Below the pieces are notes generated by a model. The model saw only the letters and a list, made by a program, of their open reading frames with translations. It made no database searches and was not told the origin of the DNA. A DNA stretch of 64,000 nt from Cetorhinus maximus (Eukaryota). Where the stretch lies: positions 12,586,001-12,650,000 of the forward strand of contig NC_135909.1 of the NCBI RefSeq assembly GCF_964194155.1. Direction: 5' to 3'. Within the stretch, counting starts at the first letter, position 1; every line of letters begins with the position of its first letter. Both the position numbers and the translations under genes were made by a program. Of the stretch, positions 1 through 64,000 are shown one piece after another.

Positions 1-1357
1 GTGCTGGGTATGACTCCAACCAGCAGAGAGCTCCCCATCCCCCGCCTCCGATTCCCATTGTCTCCAGTTTTGCTGGGGATACATAATACCACACAGTCAA
101 ATGCTGCCTTGATGTCAAGGGCAGTCACTCTCACCTCACCTCTGGAGTTCAGTTTGCGTTGGAGGACGAGGGGAAGCAGGTTGTTTTGTTTGCCCACCCA
201 AGCTGAATATTGGGCTTGAGGTGGCGATCAGATTCGGAGAGGAGGGTGACAACCTTTCACTGAGTTTCAAGTTTGCAGATCAGACCTTGGCGGGATTGCT
301 GCTATATTCCCAGGACGTGGTGATCTCATTCTTAGAGCAACACACTTACACTGAGGACAAGTTGCTCCATTTAAAATAAAATGGAGATGTGGGATTTCAG
401 AATCTGTTCAACACTGATTCACTTTTATTCATTTCTGCATCCTAGAGTAACAAAGTGGTTTGTAACTGTAAAAAAAAAATTAAAATTTAGAAGATTCAGT
501 CCAATACCTCCACAGTTTCCACTATTACAGCTTTCAGCATTTTCCGATGCATTCCATCTGGTCCCACTGACCTATCAACATTTAGCATAGCCAGACCTTC
601 TCGTATCTCTTCTTTAACACGAGTTATATGTTAAAGAAGTAATTTGAAAATTGCAGATGGAGGATTTGTGCCCCCTTATTGAAGAGGGTTTAAAGGAGAG
701 GAGCGAAGCATTTGTGCTGAAGAAGTGGGATCAGGGAAAATAAAAGTAACAATAAGTGGAATGAAGGGGGCGGGCTGTTCATGGGCTGACTGGAGAATTT
801 CATTAGGATTTATTCATTGGAGATTGGAAGGTCATTTTTTCCAAATCTTTAAGGAGATTAATGTTGAAGGAAGCCTGTCTTCATCCATAAGGAATCATTA
901 GCTAAGTTTATAAAAATAAGGTGGATAGATAGGATTCAAAGAATTGGAGGGGCAGCACGTTGTAATGTGGAATATAAGATCTTGGTGAGGGCTTGGGAAA
1001 ACCTTTAGGAAGAACACCAAGTCCTTGGAGAGCGTGCAGTGGAACTTTTCTGGAATGGGATCAGTGGTGAGGGATTCCGTATGTGGATGGACTGAAAAAT
1101 ACAAACTGGAGATGCTCTTATCAGAGTGAATGTTAAGGGGAGATTTAGTACAGATATTTAAGATTAGCCGATGTATTTAATATCAGCCCAGGTATTCATT
1201 TCTTATACACATTAAGCAATATTTTTCCCATTGATGGAATGTTTGAAAACCAATGATTAGATAAAAAATAAATGGTGAGGAAATGTTTCACACTGCTCCG
1301 TTCCAAACAATTCCTGACTTGGCATGATAGATTTTTTTTTTTGCTTACTGAAGCCGC
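1..1357 (+). repeat. Segmental duplication, direct copy of ~33943-35290 (L2-like fragment at 1-150, CR1 fragment at ~950-1250)
   Basis: Near-identical colinear sequence from GTGCTGGGTATGACTCCAACCAGCAGAGAG (1 / 33943) to TTACTG(A/G)AGCCGC (~1357 / ~35290). Confidence 0.95.
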
Positions 1358-1691
1358 TGGGAACAGTTTTACAGCAGGGAGCACAGTTACACAATAGGAA
1401 TTACATTTAAAACAGGTCCTATCTTTATGCAGCAGGAAATACCTTCTCGTAAATGATCAGTTTCTCCATCGTAATATCTTTCTAGTTTGCTCGGCACCTT
1501 TTCCTGTCAGCCATTGTGTTTCTCCTGAAAGTCTCTTACTACTTTACTGTGTGTCTTTCTCTGTCTAATACATTCGTGGTAGCGGAAGTGGATTTGCGGA
1601 GCTTGGGTGAACTTCCCAAAAGTAATGAGGAAGGGAATAGGTGTTTGGCTACCAAACAACAGTAATAGACAGAAGAAAAATGTTGCTTTGG

Positions 1692-1761
1692 AGGAGACGC
1701 GTTGCAGAAGCGTGCTGGCCTCCTAACCCAGCGATCGATGTATTGAAACCGTATTCAGTTG
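1692..1761 (+). pseudogene. tRNA-iMet pseudogene
   Basis: GAAGCGTGCTGGCCTCCTAACCCAGCGATCGATGTATTGAAACC aligns to vertebrate iMet (GAAGCGTGCTGGGCCCATAACCCAGAGGTCGATGGATCGAAACC); anticodon and stems are damaged. Confidence 0.8.
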
Positions 1762-2679
1762 ATTTAAATTCGCATTAACACAAAAAAAAATTTGTCTGCG
1801 ACACAAAATCACCTCTGAATTTGCTTCATAGTAAATTTACATCAGCTTCTTGCTTCCGGTGAACACTTCAATCTGTAACCAATCTCTCAAATCGTTTTAT
1901 TTCACACACGAACGCAGCAGAAGTGCTGCAAAAATACACCAGCCGAAGATTTCCCCTTTCTCTCAGCCAATTTCAGGCCATGGTCCGAAGGGCCTTCCCT
2001 TGCTCTCTATCACTCTATGATTATCTGAGTAACAAAAAAGAAAACAAATATCTTATTTGTACCCGATATAGTGAAGTTTATACATATTACCTTCAGCATA
2101 TCCGATTTACAGGACACCCTGCAGTAATTCCCATGCTTATTTGGACAGCAGCGTCCACCCTGAGACATGGACCATGAGAAGGACAAGATTATCAGCATAG
2201 TGGAAACAACATCACGTCAAAGACACAGATAATTATTGTTTTGACAGATATGATTGTTCATTCTTAATCACTTATTTAAAAAATGGAATTCCATCCCCAA
2301 TATCACCATGAACTGGGAAGGTTTCATTCCTTCAGGTTTGCATTCGAGACACATTGTACAAAACACTCTATGAGTGTCTCTGGTCAATGAACGGATGATG
2401 CGCGGAGATCTCAGCTTTTACTCATTGATCTTCGCAAAAGTTGATCCAGTTTTGACGTTGACTTTTCCTCTGGTGTCGATTTACTCGAATTCCTCACCTG
2501 ATTTCTCTGCTGTCCAATGAAGCTCACTCAGCAGAGTTTTCAACATTAATTTGATTTTTTCCTCACAGGATTTCAATCACCATGTTTTTGAACAATTTGT
2601 TAAAAAAAATTCTTCCAGGAGCAGCGATGTGATAAAGAAAATATAATCTGTTATAAAGTGATTTTAATTGAGGGATGAA

Positions 2680-2900
2680 TGTGGGCTCCGACACGACGGA
2701 ATAACTCCCCCGCCCCTCTCCGAAATGGTGCTTGGTATACTGTACCTGAGAAGGCAGAGGGCACCTCAATTTACCATATCATCTAAAAGCTGGCACGACT
2801 AACAGTGAAGCATTCACTGATTACTGCACTAGTGCGTCAGCCTGAATTTGTGCTCAGGATTCTGGAGTGAGTTTTGAACTCACAACCTGCTGATTGTGAA
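2680..2900 (-). mobile_element. Decayed tRNA-derived SINE, Deu-domain-like (duplicate at ~13460-13660)
   Basis: GGAATAACTCCCCCGCCCCTCTCCGAAAT...CCTGAGAAGGCAGA...TTTGAACTCACAACC resembles the reverse complement of a DeuSINE (SacSINE1/SINE3-type) core and B box. Confidence 0.55.
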
Positions 2901-3511
2901 AAGCAAGAGAACAACTGACTGGATAATAATTCACAGCAAAGGATAGACGACAGAAGACATTTCACTCCAAGGAGAGGCTGAAGTAGATTGTTAATTGAAG
3001 AAATGTCACAGGCATTGAGAGATAAACACCCACAGTTGAAAGAGACCGACTTTTTCTCACGGCAGGGTGAGAGATTGTAGCAGGAATTTCGATTCCCAAT
3101 GCTTCTTGGCAACACCCCAGAACAAGCTAAATAGTTTGCACACTGCCCGCTAGACTAAAAAACGAAGCTAGAATGTTATTTAATCATCGTAATAGTTTCA
3201 ATCAGATCGACCCTGAAACATTGATATTCACGGTATTACAGGAAACGTCATAACTTGGGTCTGATACAACAATGGTAATTTCAGATTTCCTTTCTGCATA
3301 ACGCCGTCCCATAAAGAAACAAGATTTAAACTCACGCGTGGGAAGCACAGTGGATGAGCAGCCTTAAATTCAGATAATCATGGAGTGATTAGCGACATTA
3401 TCCCGACGCCACCTCCTCTGTAAACCTGGCCTCGGAAAGATTACATCAGTGATTTCAGACATGCCTTCTGAAAAAAGCACCGCGTTCACGAAGAACCAGT
3501 TAATAAACTGA

Positions 3512-3593
3512 CGACAAAGGTGGGATTCGAACCCACGTGTGCAAAGCACAATGGATTAACAGCCCATCACCTTAACTTCTCGGCCACCTCGTC
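3512..3593 (-). pseudogene. tRNA-Ser(GCT)-type gene with anticodon mutated to GTT; probable pseudogene
   Basis: Reverse complement GACGAGGTGGCCGAGAAGTTAAGGTGATGGGCTGTTAATCCATTGTGCTTTGCACACGTGGGTTCGAATCCCACCTTTGTCG; Ser long variable arm; D-loop TGG changed to AAG. Confidence 0.88.
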
Positions 3594-4100
3594 ACGAGTA
3601 GCTCCTTTATTAAACATCCTTCCGTACTTTTTTGCATTCATGAACTGCTTGTTCCAGGTCCTGAATAATCAATCAGGTGTCTCATGTAGTTTGTCAATAA
3701 AATACATATCCATCACATCAGATATGAACTGTTGTAAATCGACTAATGTGAATCACTTCAACTCTTCAACATGTTTCTAGACAGTGTGAAAACCCATCGC
3801 GGAAATTCCGAAACATACATTCATCTGGAAGAATAAAGAAACTCCTTCCGACTCACAGCAAGTACCGGAACACAACTGAAATGTGGTTTCTCACTCAAGA
3901 CTGTAACTGACAGCAATCAGCATCCGACAGAGCTCACAAGGAGAGAGTTGCCGTATTCGATGTATTAGGAGAAACTTTGCGTTCATTTTCTGTGTTGTGA
4001 TTTATTCTCCGCAATGATTTCCCGGATGTTCAAACCTGGTCCTGATTTCCCCAACTGGCACCGGCTCGAGCACACGAATTAATGTATTAAAATGCCGGTG

Positions 4101-4191
4101 GGGCTCGTACGGGTATTGAACCCGGGACCTCTCGCATATTAATTCACTACAAATACCCAAAGCGAGAATCAGACCCCTAGACCAATGAGCC
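4101..4191 (-). tRNA. tRNA-Pro(TGG) with 19-nt intron (4137-4155); a few stem mismatches, possibly a pseudogene
   Basis: GGCTCATTGGTCTAGGGGTCTGATTCTCGCTTTGGG-[TATTTGTAGTGAATTAATA]-TGCGAGAGGTCCCGGGTTCAATACCCGTACGAGCCC, followed by TTTT ~9 nt downstream. Confidence 0.88.
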
Positions 4192-4289
4192 AGGCGCTAC
4201 AAAAACCGCAATCAACATATCCTTTCATTGCCACCCACAGGAAATTAACAAAATGCGAAATACTGTGGATGCTGGAAATCTTTTGGAAT

Positions 4290-4575
4290 GTATTAGAAAT
4301 CCCGGGGCCGACTCCAACCAGTGGAGAGCTTCCCTCCTTGTATAATTTAAATTCAGTTTTGTTGGGTTTCTCAGTGCCACACTCTGCCAAATGCTTCTGT
4401 AAAGTCAACTGTGGTCACTTGCAACTCACGCCTTGAGTCCAGCTCTTTTGTCCATATTTGGACCAAGGCTGCAATGAGGTCGGGAGCTGAGTGGCCCTGG
4501 CGGAAACCAAACTGAACTTCAGTGAGCAGGTGATTGGTGAGTTAGCGCCACTTGCTCGCACTGTCGAAGACACAG
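4290..4575 (-). mobile_element. Inverted L2/CR1-group LINE RT fragment
   Basis: Resembles the reverse complement of ~6230-6500 (CCCTGGCGGAAACCAAACTG = QFGFRQG). Confidence 0.75.
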
Positions 4576-7495
4576 CAATGTGGTTGACTCTTAAATGCCC
4601 TCTGAAATGGCCTAACAAGCCTCTCACTTGTAACACACCGTGACAAAGTCAAAAAAAGGGAATAGAACTGGACGGACCATGCGGCATCGATCTCGGCATC
4701 GTCAATCTCAGCCCTGTCCAGCCTGCAAAGTCCTCCTTACTAACATCTGGGGGCTAGTGCCGAAATTGGGAGAGCTGCCTCACAGACTAGGCAAGCAACA
4801 GCCTGACATAGTCATCCTCCCAGATCATGTCCCAGGTTCCACCATCACTATCCCTGGATATGCCCTGTCCCACCGGTAGGATAGGCCCAGCAGAGGTGGC
4901 GGCACAGTGGTATACAGTCGGGAAGCAGTAGCCCTGGAAGTCCTGAATATCACCTCTGGACCCGATGAAGTTTCAAGGCATCAGGTCAAACATGGGCAAG
5001 GAAACCTGCTGATTAAGACGTACCGCCCTCCCTCAGCTGAGGAACCAGTGCTTCTGCATGTTGAACACCAATTGGAGGAAGCACTGAGGATGGCAAGGGC
5101 ACAGAATGGCCTCTGGGTGGAAGGATTCAATGTGCATCACCAAAAGTGGCTCGTTAGCACCACTACTGACCGAGCTGGACGAGTCCTAAATGATATAGCT
5201 GCTAGAATGGGTCTGTGGTAGGTGCTCAGTGAACCAACAAGAGGGAAAATCATACTTGAGCTTATCCTCACCAATCCGCTTGCCGCAGATGCATCTGTTT
5301 GCGACACTATCGGTAGAAGTGATTATCACACAGAAGTTGCAGAGACGATGTCCCAACTTCACATTGAGTTAGTCTCCATCGTGTTGTGTGGCACTACCAC
5401 CGTGCTAAATGGGATAGGTTTTGAACAAATCGATCAACTCAAAACAGGGCATCCATGAAGCACTGGGAGCCATCAGCATCAGCAGAATTGTACTCGAACA
5501 CAATCTGTAAACTCATGGGCTGGCATATCTCCCACTATATCATTACCATCAAGCCAGGTGATCAACCCTTGTTCAATGAAGAGTGCAGAGGGCATTCCAG
5601 GTGCTGCACCCGCCTTATATCAGTTATAGCCTAATAATGAGTTGTCAACCTGGTGGAGCTATAGCACAGGACTACTTGCGTGCCAAACAGTATCTGCAGC
5701 AAGTGATAGACAGAGCTAAGCGATCGCACAACCAACGGGCAGACATTAACTCTGCAGTCCTGCCACATCCAGTTGGGAATGGTGGTGGACAATTAAACAA
5801 TTCACAGGAAGGGACGCCACAAATATCCCCATCCACAATAATGGAGGACATCAGCACTAGCGATAAGCATGTGCTACAAGAAGTGTCGAGTGGATGATCC
5901 ATCTCAGCCTCCTCCAGAGGTCCCCAGCATCACAGATGCCAGTCTTCAGCCAATTCGATTCACTCCACATGATTCCAAGAAACAGCTGAAGGCACTGGGT
6001 AGTGCAAAGGCTACGGGCCCTGACAATATTCTGGAAATAGTAGTGAAGATTTGTGCCCCAGAACTTGTCACGCCCCGAGCCAAGCTTTTCCAGTACAGCT
6101 ACAACACTGGCATCTACCCGGCTATGTGGAAAATTGCCCAGGTATTTCCTGTACACAGAAAGCATGCCAAATACAACCTGGCCAATTACTTCCCAATCAG
6201 TCTACTCTCGATCATCAGTTATGTAATGGAAGGTGTCATCAATAGTGCTATCAAGCGGTACTTGCTTAACAACAACCCGCTCACTGACTCACAGTTTGGG
6301 TTCCGCCAGGGCCACTCAGCTCCTTACATCGTTACAGCCTTCTTTCAAACATAGGCAAAAGAGCTGAAATCCCTAGGAAAGGTGAGAGTGACTGCCCATA
6401 ACATCAAGGCCGGATTTGCCTCAGTGTGGCATCAAGGAGCGCTTGGAAAACTGGAGTCAATGGGAAACAGGTGGAAAACTCCATTAGTTTGGAGTCTTGC
6501 CTAAGGCGTTCAGTCATCTCAGCTGGAGGATATCACTGCAGGAGCTCCTCAGGGTAATGTGCTCGGCCCAACCATCTTGCACTGCTTCATCAACGACCTT
6601 TCTTCCATCAAAAGATCAGAGGTGGGGATGTTCGCTTGTAATTTCACAATGGTCAACACCATTCGTGATTCCTCAGATACTGAAGCGGTCCATATCCAAA
6701 TGCAGCAAGACCCGCACAATACCCAAGCTCGGGCTGAAAAATGACAAGTAACAATCATGTCACATAAGTGCCAGGCAATGGCCATCTCCAACAAGAAAGA
6801 ATCTAACCACTGGCCCTTGACGTATAATGGCGTTACCACCACTGAATCGCCCACTCTCAACATCCTGAGGGTTACTGATGACCAAAAACTGAACTGGACT
6901 AGCCTTATAAACACTGTCGTTACAAGGGCAGGTCAGAGGCGAGGGATTGTGCGACGAGTAACTCACCTCCTGACTCTCCAAAGCTTGTCCAGAATCTATA
7001 AGGTACAAGTCAGGTGTGTGATGGAATGGTCGCCAATTTCCTGGTGGAGTGCAGCACCCACAACAATCAGGAAGCTTGGCATCATCCAGGAGAAAGCTTG
7101 AATTACACCACACCCATAAACATTCACTCCCTCCACCTCCGTCGCATCTCCAAGATACATAGAGGAATTCACCAAGCTTCTTTAAACAGCACTTTACAAA
7201 ACCACGACCACTACGGTCGAGAAGGGCAAGGGAAGCAGCTACATGGGAACATCACCACCTGAGAGTTACCCTCCAAGACACACGCCATCTTGGCTTCGGA
7301 ATATATCACCTTTCCTTCACTGTCGCTCAGTCAAAATCCTGGGACTCCCTTCCCCGCAGTGCTGTGGGTGTACCTACACCACATGGACTGCAGCGGATCA
7401 AGAAAGCAGCTGATCACCATCTTCTCAAAGGCAACTAGGGATGGGCAATAAATGCTGGCCCAGCCAGTGAAGTGCACATCCCATGAATGAATAAA
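4576..7495 (+). mobile_element. Long, decayed L2/CR1-group non-LTR retrotransposon (APE endonuclease + RT; stops and frameshifts)
   Basis: Broken ORFs 4640-7101 with NIWGL, YRPPS, FNVHH, KATGPDNI, WKIAQVFPVH, NYFPISLLS, QFGFRQGHS, LGPTILHCFINDL; 3' end GGGCAATAAATGCTGGCC...ATGAATGAATAAAA. Confidence 0.9.
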
Positions 7496-7649
7496 AGTTT
7501 TCCTGTCACCTTCAATCATTTATGAATATGCCCACAATTTCTCCCTGCTCTTGCACGCCCTTTGGGTGTACACGCTTTATTTAATGTTCCCTCTTTGTTT
7601 TCTTCCGACCACAATTAATCTTTTCACATTTCCCTGGAAAAGGAAATCA

Positions 7650-8190
7650 ACTGAAAAAGCGCTGGTTAGTCCACAGCTGGAATTTTGTGTACAGCTCTAG
7701 TCGCCACCTTACAGGAAGGACATAATTGCACTGTAGAGAGCACAGAGAGGATTTACTAGAATACTGCCAAAGCTTGAAAATTGGAGCTACGAGGAAGGAT
7801 TGGATAGGCTGAGAGGTGACCTAATTGAGATGTACAAAATGATGAGGGGCCTAGATAGGGTGGACAATAAATACTTGTTTCCCCTCGCTGAGGTGTCAAT
7901 TGTCAGGAAGCGTTGATTTAAGGTCATTGTTAAAAGGATTAAAGGGGAGACGAGGAAAGCTATTTCACGCTGCGGGTGGCGAGCATTTGGATGTCACTGC
8001 CTGAACCTGTTCAACTCAGTTAAAATGTACTTAGATCTGCATCTGGAGCGCTGTAACCTGCAAGGCTACGGATCAGGTGCTGTGAAGTGGGTTTAGAATG
8101 AGCGGCCAATTTCTTCTTCATCTTTTTTCTATCCAGCACAGACATGATGGGCTGAATCACCTCTTTCTACGCCGTCACTTTTGTAGGGTT
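7650..8190 (+). mobile_element. CR1 LINE 3' fragment
   Basis: GCTGGTTAGTCCACAGCTGGAA, GCTGAGAGGTGACCTAATTGAG, ATGATGGGCTGAA are typical CR1 3' motifs. Confidence 0.75.
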
Positions 8191-8249
8191 ATGTGGTTCT
8201 CTCTGCCGCTTAAACGCCCATTCCACCAACCTGCCCATGTCGTTTTGAA

Positions 8250-10710
8250 ATTCTACTGAATTTCTATAGCTCTTTACTCAACCACAGGACGTCCAAAAAC
8301 ATTTTACGGACGATGAGCACTTTTGAAATGTAGTCACTGTTCAAATTGCTGAAATTTTGAACAGACTGTTCGTCAATGTCAGAAATTTCTATGTTGAGAG
8401 GAGAAACAAGTATCATTGGTGTAAATCTGTGGCGCAACTGATAGCGCGTTGGACTTGCGGTCGGTATAAACAGAGACATTTAAAGGTTGTGGGTTGGAAT
8501 GCTTTAGATAAGTATTGAAGAAAGTCAGCAAGAGGTTTATCAATGTTCTCAGAAAAGGGAAACTGCCGTCCCGAACTTCTATACAGGTCACTCCCCACTT
8601 TCCCATCTGAACCACTGAACAGGCGAAATCTCATCATCGTCTGAGGACAAAACAAAAACCTTTGAAAGATGCTGACCAGAGTCAGTCTGCTCAGCCCTCA
8701 GAATGATTTAAAATTGGACATATACAGCCACCGCGGAAACTGCTTCCCATTACTGCTCAGTCATCTTTCCAGACTGTTCCTGACAGACAGCTCGAAACAA
8801 GGATGATGTGAATCTGCACCACTGAATACCAAGACCAACACGGTTATCACAGCTGTAATGAACAGCTCCTGATACAGCTTTAGATCAGACAGTGGAGGAT
8901 TATCACAGGCGTCAGACTGCATGTTCCTTCAGACAGGTTTCCAACTGGACACATGGAATGAGCGGCTGTGTGAACATTAGTGGTTCAGGGGGGATTTCTC
9001 ACTGGCCGGACTGGAGTTCCAGTTCCATTCCAAGACATTTCTCTTTCTGAATCCATCTCTGTCCTCTTGCTCATTTACACTTTGCATTGTTTCATCATTG
9101 GCGGCCACGTTTTCAGCTGTCTGAGCCTTTAGCCCTGCAATTCCTTCTAGAAACATCCCCACTTCACTCTTCCCCTTAATACCCTCTTAAAATCTATCAA
9201 TTTTACTAAGATTTTGTTCATCTGGCCAAATATCTGACTCGATGTCGAATGTTGCTTGATCAAGCTCCTTTGAAGCGCTTTGGGGAGTTTTGTTAAATCA
9301 CGGCGCTGCTGCTGGAATGGCTCGAATTTGGAGAAATTCACATACAGCTTCAATCTTCTTAAAGATTCACCTTTATTCCCACCACTTGCTTTGCATCGAA
9401 AAAAACATCTCCTATGAGGTGTTCAAAATGCTGACCAGTTTACTGGAGTAAATAAGGAGAAACTGTTTCCACTGACAGGAGGGTCGCTAACCAGAGGACA
9501 CAGTTTGAAGCTGATTGGGAAAAGAACCAGGAACGGGATGAATAGAATGTATTTTACACAGTGAGCTCATTGTGAAATGGAAGCTACCTGGGGAGTGATG
9601 GAAGCAGATAAATGATTAACTTTCAAAAGAGAGTTGGAGGGAAAAAAAACACTTGAAAGAAGGTAATACAGGGCAATGGGGTCAGATCCCGGATCTCGGA
9701 GTAATTATATCGCTCAACCAAAGAACCAACGCAGGCGGAATGAGCTCCTTCTGTCCTTTAGCATTCTATGATTTATGGATAGAAATCAGTCCTACATTCT
9801 GTAGAGCAGGAAGGGTGTGAGAAGCCGGCATGGGAATTGATCCCGTAGGCACAGAATGGAATCGGTAAAATTCTGTATTTTGTCAGGGAATCGAAACTGT
9901 GTAAATATGACTCTGTCTGTTTAAAAGTGGCTTGTTACGAATTCCAGATAATTGACGCTTTGCTTAAAAGGGATGTGTTATCAGTCAATGAACAGGCTAT
10001 AATATAAAAACGGAAAATGCTGATAATACTCAGCAGCAACTGTGGAGAGAAAAGGAATTAATGTTTCAGGTTGGTGGCCCTTCATCTGAACTGAGGGAAT
10101 ATAGGAATGTAATAGGCTTGGAGCAAGGGACCAGTCCGGGCTCTGGGAAGAGGTTGAACAAAAGCGCAGGTTTGTAATGGTTTCGGGGCCCGGAGAGATT
10201 CAATTACAAAAGGTTTCACGGCGCCAAAGCCAAAGGACTGGAACAGGCAAAAAACAAAATGTGGGTCCAGATGAGGTGAGAATGGCTAAAGATCAGCCGC
10301 CCAATTGCAAAGTGAAGGAATTAAATAAGAAACAGAAAATAAAATGATAATCCTGAAAGAAACACATGAAACAAGAGGTAGGCTGAGTTTATAATTTAAA
10401 AATTTTGAACTCGACGTTGAGGCCAGAAATGTGCAGGGTGAGGTGTTCTTCCTCGAGCTTATGCTATTCTTCACTGGAACACTGCAGCAGACCAAGGACA
10501 GAAAGGTCAGAGTGGGAGCAAGGTGGAGAATTGAAATGACAAGTGACAGGAAGCTCAGAGTCAGGCTTGCGGATTGAATGGAGATTCCTCAAAGCGCTCA
10601 CTCACCTGAAGCAGATGAGAACATATTGCGGCAGCAAATGCAGCACATTAAACTGAAAGAAGAACAAGTGCATCACTGTTTCACTTGGAAGGCGTATTTG
10701 AGGCTTTGGA
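8250..10710 (+). repeat. Segmental duplication, inverted copy of ~29500-33200
   Basis: Reverse-complement matches: 8281 ACCACAGGACGTCCAAAA vs ~33150; 8760 GTCATCTTTCCA vs ~31630; 10500 GAAAGGTCAGAGTGGGAGCAAGGTGG vs ~29700. Confidence 0.9.
8423..8513 (+). pseudogene. Intron-containing tRNA-Arg(TCT)-derived pseudogene (paralogue of 32922-33012)
   Basis: TCTGTGGCGCAACTGATAGCGCGTTGGACTTGCG-[GTCGGTATAAACAGAGAC]-ATTTAAAGGTTGTGGGTTGGAAT; anticodon, T-loop and 3' acceptor decayed; syntenic position in the inverted duplication. Confidence 0.8.
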
Positions 10711-10720
10711 TAGGAAGGTG
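10005..10720 (-). mobile_element. Penelope-like element 3' part with pLTR-type end (copy of ~29500-30380)
   Basis: Inverted homologue of the GIY-YIG-containing fragment at 29250-30380. Confidence 0.6.
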
Positions 10721-11216
10721 TCATTAAAAGGGGAGGGGATATTGACTGAGTCAAGGATTTCACACTGAGAGAGAGGAAATGATGATCTCACCGGCCTGAA
10801 ATGCTAGTTCTAAATTTCTCTCCACAGATGCTGTAAAATTGTTGTGTATTCCCAGCACTTTCTGATTGTTACTATTTCTGATTTTCAGCATTCGCAGTAT
10901 GTTGCTTTTGTATCCAGTTTACTTTATGAGCTGTTTTCAGGGGATCCGGTTGCCTCGAGTCTGGCTCGGCCGACCGCAATTCCCCTTGAGAAACTGGCAG
11001 TGAGCTGCCTTCATGAACTGCTGCAGCCCATATTGTGTAAGACCGTCCACAGCGCTGTTAGGAAGGGAGTTCCAGGATTTAAAAGGGCGATTCAGTTCCA
11101 AGTCAGGGTGGTGTGTAGCTCGGAGGGGAGCTTGCTGCTGTTCTCATACATCTGCTGCCTTTTTCCTTCCAAGTGGTGGAGGTCTCGGGTTTGGAAGGTG
11201 CTGAAGGAAAAAATAA

Positions 11217-11299
11217 TGTCAGGAGTGGGATTCGAACCCACGCCTCCAGAGGAGACTGCGACCTGAACGCAGCGCCTTAGACCGCTCGGCCATCCTGAC
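11217..11299 (-). tRNA. tRNA-Leu(CAG), intact
   Basis: GTCAGGATGGCCGAGCGGTCTAAGGCGCTGCGTTCAGGTCGCAGTCTCCTCTGGAGGCGTGGGTTCGAATCCCACTCCTGACA; T6 Pol III terminator at 11208-11213. Confidence 0.97.
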
Positions 11300-12249
11300 T
11301 CTGCTACGCTCCTCTGCGTAAATGATTTTGAACTTCACATTCATCGTCACTGCTTTAAAACACGCGATGTGATTTTCCTTTTTTCAGCACCTGTCAGGTT
11401 CCTGTATCTGAGTCCCATCCTTCCCCAAGCCGCCGGGGGGTGAGGAGCTTCTCATTGCTGCATTGCTCTGTTTGCTCAAATCAACAAAGACCCAATTCCC
11501 GCCCGACCTGTTCCTCACACGAAGGTGTTGAGAGTGTAAGATCTGAGCGAGGTGAAGTATCCAATTGGAGAGTTACATCCTGGCGACAGGAATATCTCTC
11601 CACAGCTGCTTTCGGATCTGCTGAATATTCCCCGCATTTCCTGTTTCTGATTTTGTGCCTTCATTACAGGAGATCTTTTTACTGACAACCCAAAGCTTGT
11701 CTCTCGGGGCAGCTCCAGGCACCGCTTTCCTGTGGCCTTTAAAGTCGGCTGTTTTCACACTCATCACTCTGCGCCATGGCTTTCAACCCCCACCACCACA
11801 CACGATCCACCACCCCCACCCTCCGCACCTCCCTCTCTGTCCCCAGTCCCGCGCCCCACTCCCATCCCCCCTCCCGCCTGCTCAGCTCTCAGGTCTTCTT
11901 AGCGTTTTTTTTTCGGAATTCACAAGGGCCCGGGGATCACAGAGTCTGTGAGGGAATATAAGGGGTTAATCCACATTCACATACAGGGAGCTGTGACTCT
12001 CTTAAGATGGACGGAAGTTGGTGACCCTTCCAGATCCATTAGGAGGTCCAGTTACTGGAGCTGGGGGAATTCCTGCCATTTCTATCCCACAGGGAGTTGC
12101 GCCTCTCCGTTGGTCCCGCTGGGATGGTGATGGCTAAAGTGAGTGGCCAAGAAAGCGGGTGGTCCCCCTGTCCCTCTTGGGCTTGTTTTCCCTCATCCAG
12201 CTGTGAGGGGGTGGGGGGTTGAGTTTGTGGGGTGGGGGCGGTATCTTGC

Positions 12250-13865
12250 TGGTTTGCGCACCTTTTCCTGTCTGTCACTGTGTGTGTCCTGATCGTCTCT
12301 ACTGCTTATCTGTGTGTCTGTCTTTGTCTGTTGCATTCGGAGTGGTGTGAAGTGTAATTGCGCAGCCAGGGTGAGCTTCCCAACACGTGTGCTCTTGATT
12401 AAAAATAAGTAAGAAGTCAATATTTGCTTGGCTACCGTAAAGTATTCAGCGGCAGGAAGGAATTACGGCTCCGTCGCAGGGCGGTGCAGCGAAGCCCACA
12501 GCACAGAGGCCGATGAATCCAAACCATCTTCTGCTATTTTTGATCTTATTCACACCAAAAATAACCAGCTGTCCGCGACCGAAAAACATACCTGGCTTTT
12601 TCTGTACAGTGAATTTGTATCAGCGTCTTACTTGCAGTAAACACTTCAATCTGCAACCAACCTCTCAAATCGTTTTTATTCTCACACGGACAGAAGTAGT
12701 AAATGCTACAAAAATACACCAGCCGAGTATTTCCTCTTTCTCTCAGCCCATTTCAGGCCATGTTCCGAATGTCCTTTCCTTGTTCTCAATCACCCCAAGA
12801 TGATCTGAATCGAAAAAAATAACAAAACAAATCTCTTAGGCGGAAACATTGTTGAGGAGATTATACATATTAGCTGCAGTATGTCCGATCTACAGGACAC
12901 CTGCATTAATTCCTATGCGTATTTGGACAGCAGCGTCCTCCCTGATACATGTACCATCGAGAAGGACAAGATTATCAGCATAACGGGAAGAGCATCACGT
13001 CAAAGACACAGATAATCATTATTTGGAGTCCTATGTTTATTCATTCTTACTCATTTATTAAATATATGGATATCCATCCCCAATATCACCATGAACTGGT
13101 AAGGCTTCGTTCCTTCAGGTTTGCATTAGAGACACATTGTACAAAACACTCTGTGAGTGTCTCTGGTTAATAAACTGATGATGCGCGGAACTCTCCGCTT
13201 TTACTCATTGATCTTCGCAAGAGTTGATCCAGTTTTGACGGTGACTTGTTCTCTGGTGTCCATTTACTCGAATTCCTCACTTGTTTTCTCTGCTGTCCAG
13301 TGAAGCTCACTCAGCAGAATTTTCAATAATAACTTGAGTTTTCCTAACAGGAATTCAGTCATCATGTTTTTGAACAATTTTTCAAAGGATTTGCACACAG
13401 TCAGCTTCCAGGAACAGCAATGTGTTGAAGGCAATATGATCTGTTTTGAATGTCTCCGACATCATGGAATAACTCCCCCGCCCCTCTCCGAAATTGTGCC
13501 TTGGTATATTTTACGTGAGAAGGCAGATGGCAGCTCAGTTCAACATATCGTCTAAAAGCTGGCACCAGCAACAGCAAAGAATTTTCTAGAGCGTGAGCCT
13601 GAATTTGTGGTCAGGATTCGGAAATGAGTTTTGAACTCACAACCTCCTCATTGTAAAAAGCAAGGGAGCAGCTGACTGAATCATAGTTCACTGCATAGGG
13701 AAAAAAAGACAGAAGAGATTGCACTCTGTAAGGAGAAGCAGAAGTAGATTGTTAATTGAAGAGGTGTCACAGACAATGAGAGATAGACACCCACAGTTGA
13801 AAGAGCCGGATTTTTTATCACGGCAGGGATAGAGAGTGCAGCAGGAATTTCGATTCCCAGTGTGG
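12250..13865 (+). repeat. Segmental duplication, direct copy of ~1490-3110
   Basis: Colinear shared blocks with 1490-3110. Confidence 0.92.
12475..12536 (+). pseudogene. tRNA-iMet pseudogene with internal deletion
   Basis: GCAGGGCGGTGCAGCGAAGCCCACAGCACAGAGGCCGATGAATCCAAACCATCTTCTGCTA followed by TTTTT; iMet 3' end, and same position in the duplicon as 1692-1761. Confidence 0.8.
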
Positions 13866-16299
13866 ATAACAAAAAAAGTTAACTTTGGGTCAAATATTGG
13901 ACCTGATAAGGGGTCAGAGACTGACTGACCTTAATGATAACAACTGTATCAGTCGGAGTCACACAGGGTGGGAGTGATCATTTCTGAGTCCCACTTGTCT
14001 CCCAGGAATGAAGCAGACAGCATTACAACACTGAGAATCTCAGAGTAACAAAAAAGGGAAACTCTTCAACCGAGTCTCCCTGAGGGAAAAAAGGCAACAT
14101 CCGCTGTGGAGTGTGAGTATTTTTGGTGCCTATATTATATCTCCACTGCCTGGAAGATGTTATATTTCATTATCACAGTTCAGGTGAATTAGTAAAGATA
14201 GAACCAGGATTTCTTCAGTGCTTCCAACTGCTTGAAATTCTAGAAGAGGCAAATAAGTTTCACAAATTGTGTAATGCCCCACAGAGGGGCAATAAAGATA
14301 CATGACTATTTCACTCATAAATCACAATTTAAACCGAAGCCCCATTTCCCCTTTCGGACGGATGTGAACATCCGACCAGACTATTTACAACAAGACAAGC
14401 GGAGTCTTACCCGGAGTCCTGGGATCAATATTAATCCCTCAAACAGGGTCTCTGAACCAGATTATACAGTCATTGATCAGGTTGCTGCGGTGAGATGTTG
14501 CTCTGCACATTCAAGCAGCAATCTCACTTACCAAGACACAACTCCGCTCACGCACCATTGGCCGTGAGGTTTTTGGTCTTCCTGAGGTTGCAGAATGTGG
14601 TGAAAAAATTCAAGTTCCTCCCTCCCTCCCGCCCGCTGCCTCTCTTCCTGCAGCTCCGCCCTTCTCTAACTCCCTCCCTCTCTCCCTCGCTGTCTCCCAC
14701 CCTAACTATCTCCCCGGCTCTCCCTCCCCCTCCCCGCATCACCCCGTCCCGCTCCGCCCCGCCCGCACCCCCTCTCTCTTTCAAATCTTATTTCCTGTCT
14801 CTGGGGCCTGTTTTAACCCCAGGCTACCCACTGACCCCGGCCTCAGGCCGGCCCGAACTCTTTAACCGGCTCCATTCACAGGAAAAGTGACTTCAGTTTT
14901 CAGAATAACATCCGCGCTCCCTGTACCCCTCTACCCACAAAAGTGAAATTCAGGTCATTGCTAGCATGAAGACTGCGGGCTGCGGTTTCCACTCCTGCAA
15001 TTTGAAACAATTCGCTATATGTTTGCACAGTGAGCAGAAAGAAATTGCTGTACTTTGTAAACCTTTCTTACTAAACTCACTGTCATTCTGCTTTAACAGA
15101 ACTAGTTTGAATCTCTTGATATATTCGCAAAATGATAAATGAACTGCATTTGAAATTAAACCATATCAGAAATTGCTCTAATATTCGGCTGGTCTGTCCG
15201 CCACTGGACTGATGAAAGATCAACTCCTGTGTCCAATCAGTAAGATATGCAGCCACCGAGAAAGAGGATAACAGATTGGATGTGGTTATTTTTAACAAAA
15301 TCATCATCTGACTGATTTTTCAGGATAAATATTCCCCAAAGCTGATGGAAGAATTTGCAGCTGGGGAAATATAGAGAATGCAGGGGTGACAGGATTCTCT
15401 GTGGGTCAGTAGCAGTTACTGGTAACTGACCGGTGGATGGGGTTCTAGTATTCAATCTGAAATCGTTAATCGTGAGAGGAAAATGTTCTCAACAAAGGAA
15501 TGCACCTAGTTTCAGTTCCCTCCAGAATTCGTTTTTCGTTATGAAGATTGGGGGAGAAATTAACTTTGACTGTTAAGAAAAAATAGAATGGGTGATGATT
15601 TGTTTGGTGCAGGATTAGGATGATGTGAATATAGGAACGGACGGAGACTGTTCTCCACTCAATCCTGTTCAGCTCAGGACTGTTCTGTATTTGAACTTCA
15701 TCCATCTATCGTGTTTTTATAATCCTTAAAATACTTACTGTACAAACAAACAAACAAAAACTAACAGATGCAGTTCCTAAATGTTCGAATTGACCCCCAG
15801 GTTCAAAAGCAGGAGAGGGGTTGCAGATTTGCGCGGCCCTTTGTGTGAAGAAACCTTCCTGATATCACCCTCGATCGGTTTAGCTCAAATTTTATGTTAG
15901 GCCCTCTTGTCTTTTAGAAATGGAGATCGGAAACTCAGCCCCAATTGCTCGCTCTCTCTCTTCTCACCATTCCCCTGAATGTTTCTGCTCTCTATAACTC
16001 TCGTTGGCCCTTGAGCTCCCTCCAGGACCTACTTGGTTCCAGAAATTAAATCACAGCTCGGTCCCTTCATTTAAACCAATGACTGCTTCTTTAAGGAAGT
16101 TCTTCATCCCGATTAATCGAGTAATTTGATGGAACATACGAACAAAGAGCAGGGGTTGGCCAAGAGATTTTCCGAAGTTGCAGGGATGGGGTCAGACTGA
16201 GAAACAATGCTTGACGATCGAGAATACAGGACGACGAGGCAGCGACAGATTGAGACAGATTAGACAGTGAGAAACAGTTTCTATTGGTGCAAAGCACCG

Positions 16300-17450
16300 G
16301 TTTTAAACGAACCAATGTGGAAATGAGGATTCATCTTCCCTGGTGAGTGGTGAGGATCTGGAATGCACTGTCTGAGATATGTGGTAGAGGCAAAATAAAA
16401 TCGGGGCTTTCATAGTGGAACTGGACAGCCACCTGAAGATAAAAGTTTACATGGCTATGGAGGCAGGGCTGGGGACTGGGATAGCTGAGTTTCTGCTGAA
16501 GCATCTCAGGAGAGACAGAGGGCCGAATAGTCCCCTTCTCTGTTGTAGCTATTCTATGTGCATGTGTGTGAGGTTCATTCAGGACCACTTTGTCTCTGGA
16601 ACAGGGGTTGAGTGTGGAATTCATTGTTCATCTGTCGGTCTCTGTAGATTCATTCTTTATCACCTTGTCCATGGGACAGGATTTGTTTTCGGGATTAATC
16701 GTGGATCTGTCAGTTTCTGATGATGTGCCTGTGTGTATGAATCATTCTGTATCATTCTGTCCATTGAATACTGTGAGAGTGTGCGATTCAACGTGTATCA
16801 GTCAGTCACTGATGCCAGGCCTGAGTTAATGATTCATTCTGGATCTCTCTGTCTTTTGTTCACAGTTTGAGTGTGGGACTCATTACGTGTCTGTCAGTCC
16901 CTGAGACACTTTGCAAATCTGGATTCATTCAACCCAGAATATACCTCACTGAAACTGGGCCATTTGTTCTAACAGGTAAACTGCCCGACAAGATCCTCCA
17001 CCTAGAATACTTCATGTAACATTCTCTGTTTATCCCTGAAATTCATTCTCCCTCCTTTACTTATCTAGACTTCCCTTAAATGCAGTTTATCTAATCGTCT
17101 CAGTTGTTCCATGCGATAGTTGGCCTGTAACTGCTGCCGATTCAATGGGAATAAATTAATTAATCGTGTTTCCTAAATTGTATTTCATATTTGCATTTCT
17201 ATGTCTGCCCCATCACATCACATCACAAATTCCTCACATTGACCTGTTTCCGCGACACTGACAATGTGAATTTCTACCGCTCTGTTGCGGCCAGTAGATG
17301 GCAGCACATTCTGATACAGTGAAGTTGACAGATCAGAGACAACAGAGGAGAATTGTTCATATTATTCGGGAAGGGACAGTTGTAGAAATACTATGGATGG
17401 AGATGACCTCTTCTTATATGTATTATGTAACAAGCAGTGGTTATCGTCTG
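16300..17450 (+). repeat. Older duplicate of ~45050-46050 (CR1 3' end, ~45-bp repeats and unique sequence)
   Basis: CTGAGACACTTTG, CAGAATA, TTCCTCACATTGACC, GGCCAGTAGATG and GAATTGTTCA are colinear in both. Confidence 0.8.
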
Positions 17451-18340
17451 TCCCTCGATACGATGATGACATCCACTCAGGACCGTGAGTTTCTGCCATG
17501 GGTCTTCATGAGAGTGAACAGGTCAATTCTCGGCCTACAGACCTTAGGACACATGGGGACAGGATGTCCCACGAGGTAGTGAGATCCAGGGTGCAAGATT
17601 TGCTTCCTGTTACTTCTTCTTAGCCGCCGTTCTGCCTCATCATGAAGACCTGGGGACTCACAGCGCGCTGCAGCTTGGGGGGCAGGTTTTGGTCATTTTG
17701 AATGGTGAGAAGCAAGTTCCTCGCAGTCATTAATATAAATGCTGCAGCGTTTGAATTAACGTTTCAGAGTGTCTTTGGAGCATTTTTTTGTCCTCCCCTG
17801 GCATGTTGTCCATTTGAGAGTTGAGGAAACAGGACTTGGCGGATGCGACGCTTTTCGATTATCCGGACACAGTGCGCAGTCCATCCAAGTTAATTTTTCA
17901 GAAACAAAAACAAAAGTACCTGAAAAAGCTCAGCAGGTCTGAATACAGTTAACGTTTCCAGTCCGAATGACTTTTCATCAGTTGAACAGTCATACGGACT
18001 CGAAACGTTAACTGTATTCCTCTCCGCAGATGCTGTCAGACCTGCTGAGTTATTCCAGGTATTTTTGTTTTTGTTCTAGATTTCCAGCATCCGCAGTATT
18101 TTGCTTTTATCTTAATTTTTCAGGAGTTTGGCCTGAATGCTGGTGGAGCTGCCTTCAAGAACGACACTACAGTTTGTTCGGCAGTGCTCCCACGGAATCT
18201 GGAGGGTGCCGCGGAGACATTGCGGATGGAATTTATCTACCGCTCTTATGAGTTGCCGATGCGCAGTTAATTAGTATAACGTTGTATGCGACCCGTCAGC
18301 CTATGTCTTGTTTGTGAGAGCGAGACACATACTTATCTAC
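17440..18340 (-). mobile_element. RTE-like LINE 3' fragment interrupted by a foldback element
   Basis: Reverse-strand RT C-terminal-like sequence continues on both sides of the 17902-18111 insertion. Confidence 0.5.
17902..18111. mobile_element. Foldback Penelope-pLTR-derived element with hammerhead-like cores; 12-bp TSD
   Basis: Inverted arms; TSD TTAATTTTTCAG at 17890-17901 and 18112-18123; minus-strand CTGATGA-AAAGTC-ATTCG-GACTG-GAAACGTTAAC at 17947-17981. Confidence 0.8.
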
Positions 18341-18499
18341 TCTTCTCTGCTCCATTTTCCCTAAATTCAGCCTCCCAGAATCTTTCATAATTTTAAAAAC
18401 CTGTATGAGACCAGCCTCCAGTCTTCATTCTTCAAGGGAAAAGGTAGACATCCTGAAAGTCATGTCGTGTCTGTTTCCCACTTGTTTATTTTTTCATAG

Positions 18500-18820
18500 T
18501 CTATGGGCGTCTTTTGCAAGCCCAGCATTTGTTGATCATCTCACATTATCCTTGAAGTTACGAGTGAAGCAAATTACTGTGGGTCTGGAGTCACATGTAG
18601 GACAGGTAAGGGAAGGGCGGATGATTTCTTTCCGTAAAGGGCATTCGTGAACAGGTTGGGTTTTTGCTACAATCGATGATAGTTTCATAGCCGCCATTAC
18701 TGAGCCGAGATTTTAATTCCAAATTTACGAAATATTTTAATTTAAATCTGCTCTGTTGGGATTTAAACCCGTGTCCGCAGAGATTAGCCTGGCACCTCTG
18801 TATTGTTAGTCCAGTGACAG
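18500..18820 (-). mobile_element. tRNA-derived SINE with L2-like tail (head fragment also at ~30010-30115, +)
   Basis: GTGGGTCTGGAGTCACATGTAGG...GGGATTTAAACCCGTGTCC...TTAGTCCAGTGAC (reverse-strand A/B-box head). Confidence 0.65.
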
Positions 18821-19097
18821 CAGATTCAGCTAATGATCGAGCCGCTTCATGAGAAGATTGGAATTCTCCCAAAGCATTTTATTAAACCGATTGATGCACA
18901 GCTTTTGTTCCAGTTGGACACATCAATAATTTAACGAACGTGATCAGTTAAACAAAATCAGTTAGAAATGAATGCACAAATTAACAAGAGCAGACATTTT
19001 GAGAAAGAGCCCTGCCATGTTAGGAAGGAAAGGCAGAACCTTCAGCTGACGAGTGAGACCGCGGTTTTGAGGGAGTTAAACAGATTTCTACATAAAA

Positions 19098-19187
19098 CGA
19101 CCACGGCAGGACTCGAACCTGCAATCTTCTGATAACCTCACCAAGTACCATCGAAGTCAGACGCCTTATCCATTAGGCCACGCAGTC
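19098..19187 (-). tRNA. tRNA-Arg(TCG) with 17-nt intron (19134-19150), apparently intact
   Basis: GACTGCGTGGCCTAATGGATAAGGCGTCTGACTTCGA-[TGGTACTTGGTGAGGTT]-ATCAGAAGATTGCAGGTTCGAGTCCTGCCGTGGTCG-TTTT; A and B boxes intact, all stems pair. Confidence 0.93.
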
Positions 19188-19860
19188 AAGTAATGTAATA
19201 CTGGAACTGATGTTAGTGCCATGTAAATAAATATCGTGGTTGTATATTTTTCAGTTCGATTTTTGGATGATCCGCTGAATCCCAGATCCATGGCCTCAGG
19301 GTCTGAGTTCGACTCTGTGTCCTTCGTTGGAAAATAATGATTGGGAGATCGGGAACTCAGTTCCTATTGTCCGCACCCTCTCCTCATCATTCTCCTGTAG
19401 TGTTTTGAATGTCTCTCACTCTCTGCCTCGTGGCCTCCCCTCAACCGCTGCTAAATTCCAGAAAATAAACCACAGAACAGCCCCTTCATATAAACCACGA
19501 ACAAAGGAAGCCGTTCTTCCCGAATTAATGAACAATTTGATCGCGGTTTGCGACATGTTAAGGCGATAGTGTCAGAGAGAGAAACTTCAGCGATGGCGGG
19601 AATTTTGGAATTGGGGGAGGGGGAGGGGTCTGGGGGCTTTGGGGCTCAGTCAAAAAACAAGTCGTTTCTGGTGTGAAATTAGGAAACATCTCTCTCAGCA
19701 AAGGGGAATTTCAGAGATCCCATCGGGAAACAGCACTTTAATTTTAAATCTCAGTTTTATAGACTTGTATTCATCAAATATATGATGGATAAGCGAGAAA
19801 ATGGGTATTTATCTGTCCCGGAAATTTGATCCTTGAACCATTATTGAAGACATTGAGTTA

Positions 19861-19930
19861 TGCATTCACTGTAATCGAACCCAGGTTTCTTTGATGAAAA
19901 ATAAGAATTCTACCCCTGAATCACCAATCC
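19861..19930 (-). pseudogene. tRNA-Gly-derived pseudogene
   Basis: Reverse complement GGATTGGTGATTCAGGGGTAGAATTCT...CCTGGGTTCGATTACAGTGAATGCA vs Gly(GCC) GCATTGGTGGTTCAGTGGTAGAATTCT...CCCGGGTTCGATTCCCGGCCAATGCA. Confidence 0.75.
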
Positions 19931-20454
19931 GCCCATCATGCTGAAATCAATTTATTTCCCTAAGTACAAGATCACTGCACTAAAACAGAAAGCAAACTGA
20001 AAGTAACCTGAAGAAAAGAAAATAATTTAGGGACTGTGACGCTGTTACAGAATCGGCAACTTCGGGAATCTAATCCGAGTTTCCCACGCCCTAGTGACGC
20101 ATTATGCTCCTGAACCAGCAATGCACAGGTTTGGACGGATTTCATAATTTTCAAACTATTTCCTAATCTGATTATCAAAGTATCACTTCCCTTATCATTG
20201 ATCTACAGTCCCTCATTGCTCAAATCCCACGTCTGGCTTTCGGTATTTTTAATCACTCCACAGACAGAACTCTCAAGAGGGTTTAGAGAAAGTTAATAAA
20301 GATGAACTGTTCCCACTGCCTCAAGGGTCAGTGACCAACCAGGGCAGATTTTAATTCATTCGAAAAGGAACCAAAGGTAACGTATGGAAAAGATTTTCTC
20401 GTAATAAATTCTTAGCATTTGGATTGTCTGCCTAATCGGCAGGCAAACCCATGA

Positions 20455-20740
20455 CTGTTACCATCTGGAAGTGCAAAGGCAGCAGACACATGGGAACACC
20501 AACACGTGGAAGTTCCCCTCCAAGCGGCACATTATCCTGACTTGGAAATAGATCGCCATTCCTTCACTGTCTCTGGTTCAAAATCCTGGAAAGCCCTCTC
20601 TAACAGCACAGTGGGTGGACTTACACCACAGGGGCTGCAGCGGTTCAAGATGGCAGCTCACCGCCAGTTTCTGGGGGGCAATTATGGATGGGCAATAAAC
20701 TCTGGCCTAGCCAGCGACGCCCACACCCATAAATAAATAA
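20455..20740 (+). mobile_element. L2-like LINE 3' end
   Basis: Matches 7220-7495 (TCAAAATCCTGG...GGGCAATAAA...GCCAGCGACGCCCACA). Confidence 0.8.
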
Positions 20741-21379
20741 ATCAGCCCCTACAATATTTTTGTTGTTGTTGTTATTTCTGTGTAGGTGTTTACCTGGATA
20801 AAGAAACAGGTTCTGATTAGCCCTTTGACAGACAGCCGAGATTGCGTCTATTAAGCCTGCGAGATCAGACTCCAATGTGTGCAGGGAATGTGGAAGAGCG
20901 AGAAGGAGGGAACATCCTGCGTTGGATAGGTTTTCTCTAAAAGAAAACAAAGGTTTGCTTTTCTTCAGCTGTTTTGACAACCACAAAATTTCACAACGAC
21001 GCGTGACAACCACTGGAGAACTTCTCAAGTGTATTCGGCATTTTAATGTAGGAAATTGCTGAAATTTCCAACCGTTTGTTGCACATTGTCAGGCTGTATG
21101 TTCCTTCAGACAGGTTTCCATCTGGACACATGGAGCGAGCGGATTTGTTAACGTCAGTGGTTCAGGGGTAGATTCCTCACTGGCCAGACTGGACTTCTGG
21201 GTCAGTGGCTTAACATCATTTTTTCGTTTTCTGAATTCAGTTCTGGTCTCTGAATCATTCATATTTTTAATCATAAAACTGGATTTATCTTGGCATTACA
21301 GATCTAAGGTAATTGTTAAAAGAATGGCAAATACTGTCTTTCCGTCTCCCCTTACACAAGTTTACAATTCAAAGTACTA

Positions 21380-21810
21380 AAGCCCTTTAAGTAGGCAAGC
21401 AAAATGTGAGCAGAGTGTAAAGTCTTTGTAAATGAATAAAGATAGGTTGAGATGGTGGACAGAAGTTTGGTAGATACAATAATGTGGGAATATGTGAGGA
21501 TCACCACTTTGGTGGGATAGATTAAAAAAAAACAATATTCTTTAAATGAAGAGAGATGGCAGAATGCTGTGCTGCAGTGAGACTTGGGTGTCCTTGTACA
21601 TGTATCACAAAACAAAGCTACGTTGCAGGTACAGCAGGCAGTTAGGAAGGCTAATGTGGTGTTGGCCTTTATTGAAAGGGGAATGGAGTTTAAACTCGGA
21701 CATTCTTGTGATAACTGAAGAGGGCGTTGATGGTACAAAACTTAGAGTATTGAGTCCTGTTTAGGTCTCTTTCTTTAAGGGGGAATATACTTACATTGGA
21801 AAGAGTTCAG
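21380..21810 (+). mobile_element. CR1 RT fragment
   Basis: GACTTGGGTGTCCTTGTACA (DLGVLV) and AGGAAGGCTAATG...TTGGCCTTTATT. Confidence 0.7.
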
Positions 21811-22639
21811 ATTTGCCCTGAGAAGGCGGTGGTGAGCTGCCTTCTTGAGCCACTGCTGGGAGTGTTGACAATGACTTTGGTACTCAAGCCCTGGATTTAA
21901 ATTTGGCTCTATAAACTTGTGAATGCCACTAACCGAGACATCCTGTGTAGAAGTAATTTATCAGGGTGAATAGCTGTTGTTGATTTGTTAGGAACTAAAA
22001 ATAGAAAGATGACAGAGAACAAAGTTTCAAAACAGCAAGATGAAGCATTTCAATAAATAACTCTGCAATGTTTGCAAAGAAAACAGCACTCTCACCGAAT
22101 GAGTGGGGACGTGCTTTGATTTCATTGAGTTGAAACTGATTTCTATGTGAAATTAACATGAATCAATCTCAACATCAGCAACTTGCATAGATCAACCAAC
22201 AAATCCATGTCTCCCAAATTCTCTGTCAAGTGATTCTAGTGCCTGTCTTATACTATTGACAGAAGATTGAAGGTTTTTGAGTGAACTTGTCTGTTAAACT
22301 AAGTAACTACATCGGTTAGGTTCAGATGGATGTTGCATTTTGTGCTGTTAAATAATTCCATTAATTGATGGCGAATTGCCATAGGAAGCTGGGATTAGAA
22401 AGGGCACCTGAGTGTCCTCGGGCTGGCATGGACAAGATGGGCCTAATGACCTCCTTCTGTGCTGCAACTTTTCTATGGTTCTATTTCGCCGAATGTTTTG
22501 TTCCAGGAAACTGCCACTTAGTCACATCCTGTCCCAGGAAATTCCAACACTTACTGCCCTGTAAACCTCACTTAGACACTTGCTGCTCACCAATTGATCA
22601 TAGTCGTGACTAACTTCCCTGATTCTTTATGGGGTAATT

Positions 22640-23565
22640 GAATCACAGAACATAATGAGAACATTCGGCCCGTCTGGAATCGGCTGGCCCTCTGAACGAG
22701 CAGCGCACCTGCTGCCACTCCACACCCTTTTCCCTGTAACACTGCTAATTTTTCTTTTCAGATCAAGATCAATACCCTTTTGAAAACCTCAATTGTCCCT
22801 GCCTCCAGTACACTCTCAGACACTGCATTCAACATCCTAAACACATGCTACAAGGGGAAAAAAAATTGTTATGTGGTAATTGCTTTTTTTGTAAATTAAT
22901 TTAAATCTGTGTCCTCTTGTTCTGGATCATTCCATCAATGGAACGATTAAACCATATTTACCCATTCCACACATCTCGTGATTTTGAATACCTCTATCAA
23001 ATCTCCTCTCAAACTCCATCTCTTCAAGAAACACATTCCCAACTCCAATCATTCAATGTGAATTAAGTTCCTCATTCCTGGAATCTGTCTTGTGATTTTT
23101 TTCTGCAATCTCACTAATGCTTTCACATCCTTGCTAAATTGTGGAGCACAGGATTAGATACGATACTCCAGTCGAGGCCGAAGCAGTGTTTTCTACAGGC
23201 TTCACATAACTTTATTGTTTTTGTACTACATGCTATATTGATGAAGCCCATGACGTTGGCTGTTTTACTGGTCATTCTTTCAACCTGTCCTGTGACGATA
23301 AATGATTTATGCACATATACACCCACATCCCTCTGTTCCCGCAATCCTATTAGAATTGTAAACCTTCATTTTGTGTTGCCTCTCCCTGCTCTACCTACAA
23401 AAACGAATGACACCATGCTACTCTGCAATAAATTTCAACTGGTATTTTTCCGCCCATTCCATCAACATTTCTAGATCCCTTTGGAATTCTAGACTATCCT
23501 CCTCACAGTTCACAGTGCTTCTAACTTTTGTATTACCGGAAAATGTTGGAATTGTGAGCTTGCAA
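22640..23565 (-). mobile_element. CR1 3' fragment
   Basis: Minus-strand ORFs with QRDVGVYVHKS and LEFQRDLEMLMEWAEKYQLKF. Confidence 0.8.
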
Positions 23566-24031
23566 CAAGATCTGGCTGATGAATTACAGGAAGGGCAGGG
23601 GCCCTGACACTGGGCGCAAGAAATAGGAACAGCAGTAGACCACACGGCCCATCGCGCCTACCCTGCCATTCGATGGTATCATGGTTGACCTTGGGCCTGA
23701 AATCTATTTTTCCGCCAGTTCCCGATATCGCACAAGTCCCTGAGAGACCTGGGGAGCTCCACAAGATAACTTTCTCCAGTCCAAAATGCAACAGTTCACC
23801 ACAAATCTTTGGTTCCCGTCACTCAGCTCATTTCGTATCTGTGCTGCTATTGTCCCTTCTTTTCAATGAGCTCTAACTTTCCTCAGAAGTCTTTTGTCCA
23901 GCACTTTATCAAATGCCTTTTTCAAGTCCATTTAAATCACGTCAAGGGCTTCACCCTCATCAAAATCCTTTGCTGTCGCATCAAAAAAAAAACTAACTGA
24001 AGTTAAATAACACGATTTGTTCTTACCAAAT

Positions 24032-25360
24032 TGTTAGGAAGTAGAGAGGTTTAAGGAAGTTATATTGGTATTTTCAATTGTTAGGAATGAGTTTTAGCTT
24101 TAAAGTTTAAGTTTGATTTGTATTTCTGTAAAACAAAACAAAAACAGAATTACCTGGAAAAACTCAGCAAGTCTGGCAGCATCGGCGGAGAAGAAATCAG
24201 TCAACGTTTCGAGCCTCCATGGCCCTTCGGCAGAACTGCAGCATAGTTTCAACAAGGGAGAAATATAAATTTATATTTATATTTATATTTCTCCCTTGTT
24301 GAAACTATGCTGCAGTTCTGCCGAAGGGCCATGGAGGCTCGAAACGTTGACTGATTTCTTCTCTGCCGATGCTGCCAGACTTGCTGAGTTTTTCCAGGTA
24401 ATTCTGTTTTTGTTTTGTTTTGGATTTCCAGCATCCGCAGTAGCTTTTAGCTTTTTGTTTTTATCTTTGTATTTCTGTATGTGTGTTAAGAAAGGTCAAA
24501 TGGAGTTTTAGTTTCGTTTTAAAAAGGTGCATGCATTTCTAATCAGGTTTACGACTTAAGAAGTTAAGCAAACACATCAGTAGAAGAATTGGGCTGTTGC
24601 CTAGCAAGAGGGAGGCAAAGAGGCAGGTCCCTTCCACAGACACACACAGAGGAGAGAAACTGCAGTTTTGATTTGGAAGCTGCGGACCTCGGTTGGCTTT
24701 TGAAAGTTGCTGCCAAGAGAGACTGGAAAAGGGAGCAGGTTGTTAGTCCCAAGCGAAAGAAAAATCCCAAAATCCAGGGGAGTGGATGAGGGGTAAGTCC
24801 AAAACAGACGTTCTGGTCAAAGGAAGGATGGGAACCTGAAACAGGTCCTGTTAATGAATTTAAGAGTGAGGGGCAGAGGGAATGGCTTCAATCCTCGTGT
24901 GAAAGGCGGAGTGCAGTGAAACTGGTTGACTCACAGCTTGACAAGCTTCTGTGGGGAGTTGAGGAGAGATCCATAGCATTTGGTTAAGGTGGTATCTGTC
25001 ACTTCGTTTCAGGGTCTTGTGTGCCTTACCACAGGGTGCCTATTGATACATGGATTGTGTAATTACTGTGTAATTTAAAGAATAAAATAGATTATCCAAC
25101 TTGCGTTATCCTTACAAATTTGTCTCCACCTGTAAAGTTATAATTGAGGGTGAAAGAGTATTGTAACATGATTCATCTTTTCTCGATGAATAACTGTTTT
25201 ATTTATTTTACGCTAAAAGTTGATCAGCTGACTCCTATAACTCTGTTCAGTAGCAACTTTCCACGTGTTTAAACAAACAAATAAAAGTTAGAATCTATCA
25301 AGCTGGGTTCCACTCTGGGTTTAGGATTGTCCCAGGGTAATCTCTGCTGGGACCATAACA
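24032..25360 (+). mobile_element. Solo LTR (Gypsy-like) inserted in a CR1 fragment
   Basis: Termini TGTTA...TAACA; 4-bp TSD AAAT/TAAT; the CR1 host rejoins as ...ACAAATCCATGCTGG. Confidence 0.7.
24130..24465. mobile_element. Young foldback element (141-bp arms) with hammerhead-like motif on both strands; 14-bp TSD
   Basis: 24130-24270 is the reverse complement of 24281-24421 with one mismatch; TSD TTTGTATTTCTGTA at 24117-24130 and 24466-24479. Confidence 0.92.
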
Positions 25361-26114
25361 TAATCCATGCTGGTTTTACTTATTAATGCGCATTTTCCCG
25401 AGGTAATTTTCATGTTGTCGGGAATTTTACTTTCTGAAAGGTAGCTCACCACCCAGGTTAAACTGACTGCCCTGTAGTTTCTGGGCTTATCCTTACACGT
25501 TTGTTTGAACAAGGATGTTACAATAGCAATTCTCCACTCCGCTGTCACCACCGCGAGTCTAAGGAATATTGGAAAATTGTGTCCTGTGTCCCTGCAATTC
25601 CTGCTCTCCTCCCTCAGTATTCTGGATGGACCTCGTCTGGTCCTAAACAACTTTAAGCACACACAGCCTATCAAATACCTTCTCCTGAAATTGTTTATTA
25701 CCTTTACACTAAAATATCGATCGAGGTGAAACGGCTCACTTTCTGCTCAGTACAACTCCTAGAACACAAACAAAATATGATCAAATCAAATTCACACTAT
25801 GGGGCTACCAGACCTGGCCGTCTCAGAGAAGACGACAATTCTCTCAGAGAATACAACAGCCGAATGCATTCATCCAGAAAATGGGGTTGTCTAATTAGTC
25901 TGTTCGGGAAACATTACAGTGCGATTAAGCGAGCAATTGTTTTTTTTTTTCAAATTGCCTTCATTTCCTTCATGTGTGTTTCATTGATGAGTTCTCTGCA
26001 ATGGTGGGTCCAGTTCTCAAACTTACCCCTGATATAAGTAAACCGCTCCACCTAGACCGCAATGAGTTTTCGACAATGCACTGGGCGACTTACACGACAA
26101 ATAACAACACGTGA

Positions 26115-26204
26115 GAGCTCGCCTGAGATTTGAAACAGAGACCGCTCACATTTTCACTTATAAAACGTCCCATAGCGAGAATCACACGGCGAGACCAATA
26201 ATGT
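26115..26204 (-). pseudogene. tRNA-Pro(TGG) pseudogene with 18-nt intron (26151-26168)
   Basis: Reverse complement TTGGTCTCGCCGTGTGATTCTCGCTATGGG-[ACGTTTTATAAGTGAAAA]-TGTGAGCGGTCTCTGTTTCAAATCTCAGGCGAGCTC. Confidence 0.78.
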
Positions 26205-26588
26205 AACTGTATGTATATAACTCAGCCAATATAGACATTCATTGGCACCCAAAAGATATCAGCCATTCTTTCAGAGCGCTCTAGGTAAAAGAGAACATTG
26301 AAGAAATACACCAGGCAGTGTCTAGGCCCAGGCAGTATCCATGGAGCCGGCAAGAAAACTCAAGTTTCAGTTACACTCATTCTCTTCTTGGGATAAATGA
26401 ACTCATTCTCTTATTAGGATAAATTAACCGTCCGATTACATGAGCAACCGTTTCTGCATTTACTCCACGTGTTTTGCAGTGATAATTTGGTTATAATGAC
26501 TTCTCAGGTTCTAAAAACTCGGCCGGGTTTAAGTAAAACCCGCCTTTTCGCTCGTAAAGAAATATGTATTACAAGTGGTAACACACGA

Positions 26589-26679
26589 GGGCTCGCCCGG
26601 GATTTGAACCCGGGACCTCTCGCACGATCATTTAACGAAAATCCCCGAAGCGAGGATCATAGCTCTAGAACAACGAGCC
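26589..26679 (-). tRNA. tRNA-Pro(CGG) with 19-nt intron (26625-26643); D-arm damaged, likely a pseudogene
   Basis: GGCTCGTTGTTCTAGAGCTATGATCCTCGCTTCGGG-[GATTTTCGTTAAATGATCG]-TGCGAGAGGTCCCGGGTTCAAATCCCGGGCGAGCCC. Confidence 0.85.
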
Positions 26680-27344
26680 TTCCACAGGTAAGCGAGATAA
26701 CCGCTTTGTGTATTCATTGTCCTCCAGAGTGCCTCAACCCTCCTTTTGGGTTTCTGTCGTAACACCAGAAAACAATTAAGAATTACACCTCATGGCAGGC
26801 AGCAGCGTGGACAGTGAAAGGGTGTTCACGTTTCAGGTCGATGACATTTCATCAGAACTCAGCAATGCTAGAATTGTGATCAGTTTTACACTGTAACTCC
26901 TTACACCGAGCTGGAACAGGAACTCGGTACCCACTCAGTCTGCCGGTGCGTGCGCCCTTCCTCCCACCGCTGACGTCCTCGTTGTTCAGCCGTTGACGGT
27001 CGCCCACTTGCCGCCTCTCACTCACTCCCCTGCTCCCGAATGCCAGGTGCACAGACGCCAGACCCTCCCCGCCTGGCTCGCTGCGCTACACGCCAACCCT
27101 TCTGCCGCACCGCTCGCTACCCGACTACCAAGCCCCTCACCTCCCTATCGGCACCTCCCTCCTGACCCCTGTCGCCGCCCATCTCACCACAAGAACTGAG
27201 GAGATGGTGACAAGCAGAACAGCAAGTGAGGCGGTGAGGGGTAGGAAGCAGGCGGAGGAACGGGATATTACTGAGGCCCCGAGCAGTCCGGCAAGCGAGA
27301 CGGTGAGCAGGGCAGGGACAGCAGTGCCGAGAGAGGCACACAAG

Positions 27345-28335
27345 AACAAGAACACGAAAATCAGGAGCAGCAAGAGGCCATTCAGCCTCTCGAAGCTGTT
27401 CCAGCATGGCTGATCTGAATGTGGCCTTAACTCCACTTTCCTGTCTGCCTCCCATAATTCTTTACTCATTCCTTTCTCAAAAATATCTCCAACTCAACCT
27501 TGAACATTTTCAATGACCCAGCCTCCACTGCTCTCTGGGGAAGAAAAATCCACAGATTAATGTCCCACTGAGAGAGAGAGAAAACAAATGACCTTCTGTC
27601 AGTCTGAAATGTGAGAGGCCGATATTTTTAAACTGAGTCACCTGATTGTAGAGTCCCCCACAAAAGGAAACATAGTCTCAGCAGCCACCCTGTCAAGTCC
27701 CCTCAGGATTATATATCTTTCAGTAAGATCACCTCCCATTCTTCAAAACTCCAATGGGTATAGGCCCAACCTCCTCAACCTTTTCTCTAAAGAAAACCCT
27801 TGCATTCCAGGAACCAGTCGGCTGAATCTTCCCTGACCTGCTGTAATGCAATTATATCCTTTCTTAACAAAGGAGACTAAGACTGTCCACAGTCCACCAG
27901 ATGCTGTCTCACCAATTGTGTATGACTGTGGGGAAACTTCCATAATTTTATATTCGATTCCTTCTGTAATAAAAGCCAACGTTCCATTCGCCTTCTTAAT
28001 CACTTGCTGCATCTCTATACCAACTTCTTGAGGCTCATGAACGAGGACCCCCAGAACCCTCTGCACTGTAGAGTTCTGAAGCATTTCTCCATTCACATGA
28101 TGCACTGCTTTTAAATTCTTCCTGCCAAAGTGGACAAGTTCACATTTTACCAAGTTATTCTGCATCTGCCAATTATTGACTACTCACCCAACCAATCTAA
28201 ATCGCTCTGTACACTCTATATGTCCTTCTTCTACAGTGAAGGCAGAAACAAAATACCCGTTCAACAGTTCAGCCAGTTCCTTGTTTTCCATTATTAATTC
28301 TCCAGTCTCACCATCTGCGGGACCAACATGCACTT
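27345..28335 (-). mobile_element. CR1 3' fragment
   Basis: ORF 27743-28165: KCELVHFGRKN...QRVLGVLVHE...KKANGTLAFI...RLRRLGLYPLEF. Confidence 0.85.
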
Positions 28336-29249
28336 ATAGAAATATTTATAAACATTTATAGAGTGAATTCCGGCTCGGGAGTGGGCCAGCGAGCGGAACA
28401 CAGCAAAACAGTGTTAATTTCGGGCTGAGTTTGATCTGCACCATCTCCGCTGCTGAAAGTGACCTGGAACGTCACTGGCTTTGACGTCACAGACACTGAA
28501 ACTCCACGTGTGGAGCGCGTGCTCTCTGCTGTTCCGGTGTCAACAAACTCAGCCAAAAGGTCTTTCCCATGTGGACCAACGTGAGAACTTCCCGGGAAGT
28601 TTACATTTACCCCTCCTGCCGTGGACCCTCCTCGAATGCCTCCGACTCTGAACTAGAGTCAGAAACTTGGGACAGATCCCAAACAATTAGCTTGCTAGAT
28701 GCCCAGGAAAGGTTAAATAGTTTAAATTCTGGCCTATCACCTGGGTTACTGCGCAACCGAATACTCAGTCGCCCCGATCCGACCACCTGACCTCTCCGCG
28801 GATCTTCTGACTGGCTCCTAACCTGTATGTTGACACGGTCAAGCACTTAAACCATCAGACCCACCTACTCACTCACCCACCAAACTCATTCACTCAGCCA
28901 GCTATCTACCTACACACGTCACCCACCTAACCATTCATTCAGTCACTAGCTCACCCAATCAGTCATGTATTTGCTCCCGCACAGTCAATGACTCGATATT
29001 TAAACTACCAGAATAAGGCTAATACTGTAAAAAGGTGCCATGTACTTTCGTTGCTTTACTCTGCCGCTGGGTTTAGATGGGGGAGTTAGATAGCGGCGGT
29101 GCTGCGCATTTCTCTGACATCAGGGCGGGAAGATCCATGGAGAAATGTGCAGGAACATCGGGGAGGCAAAATCTTTGTGTGAGGTGGTAATTGCTGCTGA
29201 CCGGAAATTGCGGATTATTATGTGCTGTGTACATTGAGCGGAGCTGATT

Positions 29250-30380
29250 CAGTGGCGCTTGTTTTCACCGTCCAGCCCGCCAGTTTCCATATTCGACACA
29301 TTATCCTCCGATATTTTTACCACAGCCAGCATGATATGACCACCAAAAACATCCTCTCTTCTCCTCCACAATCACCATTCCAAAGGGGCCATTCACTCGG
29401 CGACAGCTGGTGCTCCCCCAGTACACCTTCCCTTTACTAGGGCACAATCTCATGCAAGAGCATGAGTTGAAACTCCTCTTTTACCTCTTCCCTTCTCAAC
29501 ATTCAAGGCCCCAAACACTTTTTCCAAGTTTAACAATGATACACTTGTCCTGCTTTCAATTTAGTATAATATATTTGGTGTTCACAATATGGCCTCCGCT
29601 ACATGATGAGGCCCCACAGACTGAGTGACCGCTTTGACAACACCTCATTTCAGTCCGCAAGCCTGACTCCGACTTTCCTGCCACTTGTAATTTCAATTCG
29701 CCACCTTGCTCCCACTCTGACCTTTCTTGGTCTGCTGCACCGTTCCAATGAAGATTAACGTAAGCACGAGGAAGAACACGGTCATTTTTCAACTCGGCAT
29801 CTTACAGGTTTCAGGGCTCACACTGAGTTCAATACTTTTAGATTATAAACACTGTCCCAATTTTGTTTCATGTGTTTTTTGCTATTTCGTCTTTTCCCTC
29901 ATTCTCTATTCTATCTCATTGCAATTGGACGGCTGCTATCCAGCCATTCACACCTCATCTGGGCCAATCGTTTGTTTATTTCACTGTACCAATACAACTC
30001 CCTGTCCTATGGGGAGATGTTTGGCATAGTGGTAATGTTCCTGGATTAGTGCTCTAGAAACCTAGCCTAATATTCTGAAGACACAGGTTCAAATCCAACC
30101 ACAGCAGCTAATGGGGTTTACTCTGAAAGAGTTAAAACTCCCTGTGGCGTTTGCCCCGTGAAACTTATTTTTGTAATTTCATCTCTCCGGGCACGCACAC
30201 CATCACAGACCTGCGCTTTTCTTCAACCTCTTCCCAGCACCCGACTCTTTCACTTGTTCAAAACCTATTACATTTCTACCTTTCCTCAGTTCTGCTAACG
30301 AGTATCGTTAACTTGAAACATTAATTAATTCTCCCTCTACAGTTGCTGCTGAGTGTTTCCAGCATTTTCTGTTTTAGTAT
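29250..30380 (+). mobile_element. Penelope-like element 3' part (decayed GIY-YIG region and pLTR)
   Basis: TTCAATTTAGTATAATATATTTGGTGTTCACAATATGGCCTCCGCTACAT (FNLVY.IWCSQYGLRY, GIY-YIG-like); ends in the GCTGAGTGTTTCCAGCATTTTCTG tail shared with the foldback elements. Confidence 0.65.
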
Positions 30381-31699
30381 CATAGTAAGCTCTTTGCCTG
30401 ATAACACATCCCTTTAAATTCAATAATCTGGAACTGGTAACAAACCACATTTAAACAGACATAGTCATACCTCAATTCAATTTCGATTCCCTGAAAGAAG
30501 ACAATATTTTACCGTTTCCATTCCGCGCCAAAGGGATCAATTCTTATGCCAGCTTCTCACACCCTTCATGCCCCACAGGATGTAGGACTGATTTCTATCC
30601 ATGAATCATAGAAGGATACAGGACAGACAGAGGTCATTCCGCCTGTGCTGGGTCTTTGGTTGAGCGATATAATTACTCCCACATCCAAGCTCCCTCCCCA
30701 TATTCCTGTGTTGTTTTTCCTTTCAGATATTTCTCCAAATGTATTTTGAAAGTTATTATTGCATTTGCTTCCACCACCCGTCCAGATAGCTTCCATTTCA
30801 CAACAACACTATGTGTAAAATATATTCTCCTCATCTCTCTCCTGGCTATTTTCCCAATCAGCGTCAAACTGTGCTCTCTGGTTAGCGGCCCTTCCGTCAG
30901 TGGGAACAGTTTCTCCTGATTTACTCTATCAAACTGGTCATCATGTGACCACCTCATGGCAGGAGTTTCGCAACGCGAAACAATTGGAGGAAATTCGAGG
31001 AAAATTTTAACAAAATTGTTTCTGAATATTAATTTATCCAAATTTGAACAATTTCAACAACAGCACCGCAATTGAATAAAACTTCCCAAAGCGCTTCGAA
31101 GGAGCTCAGTCAAGCAACATTCGACACTGAGTCACAAATTTGGGCAGCTGAAAAAAAACTTGGTCAAAGGGATGGATTCTAAGAGGGTCTTAAGCGGGCT
31201 GGGGAGTGCGGGTTGTGGTTGGTAATTGGGGCCGTTTCTAGAAGGAATTTCAGAGCTAAAGGCTCAGAGAGATAGAAACGAGGCCGCCATTCATGAAACA
31301 ATGACAAGCGGAAATGAATAAGAGACCAAGTTTGGATTCAGAAAGAAAAAGACAAATCTCCTGGAAAGAAACTACGAATCTAGTCTGGCAATAGAGAAAT
31401 CTATCCCTGGGCTACTAATGTTCACACAGCCGCTCATTCCATGTGTCCAATTTGAAACCTGTCTGAAGGATCATGCGGTCTGACAGAGAGCCTGTGATAA
31501 TCTTCCCAGTGTCTGATCTAAAGCTGTAACAGGAGATGTTCCTTACAGCTGTGATAACCGTGTTGGTCTTGATGTTCAGGGCTGTAGACTCACATCATTC
31601 TTGTTTCGAGCTGTCTGTCAGAAACAGTTTGGAAAGATGACGGAGCAGTTATGGGAAATAGTGTTATGCTGAATGTCACTGATGCTCGTTGGCGAAATA

Positions 31700-32740
31700 T
31701 CACAGAATCACTGCATTGTTACGGCACAGAAAGAGGCCATTTGGCCCATCATGTCTTCATAGGCTCTCCGAATGAATAACTCTTGAACCATTCCCCCACC
31801 TTCTCCCCGTAACCCTACACATTCTTCCTTTTCGGATAACATTATAATTGCCTTTTGAATGCTTCAGTTGATGCTGCCTCCATCACACTCTCGGGCAGTG
31901 CATTCCAGACCCTTGCCACTCGCTTCAAAATATTAAATAAAAAAAACTTCTGAAAACAATTCGCTTCTTTTGCTAATCACATATCATTTCGATCCTCCCA
32001 CGAATGAAAAAAAAATTCTCCCTATCTACCCTTTCCAGAATTCTCATGATTTTCAACACCTCTATCAAATCTCCTCTAAACCTTCTTTTCTCGAAGGAAA
32101 ACAGCCCTATCTTCTCCAATATATCTTCATAACTGAAGCTCCCCATCCCTGGAACCATTCACGTGAATCTTTTCTGCACCCTCTCCAGCATCTCCACATC
32201 CTCCCTAAAGAGTGGGGCCCAGAACCGGACGCAATTCTCTTGTTGAGGCCGAACTCGTGAATTATACAAAGTCAACATAGCCTCTTGCTCTTGTACTCTA
32301 TCCCTTTATCAATAAAGTCCAGGATACTGTATGGTTGATGAAACACTCTCTCAAGCTGTCCCTTCAATGGTTTACGAACATAAACATCCAAGTCCCACTG
32401 CTTCTCCACCTCCCTTTGAGTTGTACCCTTCATTTTATATTGTCTTTCCAAGTTCTTCCGACCAAACCTCTCTCCATTGAACTTCATCTGCCACCTGTCT
32501 CCCCATTTCCACCAACAGGTCCAAGTCCATTTGAAGTTCTACACTATCCTCCACACTCTCCACAATGCTTCCAAGCTTTGTATCCTCCGCAAAAGTTGAA
32601 ATTTTGTCGTGGGCATAAAGGTCTGGGTCATTGATATTTATCAGGAACAGCAAAGGTCCCAACCCTTCCGCCAGGCCGAATAACATCCATTTACCACCAA
32701 CCTCTGTTTCCTGCCACTCAGCCAATTCTGTATCCTTGTA
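31700..32740 (-). mobile_element. CR1 3' fragment present only in this copy of the inverted duplicon
   Basis: LGPLLFLININD, ISTFAEDTKLG, IGLFSFEKRRFRGDLIEVLKIM. Confidence 0.85.
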
Positions 32741-32921
32741 GCGGCGAAGCGGCTCTACTCCTTTTGCCAACTGTTTCACTATTCGGTGGCGAGTTTTCTT
32801 CTGTTAAGTGGTTCAGATTGGAAAGTGGGGCGTGACTGGATTCACCTGTACAGAGAGGGGTTGGTGACGGCAGTTTCCCTTCTCCGATAAACCAGTTGCT
32901 GATTTGTTTTTATATAAGAAA

Positions 32922-33012
32922 CGACTCTGGTGGGATTCGAACCCACAACCTTTAAATCTCTTGTACAACAGCAGCTAGAAGCCCAACACGCTATCCGTTG
33001 CGCCACAGAGCC
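32922..33012 (-). tRNA. tRNA-Arg(TCT) with 18-nt intron (32958-32975); weak anticodon stem
   Basis: GGCTCTGTGGCGCAACGGATAGCGTGTTGGGCTTCTA-[GCTGCTGTTGTACAAGAG]-ATTTAAAGGTTGTGGGTTCGAATCCCACCAGAGTCG; three G-U pairs in the anticodon stem. Confidence 0.9.
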
Positions 33013-33219
33013 CAACACATGATGTGGTAATTTCCTATTCCAGATAAGGGAATTTCTGACATTGAAGAACAAAACGTTCAAACGGTCAGCAATTTCCTCC
33101 ATTTGAACAATGACGACATTTCAAGAGCACTCATTGCCTGTGAAGTGTTTTGGACGTCCTGTGGTTGTGAAAAGAGCGATAGAAATTCGAGTGAAAGAGC
33201 AATTTCCTTCAAAAGGACA

Positions 33220-34095
33220 TATTCACATTGGAAAATAGGGCGGCTGAATTTTTTTGCAGAGAAGGGTGAAGTGATTCATTTTGGTCGGAAGAACACGGGG
33301 AGAAAAGACAAAATAAAGTTTACAATTCCAACGACGGTGCCGGAACAGCGGGAAATGATGTACACCTGCATAAATCATTGATGGAGGCAGTGCAGGTTGA
33401 AAGAATAGTTTATGAATCATATAATACCCTTGGCTTTATGAATGGGAGCATAGATTACAAGAGCAAAGCGGTTGTTTTGAACTTGGAAAAGAGTATTTCG
33501 GCCACACCTGGAGTATTGCGCCCAGTTCCGGGCATCACACTTTAGGAAAGATGTGAATGCATTGGAGAGGAAGCAGTAACGTTTCACGAGAATATTTCGC
33601 GGCGAGGGAACTTAAGTTACCTCGATACATTGTAGCGGTAGGGGTTATTTACCTTGGAGACGAGAAATTTGAGAGGAGATTTCTTAGAGTTCTTTGCAGT
33701 CCCGAGTCTTCTGGACAGAGGGTGGGTGATGATTTGGTCATGGGCTGCTTCAGTATCGGAGGTGTTGAAAATCGTGCCGAACATTGAGCAATCATCAGCG
33801 AACATTCCCAATTCTGCTGGAAGGAAGGTCAATAGTGAAGCAGCTGAAGATGGTTGGGCCTAGGACACCATACCGAGAAACTCCTGCAGTGATGTCGTGG
33901 AACTGGGATGATTGATCTCCACAACCACAATCATCTTTCTTTGTGCTGGGTATGACTCCAACCAGCAGAGAGCTCCCCACGCCCCGCCCCCGATTCCCAT
34001 TGTCTCCAGTTTTGCTGGGGATCAATAATGCCACATAGTCAAATGCAGCCTTGATGTCAAGGGCAGTCACTTTCACCTCACCTCTGGAGTTCAGT
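33220..34095. mobile_element. CR1 fragment (+, ~33220-33690) followed by an L2-like RT fragment (-, ~33715-34095)
   Basis: EKGEVIHFGRKN on +; ALDIKAAFD, GVLGPTIFSCF and GMFADDC on -. Confidence 0.8.
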
Positions 34096-35290
34096 TTGCG
34101 TTGGAGGACGTGGGGAATCAGGTTGTTTTGTTTGCCCACCCAAGCTGAATGTTGGGCTTGAGGTGGCAATGAGATTCGGAGGGGAGGGAGACAACCTTTC
34201 ACTGAGTTTCAAGTTTGCAGATCAGACCTTGGCGGGATTGCTGCTATATTCCCAGGACGTGGTGATCTCATTCTTAGAGTGACACACTTACACTGAGGAT
34301 AAGTTGCTCCATGTAAAATAAAATGGAGATGTGGGATGTCAGAATCTGTTCAACACTGATTCACTTTTATTCACTTCTGCATCCTGGAGTAACAAAGTGA
34401 TTTGTAGCTGTAAAAAAAATAAATAAAATTCAGAAGATTCAGTCCAATACCTCCACAGTTTCCACTATTACAGCCCTCAGCATTTTCAGATGCATTCCAT
34501 CTCCCACTGACTTATCAACATTTAGCACAGCCAGACCTTCTCGTATCTCTTCTTTATCACGAGTTATATGTTAAAGAAGTCAATTGCAAATTGTCGATGG
34601 AGGATTTGTGCCCTCTTATTGAAGAGGATTTAAAGGAGAGGAGCGAAGCATTTGTGCTGAAGAAGTAGGATCAGTGAAAATAAAAGCAACAATAAGTGGA
34701 ATGAAGGGGGCGGGCTGTTCATGGGCTGACTGGAGAATTTCATTAGGATTTATTCATTGGAGATTGGAAGGTCATTTTTCCAAATCTTTAAGGAGATTAT
34801 TGTTGAAGGAAGCTTGTCTTCATCTATAAGGAATCATTAGCTAAGTTTATAAAAATAACGCGGATAGATAGGATTCAAAGAATTGGATGGGTATCACGTT
34901 GTAATGTGGAATATAAGATCTTGGTGAGGGCTTGGAAAAACCTTTAGGAAGAACACCAATCCTTGGAGAGCATGCAGTGGAAATTTTCTGGAATGGGATC
35001 AGTGGTGAGGGATTCAGTATGTGGATGGACTGAAAAATACAAACTGGAGATGCTCTTATCAGAGAGAATGTTAAGGCGAGATTTAGTACAGATATTTAAG
35101 GTTAGCCAATATATTTAGTATCAGCCCAGGTATTCATTTCTTATACACATTAAGCAATATTTTTCCCATTGATGGAATGTTTGAAAACCAATGATTAGAT
35201 AAAAAATAAATCGTGGTAAATGTTTCACACTGCTCCATTCCAAACAGTTCCTGACTTGACGTGATAGATTTTATTTTTACTGGAGCCGCA
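33943..35290 (+). repeat. Segmental duplication, direct copy of 1-1357
   Basis: Near-identical to the start of the window. Confidence 0.95.
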
Positions 35291-35402
35291 TTTCCAACAT
35301 TGCACACCTGGCTGCACTTTCAGAACCTTCTTGCCAACTCTTCATGGCTGGAAAAAAGGATACGAGATCATGACTTAAAGCTAGGATCGGCTCTGAGGGG
35401 AT

Positions 35403-35456
35403 GTTAAGATGAGGGATTATGAAACTATTGTGCTTTTCACACGTGGGTTCGAATCA
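35403..35456 (+). pseudogene. tRNA-Ser remnant
   Basis: GTTAAGATGAGGGATTATGAAACTATTGTGCTTTTCACACGTGGGTTCGAATC aligns without gaps to Ser(GCT) from the D-loop to the T-loop. Confidence 0.6.
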
Positions 35457-35554
35457 AGTTATTGGATATTTTTAGTCCATTGCTTCTTCCTGTTTGAGTA
35501 GGTTTTGCATAAAAAAGGCCTGGAATCGGATGGTTATCAGTGTCACAATGGAGG

Positions 35555-36330
35555 TGACAAGTTTCAAGTAACATTTGCACCTCACAAGTGTCAGGCAATA
35601 ATCATCTCCAAGAAGTAAGAATCCAACTATTACCTTGATGTTCAATGGCATTACCATCGCTGAATCCCCCACTATCAACATCCTGGGAGTTACCATTGAC
35701 AAGAACCTGAACTGGAATACCCATATAAACATTATGGCTACAATAGCAGGTCAGAGGCTAGGGATTGTGCGATGAGTAACTCACGTCCAGGCTCCCCAAA
35801 GCCTTTCCACCATCTACAGGGCACAAGTCAGGAGTGTGATTGAATGCTCCCCGCTTGCCTGGATGAGTGCAGCTCCCACACCACCCAAGAAGATTTACAC
35901 CATCCAAGGCAAAGCAGCTCGCATGATGGAGACCGCATCCAAAAACATTCATTCCCTCCACCGCCGACGCACAGTAGCAGCAGTGTGTACCATGTTCAAG
36001 GTGTACTGCAGGAACTCACCAAGGCTCCTTCGACGGCACCATCCAGACCCTGGACCACTACAATATAGAACGGCAAGGTCAGCAGATAGATGGGAACACC
36101 ACCACCTGGAAATTCCCCTTCAAGCCATGAATTGGAAATATATCGCTGTTCCTTCAATGTCGCTGGTAAAAGTCCTTGAACTCCCTTCCTGACAGCACTG
36201 TGGACGTACCTACACCACATGGACTGCAGAGGTTCAAGAAGGCAGGTCACCACCACGTTCTCAAGGGCAATTAGGGATGGGCAATAATTGTTGTCCAAAC
36301 CAGCGAAGTCCAAATACCTAGAATGATTTT
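35555..36330 (+). mobile_element. L2-like LINE 3' fragment
   Basis: Same family as 6740-7495 (TIYRAQVRSVIECSPLAWMSAAPT). Confidence 0.85.
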
Positions 36331-36699
36331 TTTTAATGGAATATTTCAGACTTAATCAAAATTGATATTGAGCTATTACAGTTCTTTATCTAGGTTTTAT
36401 TGGATTGATGAACAAATAGGATTCAGGAAAGGGAGCAGGACTTTTCCTTCCCTTTCATTCTTCAGATTTACAGTGGCTGAAAGAGCAGCTGGAAAAGTTA
36501 ATGGCGATGGAGCAGAAAAAAATAACATTGTCCTTGCGGAACACATTTAGTTTGACATTTTCTTGATAAGTTCAGTGAGTGAGCAAGTTTTAGCAAATGA
36601 GCTTTAAAGTTAAGGGCCATCTAATTAAACCTATAATATATAGAAAAGGTTGTTTATTTTTGTGGTGAGATTCTCAAAACTGTGGAGGAGCCGAGAGAG

Positions 36700-37330
36700 A
36701 TGAACAGACATCATTAAAAGCTCGTGAACTGGAAGATAAAAATAATATCTAAGAGTAATAGAATACGAAATATTGGGAATCATATTACAGGTGTATAAAA
36801 CCCTATTTAGATCAATGCGTTCTGTTCCTGACAACTGACCTGAGGGATGTTAGATTGGCCTTGGAGTGGGGGCAGCAGAATTTCATCAGAGTGATACCAG
36901 ATTCAAATGACGAGGACAGATTGTAAATACTAGTATTGTAATGCCGTGAATATCAGAGACTAAGGGGTGATCCAACTGAGATGTTTATGGTGCTTGAATG
37001 ATTTGACAGGGTAGATAGAAAGAAACTGTTACCTCTGGTGCGACGGGAGGCGGGGGCCGGGGGTGGGGGTGGTGCCCTCAACAAGGGGGCTTAACCTTTA
37101 AATTAGAATGAAGCCTTTCAAAGGTAATTTCAGGAAGTACGTCTTTACACAAAGGATGGTAGAAACTCCCTCCCCCAAACAACTGTAAACGCTGGGGGTC
37201 AACCGAAAAGTTCCAAACTGAAATCGATAGCTCTTGTTTGTTAAGTGTTTTAAGGATTACGAAACAAAGAGGGATAAATGGAACAAAAAGACAGACCAGT
37301 CATGAGTTCATTAAATGGTAGGACAAACTT
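36700..37330 (+). mobile_element. CR1 3' fragment, decayed
   Basis: AGACTAAGGGGTGATCCAACTGAG, GACAGGGTAGATAGA, TTTACACAAAGG. Confidence 0.6.
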
Positions 37331-38237
37331 GGGGGAAGATTACTTTACTTTTGTTCCTCCACCACGAATTCATAAAGAAAAACTAAATCTGGAAGGAACT
37401 GAAATGAAGTGTCATCACTTGTTGGTCCTATTATTCTCTCAACATTGACAATCTCTAGTGCTGAGCTACAGTTCCACACACAACTCGTCTCCCAAGAAAT
37501 CCTGCAGGAAGAAAATTATTCTCTCCAACCTGCATTTCCCACATTTTACCAGCTGCCAATCCTTTGATCAGCATTTGGAAATTGAAATCGGTCTATTGCC
37601 CCATTTCCATGGTGATTTTGGGAATAGTCAGCAGGGGAGCAGAATTAGAAAGCAATTGCTTTCCTCTCTGTTAATATTCTCTCAATGTCGACATGCCTCA
37701 TTCATTGGAAGGAGAATTGAGCTTGTATTAATCCTGTGATGAACAAACCTGCTCCATGTTACAAACATTTTCTGTGTTAATTTTTTAAATATCAGATGAC
37801 AATTTCTCATTGAAATACAGTAAACTGCTCCCAGGTACTTTCATGAGCTTGTGAAACAAGACAATTCCAATTTCCGCACATAATGAAGCCAAGCGGGTGG
37901 AGACACCTGTTTCTCACTGATCAGATATTGGAGTTGATGAAGAATGTTTTCTGAAGATCAATGTGTCCTTTTGGAAATCTGGAATGGGTATGGTTTTCTA
38001 TATTAAACTTTGACCCTTCCGTTAGTTCTCCATGTGCAGCTCTTTTTGGTGGTGTTATTGAGTCAGGGATGTTGGTCAGGGCAGCAAGAGAAATCACTGT
38101 GCTCCTTTAATAGCGCTGGGAAATCTTTCATCGCTTTAAAAACCTGCCACTAGTTATTGCTCAGGATTAGCCTGGAGTGGTACACTGAGTTTATTTACTT
38201 ATTGAAATCAATGCTTTACACAGAAAGCATTAGTTCC

Positions 38238-39130
38238 TGTCAAGCAAGTATAACAGTTTCATAATAATTTTCTGGTTTATTGCGAAGTAATTTTATGGGG
38301 TAAGTATAGCTGGGTCTGTCTGTGTGTAATGTAATTACATTTGGAGCCATGTTTAACTTATCAAAAGAAGCTGGGTGCTTGACATGCTAATGAGTAAACA
38401 TGGAACCTGGATTAGCATCTAAAGTGTGAAGGGAATTTGCAATTTTACATAATTGAAGGGATATTTGGATTTCAACGGTATCTCAGTCTGTATACAACTA
38501 GTCAGATAAGCAAGGCTAAGGAACATGTTGATTTTTCCCAAAGGTTACTGGAAATAGTGGCGACATGGGAGTTTTTTATATTGTGAAGATGATACAATTT
38601 CATCGAGAGCTGGGTCTATAGAATTTACATATTAAGAAGAGAGGAACATATATAAAGGAGAATGAAAGGTTATGTTGAAAAAGGCCATGTAAGATCTAAC
38701 AGGAGTGTGTGAAATGGCCTCAATGAAGCCTCCAGCATTTTTGCGTTAGTCTGCTATGTAACTAAACGGGAGTTGGAGAAAAGCCATAAGGCATTCCATT
38801 GTCCAGGGTACAGTGTTAACTTGCTGAGTCTGCTTTAATTCTAAAATCTATTTTGAACCTTAAAGGGCGTGTAACTGAGGGGGCCAGTTTAATTAGTAAC
38901 TTGAGGAGTTATTATAGCGCTATTTGTAGTCTTATGTATGTGCTTGACATCTTTTATTTTTAATAAGATATTAATTTATTTATTTTTTTAATTTCTAAAT
39001 GTCCTGGCAGGCATGTTGCTTCTGAATTCAGTGCACAAATCTCGTAATAAATACAAATGTAAAACCCTTGTGACAACATGACCAACTATCCCTCTTGGAT
39101 TTGGTCCATATCTTCTGCAACGTCATAACA
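38238..39130 (+). mobile_element. Probable solo LTR
   Basis: TGTCA...TAACA termini, TTCC/GTCC flanks, internal TATATAAA and AATAAA; 3' end resembles 25300-25360. Confidence 0.5.
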
Positions 39131-41329
39131 GTCCTTCACACACTCTGATCAATTAACGCCTGTACCCGTTATTGCTGATGGATTTCATGTCATTTTGAGT
39201 CCCACCTGAGTTGAGTTTGAAGTCAGATTTCATGTTTTCTGGAGCAAAACTGAAACTGATTCAGGAAAAATGAACAGACACTTTCTGTCAGAAAGGGGCA
39301 GCCAATTTCTGCACGGGAAACACCCACAAACAACAATGTGAACATGCTTTGGGATGATGATTGAGTGCTCGGGGGCATAACTCCACTGCTTGTGTGTCTA
39401 CAGCACAGCGCAATGGGATCACTTATGATAAAATAAGAGGTTGGGCAGGGCCTTGGTTTATCATCATTATTTAAGGGCTGCACCTACAATAGTGCAGCCC
39501 TCCCTCAGTACTGTACTGGAGTGTCAACCTTCTTTGTTACACACAAATTCTGGCACGGGTTTTGGGGACATACACTTATCTTTCAAAGCCAAATGCGACC
39601 AAATCAGCCCCACTGAAAGTTTTTTACAAATCGCCCAATCCACAGCTACAGGACTGGGGCAATTATGAGGTCATCCCCTGGCAGGTCACGTGACAGGTGG
39701 GGCCACAATGCATCAGCACCAGGTTTGTGATTTGATTCAAACCCAAAATCCTGTCACAATGACTTTTCAAATAAATCTGTCGTCTACTTGCCAACACAGC
39801 AGTAACACTTTCTGCCTAACCATGAGGAGAGCTAGGGAGACATGCACAAAACTAAATCCTTTCATAAAATAGTTCAAAAATCATTTAGACTGAAATCCTG
39901 TGAGGAAATGTCAAGTTATTATTGAGAACTCCGCTCGGAGAGCTTCCTTGGACAGGAGAGAAATCAGGCGAAGAATCTGAGTATATCGACACCAGCAAAC
40001 AAGTTGACAACAAAACTGGATCAACTCCTGTGAAGATCAATGAGTAAAAGCTGAGAGCTCCGTGCACCATCAGTTCATCAAGTAGAGATATTGCCTGGAT
40101 AAAGCATTCTGTTCAGGACAGGATTTATTCAACTGAGTGGAATAGACAGGTCTTTGCACAACAAGTCAGTCATCTCTAGATTTTAATTTGAAAACTTCCA
40201 GTTTGTTGCAAGATGGAATTCATATAAATTATAATTACAGTACAAATAAGTTGATAATTCAAACACAAACGTTGCTTTCAGGTAAATTAAGTGGGACAAT
40301 GAAATTACAACCAAGAACTCAATTGACCTGGGAGCTCAAACACAGAAAATTGCAGAGTGAAGAGTTTATAATGTGGATTTGTTGAAAGTGGAGATTAGGT
40401 GCAGAGGGGAATGAGCTGCTGTGTAAATTAAACCGAGAGACAACAGCAAAGATACAATCAGGAAGGAGCAGAACATTCTAAATAACGAAAACTTTAATTA
40501 AACAGGCAGCTCATTTCAGTGTAATATTGGGACAGCTGAGAGCTGTTGACTACGCATCCTGTGCTCTGTTGGAAATCCAAAAACAGGCTGATGATAGATG
40601 TCAGATTCATAATAAATTAGGGAACCAAGCAGAAAACAGGAAGTACAGAGGAGAGCTCAAAAAGTAAACTTGAACAGCAGAGAAAAGATTAGCAGGTAAC
40701 ACAAGGTAACACTGAAGGCTATTACCAACAAATGGACAGTCACTGAAAGGGAGGCTGTGGAGACAGAGGGGATGGCTGAAGCTCTACATGGCAGGAGAGA
40801 TTAAATGACGAAAGAATTGGTGCTGCACGGCAAAAGGGAGAGGTGAAGGAACAAGTAACAAAAAACTGAGATGTGTCAAAAAGAGGTGCGAATGGAAAAA
40901 TGAGGAGCAGCTGCCACCCGAAAGCAAATGCAACAGAAGAATGAGGTTAAAACCAAATGTGAAAAAAAGGAGTAAAAATGGGGACAGAAGTTACAGTCTG
41001 AAGAACATTAGAGATTTGAGCAGCTGCAGGTCATTCAGCCCTTCGAGCCTATTCTGCCATTAAACACGATCATGGCTGATCTGATTGTGCCCTCAACCCC
41101 ACTTTCCTGCCTGTCTCCCACAACCCTTGACTCCCTCGTAGAATATGTGCAACTCAGCCTTGAATATGTTCAATTATCGAGCCTGCACTGCTCTCTGGGG
41201 AAGATAATTCAAAGGCCAATGATCCACTGAAAACAAATTACTCCTCATCTCCATCGTAAATAGGGGACCCATTATTTAATAAACTGTGTTCCCTAGTTCA
41301 CACTGCAAGTGTAATCCTTAGCACAATTG

Positions 41330-44050
41330 GGATTGTTTATTAAGTGTTGTCCAATTGCGGAATGATAGTGTGGAGTAATGAACTGCCTGGTGGAGTATAG
41401 GGTAGGTTTTGCCCTCATGGTTCACTGTGTGCACGTATACATGGGTTGCCAAAGACTCAGAAAAGTGATGTCCCTTTACATCCTATCTCATCTCTGACTG
41501 ATTCTTCACAACATGAATTGGCCAAATGGCTGAGTGAGTTGCTACAAACAGTTCTGAGCGAGTTTTCCACATACACGGTGAAGGGATTCTTCTCCTTTGT
41601 CAAGCCCATACAGGACTTGCATATCGATAGCAATGGCGTGCGCATGCGCTTGTTGCCTGTTTGGCTTTGCTAGCCTCTTGATTAATGTACCACTCAAGGA
41701 AGCCATTCACACATGCACCATGTCATTATTTCATGATGATCAAGTCTCACTGCCATTGTCTGAATCTGTATTCAATGAACATATGAACTCAGTAACTCAT
41801 GAAGTTCATTTCACTTTTAATGACACCGTGTATGCCCAAAGAGATAATGTTGCCATGGGACACCCTCTAGGCCCAGCTGTTGTAAACATCTTTGCCCATT
41901 TCCACGAGAAACGTATCTTCAATGAAATGACCCCTAAAATCCTATCCCTTTCCTTTTTCTGATACACAAATTACGTGTTTTCTATATCTGCATTTGCAGC
42001 TACATGTAAAACATTCCTGTGACACCTTAATGGGCTCTAACCTGCTCTATTCTCATTGAAATTTACCAGTCAAACGAGCCCCCTTTCCTCAATGTACTAC
42101 TTGAGAAATCTGCCAATGCGTTCTCTACTACTGTCTCCTGCTAGCCCACCGCCACTGTTGGGATTCCCACAGTTCCATGCGGTATAAGATAAGTCTTGTC
42201 GGCAAACTGATAGGTAGGGACCAGGCCATTTGCTAATCATGCAACATGATGCCAAAATCAGGCACTTCAAAGCTATCTTGCAGAATAATGGCTCCATCGA
42301 TCAAATGATTGCTCACTGCCTATCACACAAACTCATCAATGGGCCTAAGCCCGTTCTGAAAATTCTGTTCTGAAGAGTGGCCAGTCTACCTGACATAACC
42401 CTGGAATGGTTACGGTATCTGAAAAACGTGAACAACTAATAAAGCTACCCGTTTCACAATGCTACTATGCAGTAGCAACACGAGTGACATTCTCCACTAA
42501 CAGGATGCTGCCGTCAAGACTAAAAATATGTTCTTCCAACAACACAAATAACTAATGTTGTATATGAATTTCAGTGTCAGTGTGATGTGAGGTCTGTGGC
42601 CATTTGCCCCAATGACTGTTGGATCATACCAAACAGCTTAGGCCTTCAGCTCTTCACAACAGGCAAAGTACTGAGCATACTCACCAAGATCCTGCTTGAA
42701 AAGCTCAGAACATAGTATCCAACATTGGATGTGATTTCACAGAAGGACAATACTTACTGATCAATCCCGATTGTGCTAAGAATTACAGTAACAACTGTTA
42801 CGATCCCGGCTGATGGTAAAACTGGATAAGTCAGTTCCCAGAGTGAAACCTGGCTTGATAGAACCCAACATGTGTAGGATGTGAGAAAAGATTCTGAAGA
42901 AATTCACAGGTATTTGCTCATGAACTTTGAACACAAAGAATAAAATATTGATCAAAACAAGAAAAACAGACTACATTAACCGGACAAAACAGTCAGAAAG
43001 ATCTCAATACAAACAAAAGAAGGTGATTCAATTTCCCGATATTCCTTTGCCCAGCAATATCTTTACAGATGGATAAACCAGTGAAGAGTTACCACGGGCT
43101 TGTCACAAAGGCTTCTTTCTTGGGGCTGGCACACGTGCAAACTGTTTTCTTGAGGTGAATTCTTGAGCATTCACTTGATCCTCATCAACCAAGACTTATC
43201 TCACCCAAAATAACTGCACTTTATACTCACTGTTTCAGTAGCAACACCACTGAACTGATCACAACAATGATTCATATAACTGACTCTACAGTTAACTACT
43301 GTCCCGTTAGCCTTGTAATTTTCTCTTCTCAAGAGCCTAAAACATCCCTGCTTAACTCTTTGATGCACATTGAACTCGTCCCTGTCTTTCTCTGTCTCTG
43401 TGTCACTTGAACACTGTCGGTAGGCAGCAGCCTAGTTTTTTTTTTTATTGTGTGTTTCTTTTTTCCCCAAAATCACTAAACATCTAACCCCTTTACTTGC
43501 CTGTCAGCCAGGGATCCACCCAGGCTTCGAAGTCCCAAGGCGAAATGAAAAAAAAACTTGTGAAACTGGAACGACTCTACATTTCTGACACAAAAAATAC
43601 ACACACATGTATCTATCTATACACATTATATATATATATATATAATATATATATATACATATGCAAACACTCATTAAAAATTGTACATAGTTCCTAATAA
43701 CCTATTGAAGATTATCTGTCGAGCTCGCTGTGTGCCTCACTTACACATGCTCGGGGATACATTTCTTCACACACAGGCCACTACCTTGGCAAACAAAATG
43801 GACATGTCCACGCATTGCCCTTCGTGCAACTGAAGAAAAGCTTGGTGGACAATCATTCCCTGATTCCTTCCCAGGGAAATGCCTGGAGCAATCAGAGTCG
43901 ACTTGGCTGTTTGAAATAAGACAAAAGCTTGTCAGTTAACTCTTCCCTGTTGCATTCCCATGGCAACCCCTCTACCAATCAGCAAATACTTGTCAACCAA
44001 TCAGCACCCCGTTCTCATACAGTATAAGTTTTTGTTCCCTTTGAGATTTG
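41330..44050 (+). mobile_element. Penelope-like retroelement, decayed, split by a solo LTR
   Basis: GLPKTQKSDVPLHPI, QHELAKWLSELL, NVPLKEAI, FTFNDTVYAQRDNVAMGHPLGP (PLE RT); NVVYEFQCQC (GIY-YIG) at ~42555. Confidence 0.85.
42796..43698 (-). mobile_element. Solo LTR related to 24032-25360, opposite orientation; contains (TA)n at ~43627-43660
   Basis: Begins TGTTACGATCCC...CCCAGAGTGAAACCTGGCTTGATAGA (reverse complement of 25290-25360) and ends TTCCTAA; the Penelope host resumes afterwards. Confidence 0.65.
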
Positions 44051-44779
44051 GTATAATTATATCTGCTCTGTAAGTTAATGTATTCTCAATGAGTTATTTA
44101 AGGTTTATTAACATAATATCAATTACATTACTTAGCTTAAGAAAATAAAGTATTATTTGTGGTTAAGCACATATACATAGGGGATAGCTGGGAAATAGGG
44201 CTGTGAAGCAGCAGAGCTGTGAGACTAAACAAGTAAATAAAATCTCTCGATAAATACAAACTCTGTGTCTTGCTTTCGGCTTCACCAACTGATTTGGATA
44301 CTGTTAACACTGAAGAGGGAAAGACAAACGAAATCGACACCATGTCTCTTTTTTTCAGGAATACTCAAGTTCTGTATTCCTAAGTGACAATTTCTACATA
44401 AATCTGTCACATTTCTCACCGTTCCCAGTTCCAACAAAGTGTCATGACCTGAAGCCACTGGTACTTCCAGATCTGCTATGTATTTCCAGCATTTCCTGTG
44501 TTTATTTCAGATTTCCAGAATCCAGAATATTTTGCTTTTATATTTCCATTGTATTATTGGTTGTTACTGTGGGATAAATTTTATATCTGCCTGGCCCTTG
44601 CACTGTGTCTGTGTCGGATATGAGGTGTACATGTCGGTCTCTAACATACATGTGTGCCTATGGAAAAGGGCTGCCTGTGCAGACAGTTCCTACCCTGATC
44701 CTTACAACTCCTCCCACACCAAGTGAGATCAGACAGATACAGGCTCCCTTGCACAGATACAGAAAGATGTCACACAGTC

Positions 44780-45300
44780 ACTAGCATTAGTCTAATTTTC
44801 TGCACCAAACCTTTGGAAATACGTGAAGGTTTTATGAAGAGTGCAGAAAGGGTTTACAAGAATGTTTGTAATGATGAGGGCTTTAGTTACATGGATAGAT
44901 TGAATAAGTTGTGGTTACTCTCCTTCGAAAAGAGAAAGCTGTGAGGAGATTTGGTAGAAGTGTTCGAAATAGTAAGTGTTCTAGATAGTGTAGATAACAA
45001 TAAAATGATCCTGTGGGCAGTAGGCATCGATTTATGGTGGTTGGCAAAAGTACTAATGGAGGCATCAGGATTTTTTTTTAATGTAGGAAACCATTAGGAT
45101 CTGCAATTCACTGCCTGAGAGTATGCTAAAGACAGGAGAATTTGGGGTTGTTAAGAGGGAATTGGATAAGCACCTGAAGGGAAAAGGTTTGCCAGGCTGT
45201 GGTGAGAGGGCTGGGGTTCAAAAGTAGCTGAGTGGCTCTGGTGCAGAAAGACCACGGACATGAAGGGCTGAATGGACTGTTGTTTTGCTGTAACTATTCT
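44780..45300 (+). mobile_element. CR1 3' fragment
   Basis: GFSYMDRLNKLWLLSFEKRKL and a CR1 3' UTR. Confidence 0.75.
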
Positions 45301-45309
45301 AAGCGTGTA

Positions 45310-48300
45310 TGTATTTAAGTGTAGGATTCACTCTGTCTCACTATACCTCTGGCAAAGAATTTGAGTGTCTGATTCATTATGTATCTGTCAGTCTCTAGGG
45401 ATGTGTGTGAGTGTATGATTCACTCTGTGTTGCTGTCTGTGGTGCACTATGAGTGTAAGATTCATTATGTATCTGTCAGTCTCTGAGACACTTTGGAAAT
45501 CGGTATTCATTCTACCCAGAATATATTTCATTGGGCCATCTGGTCTAATTGGTATATTATTCCACAAAGTGCTCCACCCAGAATACTTCATGTACCATTA
45601 TCTGCTGGTCCATGAAATCCATTCTCCCTCCTGTACTACCTAGCTTTCCCTTAAATACAGCTGTGCTCATTGATTTAACTGCTAAAGATGACAACAAGTT
45701 CCACATTCTACAGATTCCATGAGAAATAAGTTATATTGATTTTTTTATTGGATTTAATAGTTACAACTCTATGCCGACCCTGTCAAATCCCATCACTACT
45801 TCCTCACATTGACCGGAATCTGCAACACCAACAGTTCATGTTAATTCCCTCCGCTCTGTTGCAGTTCTCGGCTCTGGCCAGTAGATGTCAGCACACTCTG
45901 CTAGGTCGAAGTTTACAGATCAGAGATGGACACAACAGGCAAGAATTGTTCACATTATATTAAGAGGGGAAGGGGAGGTCTTAGAATTACTAACGGTGGA
46001 TATGACCTTTTTATTCTATTTTGCTATACAAGCAGTAATTATAATGTTGTGCTAAAGCCGTCAACATGTTGTGTGTGAATGTGAGATACATTCTTATCGG
46101 CCCTTCTCTGATCCAACTTGTGAATGTGGGATTCATTCTGTGTCTGTTACTCATAGGTGCTGTGTGAAAGGCACGCTGGACCTGTCAGTCTTGGTTACTG
46201 TATGTGAGTGTGGATACATTCTCCGTGGAACTGTAGGTGAATGTTGCATTCATTCTGCATTTGTCGATATCTGGTACAATATATCTGTGTCATAGTCAGC
46301 CTGTATCTTACATTTCCAGGGACTGCATGAGTGTTGGGTCACGCCTTGAGCCTGACAGTGGAATGGGACGTATGCAACGGATGTGTTCGATCAGTCACTT
46401 TCTGGTATTGAACAGGACCCAATCTGAATTTCTTAATGGTGATGGTGGTTTGTGAGTGTGCATGTGTTTCACTCTTTGCCAGTCAGTGCTACTGTATGTG
46501 AATGTGGAAACCATTCTGAATCTGAATATCTCTTGCATTCCATGGGAGTGTAGTTTCAGTCTGCATTTGTTATTCTCTGGAGGTGGGTATGAGTTTGGCA
46601 GGCATTCTGGTCTGTCACTAGGGGAGTAGGTGAGTGTAGGATTCATATTGCACATTTCATTCTCTGGTACTATAGAGGAATTGGGGCTGATTTTATATCT
46701 GAATGTCCCTGGTGTTGTTGATGAGCATGGCAATCATATATATCTGTCAGGCTCTCCTAATGTGTGAGTCTGGGTTTAATTCAGGGTCTGTCGATGGCAT
46801 TCTATGCCTGTTGTATTGTTACATAAGTTGGGAATCATATATATATATTTCAGTTCCTCATGCTGTTTGTGAGCATGAGATTCATTCTGTATCTGTCAGT
46901 GACTGCTACTGTATGAAATTGTGGGATTCAATTGGTATATTTCATTCACTGGTATTGTATGTGGAATTGGATTTATTCTGTGTCTAAGCATGCATGTGTT
47001 CGTCTGTGTATGTGCATGTAGACTTCCATTTGTTTCTGTCAGCACCTGTGATTCTATTTGGCTCTTAGACCCTTTCTACAATCTCTCAGTGGTATAATTG
47101 GTGTGTCAGAATAATTTTGTATCACTCACACTGAAATAATGTGAGTGAGTGCAGTAAACAGTATGTGTCTCTCAGCATCTGGCACTGAACATGTGTTTGA
47201 TAATTGCTCACTGGTACTCTGGTGAGTAGAGGATTCATTGTGTAACCTTCGGTGTCTGGGACTGTTTGTAAGATTGGGTTAATTGTATATAAATTTCGAG
47301 CACAGCTAATGTGGTCGGCTTAAGCAAACGATATGTGGGAGTTTTGGCCCAACATTAAATCTGTCACTTTGAACACAATTGGGAAAGATAATGAATCCTT
47401 TAATCTGATACTGGATCGGTGTGCACGTATAACTCAAGTTGTACTAATTGATTTGATCTGTGACATTCAGTCTGATTCTGAGTAAGAACTTTGACATGGA
47501 TGTAAAATGGAGCTCAGTCTGGAATTGTTACAGTATTTCCACTTGACACTGTGTGAGGATGGAGGATTAGTATGTGATCTATAGCTGAGTTCATATTCAT
47601 CAAATTAATATTGTATCTTTTAGTTTCATAATAAGGGTGAGTTTCAAACTATAATCTGAACTTCTGTCTCAGGTTATACTAGCTTTCAGGATATCTCAAA
47701 CTGATAATGTACTTGAGATTTGAACTGGTATCTCAGGTATATGTCAGGACACACTATGGGAATTAATGGTGCAATTTATAAGTCCATGATGTGTGTGAAT
47801 ATTGGGCTGGCAATTAACATGAACCTCAGTGTACATCATTAAGGTTAAGCCTGTAAGCTTGTAACTGGAAATGTATCAGTTTTATCAGATGTTTAATTTG
47901 TAGCGAAGGCAGCACGACTGCAGGATTGACTCAGTGAGAATTTAATAGCGGGTGAGAATTTGGACTGGGATTTATGGACACTCCCATCTGCAGGACTGAG
48001 TTTGGGTGACTTGGATACAATGTCTATCTCTCCTGCTCTGTTTGATTCATGGATGGAAAATTACTTTGGAACTATTTATGCTGTCTGAGACTGTGAAACT
48101 GATGACTTGTCAGTGTCTCTGTGCTCTGTCAGTGATAATGTACATACTGTGTGTGAGAAGGAGCTGGTGGGAATCTTCATTCTAATTTGGCTGGAGGAAA
48201 CATCACATTTATTCTGGTTCCTTCAATTATTTGCCTGTTGGTAAAAAGTATATTTTTGAATTCATGTACAGGTGAGGTAGAAGATACTGATTCTATTAGT

Positions 48301-50760
48301 TTAATCTCTCTATTAATAATCATTATGAATGATCTGGGAAGTCTGGGAAGAGTGCCCTCTGCAGTCCCAATGGCCGGGAAGCAGTCTGGGAAGAGCATCC
48401 TCTGCAGTCACCATCGCCAGGAAGCAGTCTGGGAAGAGTGTCCTCTGCAATCACTGTCGTCGAGTGAAAAAACACAATGAGTGACATCACAGGAAGATCA
48501 TAAGTTCATTGGTTGGTGAGTAACTGCTAGTTTGAACTACCTATTCTAAGTTGATTTCAGATCAAAGGTGACTATTGGGGCCCAGGATCGGAGGTCTAAC
48601 ACTTCAGCTTCAACTCAGCAGAGAGAGTGAGTTCCAGTTGATTTAAAAAGTGTATTTTGATTCTCTATTCTAATTTGCTTTCAGGTGAAAGGTAAATAGC
48701 AGAAATATTTTACAGATTGATAAGTTAAAGACCAGTAGGAAATTTAACAACAAATTGAAAAACTAATTAAATAAAATAAAATAGAGATGCAGTGCCAGGC
48801 GATGTGTTGCAGCTGTGTGGTGTGGTTGCTGTTGGACCCCATTGTGGTTCCTCATGACCACATCTGTAGCAAATGTTGGTTGCTCGAGAAACTCCGGCTC
48901 AGAGTTGATGAGCTAAAGTCTGGGCCTCAGAAACTGCGACACATCAGGGAGGGGGAGAGTTACCTGGACGCTCTGTTTCAGGAGACAGTCATACCCCTTA
49001 GATTAACTACCATAAATTCGGCCAGTAGTCAGGGACAGGAGGGTGTGACTATGAGTGAGGCAGGTAGAGGGATCCAGGAAGTAGCACTGCAGGAGCCTCA
49101 ACCCTTGTCCTTAACCAACAGGTTTGAGATTCTTGCTCCCTGTGTGGATGAGAGTGGGGACTGTAGGGAGGATGAGCAAACTGACCATAGCAACATGGCA
49201 CAGGGGGCCATTCAAGTGGGGGGAGAAAAGAGAAATGTAGTTGCAATCGGGGATAGTACAGTTAGGGGAATGATACTGTTCTCTTTGGCCGGGATCGAGA
49301 GTCCCCAGAATTACAAGTGAATGTGGGGCTCATTCTGAAGCTGACAGTATCTGGAAGTGAGTGTGAGTTTGACTTTAGTTCTGCAGTTATCAGTCTTTGA
49401 CTACACGTGTACTTCATTCATTCTGCAAGTATCAGTCTCTGGTCCTGTATCCAAATGTTGATTTTTGTTTGTATCTGTCAGTTGTGGGATTGTGTAGGAA
49501 TGCAGGATGAACTATATGAATATCATTCTCTGATTCTATATCAGTGGGATTCAGTCTGCTTCAATATATCATTTGTGAAATATTAAAAACCAGTGCTTCC
49601 TTTCAGTTACCTGTGAAATGCAATATTGTTGCATTCAATCTGTATGTGTCCATCTCTTGTCTTACACGTGGATGTGTTATTTTTTCTGTATCAGTGGTTC
49701 CCAGGTAATTTACATGAGAATGAGATTAATTCTAACCCAAACATATGTGAGTGTGGCATTCATTCTTTAGCTGTGCATATCTGGAAATAATTGTGTCAGT
49801 GAAGTTGATTTTACTTTTTTCTTCATCTGTTGCTGTCTGTGAATGAGATTTGTCTTATGCCTGTCAGTCGGTGGCACTTTAAATGACTGCTTTTAGTCTA
49901 TGCCTTATTGTCTTTTTCTGTGTGTAGGCCTGTGGATTTTTTTTTCTGCATGTCAGGGTTTGGTCCCCTGTATAAAGTGGGATTAATGCAGTGTATGTCA
50001 GTTTTTGGTGAGTGTGGACATACTTCTGTGTTAGTCATTCTCTCAAACTGAATGTGAGTGTGCATTAATTCAGTTTTCATCAGCATCTGGCAGACCCTGA
50101 GGGTGGGAATCATTCAATATCTGTCAGTTTCTGGTATTGTATGTGAATGTGCTGCTCATTCTGTGTCATTACCTTGTAAAGGGTGTGAGTGAGGGGTTTA
50201 TTTGTACCTGTCACTGTGCAATAACGAATGGGATTATGAACTTCATTCTGTATTTTTCAATCTCTACTCCTCGACGTAAATGTGTTTATTTTTGGCCGTC
50301 AGTCTCAGGTACAATAAGAGACTCTGGAATTTATTATACTTTTGCCAGTCTCTGGTAGGGTATGTGACACTGGGCTACATTCTACATCTTTCAGTCAATG
50401 GCAATGGATATGAAAGTAGCTTTAATTCTGTATTAGTCAGTCCCTGGGTTGAATGTGGTATTTGGAATTTGTTGTTCTTATGTCTGTCTCTAGATTTTCA
50501 TGTGAGTTTGGGGTTCATTCTCGATCTATGTGTCTCTGCCATCGAATGCAACTGTGGGAGTTTTCTGTATTGGTACATAACCTGCATCTCAGGCATGATC
50601 GACAGGCTACATTCAGTAGTTCTGTGCGAGTTGTGTATTGGTATTAAATTTTTATCTGTGAGAACAAATTGGAGTGATAACATATGCATCAATCTCATAC
50701 CTGGTCCATTATTTAGTTCCTGCAGTTTGAAAGAAAATGGAATTCATACTTTAATATTCT
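45310..50760 (+). repeat. Degenerate ~45-bp tandem array (approximate unit TGTGAGTGTGGGATTCATTCTGTATCTGTCAGTCTCTGGTACTG); clearest at 45310-45510, 46070-47300 and 49315-50700
   Basis: GATTCA(T/C)T recurs at 45371, 45417, 45459 and ~45504; GTGAATGTG at 46075 and 46120. Confidence 0.8.
48330..49305 (+). mobile_element. CR1 5' UTR and ORF1 (ORF 48787-49320), 3'-truncated
   Basis: CCSC..W...HICSKC zinc finger, LRLRVDEL coiled coil, LTNRFEIL, VVAIGDSTVRG (SGNH esterase start); short GGGAAGCAGTCTGGGAAGAG repeats upstream. Confidence 0.85.
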
Positions 50761-51649
50761 AGCCTAACACTTAGTGAAATTTTGGAACTGGTATTTAATG
50801 TGTAGCTCACTCTACATTCTGAGGTGCTGAGTAGCAATTCATCCTGCATATTACAATAGGGTAAATGTTGTCTGACGTAGTTAATAATTAGTATTTAATT
50901 TGTGGCCGAGGTGACACCGTGTATTTAAATCGAATAGTGGCTGTGCTTTTGCCCTGGGATTGATGTATCTAGTCCTCAGGTGTACTGGTTTAAGGTAAAC
51001 AACTTCTCCCAGCAATGCTCTGTTTGACTCTTATATTGAAAGGGCGACTCTCAATCTTGGGATCTGTGTCGGTCTCTATATGTTTCATTTTGGCCTAAAG
51101 AGCTGGCAGTATCTCGATGCTTTGTGAGTGATATTGTACTTACTGGAACCATCAGGCTGCACTTTTCCATGTTTCGAAGAACCATCTGGTTCATTCAATT
51201 CTTTCCGTGCACGCAGAAAACATAACTCCTTCACCTGAAGAATAGATGAAGTAGAAGATACAAAAGTGATCAAGGTATTTTTTAAAATAAGTGTTATTAT
51301 AATGAACAATAAACAAAGCAAAACTATCAGCATATCAGTATCTGACCCCACCACAGTACTGCAGCAATCTGTTTCTGCTTATCTGCTATTTTGAGCGGTT
51401 TTACAACAATGTTATGACATTCAGAAACAACCCGTCCTGTGCACAGGTCCTTGAATTAGACTATCCGATGGAGGAGTGACTTTCGCAAGGGTCAGATTCC
51501 GATTTGCTGCTCCATTCGAACTAACTGTACACCCGGAAACAAGCAGGTACAGTTTAAAATGTCTCTTTCACACTTCTCACCTGGTGCCTGAAATTGATCT
51601 TCTTTGTGTAACTGGAAACATTGTTACTGTGCGGCTATTTTCCCCGCCA

Positions 51650-52270
51650 TTCTCTGTCCAATAACAAGGGACAGTGGGAGCCGGAACTAAGCCAGGAAGC
51701 TTCACTCGGGTTTGGGGAGAGAAAGCAGCAATGATCTTCAATGGCGAGTTCTTCTCACTCTGTCCAGACACTGCTCGAGAATGGCCTCTCCCTTCCCCCC
51801 GCTCACTCCATGTTCCGGGAGCAGCTCGTGTTCCAGGGAGCCCATTAAAAACAGCCGCCGCCTCCGCCTCAGCTGCCCGGACACTCAATGCCAATCTCTG
51901 AGCATATCTGCGGACGCGGCTCCAAACCGATGCGCTGCTTTAAGCAGATGCTGTTTGTTCACTTCCCTCTGGGGCGGTGATGTCTCCGATCGCTGCTGAA
52001 TTAAACCCTATTCCGCTCAGAGTGAATGACGCTCTCGGCCATTGTTGGGGGAGGGGTTGCGCATGCGCTGTTATCCTCATTGTGACGGAACCGCGGACGT
52101 GTTAAAACAGCGCATGCGCAGATCGTCCGCAGCGACAATTCAGCTGCTAAAATCAATGGGAATTGTCCCCATTTCACTCTCATCATAGAGAGAACAAAAT
52201 CTCCGAACCTGTGTCGGCGCGGGGGGCAAGGGGCGTTGGGTGCGAGTGGACGTGTGGCGGTGGTACACTG
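51650..52270 (-). promoter_or_regulatory. CpG island with two NRF1-type motifs and a YY1-like motif
   Basis: TGCGCATGCGC at 52058-52068, GCGCATGCGCA at 52110-52120; minus-strand AACAATGGCCG at ~52036-52046; high CpG density. Confidence 0.6.
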
Positions 52271-52690
52271 GTGGGTAAAGGCCGCTTTACAACATCAATT
52301 TTAACACAGGAGATTCCCCCAAACAGCTTGTAAAATGCTGGAACCGTGTGTGTATGAGGATGGTGATGTTACTGAGGATGATTCCTGTTTTAGAATAGAC
52401 TGTGTTTAGGTCGGAATATTACTGAGTGTTAATTATAACGAGAGCATATTTCAAAGCTCCGGGTTTGCGGAAACTCCTGTCTGTGAAGCCCGGGTCTGTC
52501 CGGGTTTGTGTCTCGGTTCCATTGGTAATAAACGGGTTGAAATTGGCGGTTGCAGAAACTGGAGGAGGAGCTGAAAGATCAGGGGCTGTTCTCTCTCTGT
52601 CTGTCACTCCGGATCTCTCCCCCCTCCCGCTCTCTGTTTAATCTTCATTCTGTCTCCTCCCCTCCCTGCTCTCAAACCGCCTTTTTCACT

Positions 52691-52714
52691 CAGGTCCGGG
52701 CGAGCTGTATAAAA
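52691..52714 (+). promoter_or_regulatory. H4 promoter: GGTCCG subtype element and TATA box
   Basis: CAGGTCCG at 52691-52698; TATAAAA at 52708-52714. Confidence 0.8.
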
Positions 52715-52763
52715 GAGGAACGTGACACAGCTCGTCTCTCATATTCAGCAGCGATCTGAGTGA

Positions 52764-53084
<321 letters not shown>

Positions 53085-53118
53085 ACAGCTCGACCCTTTC
53101 TACCAAACACGCAACAAA

Positions 53119-53134
53119 GGCTCTTTTCAGAGCC
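53119..53134 (+). terminator. Histone 3' stem-loop (H4)
   Basis: GGCTCTTTTCAGAGCC followed by ACCCA and purine-rich HDE AGAGAGAGC. Confidence 0.97.
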
Positions 53135-53211
53135 ACCCACCACCTCACAGAGAGAGCAGAGACCTGGGAACGGGAGCTGGGATGGGCTGTGATCGGGAAT
53201 GTTAGTGTCTG

Positions 53212-53358
53212 AAACAAACAAGATCTCTGAAGAAGAGTCATACAGACTAGAAGGGTTTAACTCTTTTCTCTCCACAGATGCTGTCAGACCTACTGAGGTT
53301 TCCAGCATTTTCTGTTTATATTTCAGACTTCCAGCATCCGCAGTATTTTTCTTTCATT
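53212..53358 (+). mobile_element. Penelope-pLTR-derived short insertion
   Basis: CTGAAGAAGAGTCATACAGACTAGAA...CAGATGCTGTCAGACC...CCAGCATCCGCAGTATTT; flanks TTAGTGTCTGA / TTAGTGCATGA. Confidence 0.75.
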
Positions 53359-54158
53359 TTAGTGCATGATTTGTTCCGGGTTTCGGGGGGATGTACTAAG
53401 TCCCTCAATTTAATCGTTATTTATTATCCTGGATGGCACATTCTCCACTGACGCTGAAAAGCCGCTCCACTACACATTTTCGAAATGTTTTATTTTAGGT
53501 AACACCAGCCGTTCAATGCGTCAGTGGTGTATGAGGTTACAATCAGATCAGCCATGATTTCACTGAATAGGTTCAGGCTCGTGGCTGAGTGGCCTCCTGC
53601 TCCGAAACCCAATGTTCGGACGGATGTTCGTGAAGTTACTGACAGGGTTTGGGAAACAGCAGTTTCAGCTCAGCCACTCGGCGACCTGGAATTCCCGCAG
53701 TCTGAGCGACTGCAGCCGGACTCTAGCTCTGATTGGTCAGCCTCTTCCTAGTCTAATTCTTAACCAATCGCTGAGTCAGGGAGAAGAAATCGAAAATTAT
53801 GATTGATTTACTTTTTTTTGCATTCGAAAAGCCCGCCAATTCCAGTGTTGGAAAATGCAAGATAATCTTAATTTTCAGGCAACAATTTTTAATCTCTCAC
53901 TTTATGATCTGTTATACTGCGCTCCCTGTCACAAGATCTTGGCGCTATTTTCGGAGCTATTTTCAGAATTTGTCATCTCCTTTCAGGAACCGGGATCTGT
54001 CAGGCCGGGAATAGCGGGAGAATCGAGCCGGTCACTTTCTCCGCTCATTATCGTCATGAACAGCCCAGAATGAGGGCAATGGGAAGGGATCTGAAGCCCC
54101 CAGCACCGGTTCCATTTTATTACCCACTCCAGACCTCTAAGGGAGCGGCGATTTTTAG

Positions 54159-54352
54159 GATAAAAACAAAAAACTGCGGATGCTGGAAATCCGAAACAAA
54201 AATAAAAATACCTGGAAGAACTCAGCAAGTCTGGCAGCATCTGCGGAGAGGATCTGTTGAAGAGTCATAGCGACTCGAAATGTTAACTGTGTTCCTCTCC
54301 GCAGATGCTGCCAGAGCTGCTGAGTTTTTCAAGGCATTTTTATTTTTGTTTC
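54159..54352. mobile_element. Foldback Penelope-pLTR-derived element
   Basis: Inverted arms around CTGTTGA-AGAGTC-ATAGC-GACTC-GAAATGTTAAC; imperfect TSD GGCGATTTTTAG / GGTGAATTTTAG. Confidence 0.8.
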
Positions 54353-54672
54353 GGTGAATTTTAGGGTTGGTTGTGCTGTAGGGAGCAATGGACAGTCCGT
54401 CAATTTTTGCCTGCGAAGTCCAGCACTGACTTTCCACAGTTCAAACAACAGACTGGTGTTTCTGTCCAAAAATAAGCAGGTTCATCAGGATGATGCCGGG
54501 TTTAAAAATTGTTGGAAGAGGTTAAATGAACAGGAATTTCATTCGGGTAAGGAAATATTGAATTGCAGTGAAATGGTATTTTTAATTTTTAAAAATTGAG
54601 GAACAAAGTCTTCTGATATCGAGTCGGTCAACGGCTGGAAATAAAGGCCGAATTTTTGAAATGGGCAATTAA

Positions 54673-55278
<606 letters not shown>

Positions 55279-55307
55279 AACCCGGCTTCAGCACCAAGTA
55301 CAACAAA

Positions 55308-55323
55308 GGCTCTTTTAAGAGCC
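55308..55323 (+). terminator. Histone 3' stem-loop (H3)
   Basis: GGCTCTTTTAAGAGCC; HDE AAAGAGCTG at 55340-55348. Confidence 0.97.
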
Positions 55324-56047
55324 ACTAAATCGACAAATGAAAGAGCTGCAATCTCCTGTTGTCCACTCCAGGACTTAGACATCGCGAAGATACAATTTGC
55401 TCCCTTGCATCAGTTTATTTTTCTTGTCTACAAACCTCTTTTGTGGGATTGATAATCACAGACGATGCAGTTGTAAATTGTAGCGCAGATGGTATATTAA
55501 TTTCAGCAGAAAATTGGGACTGCGGTCACCTTAGTGCTGTAGGTCACTTCCAATAAATAGCGGCTGTGAAAATGTATTAAATACTGCGAGCAGACATCAA
55601 TCCCAAGCAAAGGGTGAGCTGCGGGTTACAAGTCAGTGCTCATGATGTCAATAAAGGCAATGCCTCAAGCAACAAGAGGTGATGACTCCGGTGCACAGAC
55701 ATAGAATCAAAGAATTTGCACAGCACGGGAGGCCATTCGGCCCTTGCGCATGTCTGCATCTGCTCTCCAAATGAGTGTTATGACCTAATGCTTCCCCCCA
55801 TCCCCCATTCCTGCACATTTTTTCTATTCAAATAATCATCTAATACCCTCTTGAATGCCTCTATTGAACCTGCCTCCACTACACTTCCAGAGAGTGCATT
55901 CCAGTCCCGAACCACGCGGGTGGAAATGTAATTTCTCTGTTGATGCGAGTTGGTTGTCCTTGCGGATCATTAGAAACGCTTCACCATTACTGAAATTCGG
56001 CACGCAGCAGACAGACAATAGATCACCCTTTCACAGACTCTGTGAGT

Positions 56048-56063
56048 GGCTCTGAAAAGAGCC
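56048..56063 (-). terminator. Histone 3' stem-loop (H2A)
   Basis: Reverse complement GGCTCTTTTCAGAGCC; HDE GAAAGGGTG downstream. Confidence 0.97.
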
Positions 56064-56093
56064 GTTGGCTTATCAGATAAAAGAATGGCCGCT

Positions 56094-56495
<402 letters not shown>

Positions 56496-56543
56496 TCACA
56501 AACACTTTAATAGAGAATGAGGAAATCCTCTCACATTCGCTTC

Positions 56544-56750
56544 TCTTATAGCTTCGGGAGGAATGGTGCTGCGGGCATTGCTTGATTGGTCACTTTGTGC
56601 TGCGTCTCATAATGTTGTTCATATCACCAATCAGATATCTACTGAACTCACCAATCCGGAGACTTGACGGAGTGAGGGCGGAAAAAAACGGCGCCAAATT
56701 TTGAGATTCCAACCGATCTTTTTTTCAAATTTTAAAAGCCCGCCAAATTT
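56544..56750 (-). promoter_or_regulatory. H2A promoter: TATA, CCAAT boxes and E2F-like sites
   Basis: TATAAG (-) at ~56546-56550; ATTGG at 56585, CCAAT at ~56627 and ~56651; GGCGCCAAA at ~56690 and CCCGCCAAA at ~56739. Confidence 0.65.
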
Positions 56751-56799
56751 GTAAAAAAAAAAGCCAAAAAAGAACGGATCGAACATAGTACTAATTGGA

Positions 56800-56897
56800 T
56801 AAAAGCAAAATACAGACGATGCTGGAAATCTGAAACAAAAACAAAAATACCTGGAAAAATTCATCTACGGAGAGGAACACAGTTGACGTTTCGAGTC
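56800..56897 (-). mobile_element. Truncated Penelope-pLTR-derived insertion
   Basis: GATGCTGGAAATCTGAAACAAAAAC...AGTTGACGTTTCGAGTC; TSD CTAATTGGA on both sides. Confidence 0.75.
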
Positions 56898-57738
56898 CTA
56901 ATTGGAAATGGTTATTCAGTATTTAGTATTCGAATGTTACATTCTCTTCATCTCTCTCTCTCTTTCCCTGGATTACAGTTTTTTGTATATTTCAATTTCT
57001 GATTTTCTGTCTGGGTTTATGTGTATCTGAAAACAAGTCGAAAATAACGGCGCAAATTTACGGAATGTATTTTTTTAATTCGACATCGATATATTTATAA
57101 AACAAGAAATACATTTCATATAGAAAATCCAGTTAATAGTGAACACGGTCTGACGACAAAGTTTTAAAAATGTCCGTCCCTAATGGGACTATTTCACATT
57201 TTATCCTAAATTCCGGATTCGCTTTAAGAATCCGGCATCAATTCTAGATAATCTCGATCCGTCATGAAACCTTCTAAGCAGCCGGCTGAAAGTGCCATTT
57301 ACACCGTTCTGCTGATAGACGGGAAATTGTAGATATTTGGGACAGCCAAAATTGAACATACTTGGAGTCAATTTGCCAGCGTCGAGACTGAAGTTTGCTG
57401 CACAACCGGTGTTAATAGGAAATCAGTTGATCGATTATTGAGGCGAAACTTGAACCGAATTGGAACCTGAGGCATTTGCGTTAAATTCGCTCTCTCTCCA
57501 AAACCAGGGACAGGGGTCGAATATGACGCGTCTTAAAACAATCGCTTCGTGAGCGGCAAGTCATTAATTTATGGGACATCATTAACGAAGCCCAACAATT
57601 GAACGAGTTAAATCTACGTTACCGAGAATCTGATTGAAACGTGATCAAAATAATAATTTCAAAATTCGAAATGCTCCATAGTAAAATCATAACTTGTAAC
57701 TAAAGAAATCATATAGCTTTTTCAGAGAGATTGTGGGT

Positions 57739-57754
57739 GGCTCTTAAAAGAGCC
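57739..57754 (-). terminator. Histone 3' stem-loop (H2B copy 1)
   Basis: Reverse complement GGCTCTTTTAAGAGCC followed by ACCCA; HDE GAAAAAGCT. Confidence 0.97.
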
Positions 57755-57793
57755 GTTGTGTTGTGAATGTGTTTTTCAGTCAGTTCGGGGGTC

Positions 57794-58168
57794 TTACTTG
57801 GAGCTGGTGTACTTGGTCACCGCCTTTGTCCCTTCCGACACGGCGTGCTTGGCCAGTTCCCCGGGCAGCAGCAGGCGCACGGCGGTCTGGATTTCCCGGG
57901 AGCTGATGGTGCTTCGCTTGTTGTAATGGGCCAGGCGGGAAGCCTCACCCGCGATGCGCTCGAAAATATCGTTCACGAACGAGTTCATGATGCTCATGGC
58001 CTTGGAGGAGATGCCGGTGTCGGGGTGAACCTGCTTCATCACTTTGTAGATGTAGATGGCGTAACTCTCCTTCCTCGACTTTCGCCGCTTCTTGCCGCCC
58101 TTTGCTACCGGTTTCTTTAAGGCTTTCTTGCCTCCCTTCTTGGGAGCTGGTTTCTTCTCATCAACCAT
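57794..58168 (-). CDS. H2B: Histone H2B copy 1 (124 aa)
   Basis: [19 protein letters not shown]...[23 protein letters not shown]...KYTSSK; the ATG lies downstream of the TATA/octamer-like promoter. Confidence 0.98.
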
Positions 58169-58211
58169 CGTCACTTTCAGACACAGAATAAAACGAACCA
58201 CTTCCGAGCGC

Positions 58212-58370
58212 CGATTAAATAGACAGTCTGACAGACCAATGCTAATGAGGAATGGGGAAACGATGATTCTGATTGGACATTTAATAAAATACAACAGCCA
58301 CTTATTTTGTACTTTTCTCTGTTTGCATTTTTAAAGTGGCCAATCAAATTTCGACTTCTCGACCAATCAT
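58212..58370 (-). promoter_or_regulatory. H2B promoter: TATTTAA, octamer variant ATTAGCAT, CCAAT boxes
   Basis: TTAAATAG at ~58216; ATGCTAATGAGG at ~58239-58250; the same motifs occur at 63171-63207 before copy 2. Confidence 0.75.
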
Positions 58371-58659
58371 TAGCCCTTTTACGACAATCAGGAAATATAT
58401 TCTATCAGGATTCTCTCCAGTCCCAGTTTCTCAGTTTGTGAAGATACACCGGGAATTGTTGTCTGGCTGTCGGTGCGAGGGGCCTTTCTCCACAGAGGGA
58501 CTGCACGGAAATGCGGGATTCCTCCCGGAACTCTTGTAACTTGTGCGACTTACTCACTGGGATATTGTGTATGTGTGTGTGAGTGGTAGGGGGTTGGAGT
58601 ATCGGGAGTGAAATTTGTTCTTGAGGCTGTGGTCCGCTGTAACAAACACTCACACAGTC

Positions 58660-58820
58660 ATAAAAACAAAAAAACTACTGCGGATGCTGGAAATCCAAAA
58701 CAAAAACAGAATTACCTGCAAAAACTCAGCAGGTCTGGCAGCATCGGCGGAGAAGAAAAGAGTTGACGTTTCGAGTCCTCATGACCCTTCAACAGAACAG
58801 AGTCATGACTCTTCAACTCA
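58660..58820 (-). mobile_element. Penelope-pLTR-derived insertion with hammerhead-like motif
   Basis: Minus strand GTT-CTGTTGA-AGGGTC-ATGAG-GACTC-GAAACGTC-AAC. Confidence 0.8.
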
Positions 58821-58949
58821 CGCACACACATTATTAAAGAATGGGAGTTTCAGAATGATTCCCAAATTTAGATTCAGGACCATTGAACTATATTAAAATA
58901 ATCCCATAATCAAACCATGTATGATATCCTGACAGTTATAGAAAGAATC

Positions 58950-59610
58950 TTCCATCCACAGCCACACGTGTTACCAGTGACTGACAAATACAGCCAGAGT
59001 CCTACACGTAAACTCAGCACCAGAGGCTGAGTAATACAGGATTAATTACACATATACACAGAAATAAAGACAAAAACATCCCCACACAGACACTCTACCA
59101 GAGACTAAGAGATAGAAAATGAATTTCCAGTACCACTGAACAATTCAGGTTGAGTCCCAAAAGCTCAATCTGTACCAGAGCCTGATAGATACAGAAAGAA
59201 TGCCTTACAAACAGGCCAAAGCTTCACAGTTACATAGTCAGACATCAATTACCAAAGACTGGCAGTTACTTAAGGAGAAAACACTCACAGTATCACGAAG
59301 TGGTAAATACGGAGTCAATTCCACAGTCACACATCACAAAGTCCAACAGATATGGAATGAATCTCTCACATGTACAGTGTCAAAGACTGACATGCAAATT
59401 TCACATTCAAATGTCATACTAATAGAATGGAAAATTGAGAATGAATCACATACTCACATTCAGGTTCATGAATCACAGATAAAGTTTGAATCACACATTC
59501 ACATCGCTTGCCAGGTGCCAACAGACATACAATTGATCCCAGCTTTATATATAGTACCAGAGACTGACTGGTGCAGAATACACCTGAATCTCACATCGAG
59601 CAGAATAGAT
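58950..59610 (-). repeat. Degenerate ~45-bp array, reverse orientation
   Basis: Recurrent GTACCAGAGACTGACA...ATACAGAATGAATC, the reverse complement of the 45-50 kb unit. Confidence 0.7.
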
Positions 59611-59629
59611 GGACTGATGCATTAAACCT

Positions 59630-60740
59630 TCAGAAATAGGAGCTGGACTTGGCTATTTGGCCATTCGACCTCCTCCATCATTCATTCAGACAGATGTTCT
59701 ACCTCAACTCCACTTTGCCGCACTCTCCTTATATCCCTAGTATCCAAAATCAATTGACCTCTGTCTGGAACATACTCAATGGCTGAGCTTCCAAATCTCT
59801 CTGGGGTGGAGAATTCCAAAGAATCTCAACACTTTCAGTGAAGACATTTCTCCTCATATCATTCCAAAATGGCCAATGCTGTGATCTGAGATGGTGACCA
59901 CATGTTGTAGATTCCGGAGCCAGGAGAACCATTTTCTTAGCATCTACCCTGACAAGCCGCTTAAGAGTTTTATTTGTTTCATTTAGATAACCTGTATTCT
60001 TCTAAAATCCAGGGAATATAGACCTAGTCTCCTCAATCTCCCCTCATAAGAAATCCACTTGTCACAGAAACCAAGCTAGTGAACAATTATTGCCCTCCCT
60101 CTAAAGCAACTATGCCCTTCCTTATGTAAGGAGACCAAACTGCACACAGTACTCCAGGTGTAGCCTTAATTGTGCCCTGGATAAATGGAAGATTTTTCAC
60201 TCCTGTAATTCAAACCTTTGGAACAAATGTGAACATAACACTTCCCTTCCTATCTGCTTGCTGTACCTGCAGTTTTACTTTCTATAATTCATGTACAAGG
60301 ACACCCAGCTCCCTCTGAGTGCAAACGTGTTCCAGTCTCACATTCAAACATGTTCTTTTTCCCCCCTTCAAAACTGGGCCCACCCACACTACCATATTGT
60401 ATTCTATCTGCCATGTTCTTGACAACTCAGACAACCTGTCTAAATGCCTTAGCAGGTTTTTTGTGTCCTCACAGATTAATTTTCCACCAATTTTGTATCA
60501 TCAACAAACTTGAATATGTTCCATTCAGTACCCAACTAAATCATCAATATATGTTGTAAGTAACTGATGGCTGTGTTTTATCAAGAGTAAGTTAGAGCCT
60601 GCCAATCCGAAAATTCCTGTTTATTCCGACACTGTTTTCTGTCCATTTACTAATCCTTGATCCATGCTAATGTTTGATCCCCAATCACATGTTCTAATTT
60701 TGTGTAATAAACTCCTGTGTGGGACCTTTGCAAATTGCTG
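59630..60740 (-). mobile_element. CR1 3' fragment
   Basis: CCAAACTGCACACAGTACTCCAGGTG, GTACAAGGACACCCAG, CTCCTGTGTGGGACCTT. Confidence 0.8.
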
Positions 60741-61979
60741 AGCAAAATTACACCCCCCTCAGATTGCAAGGCCCTGTGTTACCAAAACAAAAGGAGAACC
60801 TTAAATACACATTAAATGACAAAGAGATCAGACAAACAGTACCCACTTGTAAGATCTTGCATGAATCCCAATATTGTACCCATACTACAGACTGAACTAT
60901 GCATTACATACCACTCCCTAAACCTCAGAGTGTCTACAAGCTAGATGAAGCTGATCATACACATCGGGTAATGTATCAGATTGTGTGATATACAGACATT
61001 CAGGGTTGTGTTGACAGAGATGGAATTTTAATCCAAAACTCTGACATAATAACTGATTAATACCCACAGCTATTAACTCCAGTTGAAACACATTTTATAT
61101 TAAACATAAGTCAGGCTTACACTCATGCTACATAGATTAGAATCTCGCAATTGTTACAGCAGAGGGAGGCCACTCAGCCCATCGTATCTGTGCCAGCTCT
61201 CTGCAAGAGCAGCTCAGCTGCTCACATATTCTTCCCCGCAGGCCTGTTTAATTTTCCTTTTGTTCTTTTTCTATTTTTCTTTGTGCAGTGAGCTCAACTT
61301 ATCTATTCACATGCACACAATTGATTCTATTTATGGACAGCGGTCATATCCATTCGACATCCATCCTTTTCCGAGGTTAATAGGCCCAGCTATTCTAAGC
61401 CAGTGCTGATTACTGATGAGGTTTCAACTGCAACATGGATAACTCTATATTGGGATTCATGTATCTGCCATCCCCTTCTCCATTACCCTTTACACTCCCT
61501 GATAGCATGTTTAGTTGCCCTGAGCTGTGTCTGGTACCTATCCCAAAATTCTCCTACTGCAGTATAACTGCTTTCATTGGATTTGCCACAGCAAATGAGG
61601 AAGGATCTACCTTGGTTTGTTTGGTTTTAAACACCACTTTTCAAATTCACTCTCCCAGCGAGAAGCCTGATCTACTAAGGATGTAAATCAGAAATTCAGA
61701 CTTGTATTCTACCTGATTTCCAGGCATTGAAATTAATTTCCAGCCAGATTCCTGTTTTGCACGACCCAGTGGGGAATCTCCTCACTCACAACACAAGGTG
61801 AGATAATTACAGGTCTAAAGAGCAGTTGACAAGTCTGACTTTTTAAACATTTATGTGTATAAAGATTGCTAAATATTTTAAAAAAAGATTGTCAATCTGA
61901 TATGAAAATGTGAACTTAACGCTGAAGTGGAGAAATTTTCAGGTAGACCCAATTCTGCAAACACCTAGAGAGTTAGTAA

Positions 61980-62830
61980 TCACTGGTCCCAGAGATGTAG
62001 AGATACAGAATGAATCTGACATTCACACAGTACCACAGACCAAGAAACACAGAAAAATCTTACAGCCAAAAACTGATAGGGACAAAATGAATCCTTCATT
62101 TCTGCAAAGCATCAGGCACTGAGTTAGAAAATGGCTTCAACGCTTACACAGGGTACCAGAGTCCATCAGAAACAAAATGATTTGCAAGCTTCCATAAAGT
62201 ACCACTGATTGAGAGAGAATTGATCCCACTCATACCAATACTATCCATTGAGGCAAATTCTACATTGTCAGTCTTTGGTGCCGAATGTGACAGTGGGGTT
62301 ACTTCTGTCAAAAATTGCAAGAGATGGACCTATTGAGAATAAATTACACACTTTGAATCAGTACCAGAGACTGACCGATACAGACTGAATTTCACACTCC
62401 CATTCAGCAAAGGATGTTGACAGGTACAGAGTTAATCTCACATTCACACACAGTATCAGATATTGACAGTGAATGAGAAGTTCAGACTCAGAGATAGTAC
62501 CACAGGCTGAAAGACATAGAATCAATACAACTCTGACCTACAATGACAGGGACTGACAAATAAAGAATCTCATTCACATACAGTTACAGAGATTGACATG
62601 TACAGAATAAATCCAATACTTTTCGTGGCCGAGAGAAACACATGCTGATTTAATTCCGCACTGTCTTATAGTCCCAAGGAGCCAATAATTTCACTTACAT
62701 GCACCAATAACGGACAGATGCACAATGAGCCTCAGGATATCAAGTGAATCCAACACTGAGACATGGTCCCATCAAGTCACAGACACAGAAGAAATCCAGC
62801 CCTCGCACACTGTACCACGGCCTTCCAAAC
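61980..62830 (-). repeat. Degenerate ~45-bp array, reverse orientation
   Basis: GATACAGAATGAATCTGACATTCACACAGTACCA at ~62003; CAGTACCAGAGACTGACCGATACAGA at ~62359. Confidence 0.75.
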
Positions 62831-63259
62831 AGTGAAGGAACCCCACTCTCACACACAGAATCAGGGAGTGAATAAATCCCACAATCACAGACTTTACCAA
62901 AGCCTCACAATTCCTGAGGGAACCCCACATTACCGTACAGTCCCTCGCACCGACTGCCAGGCGACATTTCCTGGTGTATCTTTACACACTGAGAAATTCC
63001 GCCTGGAGAGGGTCTTTGTAAAAAGTATTTCCTGATTGCAGTAAGGAGGCCTATGATTGGTGGAGAAAGCTAAATATGATTGGTCGATTTCTCTATCCAA
63101 TCAAATAAATCACAAATTAAGAACTTGTTTTCTTTTAAAAATGTCCAATAAGAATTGTTGTTTTCTCATTCCTCATTAGCATATATCTGTCAGACTGTCT
63201 ATTTAATGAGCGGACGGAAGGGGTTTGGTTTATTTCTGTGGCTGAAATTGAGATTGAAG

Positions 63260-63637
63260 ATGGTTGAAGAGAAGAAGAAACCAGTTGCTAAGAAGGGCGC
63301 CAAGAAAGCGGTGAATAAGCCGTCAGGAAAGGGCGGCAAGAAGCGGCGAAAGTCGAGGAAGGAGAGTTACGCCATCTACATCTACAAAGTGATGAAGCAG
63401 GTTCATCCCGACACCGGCATCTCCTCTAAGGCCATGAGCATCATGAACTCGTTCGTGAACGATATTTTCGAGCGCATCGCGGGTGAGGCTTCCCGCCTGG
63501 CCCATTACAACAAGCGCAGCACCATCAGCTCCCGGGAGATCCAGACCGCCGTGCGCCTGCTGCTGCCCGGGGAACTGGCCAAGCACGCCGTGTCGGAAGG
63601 GACAAAGGCGGTGACCAAGTACACCAGCTCCAAGTAA
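63260..63637 (+). CDS. H2B: Histone H2B copy 2 (125 aa)
   Basis: [37 protein letters not shown]...KYTSSK; core protein identical to copy 1. Confidence 0.98.
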
Positions 63638-63676
63638 AACCCCCGAACGGACTGAAAAACACATTCACAACACAAA

Positions 63677-63692
63677 GGCTCTTTTAAGAGCC
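63677..63692 (+). terminator. Histone 3' stem-loop (H2B copy 2)
   Basis: GGCTCTTTTAAGAGCC; HDE AAGGAGCTG at ~63709-63717. Confidence 0.97.
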
Positions 63693-64000
63693 ACTCACAA
63701 TCTCTACTAAGGAGCTGCACCCGACATCTTCCTACTGGATTATTATAATATAAAATAACTTCCACTGCTGTTAGTGTCTCCTGTCCTGTAACCCAGACAC
63801 TAACCCTTTAATTAGCTCATCGGCCTTCGCTTTGTGCTGAAAGCGGTTATTCTGTTATCACAGCCTTTAAGTGACCTCATTAGCTGCTGTTTTCAACTTT
63901 AATTGTCCCTTCCCCCAATTCCTGAAACAGTTACTGAGTCATTTTATTAATTTTCCGCAGGGTAACAGCCGGAGTGGGATTATTACAGAGCGGAATAAGA

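What the first reader, a model, noticed from the sequence alone, without database searches (positions are those of the whole stretch)
4101..4191. tRNA-Pro(TGG) with a 19-nt intron at 37/38
Seen: a vertebrate Pro body with TATTTGTAGTGAATTAATA inserted after G37. U32 and U33 can pair with intron A(-3) and A(-4), so the anticodon-intron pair is kept, and TTTT follows. It also has A6:C67 and C49:T65 mismatches, so this copy may be decaying. Known: Pro(UGG) introns are standard in budding yeast but are not a normal vertebrate family. Inference: this belongs to a real intron-bearing Pro family, since two more copies occur at 26.1 and 26.6 kb.
Basis: partly seen in the sequence, partly recalled or inferred. 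Interest (0 to 1): 0.75.

Follow-up and report, generated by a model that had tools for sequence, protein, structure and literature searches.

The report
Shark proline tRNA genes with introns
Most proline tRNA genes found in this shark genome carry a short intron that the main human proline tRNA genes lack; dozens look intact and are likely spliced by the ordinary tRNA enzymes, while the flagged copy is a damaged, likely non-working duplicate.

Summary
Confirmed: window 4101-4191 (-) is a tRNA-Pro(TGG) gene with a 19-nt insert after G37. The genome is a shark's. The family is real: 92 of 100 listed Pro genes with an intact 5' exon carry an intron, 7 do not, and 1 could not be scored. All three anticodons are involved. 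Of 150 intron copies on hand, 51 keep all stems, invariant bases, the anticodon-intron pair and a nearby terminator. Three subfamilies show lower exon than intron or flank diversity. It is not a SINE. The flagged copy is damaged (G6A, A21C, U60A, G65U) and lies in a recent segmental duplicate. Two intact intron-bearing Pro(AGG) genes sit between CALU and TNPO3, likely the position of a 72-nt intronless human housekeeping Pro gene (human gene order recalled). Arg(TCG) also has introns in 51 of 52 hits. Splicing and expression are untested. [quoted passage not shown]

The parts
4101..4191 (-). tRNA-Pro(TGG) gene with a 19-nt 37/38 intron; degenerate copy (G6A, A21C, U60A, G65U; A59U family variant)
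   Evidence: cloverleaf energy -17.8 versus -28.1 kcal/mol for intact genes
4156..4191 (-). 5' exon (positions 1-37) with an intact A box
4137..4155 (-). 19-nt intron; A(-3), A(-4) and T(-6) can pair with U32, U33 and G35
4101..4136 (-). 3' exon (positions 38-73) with the B box carrying U60A
4089..4092 (-). run of four T, likely Pol III terminator
2595..5695 (.). stretch (at least 3.1 kb) present elsewhere on contig C32 at 99.3-99.5% identity: recent segmental duplicate that carries the gene
   Evidence: 7 of 8 such loci match over the whole 3.1 kb, one over 1.7 kb
26589..26679 (-). tRNA-Pro(CGG) with a 19-nt intron; defective (G10T, G19C, T26C, A66G; no T-run until 50 nt downstream)
26115..26204 (-). 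heavily decayed tRNA-Pro(TGG) relic with an 18-nt intron (19 substitutions)
19098..19187 (-). tRNA-Arg(TCG) with a 17-nt 37/38 intron, C32:G(-3) pair and an immediate T-run; member of a second intron family not among the human ones
32922..33012 (-). tRNA-Arg(TCT) with an 18-nt intron (ordinary vertebrate intron family), some substitutions

Best explanation
The flagged gene is a damaged, likely non-working duplicate within a large family of shark tRNA-Pro genes (AGG, CGG, TGG) that carry a 12-19 nt intron after G37, whose intact members are likely transcribed by Pol III and spliced by the ordinary TSEN/RTCB machinery. Shown: intron position, copy numbers, exon integrity, terminators, pairing potential with the anticodon loop, and DNA-level duplication on C32. 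Inferred: Pol III transcription; TSEN recognition of the mature domain and the U32:A(-3) pair; cutting and ligation to a mature tRNA that matches, or nearly matches, the product of the intronless genes. Because each anticodon also has at least one intronless gene, splicing would add to Pro supply rather than be its only source. The C32 tRNA/histone cluster multiplies the genes by segmental duplication, and many copies decay, including all three in this window.
For: Counts: 97 exact-pattern genes with an intron versus 7 without. The intron-blind 5'-exon search gave 102 hits; of the 100 listed, 92 have an intron, 7 do not and 1 was unscorable. Census of loci on hand: 150 intron-bearing and 8 intronless. 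73 of 150 keep all 20 stem pairs and the invariant positions; 51 of 150 also keep the 32:(-3) pair and a T4 within 20 nt (3 of these have A37); 14 of 150 have exons identical to the intronless genes apart from base 34. Between ten flank clusters, exons are 88-100% identical while flanks are mostly 30-45%. Diversity at 38 exon positions outside the search pattern versus intron versus upstream flank: AGG 0.007/0.057/0.072 (n=16), CGG 0.026/0.107/0.103 (n=25), TGG-a 0.045/0.144/0.124 (n=36). Anticodon-intron helix: 25 of 35 possible pairs in 7 lineages versus 16.1 in shuffles, p=0.002; U32:A(-3) in 6 of 7, p=0.007. Human TSEN needs this pair for 3' cleavage (bioRxiv 2020.08.03.234229). Flagged copy: four defects; 8 scored copies share them; its subfamily has more exon than flank diversity (0.099 versus 0.04-0.05, n=8).
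Against: No RNA evidence of any kind. All 27 CGG copies have U32 opposite U(-3), so the canonical pair is missing, and 20 of the 22 otherwise clean CGG copies lack a T4 within 20 nt. Counting G-U pairs, position -3 alone is not significant (6 of 7, p=0.07), and the lineages are not fully independent. Copies were picked by exact patterns, which favours intact ones. Of five dispersed intron copies only the two on C12 are clean; C4, C7 and C22 are damaged. Rfam listed 8 of 13 intron-bearing test genes (41-49 bits, against 54-57 for intronless) and missed three clean ones as well as the flagged copy. Intronless genes could cover all Pro decoding, so the intron copies may be dispensable.
Confidence: 0.8

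Rival explanations
1. All intron-bearing Pro genes are silent pseudogenes, multiplied passively with the histone cluster; the 8 intronless genes supply all tRNA-Pro.
For: 77 of 150 copies break a stem or an invariant base. All three window copies are defective. Recent duplication can copy dead genes, as the flagged subfamily shows. The human 95-nt Pro-AGG-3 gene is nearly silent (0-4 reads versus 13,794-107,975 for Pro-AGG-1/2; PMC10791582 supplement).
Against: The two C12 genes have identical exons but unrelated introns (8% identity) and flanks, each with a T-run 2-3 nt downstream. Exon diversity is 3-8 times lower than intron diversity in three subfamilies. Pairing with the anticodon loop exceeds shuffles.
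Confidence: 0.12
2. The sequence is the tRNA-derived head of a SINE, and the 'intron' is an insertion in that head.
For: High copy number. tRNA-derived repeats are abundant in some cartilaginous fish (over 9500 tRNA-Ala hits in elephant shark; PMC8450103 passage).
Against: The 5'-exon pattern gives only 102 hits in 4 Gb, nearly all within 8.9-21.5 Mb of one contig. Copies share upstream as well as downstream DNA over kilobases, which is duplication at DNA level. Between lineages, homology ends at the tRNA gene, and T-runs follow at once.
Confidence: 0.03
3. The flagged copy itself is expressed and spliced, giving an unstable or non-coding tRNA-like RNA or a source of free introns.
For: A box, anticodon arm, U32:A(-3) pair and terminator are kept. 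Nine near-identical copies exist.
Against: A21 and Y60 are lost and two stem pairs are broken. Its subfamily shows no exon constraint.
Confidence: 0.15

Closest known systems
Vertebrate intron-containing tRNA families Tyr(GUA), Ile(UAU), Leu(CAA), Arg(UCU), spliced by TSEN and RTCB
   Same: Single short intron at 37/38, anticodon-intron pair, intron sequences that vary among family members, and mixed intron/intronless families as for human Arg(UCU) and Leu(CAA) (PMC10275265 passages).
   Different: The isotype is Pro in all three anticodons (and Arg-TCG). Human high-confidence intron genes number 28, which equals 13 Tyr + 5 Ile + 5 Arg + 5 Leu, leaving none for Pro. The base at 32 is U, and the CGG lineage has U opposite U(-3).
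[quoted passage not shown]
   Same: Same clade, same kind of cluster (more than 300 tRNA loci beside histone genes), and same general observation of many intron-bearing tRNA loci.
   Different: Its main text names no isotype: 'proline', 'Pro' and 'arginine' occur 0 times. It does not separate intact from decayed copies or discuss synteny. Fig. 3A and the supplements could not be seen and may hold the isotype breakdown.
Budding yeast tRNA-Pro(UGG) intron family
   Same: Same isotype and site; 10 intron-containing genes in S. cerevisiae (PMC4090602 passage). Across GtRNAdb eukaryotes, UCG, AGG, UGG and CGG fall in the upper third of 45 anticodons for intron content (axis order of Fig. S7, PMC12168002).
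   Different: In yeast every family member has the intron; here intronless genes coexist. Common descent of the yeast and shark introns was not tested.
Human tRNA-Pro-AGG-3-1 (chr16)
   Same: Annotated span of 95 nt, 23 more than a plain Pro gene. That this is an intron annotation is recalled from GtRNAdb.
   Different: Single copy and almost no mature reads. Its relation to the shark family was not tested.

Membership tests
Canonical eukaryotic tRNA intron (TSEN substrate) | Insertion between N37 and N38 | tested here: met
   Comparison with the genome's own intronless genes places all 150 inserts after position 37.
Canonical eukaryotic tRNA intron (TSEN substrate) | Short length (6-133 nt, PMC4090602 section 5) | tested here: met
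   12, 17, 18 or 19 nt.
Canonical eukaryotic tRNA intron (TSEN substrate) | Pyrimidine 32 pairs with a purine at intron position -3 | tested here: met
   Met in the flagged copy, in 81 of 84 TGG and in 31 of 31 AGG copies.
Canonical eukaryotic tRNA intron (TSEN substrate), CGG lineage | Pyrimidine 32 pairs with a purine at intron position -3 | tested here: not met
   0 of 27 CGG copies, 0 of 3 TGG copies derived from them, and 0 of 8 GTG mutants. The CGG representative keeps pairs 33:-4, 34:-5, 35:-6 and 36:-7.
Canonical eukaryotic tRNA intron (TSEN substrate) | Precise removal in vivo or by TSEN in vitro | not tested
   No reads were laid on these genes and no RNA data were examined.
Functional tRNA-Pro gene (family level) | Intact cloverleaf, invariant bases, A and B boxes, nearby terminator | tested here: met
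   51 of 150 intron copies, none of them CGG.
Functional tRNA-Pro gene (flagged copy) | Intact cloverleaf and invariant bases | tested here: not met
   Pairs 6:67 and 49:65 broken, A21C, U60A; -17.8 versus -28.1 kcal/mol.
Functional tRNA-Pro gene | Pol III transcription and aminoacylation | not testable with these tools
   Needs ChIP or tRNA-seq and charging assays.
tRNA-derived SINE | Shared tRNA-unrelated body downstream of the head | tested here: not met
   Downstream 40 nt are 28-57% identical between cluster representatives; BLAST matches end at the gene.
tRNA-derived SINE | Dispersed insertions with unrelated upstream flanks | tested here: not met
   Clustered on C32, with kilobases of shared upstream DNA.
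tRNA-derived SINE | Target-site duplications and a simple-repeat tail | not tested
   Not examined, as the two features above failed.

The most novel reading that the evidence does not exclude
Introns in tRNA-Pro (all three anticodons) and tRNA-Arg(TCG) are an old jawed-vertebrate feature that sharks kept and amplified and that the human lineage lost. The CALU-linked Pro(AGG) locus is a direct case of intron loss at one orthologous, still active tRNA gene, and the C32 cluster is a spliced, possibly oocyte-type tRNA supply.
Probability: 0.35. Interest if true: 0.65.

Novelty: new member of a known kind. Interest (0 to 1): 0.45.

Why it matters
The vertebrate set of intron-bearing tRNAs is usually taken from human and mouse (Tyr, Ile, Leu, Arg-UCU). 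This shark adds Pro and Arg-TCG, in families with both intron-bearing and intronless genes. How eukaryotic tRNA introns are gained or lost is open (PMC4090602 section 18). A locus that appears to hold intron-bearing genes in a shark and an intronless housekeeping gene in human would let the direction and timing be read across vertebrate genomes. The CGG lineage is a natural test of whether TSEN tolerates U opposite U at the anticodon-intron position. It also matters for annotation: ARAGORN mislabels these genes. The splicing mechanism itself is ordinary, and the general abundance of such loci in sharks is already in a preprint.

Tried and rejected
Sequencing runs: no RNA holder listed. DNA or unlabelled runs of one organism hold 20-53% of the words and may be the source of the assembly. 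No reads were laid on any gene, so expression, splicing and presence in other species stay open. The genome search holds no relatives of this genome. ARAGORN at a relaxed threshold gave mostly noise. Rfam scores do not separate dead from intact copies because its filter missed three clean genes. Minimum-energy folds of precursors did not give clean cloverleaves, nor did that of the intronless control, so they were not used. Five fetched loci (L008, L100, L101, L114, L208) dropped out of the ungapped census. Pfam on 118 frames near the dispersed loci gave one host gene hit (importin-beta N-terminal) and three retro-element hits; no neighbours were identified for C6, C7, C8, C16 or C22. Ten literature searches found no paper describing intron-bearing Pro or Arg-TCG genes in a vertebrate. 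A recalled 1990 note on chicken Pro genes, the Schmidt and Matera review and two CLP1 papers were not held. A bird tRNA paper has 0 uses of 'intron'; a zebrafish tRNA paper and the tricRNA paper gave nothing relevant in the passages seen. Earlier findings of this scan: none related. SINE head and chance insertion were rejected for the reasons given above.

Full report
Observation. The - strand of 4101-4191 reads as a 36-nt 5' exon ending at G37, a 19-nt insert and a 36-nt 3' exon of tRNA-Pro(TGG). Against the genome's own intronless Pro genes it differs at G6A, A21C, A59T, U60A and G65U, which breaks pairs 6:67 and 49:65 and two conserved positions; a T4 follows after 8 nt.

Organism and setting. 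The window is G000:C32:12,586,001-12,650,000 in a 3.99-Gb genome. The closest full-length relatives of an H2B gene in the window are shark proteins, the best (96-99%) labelled basking shark. In 464 kb of C32 around and including the window, ARAGORN with introns gave 55 calls, 31 with a plausible B box. They are Leu-CAG, Ser-GCT, Thr-AGT, Phe, Gly-TCC and intron-bearing Arg-TCT, Arg-TCG and Pro, many decayed. Histone genes lie at 54-64 kb of the window.

The family. An exact two-exon pattern found 97 genes with a 12-19 nt insert (89 on C32, 3 on small contigs, 1 each on C4, C7 and C22, 2 on C12) and 7 without; the reversed control found none. An eighth intronless gene has a swapped 31:39 pair. 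A search blind to the intron, using the 5' exon only, gave 102 hits; of the 100 listed, 92 carry an intron, 7 do not and 1 lacks a scorable 3' exon. Among 158 Pro-like genes in the loci I fetched, 150 have an intron (84 TGG, 31 AGG, 27 CGG, 8 mutated to GTG). 73 keep all 20 stem pairs and the invariant bases, and 51 of these also keep the 32:(-3) pair and a T4 within 20 nt (34 TGG, 17 AGG; three have A37). Five fetched loci dropped out of this ungapped scan, and all counts are lower bounds.

Signs of selection. Flanks sort the copies into ten clusters. Between them exons are 88-100% identical, introns 8-84% and flanks mostly 30-45%. The two C12 genes have identical exons, unrelated introns and immediate T-runs. 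Within subfamilies, diversity at the 38 exon positions outside the search pattern is below intron and upstream-flank diversity for AGG (0.007, 0.057, 0.072; n=16), CGG (0.026, 0.107, 0.103; n=25) and TGG-a (0.045, 0.144, 0.124; n=36). It is above them for TGG-b, the flagged copy's subfamily (0.099, 0.052, 0.049; n=8). Selection by exact pattern favours intact copies, so this is supportive, not proof. Pairing of bases 32-36 with intron positions -3 to -7 occurs in 25 of 35 cases over seven lineages against 16.1 in shuffles (p=0.002; 18 of 25, p=0.006, with one C32 lineage only). Position -3 alone gives p=0.007 for U:A but p=0.07 when G-U counts. Against this, every CGG copy has U opposite U at -3, and 20 of 22 clean CGG copies lack a near terminator.

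Not a SINE. Seven loci match the window over the whole 3.1 kb tested at 99.3-99.5%, upstream and downstream alike, an eighth over 1.7 kb, and older paralogues match at about 90% and 70%. Other lineages match over little more than the gene. This is segmental duplication. Eight scored copies share the flagged copy's four defects, so the damage came before the latest duplications.

A syntenic contrast. The C12 pair (20,310,075-20,311,685) lies 12 kb after the last coding exon of calumenin and 20 kb before an exon of transportin-3. TNPO3 and CALUA flank the SWS1 opsin in teleosts (PMC3116502, one passage). Human tRNA-Pro-AGG-2-3 is at chr7:128,783,449-128,783,521, spans 72 nt and is classed as housekeeping (PMC10791582, supplementary rows). 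That it lies just past CALU and OPN1SW, with TNPO3 about 170 kb further on, is recalled, not from a call. If right, one locus holds intron-bearing genes in the shark and an intronless one in human. Direction cannot be told from two species. Human Pro-AGG-3-1 spans 95 nt and gives 0-4 reads, which may be a relic.

Second family. Arg(TCG) genes carry a 16-17 nt intron in 51 of 52 exact hits. All 12 intron copies read in full have G at -3 opposite C32, and 11 have an immediate T4. All 26 Arg(CCT) and Arg(CCG) hits of a looser pattern are intronless.

Mechanism. By established knowledge, Pol III reads the internal A and B boxes, TSEN binds the mature domain and needs the anticodon-intron pair for the 3' cut (bioRxiv 2020.08.03.234229, passages; PMC10485636, passages), and RTCB ligates. 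The intact AGG and TGG genes fit this. I put it at 0.8 that they are spliced and that the flagged copy is a weak or dead duplicate.

Prior knowledge. Animals' intron-rich tRNAs are given as Tyr, Ile, Leu and Arg-UCU (PMC12168002, section 12 and supplement passages; PMC10275265, passages). [quoted passage not shown] PMC4090602 (passages, section 5 and part 1 of section 18) treats intron gain and loss as open. My ten searches found no description of Pro or Arg-TCG introns in a vertebrate, but the library lacks most subscription papers. Automatic annotations probably list these genes, and I could not check birds, frogs or bony fish.

Verdict. Real feature and real family; ordinary splicing type; unusual isotypes for a vertebrate; the flagged copy is likely dead. 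New member of a known kind, interest 0.45.

Noticed in passing
window 19098-19187 (-) and C32 8.97-21.5 Mb: tRNA-Arg(TCG) genes with a 16-17 nt intron in 51 of 52 exact hits; a single intronless gene on C27.
   Followed up: partly
G000:C32:9512617-9512665 and 11129300-11129348: Two intron-bearing Arg(TCG)-type genes whose anticodon reads TCA (UGA-reading), likely decay of the CpG.
   Followed up: no
L023, L024, L018, L022, L027-L030: Eight Pro-body copies with U32A and G35U, giving anticodon GTG; seven also break pair 49:65.
   Followed up: partly
L036 and 26 other CGG copies: U32 faces U(-3) while 33:-4, 34:-5 and 35:-6 can pair. The intron ends in G as exon 1 does, so a one-base shift of both cuts would give the same product.
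   Followed up: partly
window 3512-3593 (-): ARAGORN's 'tRNA-Asn(GTT)' is a Ser(GCT) body with a changed anticodon (compare the Ser-GCT copies).
   Followed up: yes
L070, L075, L080, L181, L191, L194: ARAGORN mislabels intron-bearing Pro genes as Lys-CTT, Ser-GCT, Ile-AAT, Thr-CGT or Ile-TAT.
   Followed up: yes
L087:6579-7545 and L084:9676-9987: Intronless Pro pairs (AGG plus TGG with a swapped G31:C39 pair; CGG plus AGG) resemble, from recall, human pairs on chr11 and chr1, suggesting long-conserved loci.
   Followed up: no
window 54673-63717: H3, H2A and two H2B genes with four histone stem-loops, interleaved with the tRNA cluster.
   Followed up: partly
L220:8793-9254 (G000:C12:20,288,793-20,289,254): Calumenin has two tandem alternative EF-hand exons. 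No opsin was looked for between CALU and TNPO3.
   Followed up: no
G000:C16:28.2-28.6 Mb: A separate cluster of 12 intronless Arg(CCT/CCG) hits.
   Followed up: no

Follow-up and report, generated by a model that had tools for sequence, protein, structure and literature searches.

The basking shark genome carries a family of at least 51 tRNA-Arg(TCG) genes interrupted by an intron, and we consider it probable that part of this family is transcribed by Pol III and spliced by TSEN and RTCB to a normal CGA-reading tRNA. The gene through which the family was recognized lies on the minus strand of the window, by which we mean the whole 64,000-nt stretch of DNA that was analysed. Read from the sequence, it spans 19098..19187 (-), is complete, and contains a 17-nt insert between positions 37 and 38. 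Its parts are as follows.

19151..19187, minus strand: 5' exon of tRNA-Arg(TCG), 37 nt, positions 1-37 (A box, D arm, anticodon TCG, A37)
19134..19150, minus strand: intron at 37/38, 17 nt; the G at -3 pairs with C32, -3 to -6 pair with 32-35, and a 3-nt bulge is left
19098..19133, minus strand: 3' exon of tRNA-Arg(TCG), 36 nt, positions 38-73 (variable loop, T arm with B box, discriminator)
19094..19097, minus strand: T4 run resembling a Pol III terminator, abutting the discriminator

The gene matches Rfam RF00005 with 58.2 bits (E 5.4e-10, model positions 1-71), the highest score among four RF00005 tRNA matches within the window. ARAGORN reports tRNA-Arg(tcg) with a 17-nt intron when introns are allowed and gives the gene no name when they are not. 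The initial annotation, made from the letters of the stretch, had described a complete cloverleaf with intact A and B boxes, TTTT after the discriminator and 17 extra nucleotides exactly at 37/38; the sequence and both programs agree with the cloverleaf, and the sequence and the ARAGORN intron call agree with the placement of the insert. Its further claim that the 3' end of the intron can pair with C32-G36 is also borne out, with intron positions -3 to -7 standing opposite 32-36. All four stems are fully paired, the acceptor stem including the adjacent wobbles U4-G69 and G5-U68, and the anticodon loop reads C32 U33 U34 C35 G36 A37. Removal of the intron leaves a 73-nt tRNA that is identical at 69 of 73 positions to the intronless Arg(TCG) of the same genome and differs at positions 2, 4, 37 and 68. 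The C4-to-U change is the source of the two adjacent wobbles, and this CpG-type change at position 4 recurs in 9 of the 51 copies. Whether the window copy is itself active is close to an even bet.

The number of related genes was determined genome-wide with an exact pattern that leaves a free gap of 8-30 nt. In the 3.99-Gb genome this pattern found 51 intron-bearing Arg(TCG) matches, and the reversed control found none, so that the count is far above chance. Fifty of the 51 matches lie between 8.97 and 21.5 Mb of the contig that contains the window (C32), within a tRNA/histone array of about 13 Mb, and the remaining one is unplaced. The intronless Arg(TCG) junction has a single exact match genome-wide, on contig C27. 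That gene, the sole intronless Arg(TCG) gene found, is intact, and no flank homology was found between it and the array. With one mismatch allowed, intronless Arg(TCG) accounts for 1 of 32 matches, the remainder being mostly Arg-ACG genes, all of them intronless, with a few chance-like matches; copies whose 18-mer is altered at two sites or more would escape this search, the way one Pro gene was missed. Arg-CCG is likewise intronless, in 4 of 4 genes. A separate, dense array of intronless Arg-ACG genes, spaced about 2-4 kb apart, was observed on unplaced contig C1365 (L042-L061).

For this genome, the count that the initial annotation had proposed gives 51 intron-bearing genes to one intronless gene, and the objection that the intron is a singleton insertion fails because the family is multi-copy. 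The suggestion that part of CGA decoding may hinge on splicing was over-stated: an intact intronless Arg(TCG) gene is present, and CGA decoding therefore need not depend on splicing.

Fifty-one copies were compared in detail, comprising the 30 best matches of one genome search and 21 from the exact-pattern list. Stems and invariant bases are intact in 44 of them, and in 50 a T4 run lies within 12 nt of the gene. Once spliced, these copies would depart from the intronless gene at 0-5 positions, four of them at none. Base 37 is A in 16 copies and G in 35. The reading of A37 in place of G is thus true of the window copy, as originally stated, but describes a subfamily trait only, and A37 cannot serve as a diagnostic mark of the spliced product in general, since it marks just that subfamily of 16. 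A tRNA-derived SINE was rejected as the source of the copies on account of their clustering on one contig (50 of 51), their homologous flanks and the T4 run straight after the gene.

The anticodon-intron pair C32:G(-3) is present in all 51 compared copies, the intron having been left free by the search. Among 100,000 shuffled introns, the single 32:-3 pair formed in 41% and all five pairs with 32-36 in 1.9%, and the 15 distinct 17-nt introns retain 68 of 75 pairs in this register. Intron columns -6 to -3 have a pi of 0.01 versus 0.21 in the other 13, a difference that is not significant with so few columns (Fisher p 0.10). When the cloverleaf stems are enforced, a 32-35 helix with a 3-nt bulge is predicted for the window type with P 0.97 (0.47 unconstrained), and of the 16 distinct haplotypes 12 are predicted to form the same structure with P>=0.7. 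In the other four (helix P<=0.18), which include the most diverged intact copy, L081, an alternative fold wins. The 32:-3 pair co-varies across intron-bearing tRNA families: U32 faces A or G at -3 in all 15 distinct Pro-TGG/AGG genes, and G occupies -3 in 10 of 11 Arg-TCT introns and 7 of 9 Tyr introns. The accessible text of PMC6614914 describes two features of Drosophila pre-tRNAs as invariant, a proximal C-G pair and a bulge of 3 nt, and the predicted Arg(TCG) helix and bulge match this geometry. Because introns are present in all 31 Tyr-GTA and all 23 Arg-TCT pattern matches genome-wide, the tRNA-splicing machinery must exist in this genome. Among these 23 Arg-TCT matches none is intronless, although a divergent gene could escape the pattern; a brain-specific intronless Arg-TCT exists in human and mouse (PMC10485636, accessible part).

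Introns at the canonical site are also carried by tRNA-Pro genes with the anticodons CGG, AGG and TGG, of which genome patterns detected at least 117 intron-bearing copies versus 8 intronless genes. The strict pattern gave 26 CGG, 18 AGG and 7 TGG intron-bearing matches genome-wide, and a looser pattern gave 73 TGG matches. These copies are located on contigs C32, C4, C7 and C22 and on unplaced contigs. Seven of the 8 intronless Pro genes were found by pattern and one more separately. An intronless Pro-TGG isodecoder at L099:2367-2439, in which the 31-39 pair is swapped by a compensatory change, escaped the pattern search. Two intron-bearing Pro genes lie in the window.

4101..4191, minus strand: tRNA-Pro(TGG) whose canonical site holds a 19-nt insert; U32:A(-3) kept, one acceptor-stem and one T-stem mismatch
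26589..26679, minus strand: tRNA-Pro(CGG) with an insert of about 19 nt at the canonical site; A box altered, from the Pro-CGG family without the 32:-3 pair

Both the gene at 4101..4191 and the gene at 26589..26679 are probably decayed. Elsewhere, acceptor, anticodon and T stems are intact in 7 of the 15 distinct Pro-TGG/AGG genes, and contig C22 carries an intact, dispersed Pro-AGG gene (L085) that has a 17-nt intron of its own and a T6 terminator. None of six distinct Pro-CGG genes has the 32:-3 pair, and the diversity of Pro-CGG copies looks neutral (gene pi 0.081 vs flank 0.070). The finding of Pro introns is as strong as that of the Arg(TCG) introns. The initial annotation's proposal of a spliceable intron in a further isotype is partly supported, with Arg(TCG) proving multi-copy, but it had overlooked all three Pro anticodons, including the two genes in the same window. 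Intron-bearing copies with a Pro body and the anticodon TGC were also seen at L163:7116-7205, L064 and L067; the L163 copy has intact-looking stems and no 32:-3 pair, and these copies are likely pseudogenes.

The setting of these genes was surveyed over about 1.06 Mb of array, consisting of the window together with L102-L141 and L162-L221. The genes that recur along this length are Arg-TCT, Arg-TCG, Pro, Tyr, Leu-CAG, Ser-GCT, Phe, Gly-TCC, iMet, Trp and Thr-AGT, and many of the copies are decayed. Two further features of the window belong to this context.

32922..33012, minus strand: tRNA-Arg(TCT), a standard family, with an 18-nt intron; a somewhat degenerate copy
52773..63717, no single strand: histone gene group with H4, H3, H2A and two H2B genes and four 3' stem-loops

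The names of the H3, H4 and H2B genes are putative; the H2A protein groups with 14 others among those listed, of which 12 come from sharks (bamboo, epaulette and cat sharks) and two from mammals, pointing to a shark as the source of the DNA. ARAGORN and BLAST calls in the 1.06 Mb revealed no further intron-bearing isotypes, and a generic A-box pattern for new intron isotypes returned only one Tyr gene and one chance join; that pattern is insensitive, because it recovered 1 of 31 Tyr genes.

Several other elements were observed in the array and the window. Starting at 8.83 Mb of contig C32, Arg(TCG)-derived copies with the anticodon TCA and a 16-nt intron have been amplified many times (L063-L077). 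An opal-suppressor reading of these TCA copies was rejected: acceptor stem and B box are broken in 15 of 15 compared copies and gene diversity is neutral, for which reasons they are decayed Arg(TCG) pseudogenes. In annotations of shark genomes, such copies could lead to too high a count of 'selenocysteine/suppressor' tRNAs. Copies with an Arg(TCG) body, an intron and the anticodon TTT occur at L078-L080 and L173, with stems largely intact (five among the first 100 matches listed); if expressed they could possibly act as mis-decoding tRNAs, and it is more likely that they are decayed. A gene with a Ser(GCT) body and the anticodon GTT at 3512-3593(-) of the window, called Asn by ARAGORN, resembles CpG-type decay. 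Window positions 1-1277 and 33943-35215 are segmental duplicates, 92-95% identical at a spacing of about 34 kb, and a degenerate 46-bp tandem repeat occupies 16563-16928 and 45316-50158.

Selection on the Arg(TCG) exons was assessed over two ranges of divergence. Between the most diverged intact pair, L011 and L081, 44 of 46 non-ascertained exon sites are kept, as compared with 145 of 198 flank sites (p=6e-4). Among the 50 copies with a 17-nt intron, exon sites outside the search pattern have a pi of 0.060 versus 0.091 in the 3' flank (p=0.55). The exon versus 3' flank comparison is likewise not significant within the GAC clade (p=0.79), and exons versus far 5' flank gave p=0.28 in the GGC clade; the corresponding GAC-clade value for the far 5' flank (p 8e-16) was set aside because that flank includes non-homologous breakpoints. 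Purifying selection on the exons is suggested over deep splits and is not significant among recent copies. Shared exon changes at positions 4, 66 and 73 are C-to-T or G-to-A at CpG, as expected of methylated, silent copies.

The mutation profile around the genes is distinctive. In the two Arg(TCG) clades, the 20 nt upstream are hypervariable (15/20 vs 11/60 sites, p=7e-6; 17/20 vs 12/60, p=3e-7), exon pi is 0.02-0.045, and the intron and positions +5 to +20 are elevated. Upstream hypervariability is common to the Leu-CAG, Gly-TCC, iMet, Phe, Arg-TCT, Pro-AGG and Pro-TGG genes of the array. The signal is weak or non-significant at the decayed TCA copies (p=0.095), Pro-CGG (p=0.21) and Ser-GCT (p=0.51). 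The last of these served as a control, and because it does not carry the signature the upstream test is not clean; the Trp control, with one copy, was left out. A profile of this kind is reportedly left by transcription-associated mutagenesis where tRNA genes are active. Upstream hypervariability combined with conserved exons likely reflects transcription plus selection on the Arg(TCG) family, and from the sequence evidence as a whole we regard the intron-bearing family as probably functional.

We propose that Pol III transcribes Arg(TCG) copies from their internal A and B boxes to the T4 run. TSEN would bind the mature domain of the pre-tRNA-Arg(UCG) and make ruler-type cuts after position 37 and in the 3-nt bulge, and the RTCB ligase would join the exons. 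The product would be a normal Arg-charged tRNA-Arg(UCG) that reads CGA and adds to the output of the one intronless gene; CGA decoding would depend on splicing only insofar as the array out-expresses that gene. From the observed anatomy, copy numbers, 32:-3 pair and mutation profile, together with the predicted helix, we infer transcription, cleavage, ligation and charging; the cleavage and ligation steps draw on established TSEN biology as given in the accessible text of PMC10485636. Long ago the intron may have entered, or been retained by, a single Arg(TCG) gene, to be multiplied afterwards by segmental duplication with birth-and-death, and many copies would be silent because they spread in this manner. 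The 17-nt intron may possibly form a circle. TricRNA circles have been demonstrated for longer fly and worm introns, and small introns were mostly size-excluded from libraries (PMC4536317, accessible part).

The principal challenge to this proposal is that the intron-bearing copies are silent through methylation, or are left unspliced, and have been amplified only as part of the histone/tRNA array, with the intronless gene supplying all Arg(UCG). That gene is intact and could do so, the array is rich in dead tRNA copies, and amplification within it extended to decayed relatives whose anticodons are TCA and TTT; recent Arg(TCG) copies combine CpG-type decay with a lack of significant exon constraint, and in the neutral-looking Pro-CGG genes the 32:-3 pair is missing from 6 of 6. 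We nevertheless judge it unlikely that the family consists of such passengers, in view of the conservation of exons over deep splits (p=6e-4), the invariance of the 32:-3 pair (51/51), the occurrence of upstream hypermutation alongside low exon diversity, and the intact state of the dispersed Pro-AGG gene on another chromosome, with its own intron and T6 terminator.

The origin of the introns is a separate matter. A tree of 30 intron-plus-3'-flank rows depicts an old birth-and-death family and leaves the ancestral base 37 ambiguous. The Arg(TCG) and Pro introns could be ancestral to jawed vertebrates or chordates and lost in bony vertebrates, or could already be common outside mammals and present in GtRNAdb, a view compatible with transcription and splicing of the array genes. 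The introns are indeed old here, as judged from several unrelated-looking Pro introns on four chromosomes, Arg classes of 16 and 17 nt, and long branches; moreover, the one match in a metagenome scan for Arg(TCG) intron genes, the non-vertebrate-type L062, has a 25-nt intron and A37 and shows that such an arrangement also occurs in other eukaryotes. This genome, however, also has Arg(TCG) and Pro genes that share these exons and are intronless, the human set is limited to four families, and the literature searched yielded no vertebrate with Arg(TCG) or Pro introns; we place the ancestral or already-common view on the unlikely side. Descent from an intron-bearing Arg(TCT) gene, by anticodon switch or by conversion of the loop and intron, would explain A37: Arg-TCT has both A37 and an intron and, within the units of the array, is separated from Arg-TCG by a few kb, and A37 also occurs in the most diverged Arg(TCG) copy and the decayed TCA copies. 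Yet the body is of Arg(TCG) type, with its 69/73 identity to the intronless gene, and not of Arg-TCT type, which rules out a plain anticodon switch, and the Arg-TCG introns are no closer to 11 Arg-TCT introns than shuffles are (p=0.84); we therefore consider this derivation very improbable. Transfer of the intron from Tyr or Pro genes was rejected in the same way as transfer from Arg-TCT, similarity again not exceeding that of shuffles (Tyr p=0.56; Pro p=0.8-1.0). A more far-reaching scenario, tentative and rather unlikely, is that sharks independently gained the Arg(UCG) and Pro introns, as the first such gains in vertebrates, and that array genes dominate Arg(UCG) and Pro supply in fast-dividing cells such as oocytes and embryos while a few dispersed intronless genes serve other tissues. 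If this were true, TSEN/RTCB activity could act as a switch on the decoding of CGA and CCN, and the identical-exon gene pairs with and without intron would be a natural test of the role of tRNA introns.

The standard intron-bearing tRNA families of vertebrates are Tyr(GTA) and Ile(TAT) as well as Leu(CAA) and Arg(TCT), which also make up the human set of four. The Arg(TCG) intron resembles canonical TSEN-spliced vertebrate introns in its position at 37/38, in a length within the usual 15-30 nt, and in its anticodon-intron pair, predicted helix and predicted 3-nt bulge, and the coexistence of intron-bearing and intronless genes parallels human Arg-UCU (four plus one). It departs from the standard families in isotype (Arg-TCG and Pro-CGG/AGG/TGG), in the presence of tens of Arg(TCG) copies in one array, and in intron sequences unrelated to those of the standard families in the same genome. 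To our knowledge, no intron-dependent modification has been described for the Arg(TCG) and Pro isotypes in vertebrates.

The accessible text of the Squalomix preprint (10.1101/2025.06.08.657570), which gives no isotypes, reports that sharks and rays possess tRNA/histone clusters and an abundance of tRNA loci containing introns. In contrast to that account, the intron-bearing genes here can be assigned and are mostly non-standard, with 51 Arg-TCG and at least 117 Pro versus 23 Arg-TCT and 31 Tyr genes, in a tally covering these four groups, with Arg-TCT and Tyr as its standard families. The figure and supplements of the preprint, and GtRNAdb, may already list shark Arg(TCG) and Pro introns. The literature searched, which included zebrafish tRNA papers and had subscription papers mostly outside its coverage, yielded no description of an intron in Arg(TCG) or Pro genes of any vertebrate. 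Lineage-specific gain of tRNA introns is documented in yeasts, as in tRNA-Ala(UGC) of Lachancea thermotolerans (PMC4090602, accessible part), which is likewise an intron in an isodecoder with intronless relatives and an unchanged mature body. The shark case differs from these gains in its vertebrate host and in the mixed intron state with identical exons in one genome; mixed states are said in the same source usually to reflect different gene origins.

We conclude that a standard intron, probably served by standard machinery, is present in isotypes undescribed for vertebrates in the literature searched. Default gene finders mislabel these genes, ARAGORN returning '???', Tyr, Thr, Ala, Ser or Ile. 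The means by which eukaryotic tRNA genes gain or retain introns, and the reasons for it, are an open question (PMC4090602, PMC10485636, PMC12530127). The vertebrate set of intron-bearing tRNAs has been treated as fixed, and further isotypes allow gain and loss to be dated on a well-sampled tree. Where one genome holds both an intron-bearing and an intronless gene for the same mature sequence, intron effects on expression and anticodon modification can be tested directly. If the Arg(TCG) and Pro introns are spliced, as is likely, the intron-bearing set of vertebrates would widen from four families to at least six.

What the first reader, a model, noticed from the sequence alone, without database searches (positions are those of the whole stretch)
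26115..26679. Tandem pair of intron-bearing tRNA-Pro genes (TGG and CGG) with diverged introns, suggesting an old family
Seen: two same-strand Pro genes ~470 bp apart, with 18- and 19-nt inserts at exactly 37/38 (ACGTTTTATAAGTGAAAA and GATTTTCGTTAAATGATCG). With the 4.1-kb copy, this gives three different introns of similar length sharing a loose TTT..TA(A)RTGA core across two anticodons. I see no flank homology between them. Both 26-kb copies have damaged D-arms, and the CGG copy lacks the anticodon-intron pair. Inference: constant position and length with free sequence divergence is how true tRNA introns evolve, not random insertions. With Arg(TCG), this points to an expanded tRNA-intron repertoire in this lineage; six of the twelve tRNA loci in the window carry introns.
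Basis: partly seen in the sequence, partly recalled or inferred. Interest (0 to 1): 0.72.

Follow-up and report, generated by a model that had tools for sequence, protein, structure and literature searches.

The report
Shark proline tRNA genes carry introns
In this genome, likely a shark's, about 100 proline and 50 arginine transfer-RNA genes carry a short insert at the standard intron site, likely cut out by the ordinary tRNA splicing enzyme, in tRNA types not listed as intron-bearing in humans; the two genes flagged here are damaged copies of that family.

Summary
The inserts are real and sit at 37/38, but the flagged pair is not a TGG/CGG pair of old independent genes. The 26.1-kb copy is a dead tandem duplicate of the CGG gene: flanks align, and its TGG is likely CpG decay. 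The CGG copy is damaged too (G10U, G19C). The family behind them is the finding. Genome-wide, 99 Pro genes of all three anticodons (52 TGG, 27 CGG, 20 AGG) carry 12-19-nt introns, against 8 intronless ones; 51 of 52 Arg(TCG) matches carry one. 64 of 99 Pro bodies are intact, exons differ by 2-4 of 72 while flanks differ by up to about 40%, and intron ends keep the anticodon-intron helix. All 27 CGG genes have U opposite U32, so they lack the A-I pair; retrocopies indicate they were transcribed. Splicing was not observed, and no other vertebrate genome could be searched. [quoted passage not shown] New variant of a known kind.

The parts
26589..26679 (-). tRNA-Pro(CGG) gene of the CGG cluster family, damaged copy (G10U breaks the D-stem pair, G19C hits an invariant base); 5' exon 26644-26679, 3' exon 26589-26624
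   Evidence: undamaged paralogues
26625..26643 (-). 19-nt intron at 37/38 (one G longer than the common 18-nt form); U at -3 (no A-I pair), A at -4, G at -5, U at -6 can pair with U33, C34, G35
26115..26204 (-). decayed tandem duplicate of the CGG gene (19 of 72 exon differences from the intronless gene, U33A, no T-run within 200 nt); anticodon position reads TGG
   Evidence: sister to the CGG family in the flank tree, support 98/82
26151..26168 (-). 18-nt intron of the decayed copy, 9 of 18 aligned bases shared with the CGG intron
25865..26829 (-). two diverged copies of a unit of about 475 bp (gene plus flanks), flanks about 60% identical; this two-gene block is itself repeated along the cluster (34 decayed copies in the fetched DNA)
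4101..4191 (-). tRNA-Pro(TGG) gene, damaged copy of a second TGG family, 19-nt intron at 4137-4155 with A at -3
19098..19187 (-). tRNA-Arg(TCG) gene with a 17-nt intron at 19134-19150, G at -3 opposite C32; this copy has A at position 37
32922..33012 (-). tRNA-Arg(TCT) gene with an 18-nt intron (a family known to carry introns in mammals)
8426..8498 (+). decayed intron-bearing tRNA-Arg(TCT) copy

Best explanation
The two flagged loci are a damaged tRNA-Pro(CGG) gene and its dead tandem duplicate, members of a family of about 100 tRNA-Pro genes whose 37/38 inserts are likely ordinary introns that the TSEN endonuclease and RTCB ligase would remove. Shown: position, length, copy number, intact bodies in 64 of 99, exon conservation against flank divergence, and base complementarity between the intron end and the anticodon loop. 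Inferred: Pol III transcribes the intact copies; the AGG and TGG precursors (U32 paired with a purine at -3) are spliced to mature tRNAs that are identical or nearly identical to those of the 8 intronless genes; one intron-bearing ancestor gave the AGG, TGG and CGG cluster families by duplication and anticodon change, and segmental duplication then multiplied them inside a 12-Mb tRNA/histone cluster, where many copies decay. The CGG cluster family changed G to U at -3 after it arose, keeps the rest of the helix (U33-A, C34-G, G35-Y), and is likely spliced slowly or not at all. I think it more likely than not that the intron was gained in an early jawed-vertebrate or shark ancestor than kept from early animals, but this step is weakly supported.
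For: 99 intron-bearing matches, control 0; 7 exact and 8 two-mismatch intronless matches. 52 TGG, 27 CGG, 20 AGG; intact body 26, 22, 16; purine at -3 in 20 of 20 AGG and 49 of 52 TGG; purine at -4 and pyrimidine at -6 in 99 of 99, over 42 distinct introns. Unrelated introns on C12 and C22 keep purines at -3 and -4. Arg-TCG: 51 of 52 with intron; G at -3 in 13 of 13 haplotypes; one copy folds directly into helix plus 3-nt bulge. Between living families exons differ at 2-4 of 72 while flanks differ up to about 40%; the decayed family differs at 18-20 of 72. All 10 family pairs share at least one flank at z 4.6 or more. 15 of 16 AGG cluster copies have a T-run 3 nt after the gene. A C22 CGG gene with homologous upstream flank (z 10.1) has G at -3. 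A 129-bp copy on C4 holds 14 nt of leader, both exons, the intron and 24 nt of trailer between 15-bp direct repeats; a 41-bp copy on C15 lies between 17-bp repeats. A-I pair requirement: PMC8479045 passages; helix definition: PMC10275265 passages. For gain: 0 intron-bearing animal-type Pro matches in the metagenome collection against 87 of 87 intronless matches in the 80 loci listed by the control.
Against: No spliced product was seen; no intronless copy carries the family-specific A16 mark (8 of 8 intronless genes lack it). Constraint since amplification is uneven: exons vary less than flanks in the AGG (2/46 vs 39/240 columns, p 0.038) and CGG families (14/46 vs 114/240, p 0.036), not in the large TGG family (17/46 vs 83/240, p 0.74), and more than flanks in the second TGG family (13/46 vs 32/240, p 0.015). 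Position 34 does not pair with -5 in most AGG and TGG introns (20 of 52 haplotypes pair, shuffle mean 18.6). The haplotypes share descent, so the shuffle control overstates the pairing signal, and a register slid by one base scores 77 of 104 against 87 of 104. Unconstrained folding did not give the canonical pre-tRNA fold for any of the 7 Pro sequences. The 99 matches were found with a motif that fixes 25 exon bases, which favours conserved copies. The metagenome organisms are unnamed, and the C12 pair shows no flank link to the other families (z 2.7 or less, none listed), so more than one origin is possible.
Confidence: 0.75

Rival explanations
1. The intron-bearing array is mostly inert: an old insertion or a once-used intron, passively multiplied by segmental duplication, while the 8 intronless genes supply all tRNA-Pro.
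For: 35 of 99 matches have damaged bodies; 34 fully decayed copies ride along in the same blocks; no within-family constraint in either TGG family; CGG family lacks the A-I pair and its first T-run is mostly 26 or 50 nt away; intronless genes cover all three anticodons.
Against: Exons stayed within 2-4 of 72 across families whose flanks differ by up to about 40%, while the dead sister drifted 18-20 of 72; 14 of 16 AGG cluster copies have exons identical to the intronless gene; the C12 pair is intact with unrelated introns, A at -3 and T-runs at +2 and +3; retrocopy-like inserts indicate transcription. Conservation of a body that holds an unspliceable insert would have no evident cause.
Confidence: 0.12
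2. Same mechanism, but the Pro and Arg(TCG) introns are ancestral to vertebrates or animals and were lost on the line to mammals; sharks kept and amplified them.
For: Introns on C12, C22 and C32 have diverged to no likeness, which needs a long time; intron-bearing tRNA-Pro(CGG) exists in fission yeast (PMC6380293 abstract); no intronless gene shares clear flank homology with an intron-bearing one, so no recent gain is visible; the cluster resembles the tRNA/histone clusters of human and zebrafish (preprint 10.1101/2025.06.08.657570 passage).
Against: No intron-bearing animal-type Pro gene in the metagenome collection, where intronless ones are common; human lists name only Tyr-GTA, Ile-TAT, Arg-TCT, Leu-CAA. 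Neither bears directly on lamprey or bony fish. This rival differs from the best explanation only in the origin step.
Confidence: 0.35
3. One reading: a TGG gene and a CGG gene of separate old lineages sit in tandem, their introns having diverged freely around a shared motif.
For: The anticodon position does read TGG in the 26.1-kb copy and in 27 of 34 paralogues; the two introns share only 9 of 18 bases.
Against: Both flanks align above all 500 shuffles; the copy is sister to the CGG family, not to the TGG families; 4 paralogues read CGG; it has been decaying long enough to lose 19 of 72 exon bases.
Confidence: 0.03

Closest known systems
Human and mouse intron-containing tRNA families Tyr-GTA, Ile-TAT, Leu-CAA, Arg-TCT (TSEN/RTCB pathway; PMC10275265 and PMC8479045 passages)
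   Same: Intron between 37 and 38, short, no terminal sequence motif, variable among family members, pyrimidine 32 paired to a purine at -3; mixed families with a few intronless genes, as for Arg-TCT and Leu-CAA.
   Different: Isotypes: Pro (AGG, TGG, CGG) and Arg-TCG are not in those lists. Scale: 99 and 51 matches against 28 intron genes in all in human. One 27-gene family lacks the A-I pair.
[quoted passage not shown]
   Same: Same kind of genome and cluster; reports that sharks have many intron-containing tRNA loci.
   Different: Main text has 0 occurrences of 'proline', 'Pro', 'arginine' or 'isotype'; it gives no intron structure or origin. Its Fig. 3A and supplements could not be seen and may name the types.
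Fission yeast intron-containing tRNA-Pro(CGG), with intron-dependent m5C34 by Trm4a (PMC6380293 abstract; PMC11408192 passage)
   Same: Same isotype and anticodon with an intron; offers a possible use for the intron (wobble methylation by NSUN2).
   Different: Fungal gene; no sequence link was tested; no modification data here.
Intron gain and anticodon switching in yeast tRNA genes (Lachancea Ala-UGC, Leu-CAG; PMC4090602 passages)
   Same: Intron-bearing genes appear in a new anticodon class by anticodon change; lineage-limited intron families.
   Different: Here in a vertebrate, over three anticodons, with large segmental amplification and birth-and-death decay.

Membership tests
Canonical eukaryotic (TSEN-spliced) tRNA intron | Single insert between positions 37 and 38 | tested here: met
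   Window copies; 99 genome matches (position fixed by the motif, control 0); removing the insert gives the intronless gene's exons
Canonical eukaryotic (TSEN-spliced) tRNA intron | Short, with free internal sequence | tested here: met
   12-19 nt, 42 distinct sequences among 99; one 20-nt intron on C22
Canonical eukaryotic (TSEN-spliced) tRNA intron | A-I pair (pyrimidine 32 with purine at -3), AGG, TGG and Arg-TCG families | tested here: met
   20 of 20 AGG, 49 of 52 TGG (the 3 misses derive from the CGG family); 13 of 13 Arg-TCG haplotypes
Canonical eukaryotic (TSEN-spliced) tRNA intron | A-I pair, CGG cluster family (includes the window's 26.6-kb copy) | tested here: not met
   U at -3 in 27 of 27 CGG matches and 39 of 39 family members
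Canonical eukaryotic (TSEN-spliced) tRNA intron | Anticodon-intron helix next to a 3-nt bulge | tested here: inconclusive
   -4 and -6 complementary to U33 and G35 in 99 of 99, but 34:-5 pairs in only 20 of 52 haplotypes and free folding showed helix plus bulge only for the Arg-TCG copy, 1 of 8 folded
Canonical eukaryotic (TSEN-spliced) tRNA intron | Excision and exon ligation in the cell | not testable with these tools
   No RNA run of this organism was available to examine
Functional tRNA-Pro gene (family level) | All stem pairs and invariant bases kept | tested here: met
   64 of 99; same test passes 8 of 8 intronless genes
Functional tRNA-Pro gene (the two flagged copies) | All stem pairs and invariant bases kept | tested here: not met
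   26.6-kb copy fails 2 checks, 26.1-kb copy fails 11; neither is reported by Rfam RF00005 at E up to 1, though the intron also lowers that score
tRNA-derived SINE | Spread by retroposition: unrelated flanks, tail, target-site repeats | tested here: not met
   Cluster copies share long flanks; only 2 clear target-site-repeat copies among 5 dispersed orphans examined

The most novel reading that the evidence does not exclude
A vertebrate lineage gained new protein-spliced introns in tRNA-Pro and tRNA-Arg(TCG), spread the Pro intron over all three anticodons by anticodon switching, and amplified these genes until more than nine in ten Pro and Arg(TCG) gene copies need splicing; its main CGG family is a transcribed natural substrate with U opposite U32 that is either spliced without the A-I pair thought essential, or accumulates as unspliced precursor.
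Probability: 0.35. Interest if true: 0.7.

Novelty: new variant of a known kind. Interest (0 to 1): 0.5.

Why it matters
The set of intron-bearing tRNA families is usually given as four for mammals. This genome adds four anticodon classes and makes them the majority of gene copies. How eukaryotic tRNA genes gain or lose introns is an open question (PMC4090602); shark clusters with homologous flanks, intronless counterparts and retrocopies make it testable within vertebrates. The CGG family is a ready natural test of the A-I rule for TSEN, and a place to look for intron-dependent wobble methylation of tRNA-Pro(CGG), described in fission yeast. Practical point: ARAGORN called 12 of these Pro genes Ile(TAT) and 5 Tyr(GTA), which could hide them inside the known intron classes. 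Limits: the mechanism is ordinary, the two flagged copies are pseudogene-like, and automatic annotations may already list these genes.

Tried and rejected
Spliced retrocopies as proof of splicing: none among 8 intronless matches. Free-energy folding was uninformative for Pro precursors (z -0.8 to -2.1). General intron expansion: rejected; other isotypes sampled were intronless, and the Ser and Leu 'introns' were variable arms forced by my setting. ARAGORN with long introns at a low threshold gave 128 mostly spurious calls. Introns in Arg(ACG): the listed ACG-type junctions of gene form were intronless (100 of 103 matches listed, 27 control matches); of 8 off-cluster gapped matches fetched, 7 were chance and 1 was a truncated Arg-TCG copy. 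Idea that A at -4 acts as a shifted A-I partner in CGG genes and leaves an extra G in the loop: rejected as unlikely, because the C22 homologue and the decayed sister show G at -3 in the same register. One haplotype was cut short by my pattern (the 20-nt C22 intron) and counts as a miss there. Earlier scan notes: three look-ups empty; the fourth showed 8 of 684 findings, on archaeal, bacterial and fungal genes, none bearing on this. Two papers were not held: the 2020 WIREs RNA review on tRNA introns and the hydro-tRNAseq paper; either may tabulate vertebrate intron families.

Full report
Setting. The window is G000:C32:12,586,001-12,650,000 of a 3.99-Gb genome. Of the 14 named cluster members listed for the window's H2A, 12 are from sharks and 2 from mammals; with genome size and the tRNA/histone cluster this makes a shark likely. 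That is an inference.

The two flagged loci. Both lie on the minus strand with inserts at 37/38 as described. The 26589-26679 gene is Pro(CGG) with G10U and G19C; most close paralogues lack these changes. The 26115-26204 locus differs from the intronless gene at 19 of 72 exon positions and fails 11 structural checks. Its flanks align with those of the CGG gene: upstream score 78 against a best shuffle of 67, downstream 133 against 100, 500 shuffles each. In a tree of flanks plus intron (54 rows, one per distinct family, intron and anticodon; intronless genes and the C12 pair left out) the decayed family is sister to the CGG family at 98/82. Of 34 decayed paralogues 27 read TGG, 4 CGG and 3 were misregistered. 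So the pair is one CGG gene and an old dead duplicate, and the TGG is likely CpG decay.

The family. A junction motif with an 8-36-nt gap gave 99 matches and 0 for the reversed control: 52 TGG, 27 CGG, 20 AGG; 91 on C32 between 8.96 and 21.3 Mb, the rest on C4, C7, C12 (2), C22 and two small contigs. The ungapped motif gave 7 matches, 8 with two mismatches. A 5'-exon motif gave 140 matches, 100 listed, so 99 is a lower bound; 20 further places fetched from that list were intron-bearing copies, with one partial copy. For Arg(TCG), 51 of 52 matches carry a 16-17-nt intron. In about 1.6 Mb sampled (824 kb counted plus 800 kb), Ser-GCT (43), Phe-GAA (16), Met (8), Trp-CCA (5), Gly-TCC (3) and Leu-CAG (3) calls had no intron, and Arg-TCT 8 of 8 had one.

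Evidence that the inserts are spliceable introns. 64 of 99 bodies keep all 20 stem pairs and 15 invariant bases checked; 42 of these also have a purine at intron position -3 opposite U32. All 99 have a purine at -4 and a pyrimidine at -6, complementary to U33 and G35, over 42 distinct introns. Introns with no sequence likeness on C12 and C22 keep the same ends. Arg-TCG introns pair at 32, 33, 34 and 35 in 13, 12, 12 and 13 of 13 haplotypes. This is the anticodon-intron helix and A-I pair described for TSEN substrates (PMC10275265, passages; PMC8479045, passages). Against: 34:-5 pairing in Pro is at chance level (20 of 52), haplotypes are related, and a one-base slide scores nearly as well; free folding gave the helix-and-bulge form for 1 of 8 sequences.

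Selection. Between representatives of the living cluster families exons differ at 2-4 of 72 positions, flanks by 15-43% of aligned bases; the decayed family differs at 18-20 of 72. Within families (copies with more than 10 exon mismatches, short flanks and the C4 copy dropped; only the 46 exon positions outside the search motif counted) exons are less variable than flanks for AGG (p 0.038) and CGG (p 0.036), equal for the large TGG family (p 0.74) and more variable for the second TGG family (p 0.015). This fits birth-and-death evolution: long constraint on the lineages, many dying copies.

History. All 10 pairs of cluster families share at least one flank at z 4.6 or more, though four pairs show no upstream signal. 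C22 AGG and CGG genes share flanks with each other (z 15.4 and 9.0) and upstream flank with the cluster families. So one intron-bearing gene likely gave all three anticodon classes. The C12 pair shares upstream flank only with itself (z 10.9) and may be older or separate. No intronless gene is clearly linked to an intron-bearing one (highest z 4.3).

The CGG family. All 39 members seen have U at -3, 38 have A at -4 and 39 have G at -5. A C22 CGG gene with a similar intron has G at -3, as do 23 of 34 decayed sisters, so the pair was likely lost by one G-to-U change before amplification. 22 of 27 motif matches still have intact bodies. A 129-bp copy on C4 spans 14 nt of leader, the unspliced gene and 24 nt of trailer between 15-bp direct repeats; a 41-bp 5' piece ending inside the intron on C15 lies between 17-bp repeats; a C11 copy has only a 7-bp repeat; two other orphans (C7 Pro-AGG, C19 Arg-TCG) have none. 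These look like LINE-made copies of precursor RNA (a pattern I recall as tailless retropseudogenes; not checked in a call), which indicates germ-line transcription; a DNA route is not excluded. No spliced copy was found.

Other organisms. No other vertebrate genome could be searched. The organisms are unnamed, so this says only that such introns are uncommon in that collection.

What is known. Human families with introns are Tyr-GTA, Ile-TAT, Arg-TCT and Leu-CAA, 28 of 429 genes. [quoted passage not shown] Fission yeast has an intron-containing tRNA-Pro(CGG) with intron-dependent m5C34 (PMC6380293 abstract; PMC11408192 passages). Anticodon switching and intron gain are discussed for yeasts (PMC4090602 passages and section 5). 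I also saw passages of PMC4536317, PMC10485636, PMC13578239 and PMC8450103; none names vertebrate Pro or Arg-TCG introns. Ten full-text searches gave no such report; the library lacks most subscription papers, and GtRNAdb and RefSeq were not consulted.

Verdict. The flagged pair is pseudogene-like and misread in detail, but it points to a real, large and likely functional set of canonical introns in Pro and Arg(TCG) tRNA genes. Mechanism ordinary, isotypes not found in print for vertebrates: new variant of a known kind, interest 0.5.

Noticed in passing
L027 (G000:C4:178,987,443-178,987,571), L339 (C15:51.245 Mb), L338 (C11:20.498 Mb): Dispersed copies of unspliced CGG-family precursor; C4 and C15 copies lie between 15- and 17-bp direct repeats, like retroposed pre-tRNA.
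   Followed up: partly
L337 / L200 (G000:C8:122,812,473): Intronless Pro(TGG) gene with the 31-39 pair swapped (C31G with G39C) and an otherwise intact body.
   Followed up: no
window 19098-19187 (-): A subfamily of intron-bearing Arg(TCG) genes, including this copy, has A instead of G at position 37.
   Followed up: no
L073, L078 (C32:13.28 and 13.74 Mb) and L358 (C19:40.05 Mb): Damaged Arg(TCG)-type copies with a second, different intron; ARAGORN calls the C32 ones Glu.
   Followed up: partly
window 3510-3594 (-): Ser(GCT)-type gene whose anticodon reads GTT; called Asn by ARAGORN; 6 such copies in the sampled DNA.
   Followed up: no
G000:C1365:1,650-61,162: At least 21 intronless Arg(ACG)-type junction motifs spaced about 2-4 kb apart on one small contig, a tandem tRNA array.
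   Followed up: no
window 24227-24324 and 54215-54330: Long hairpins (weak matches to several microRNA models below their gathering scores); the second lies between histone H4 and H3.
   Followed up: no
window 52773-63717: Histone genes H4, H3, H2A and two H2B with five histone stem-loop matches beside the tRNA genes.
   Followed up: partly
L342, L343, L344, L345, L347, L348, L356: AGG-family genes are also followed, 0.6-1.2 kb downstream, by a second old decayed intron-bearing Pro copy, like the pair in the window.
   Followed up: no
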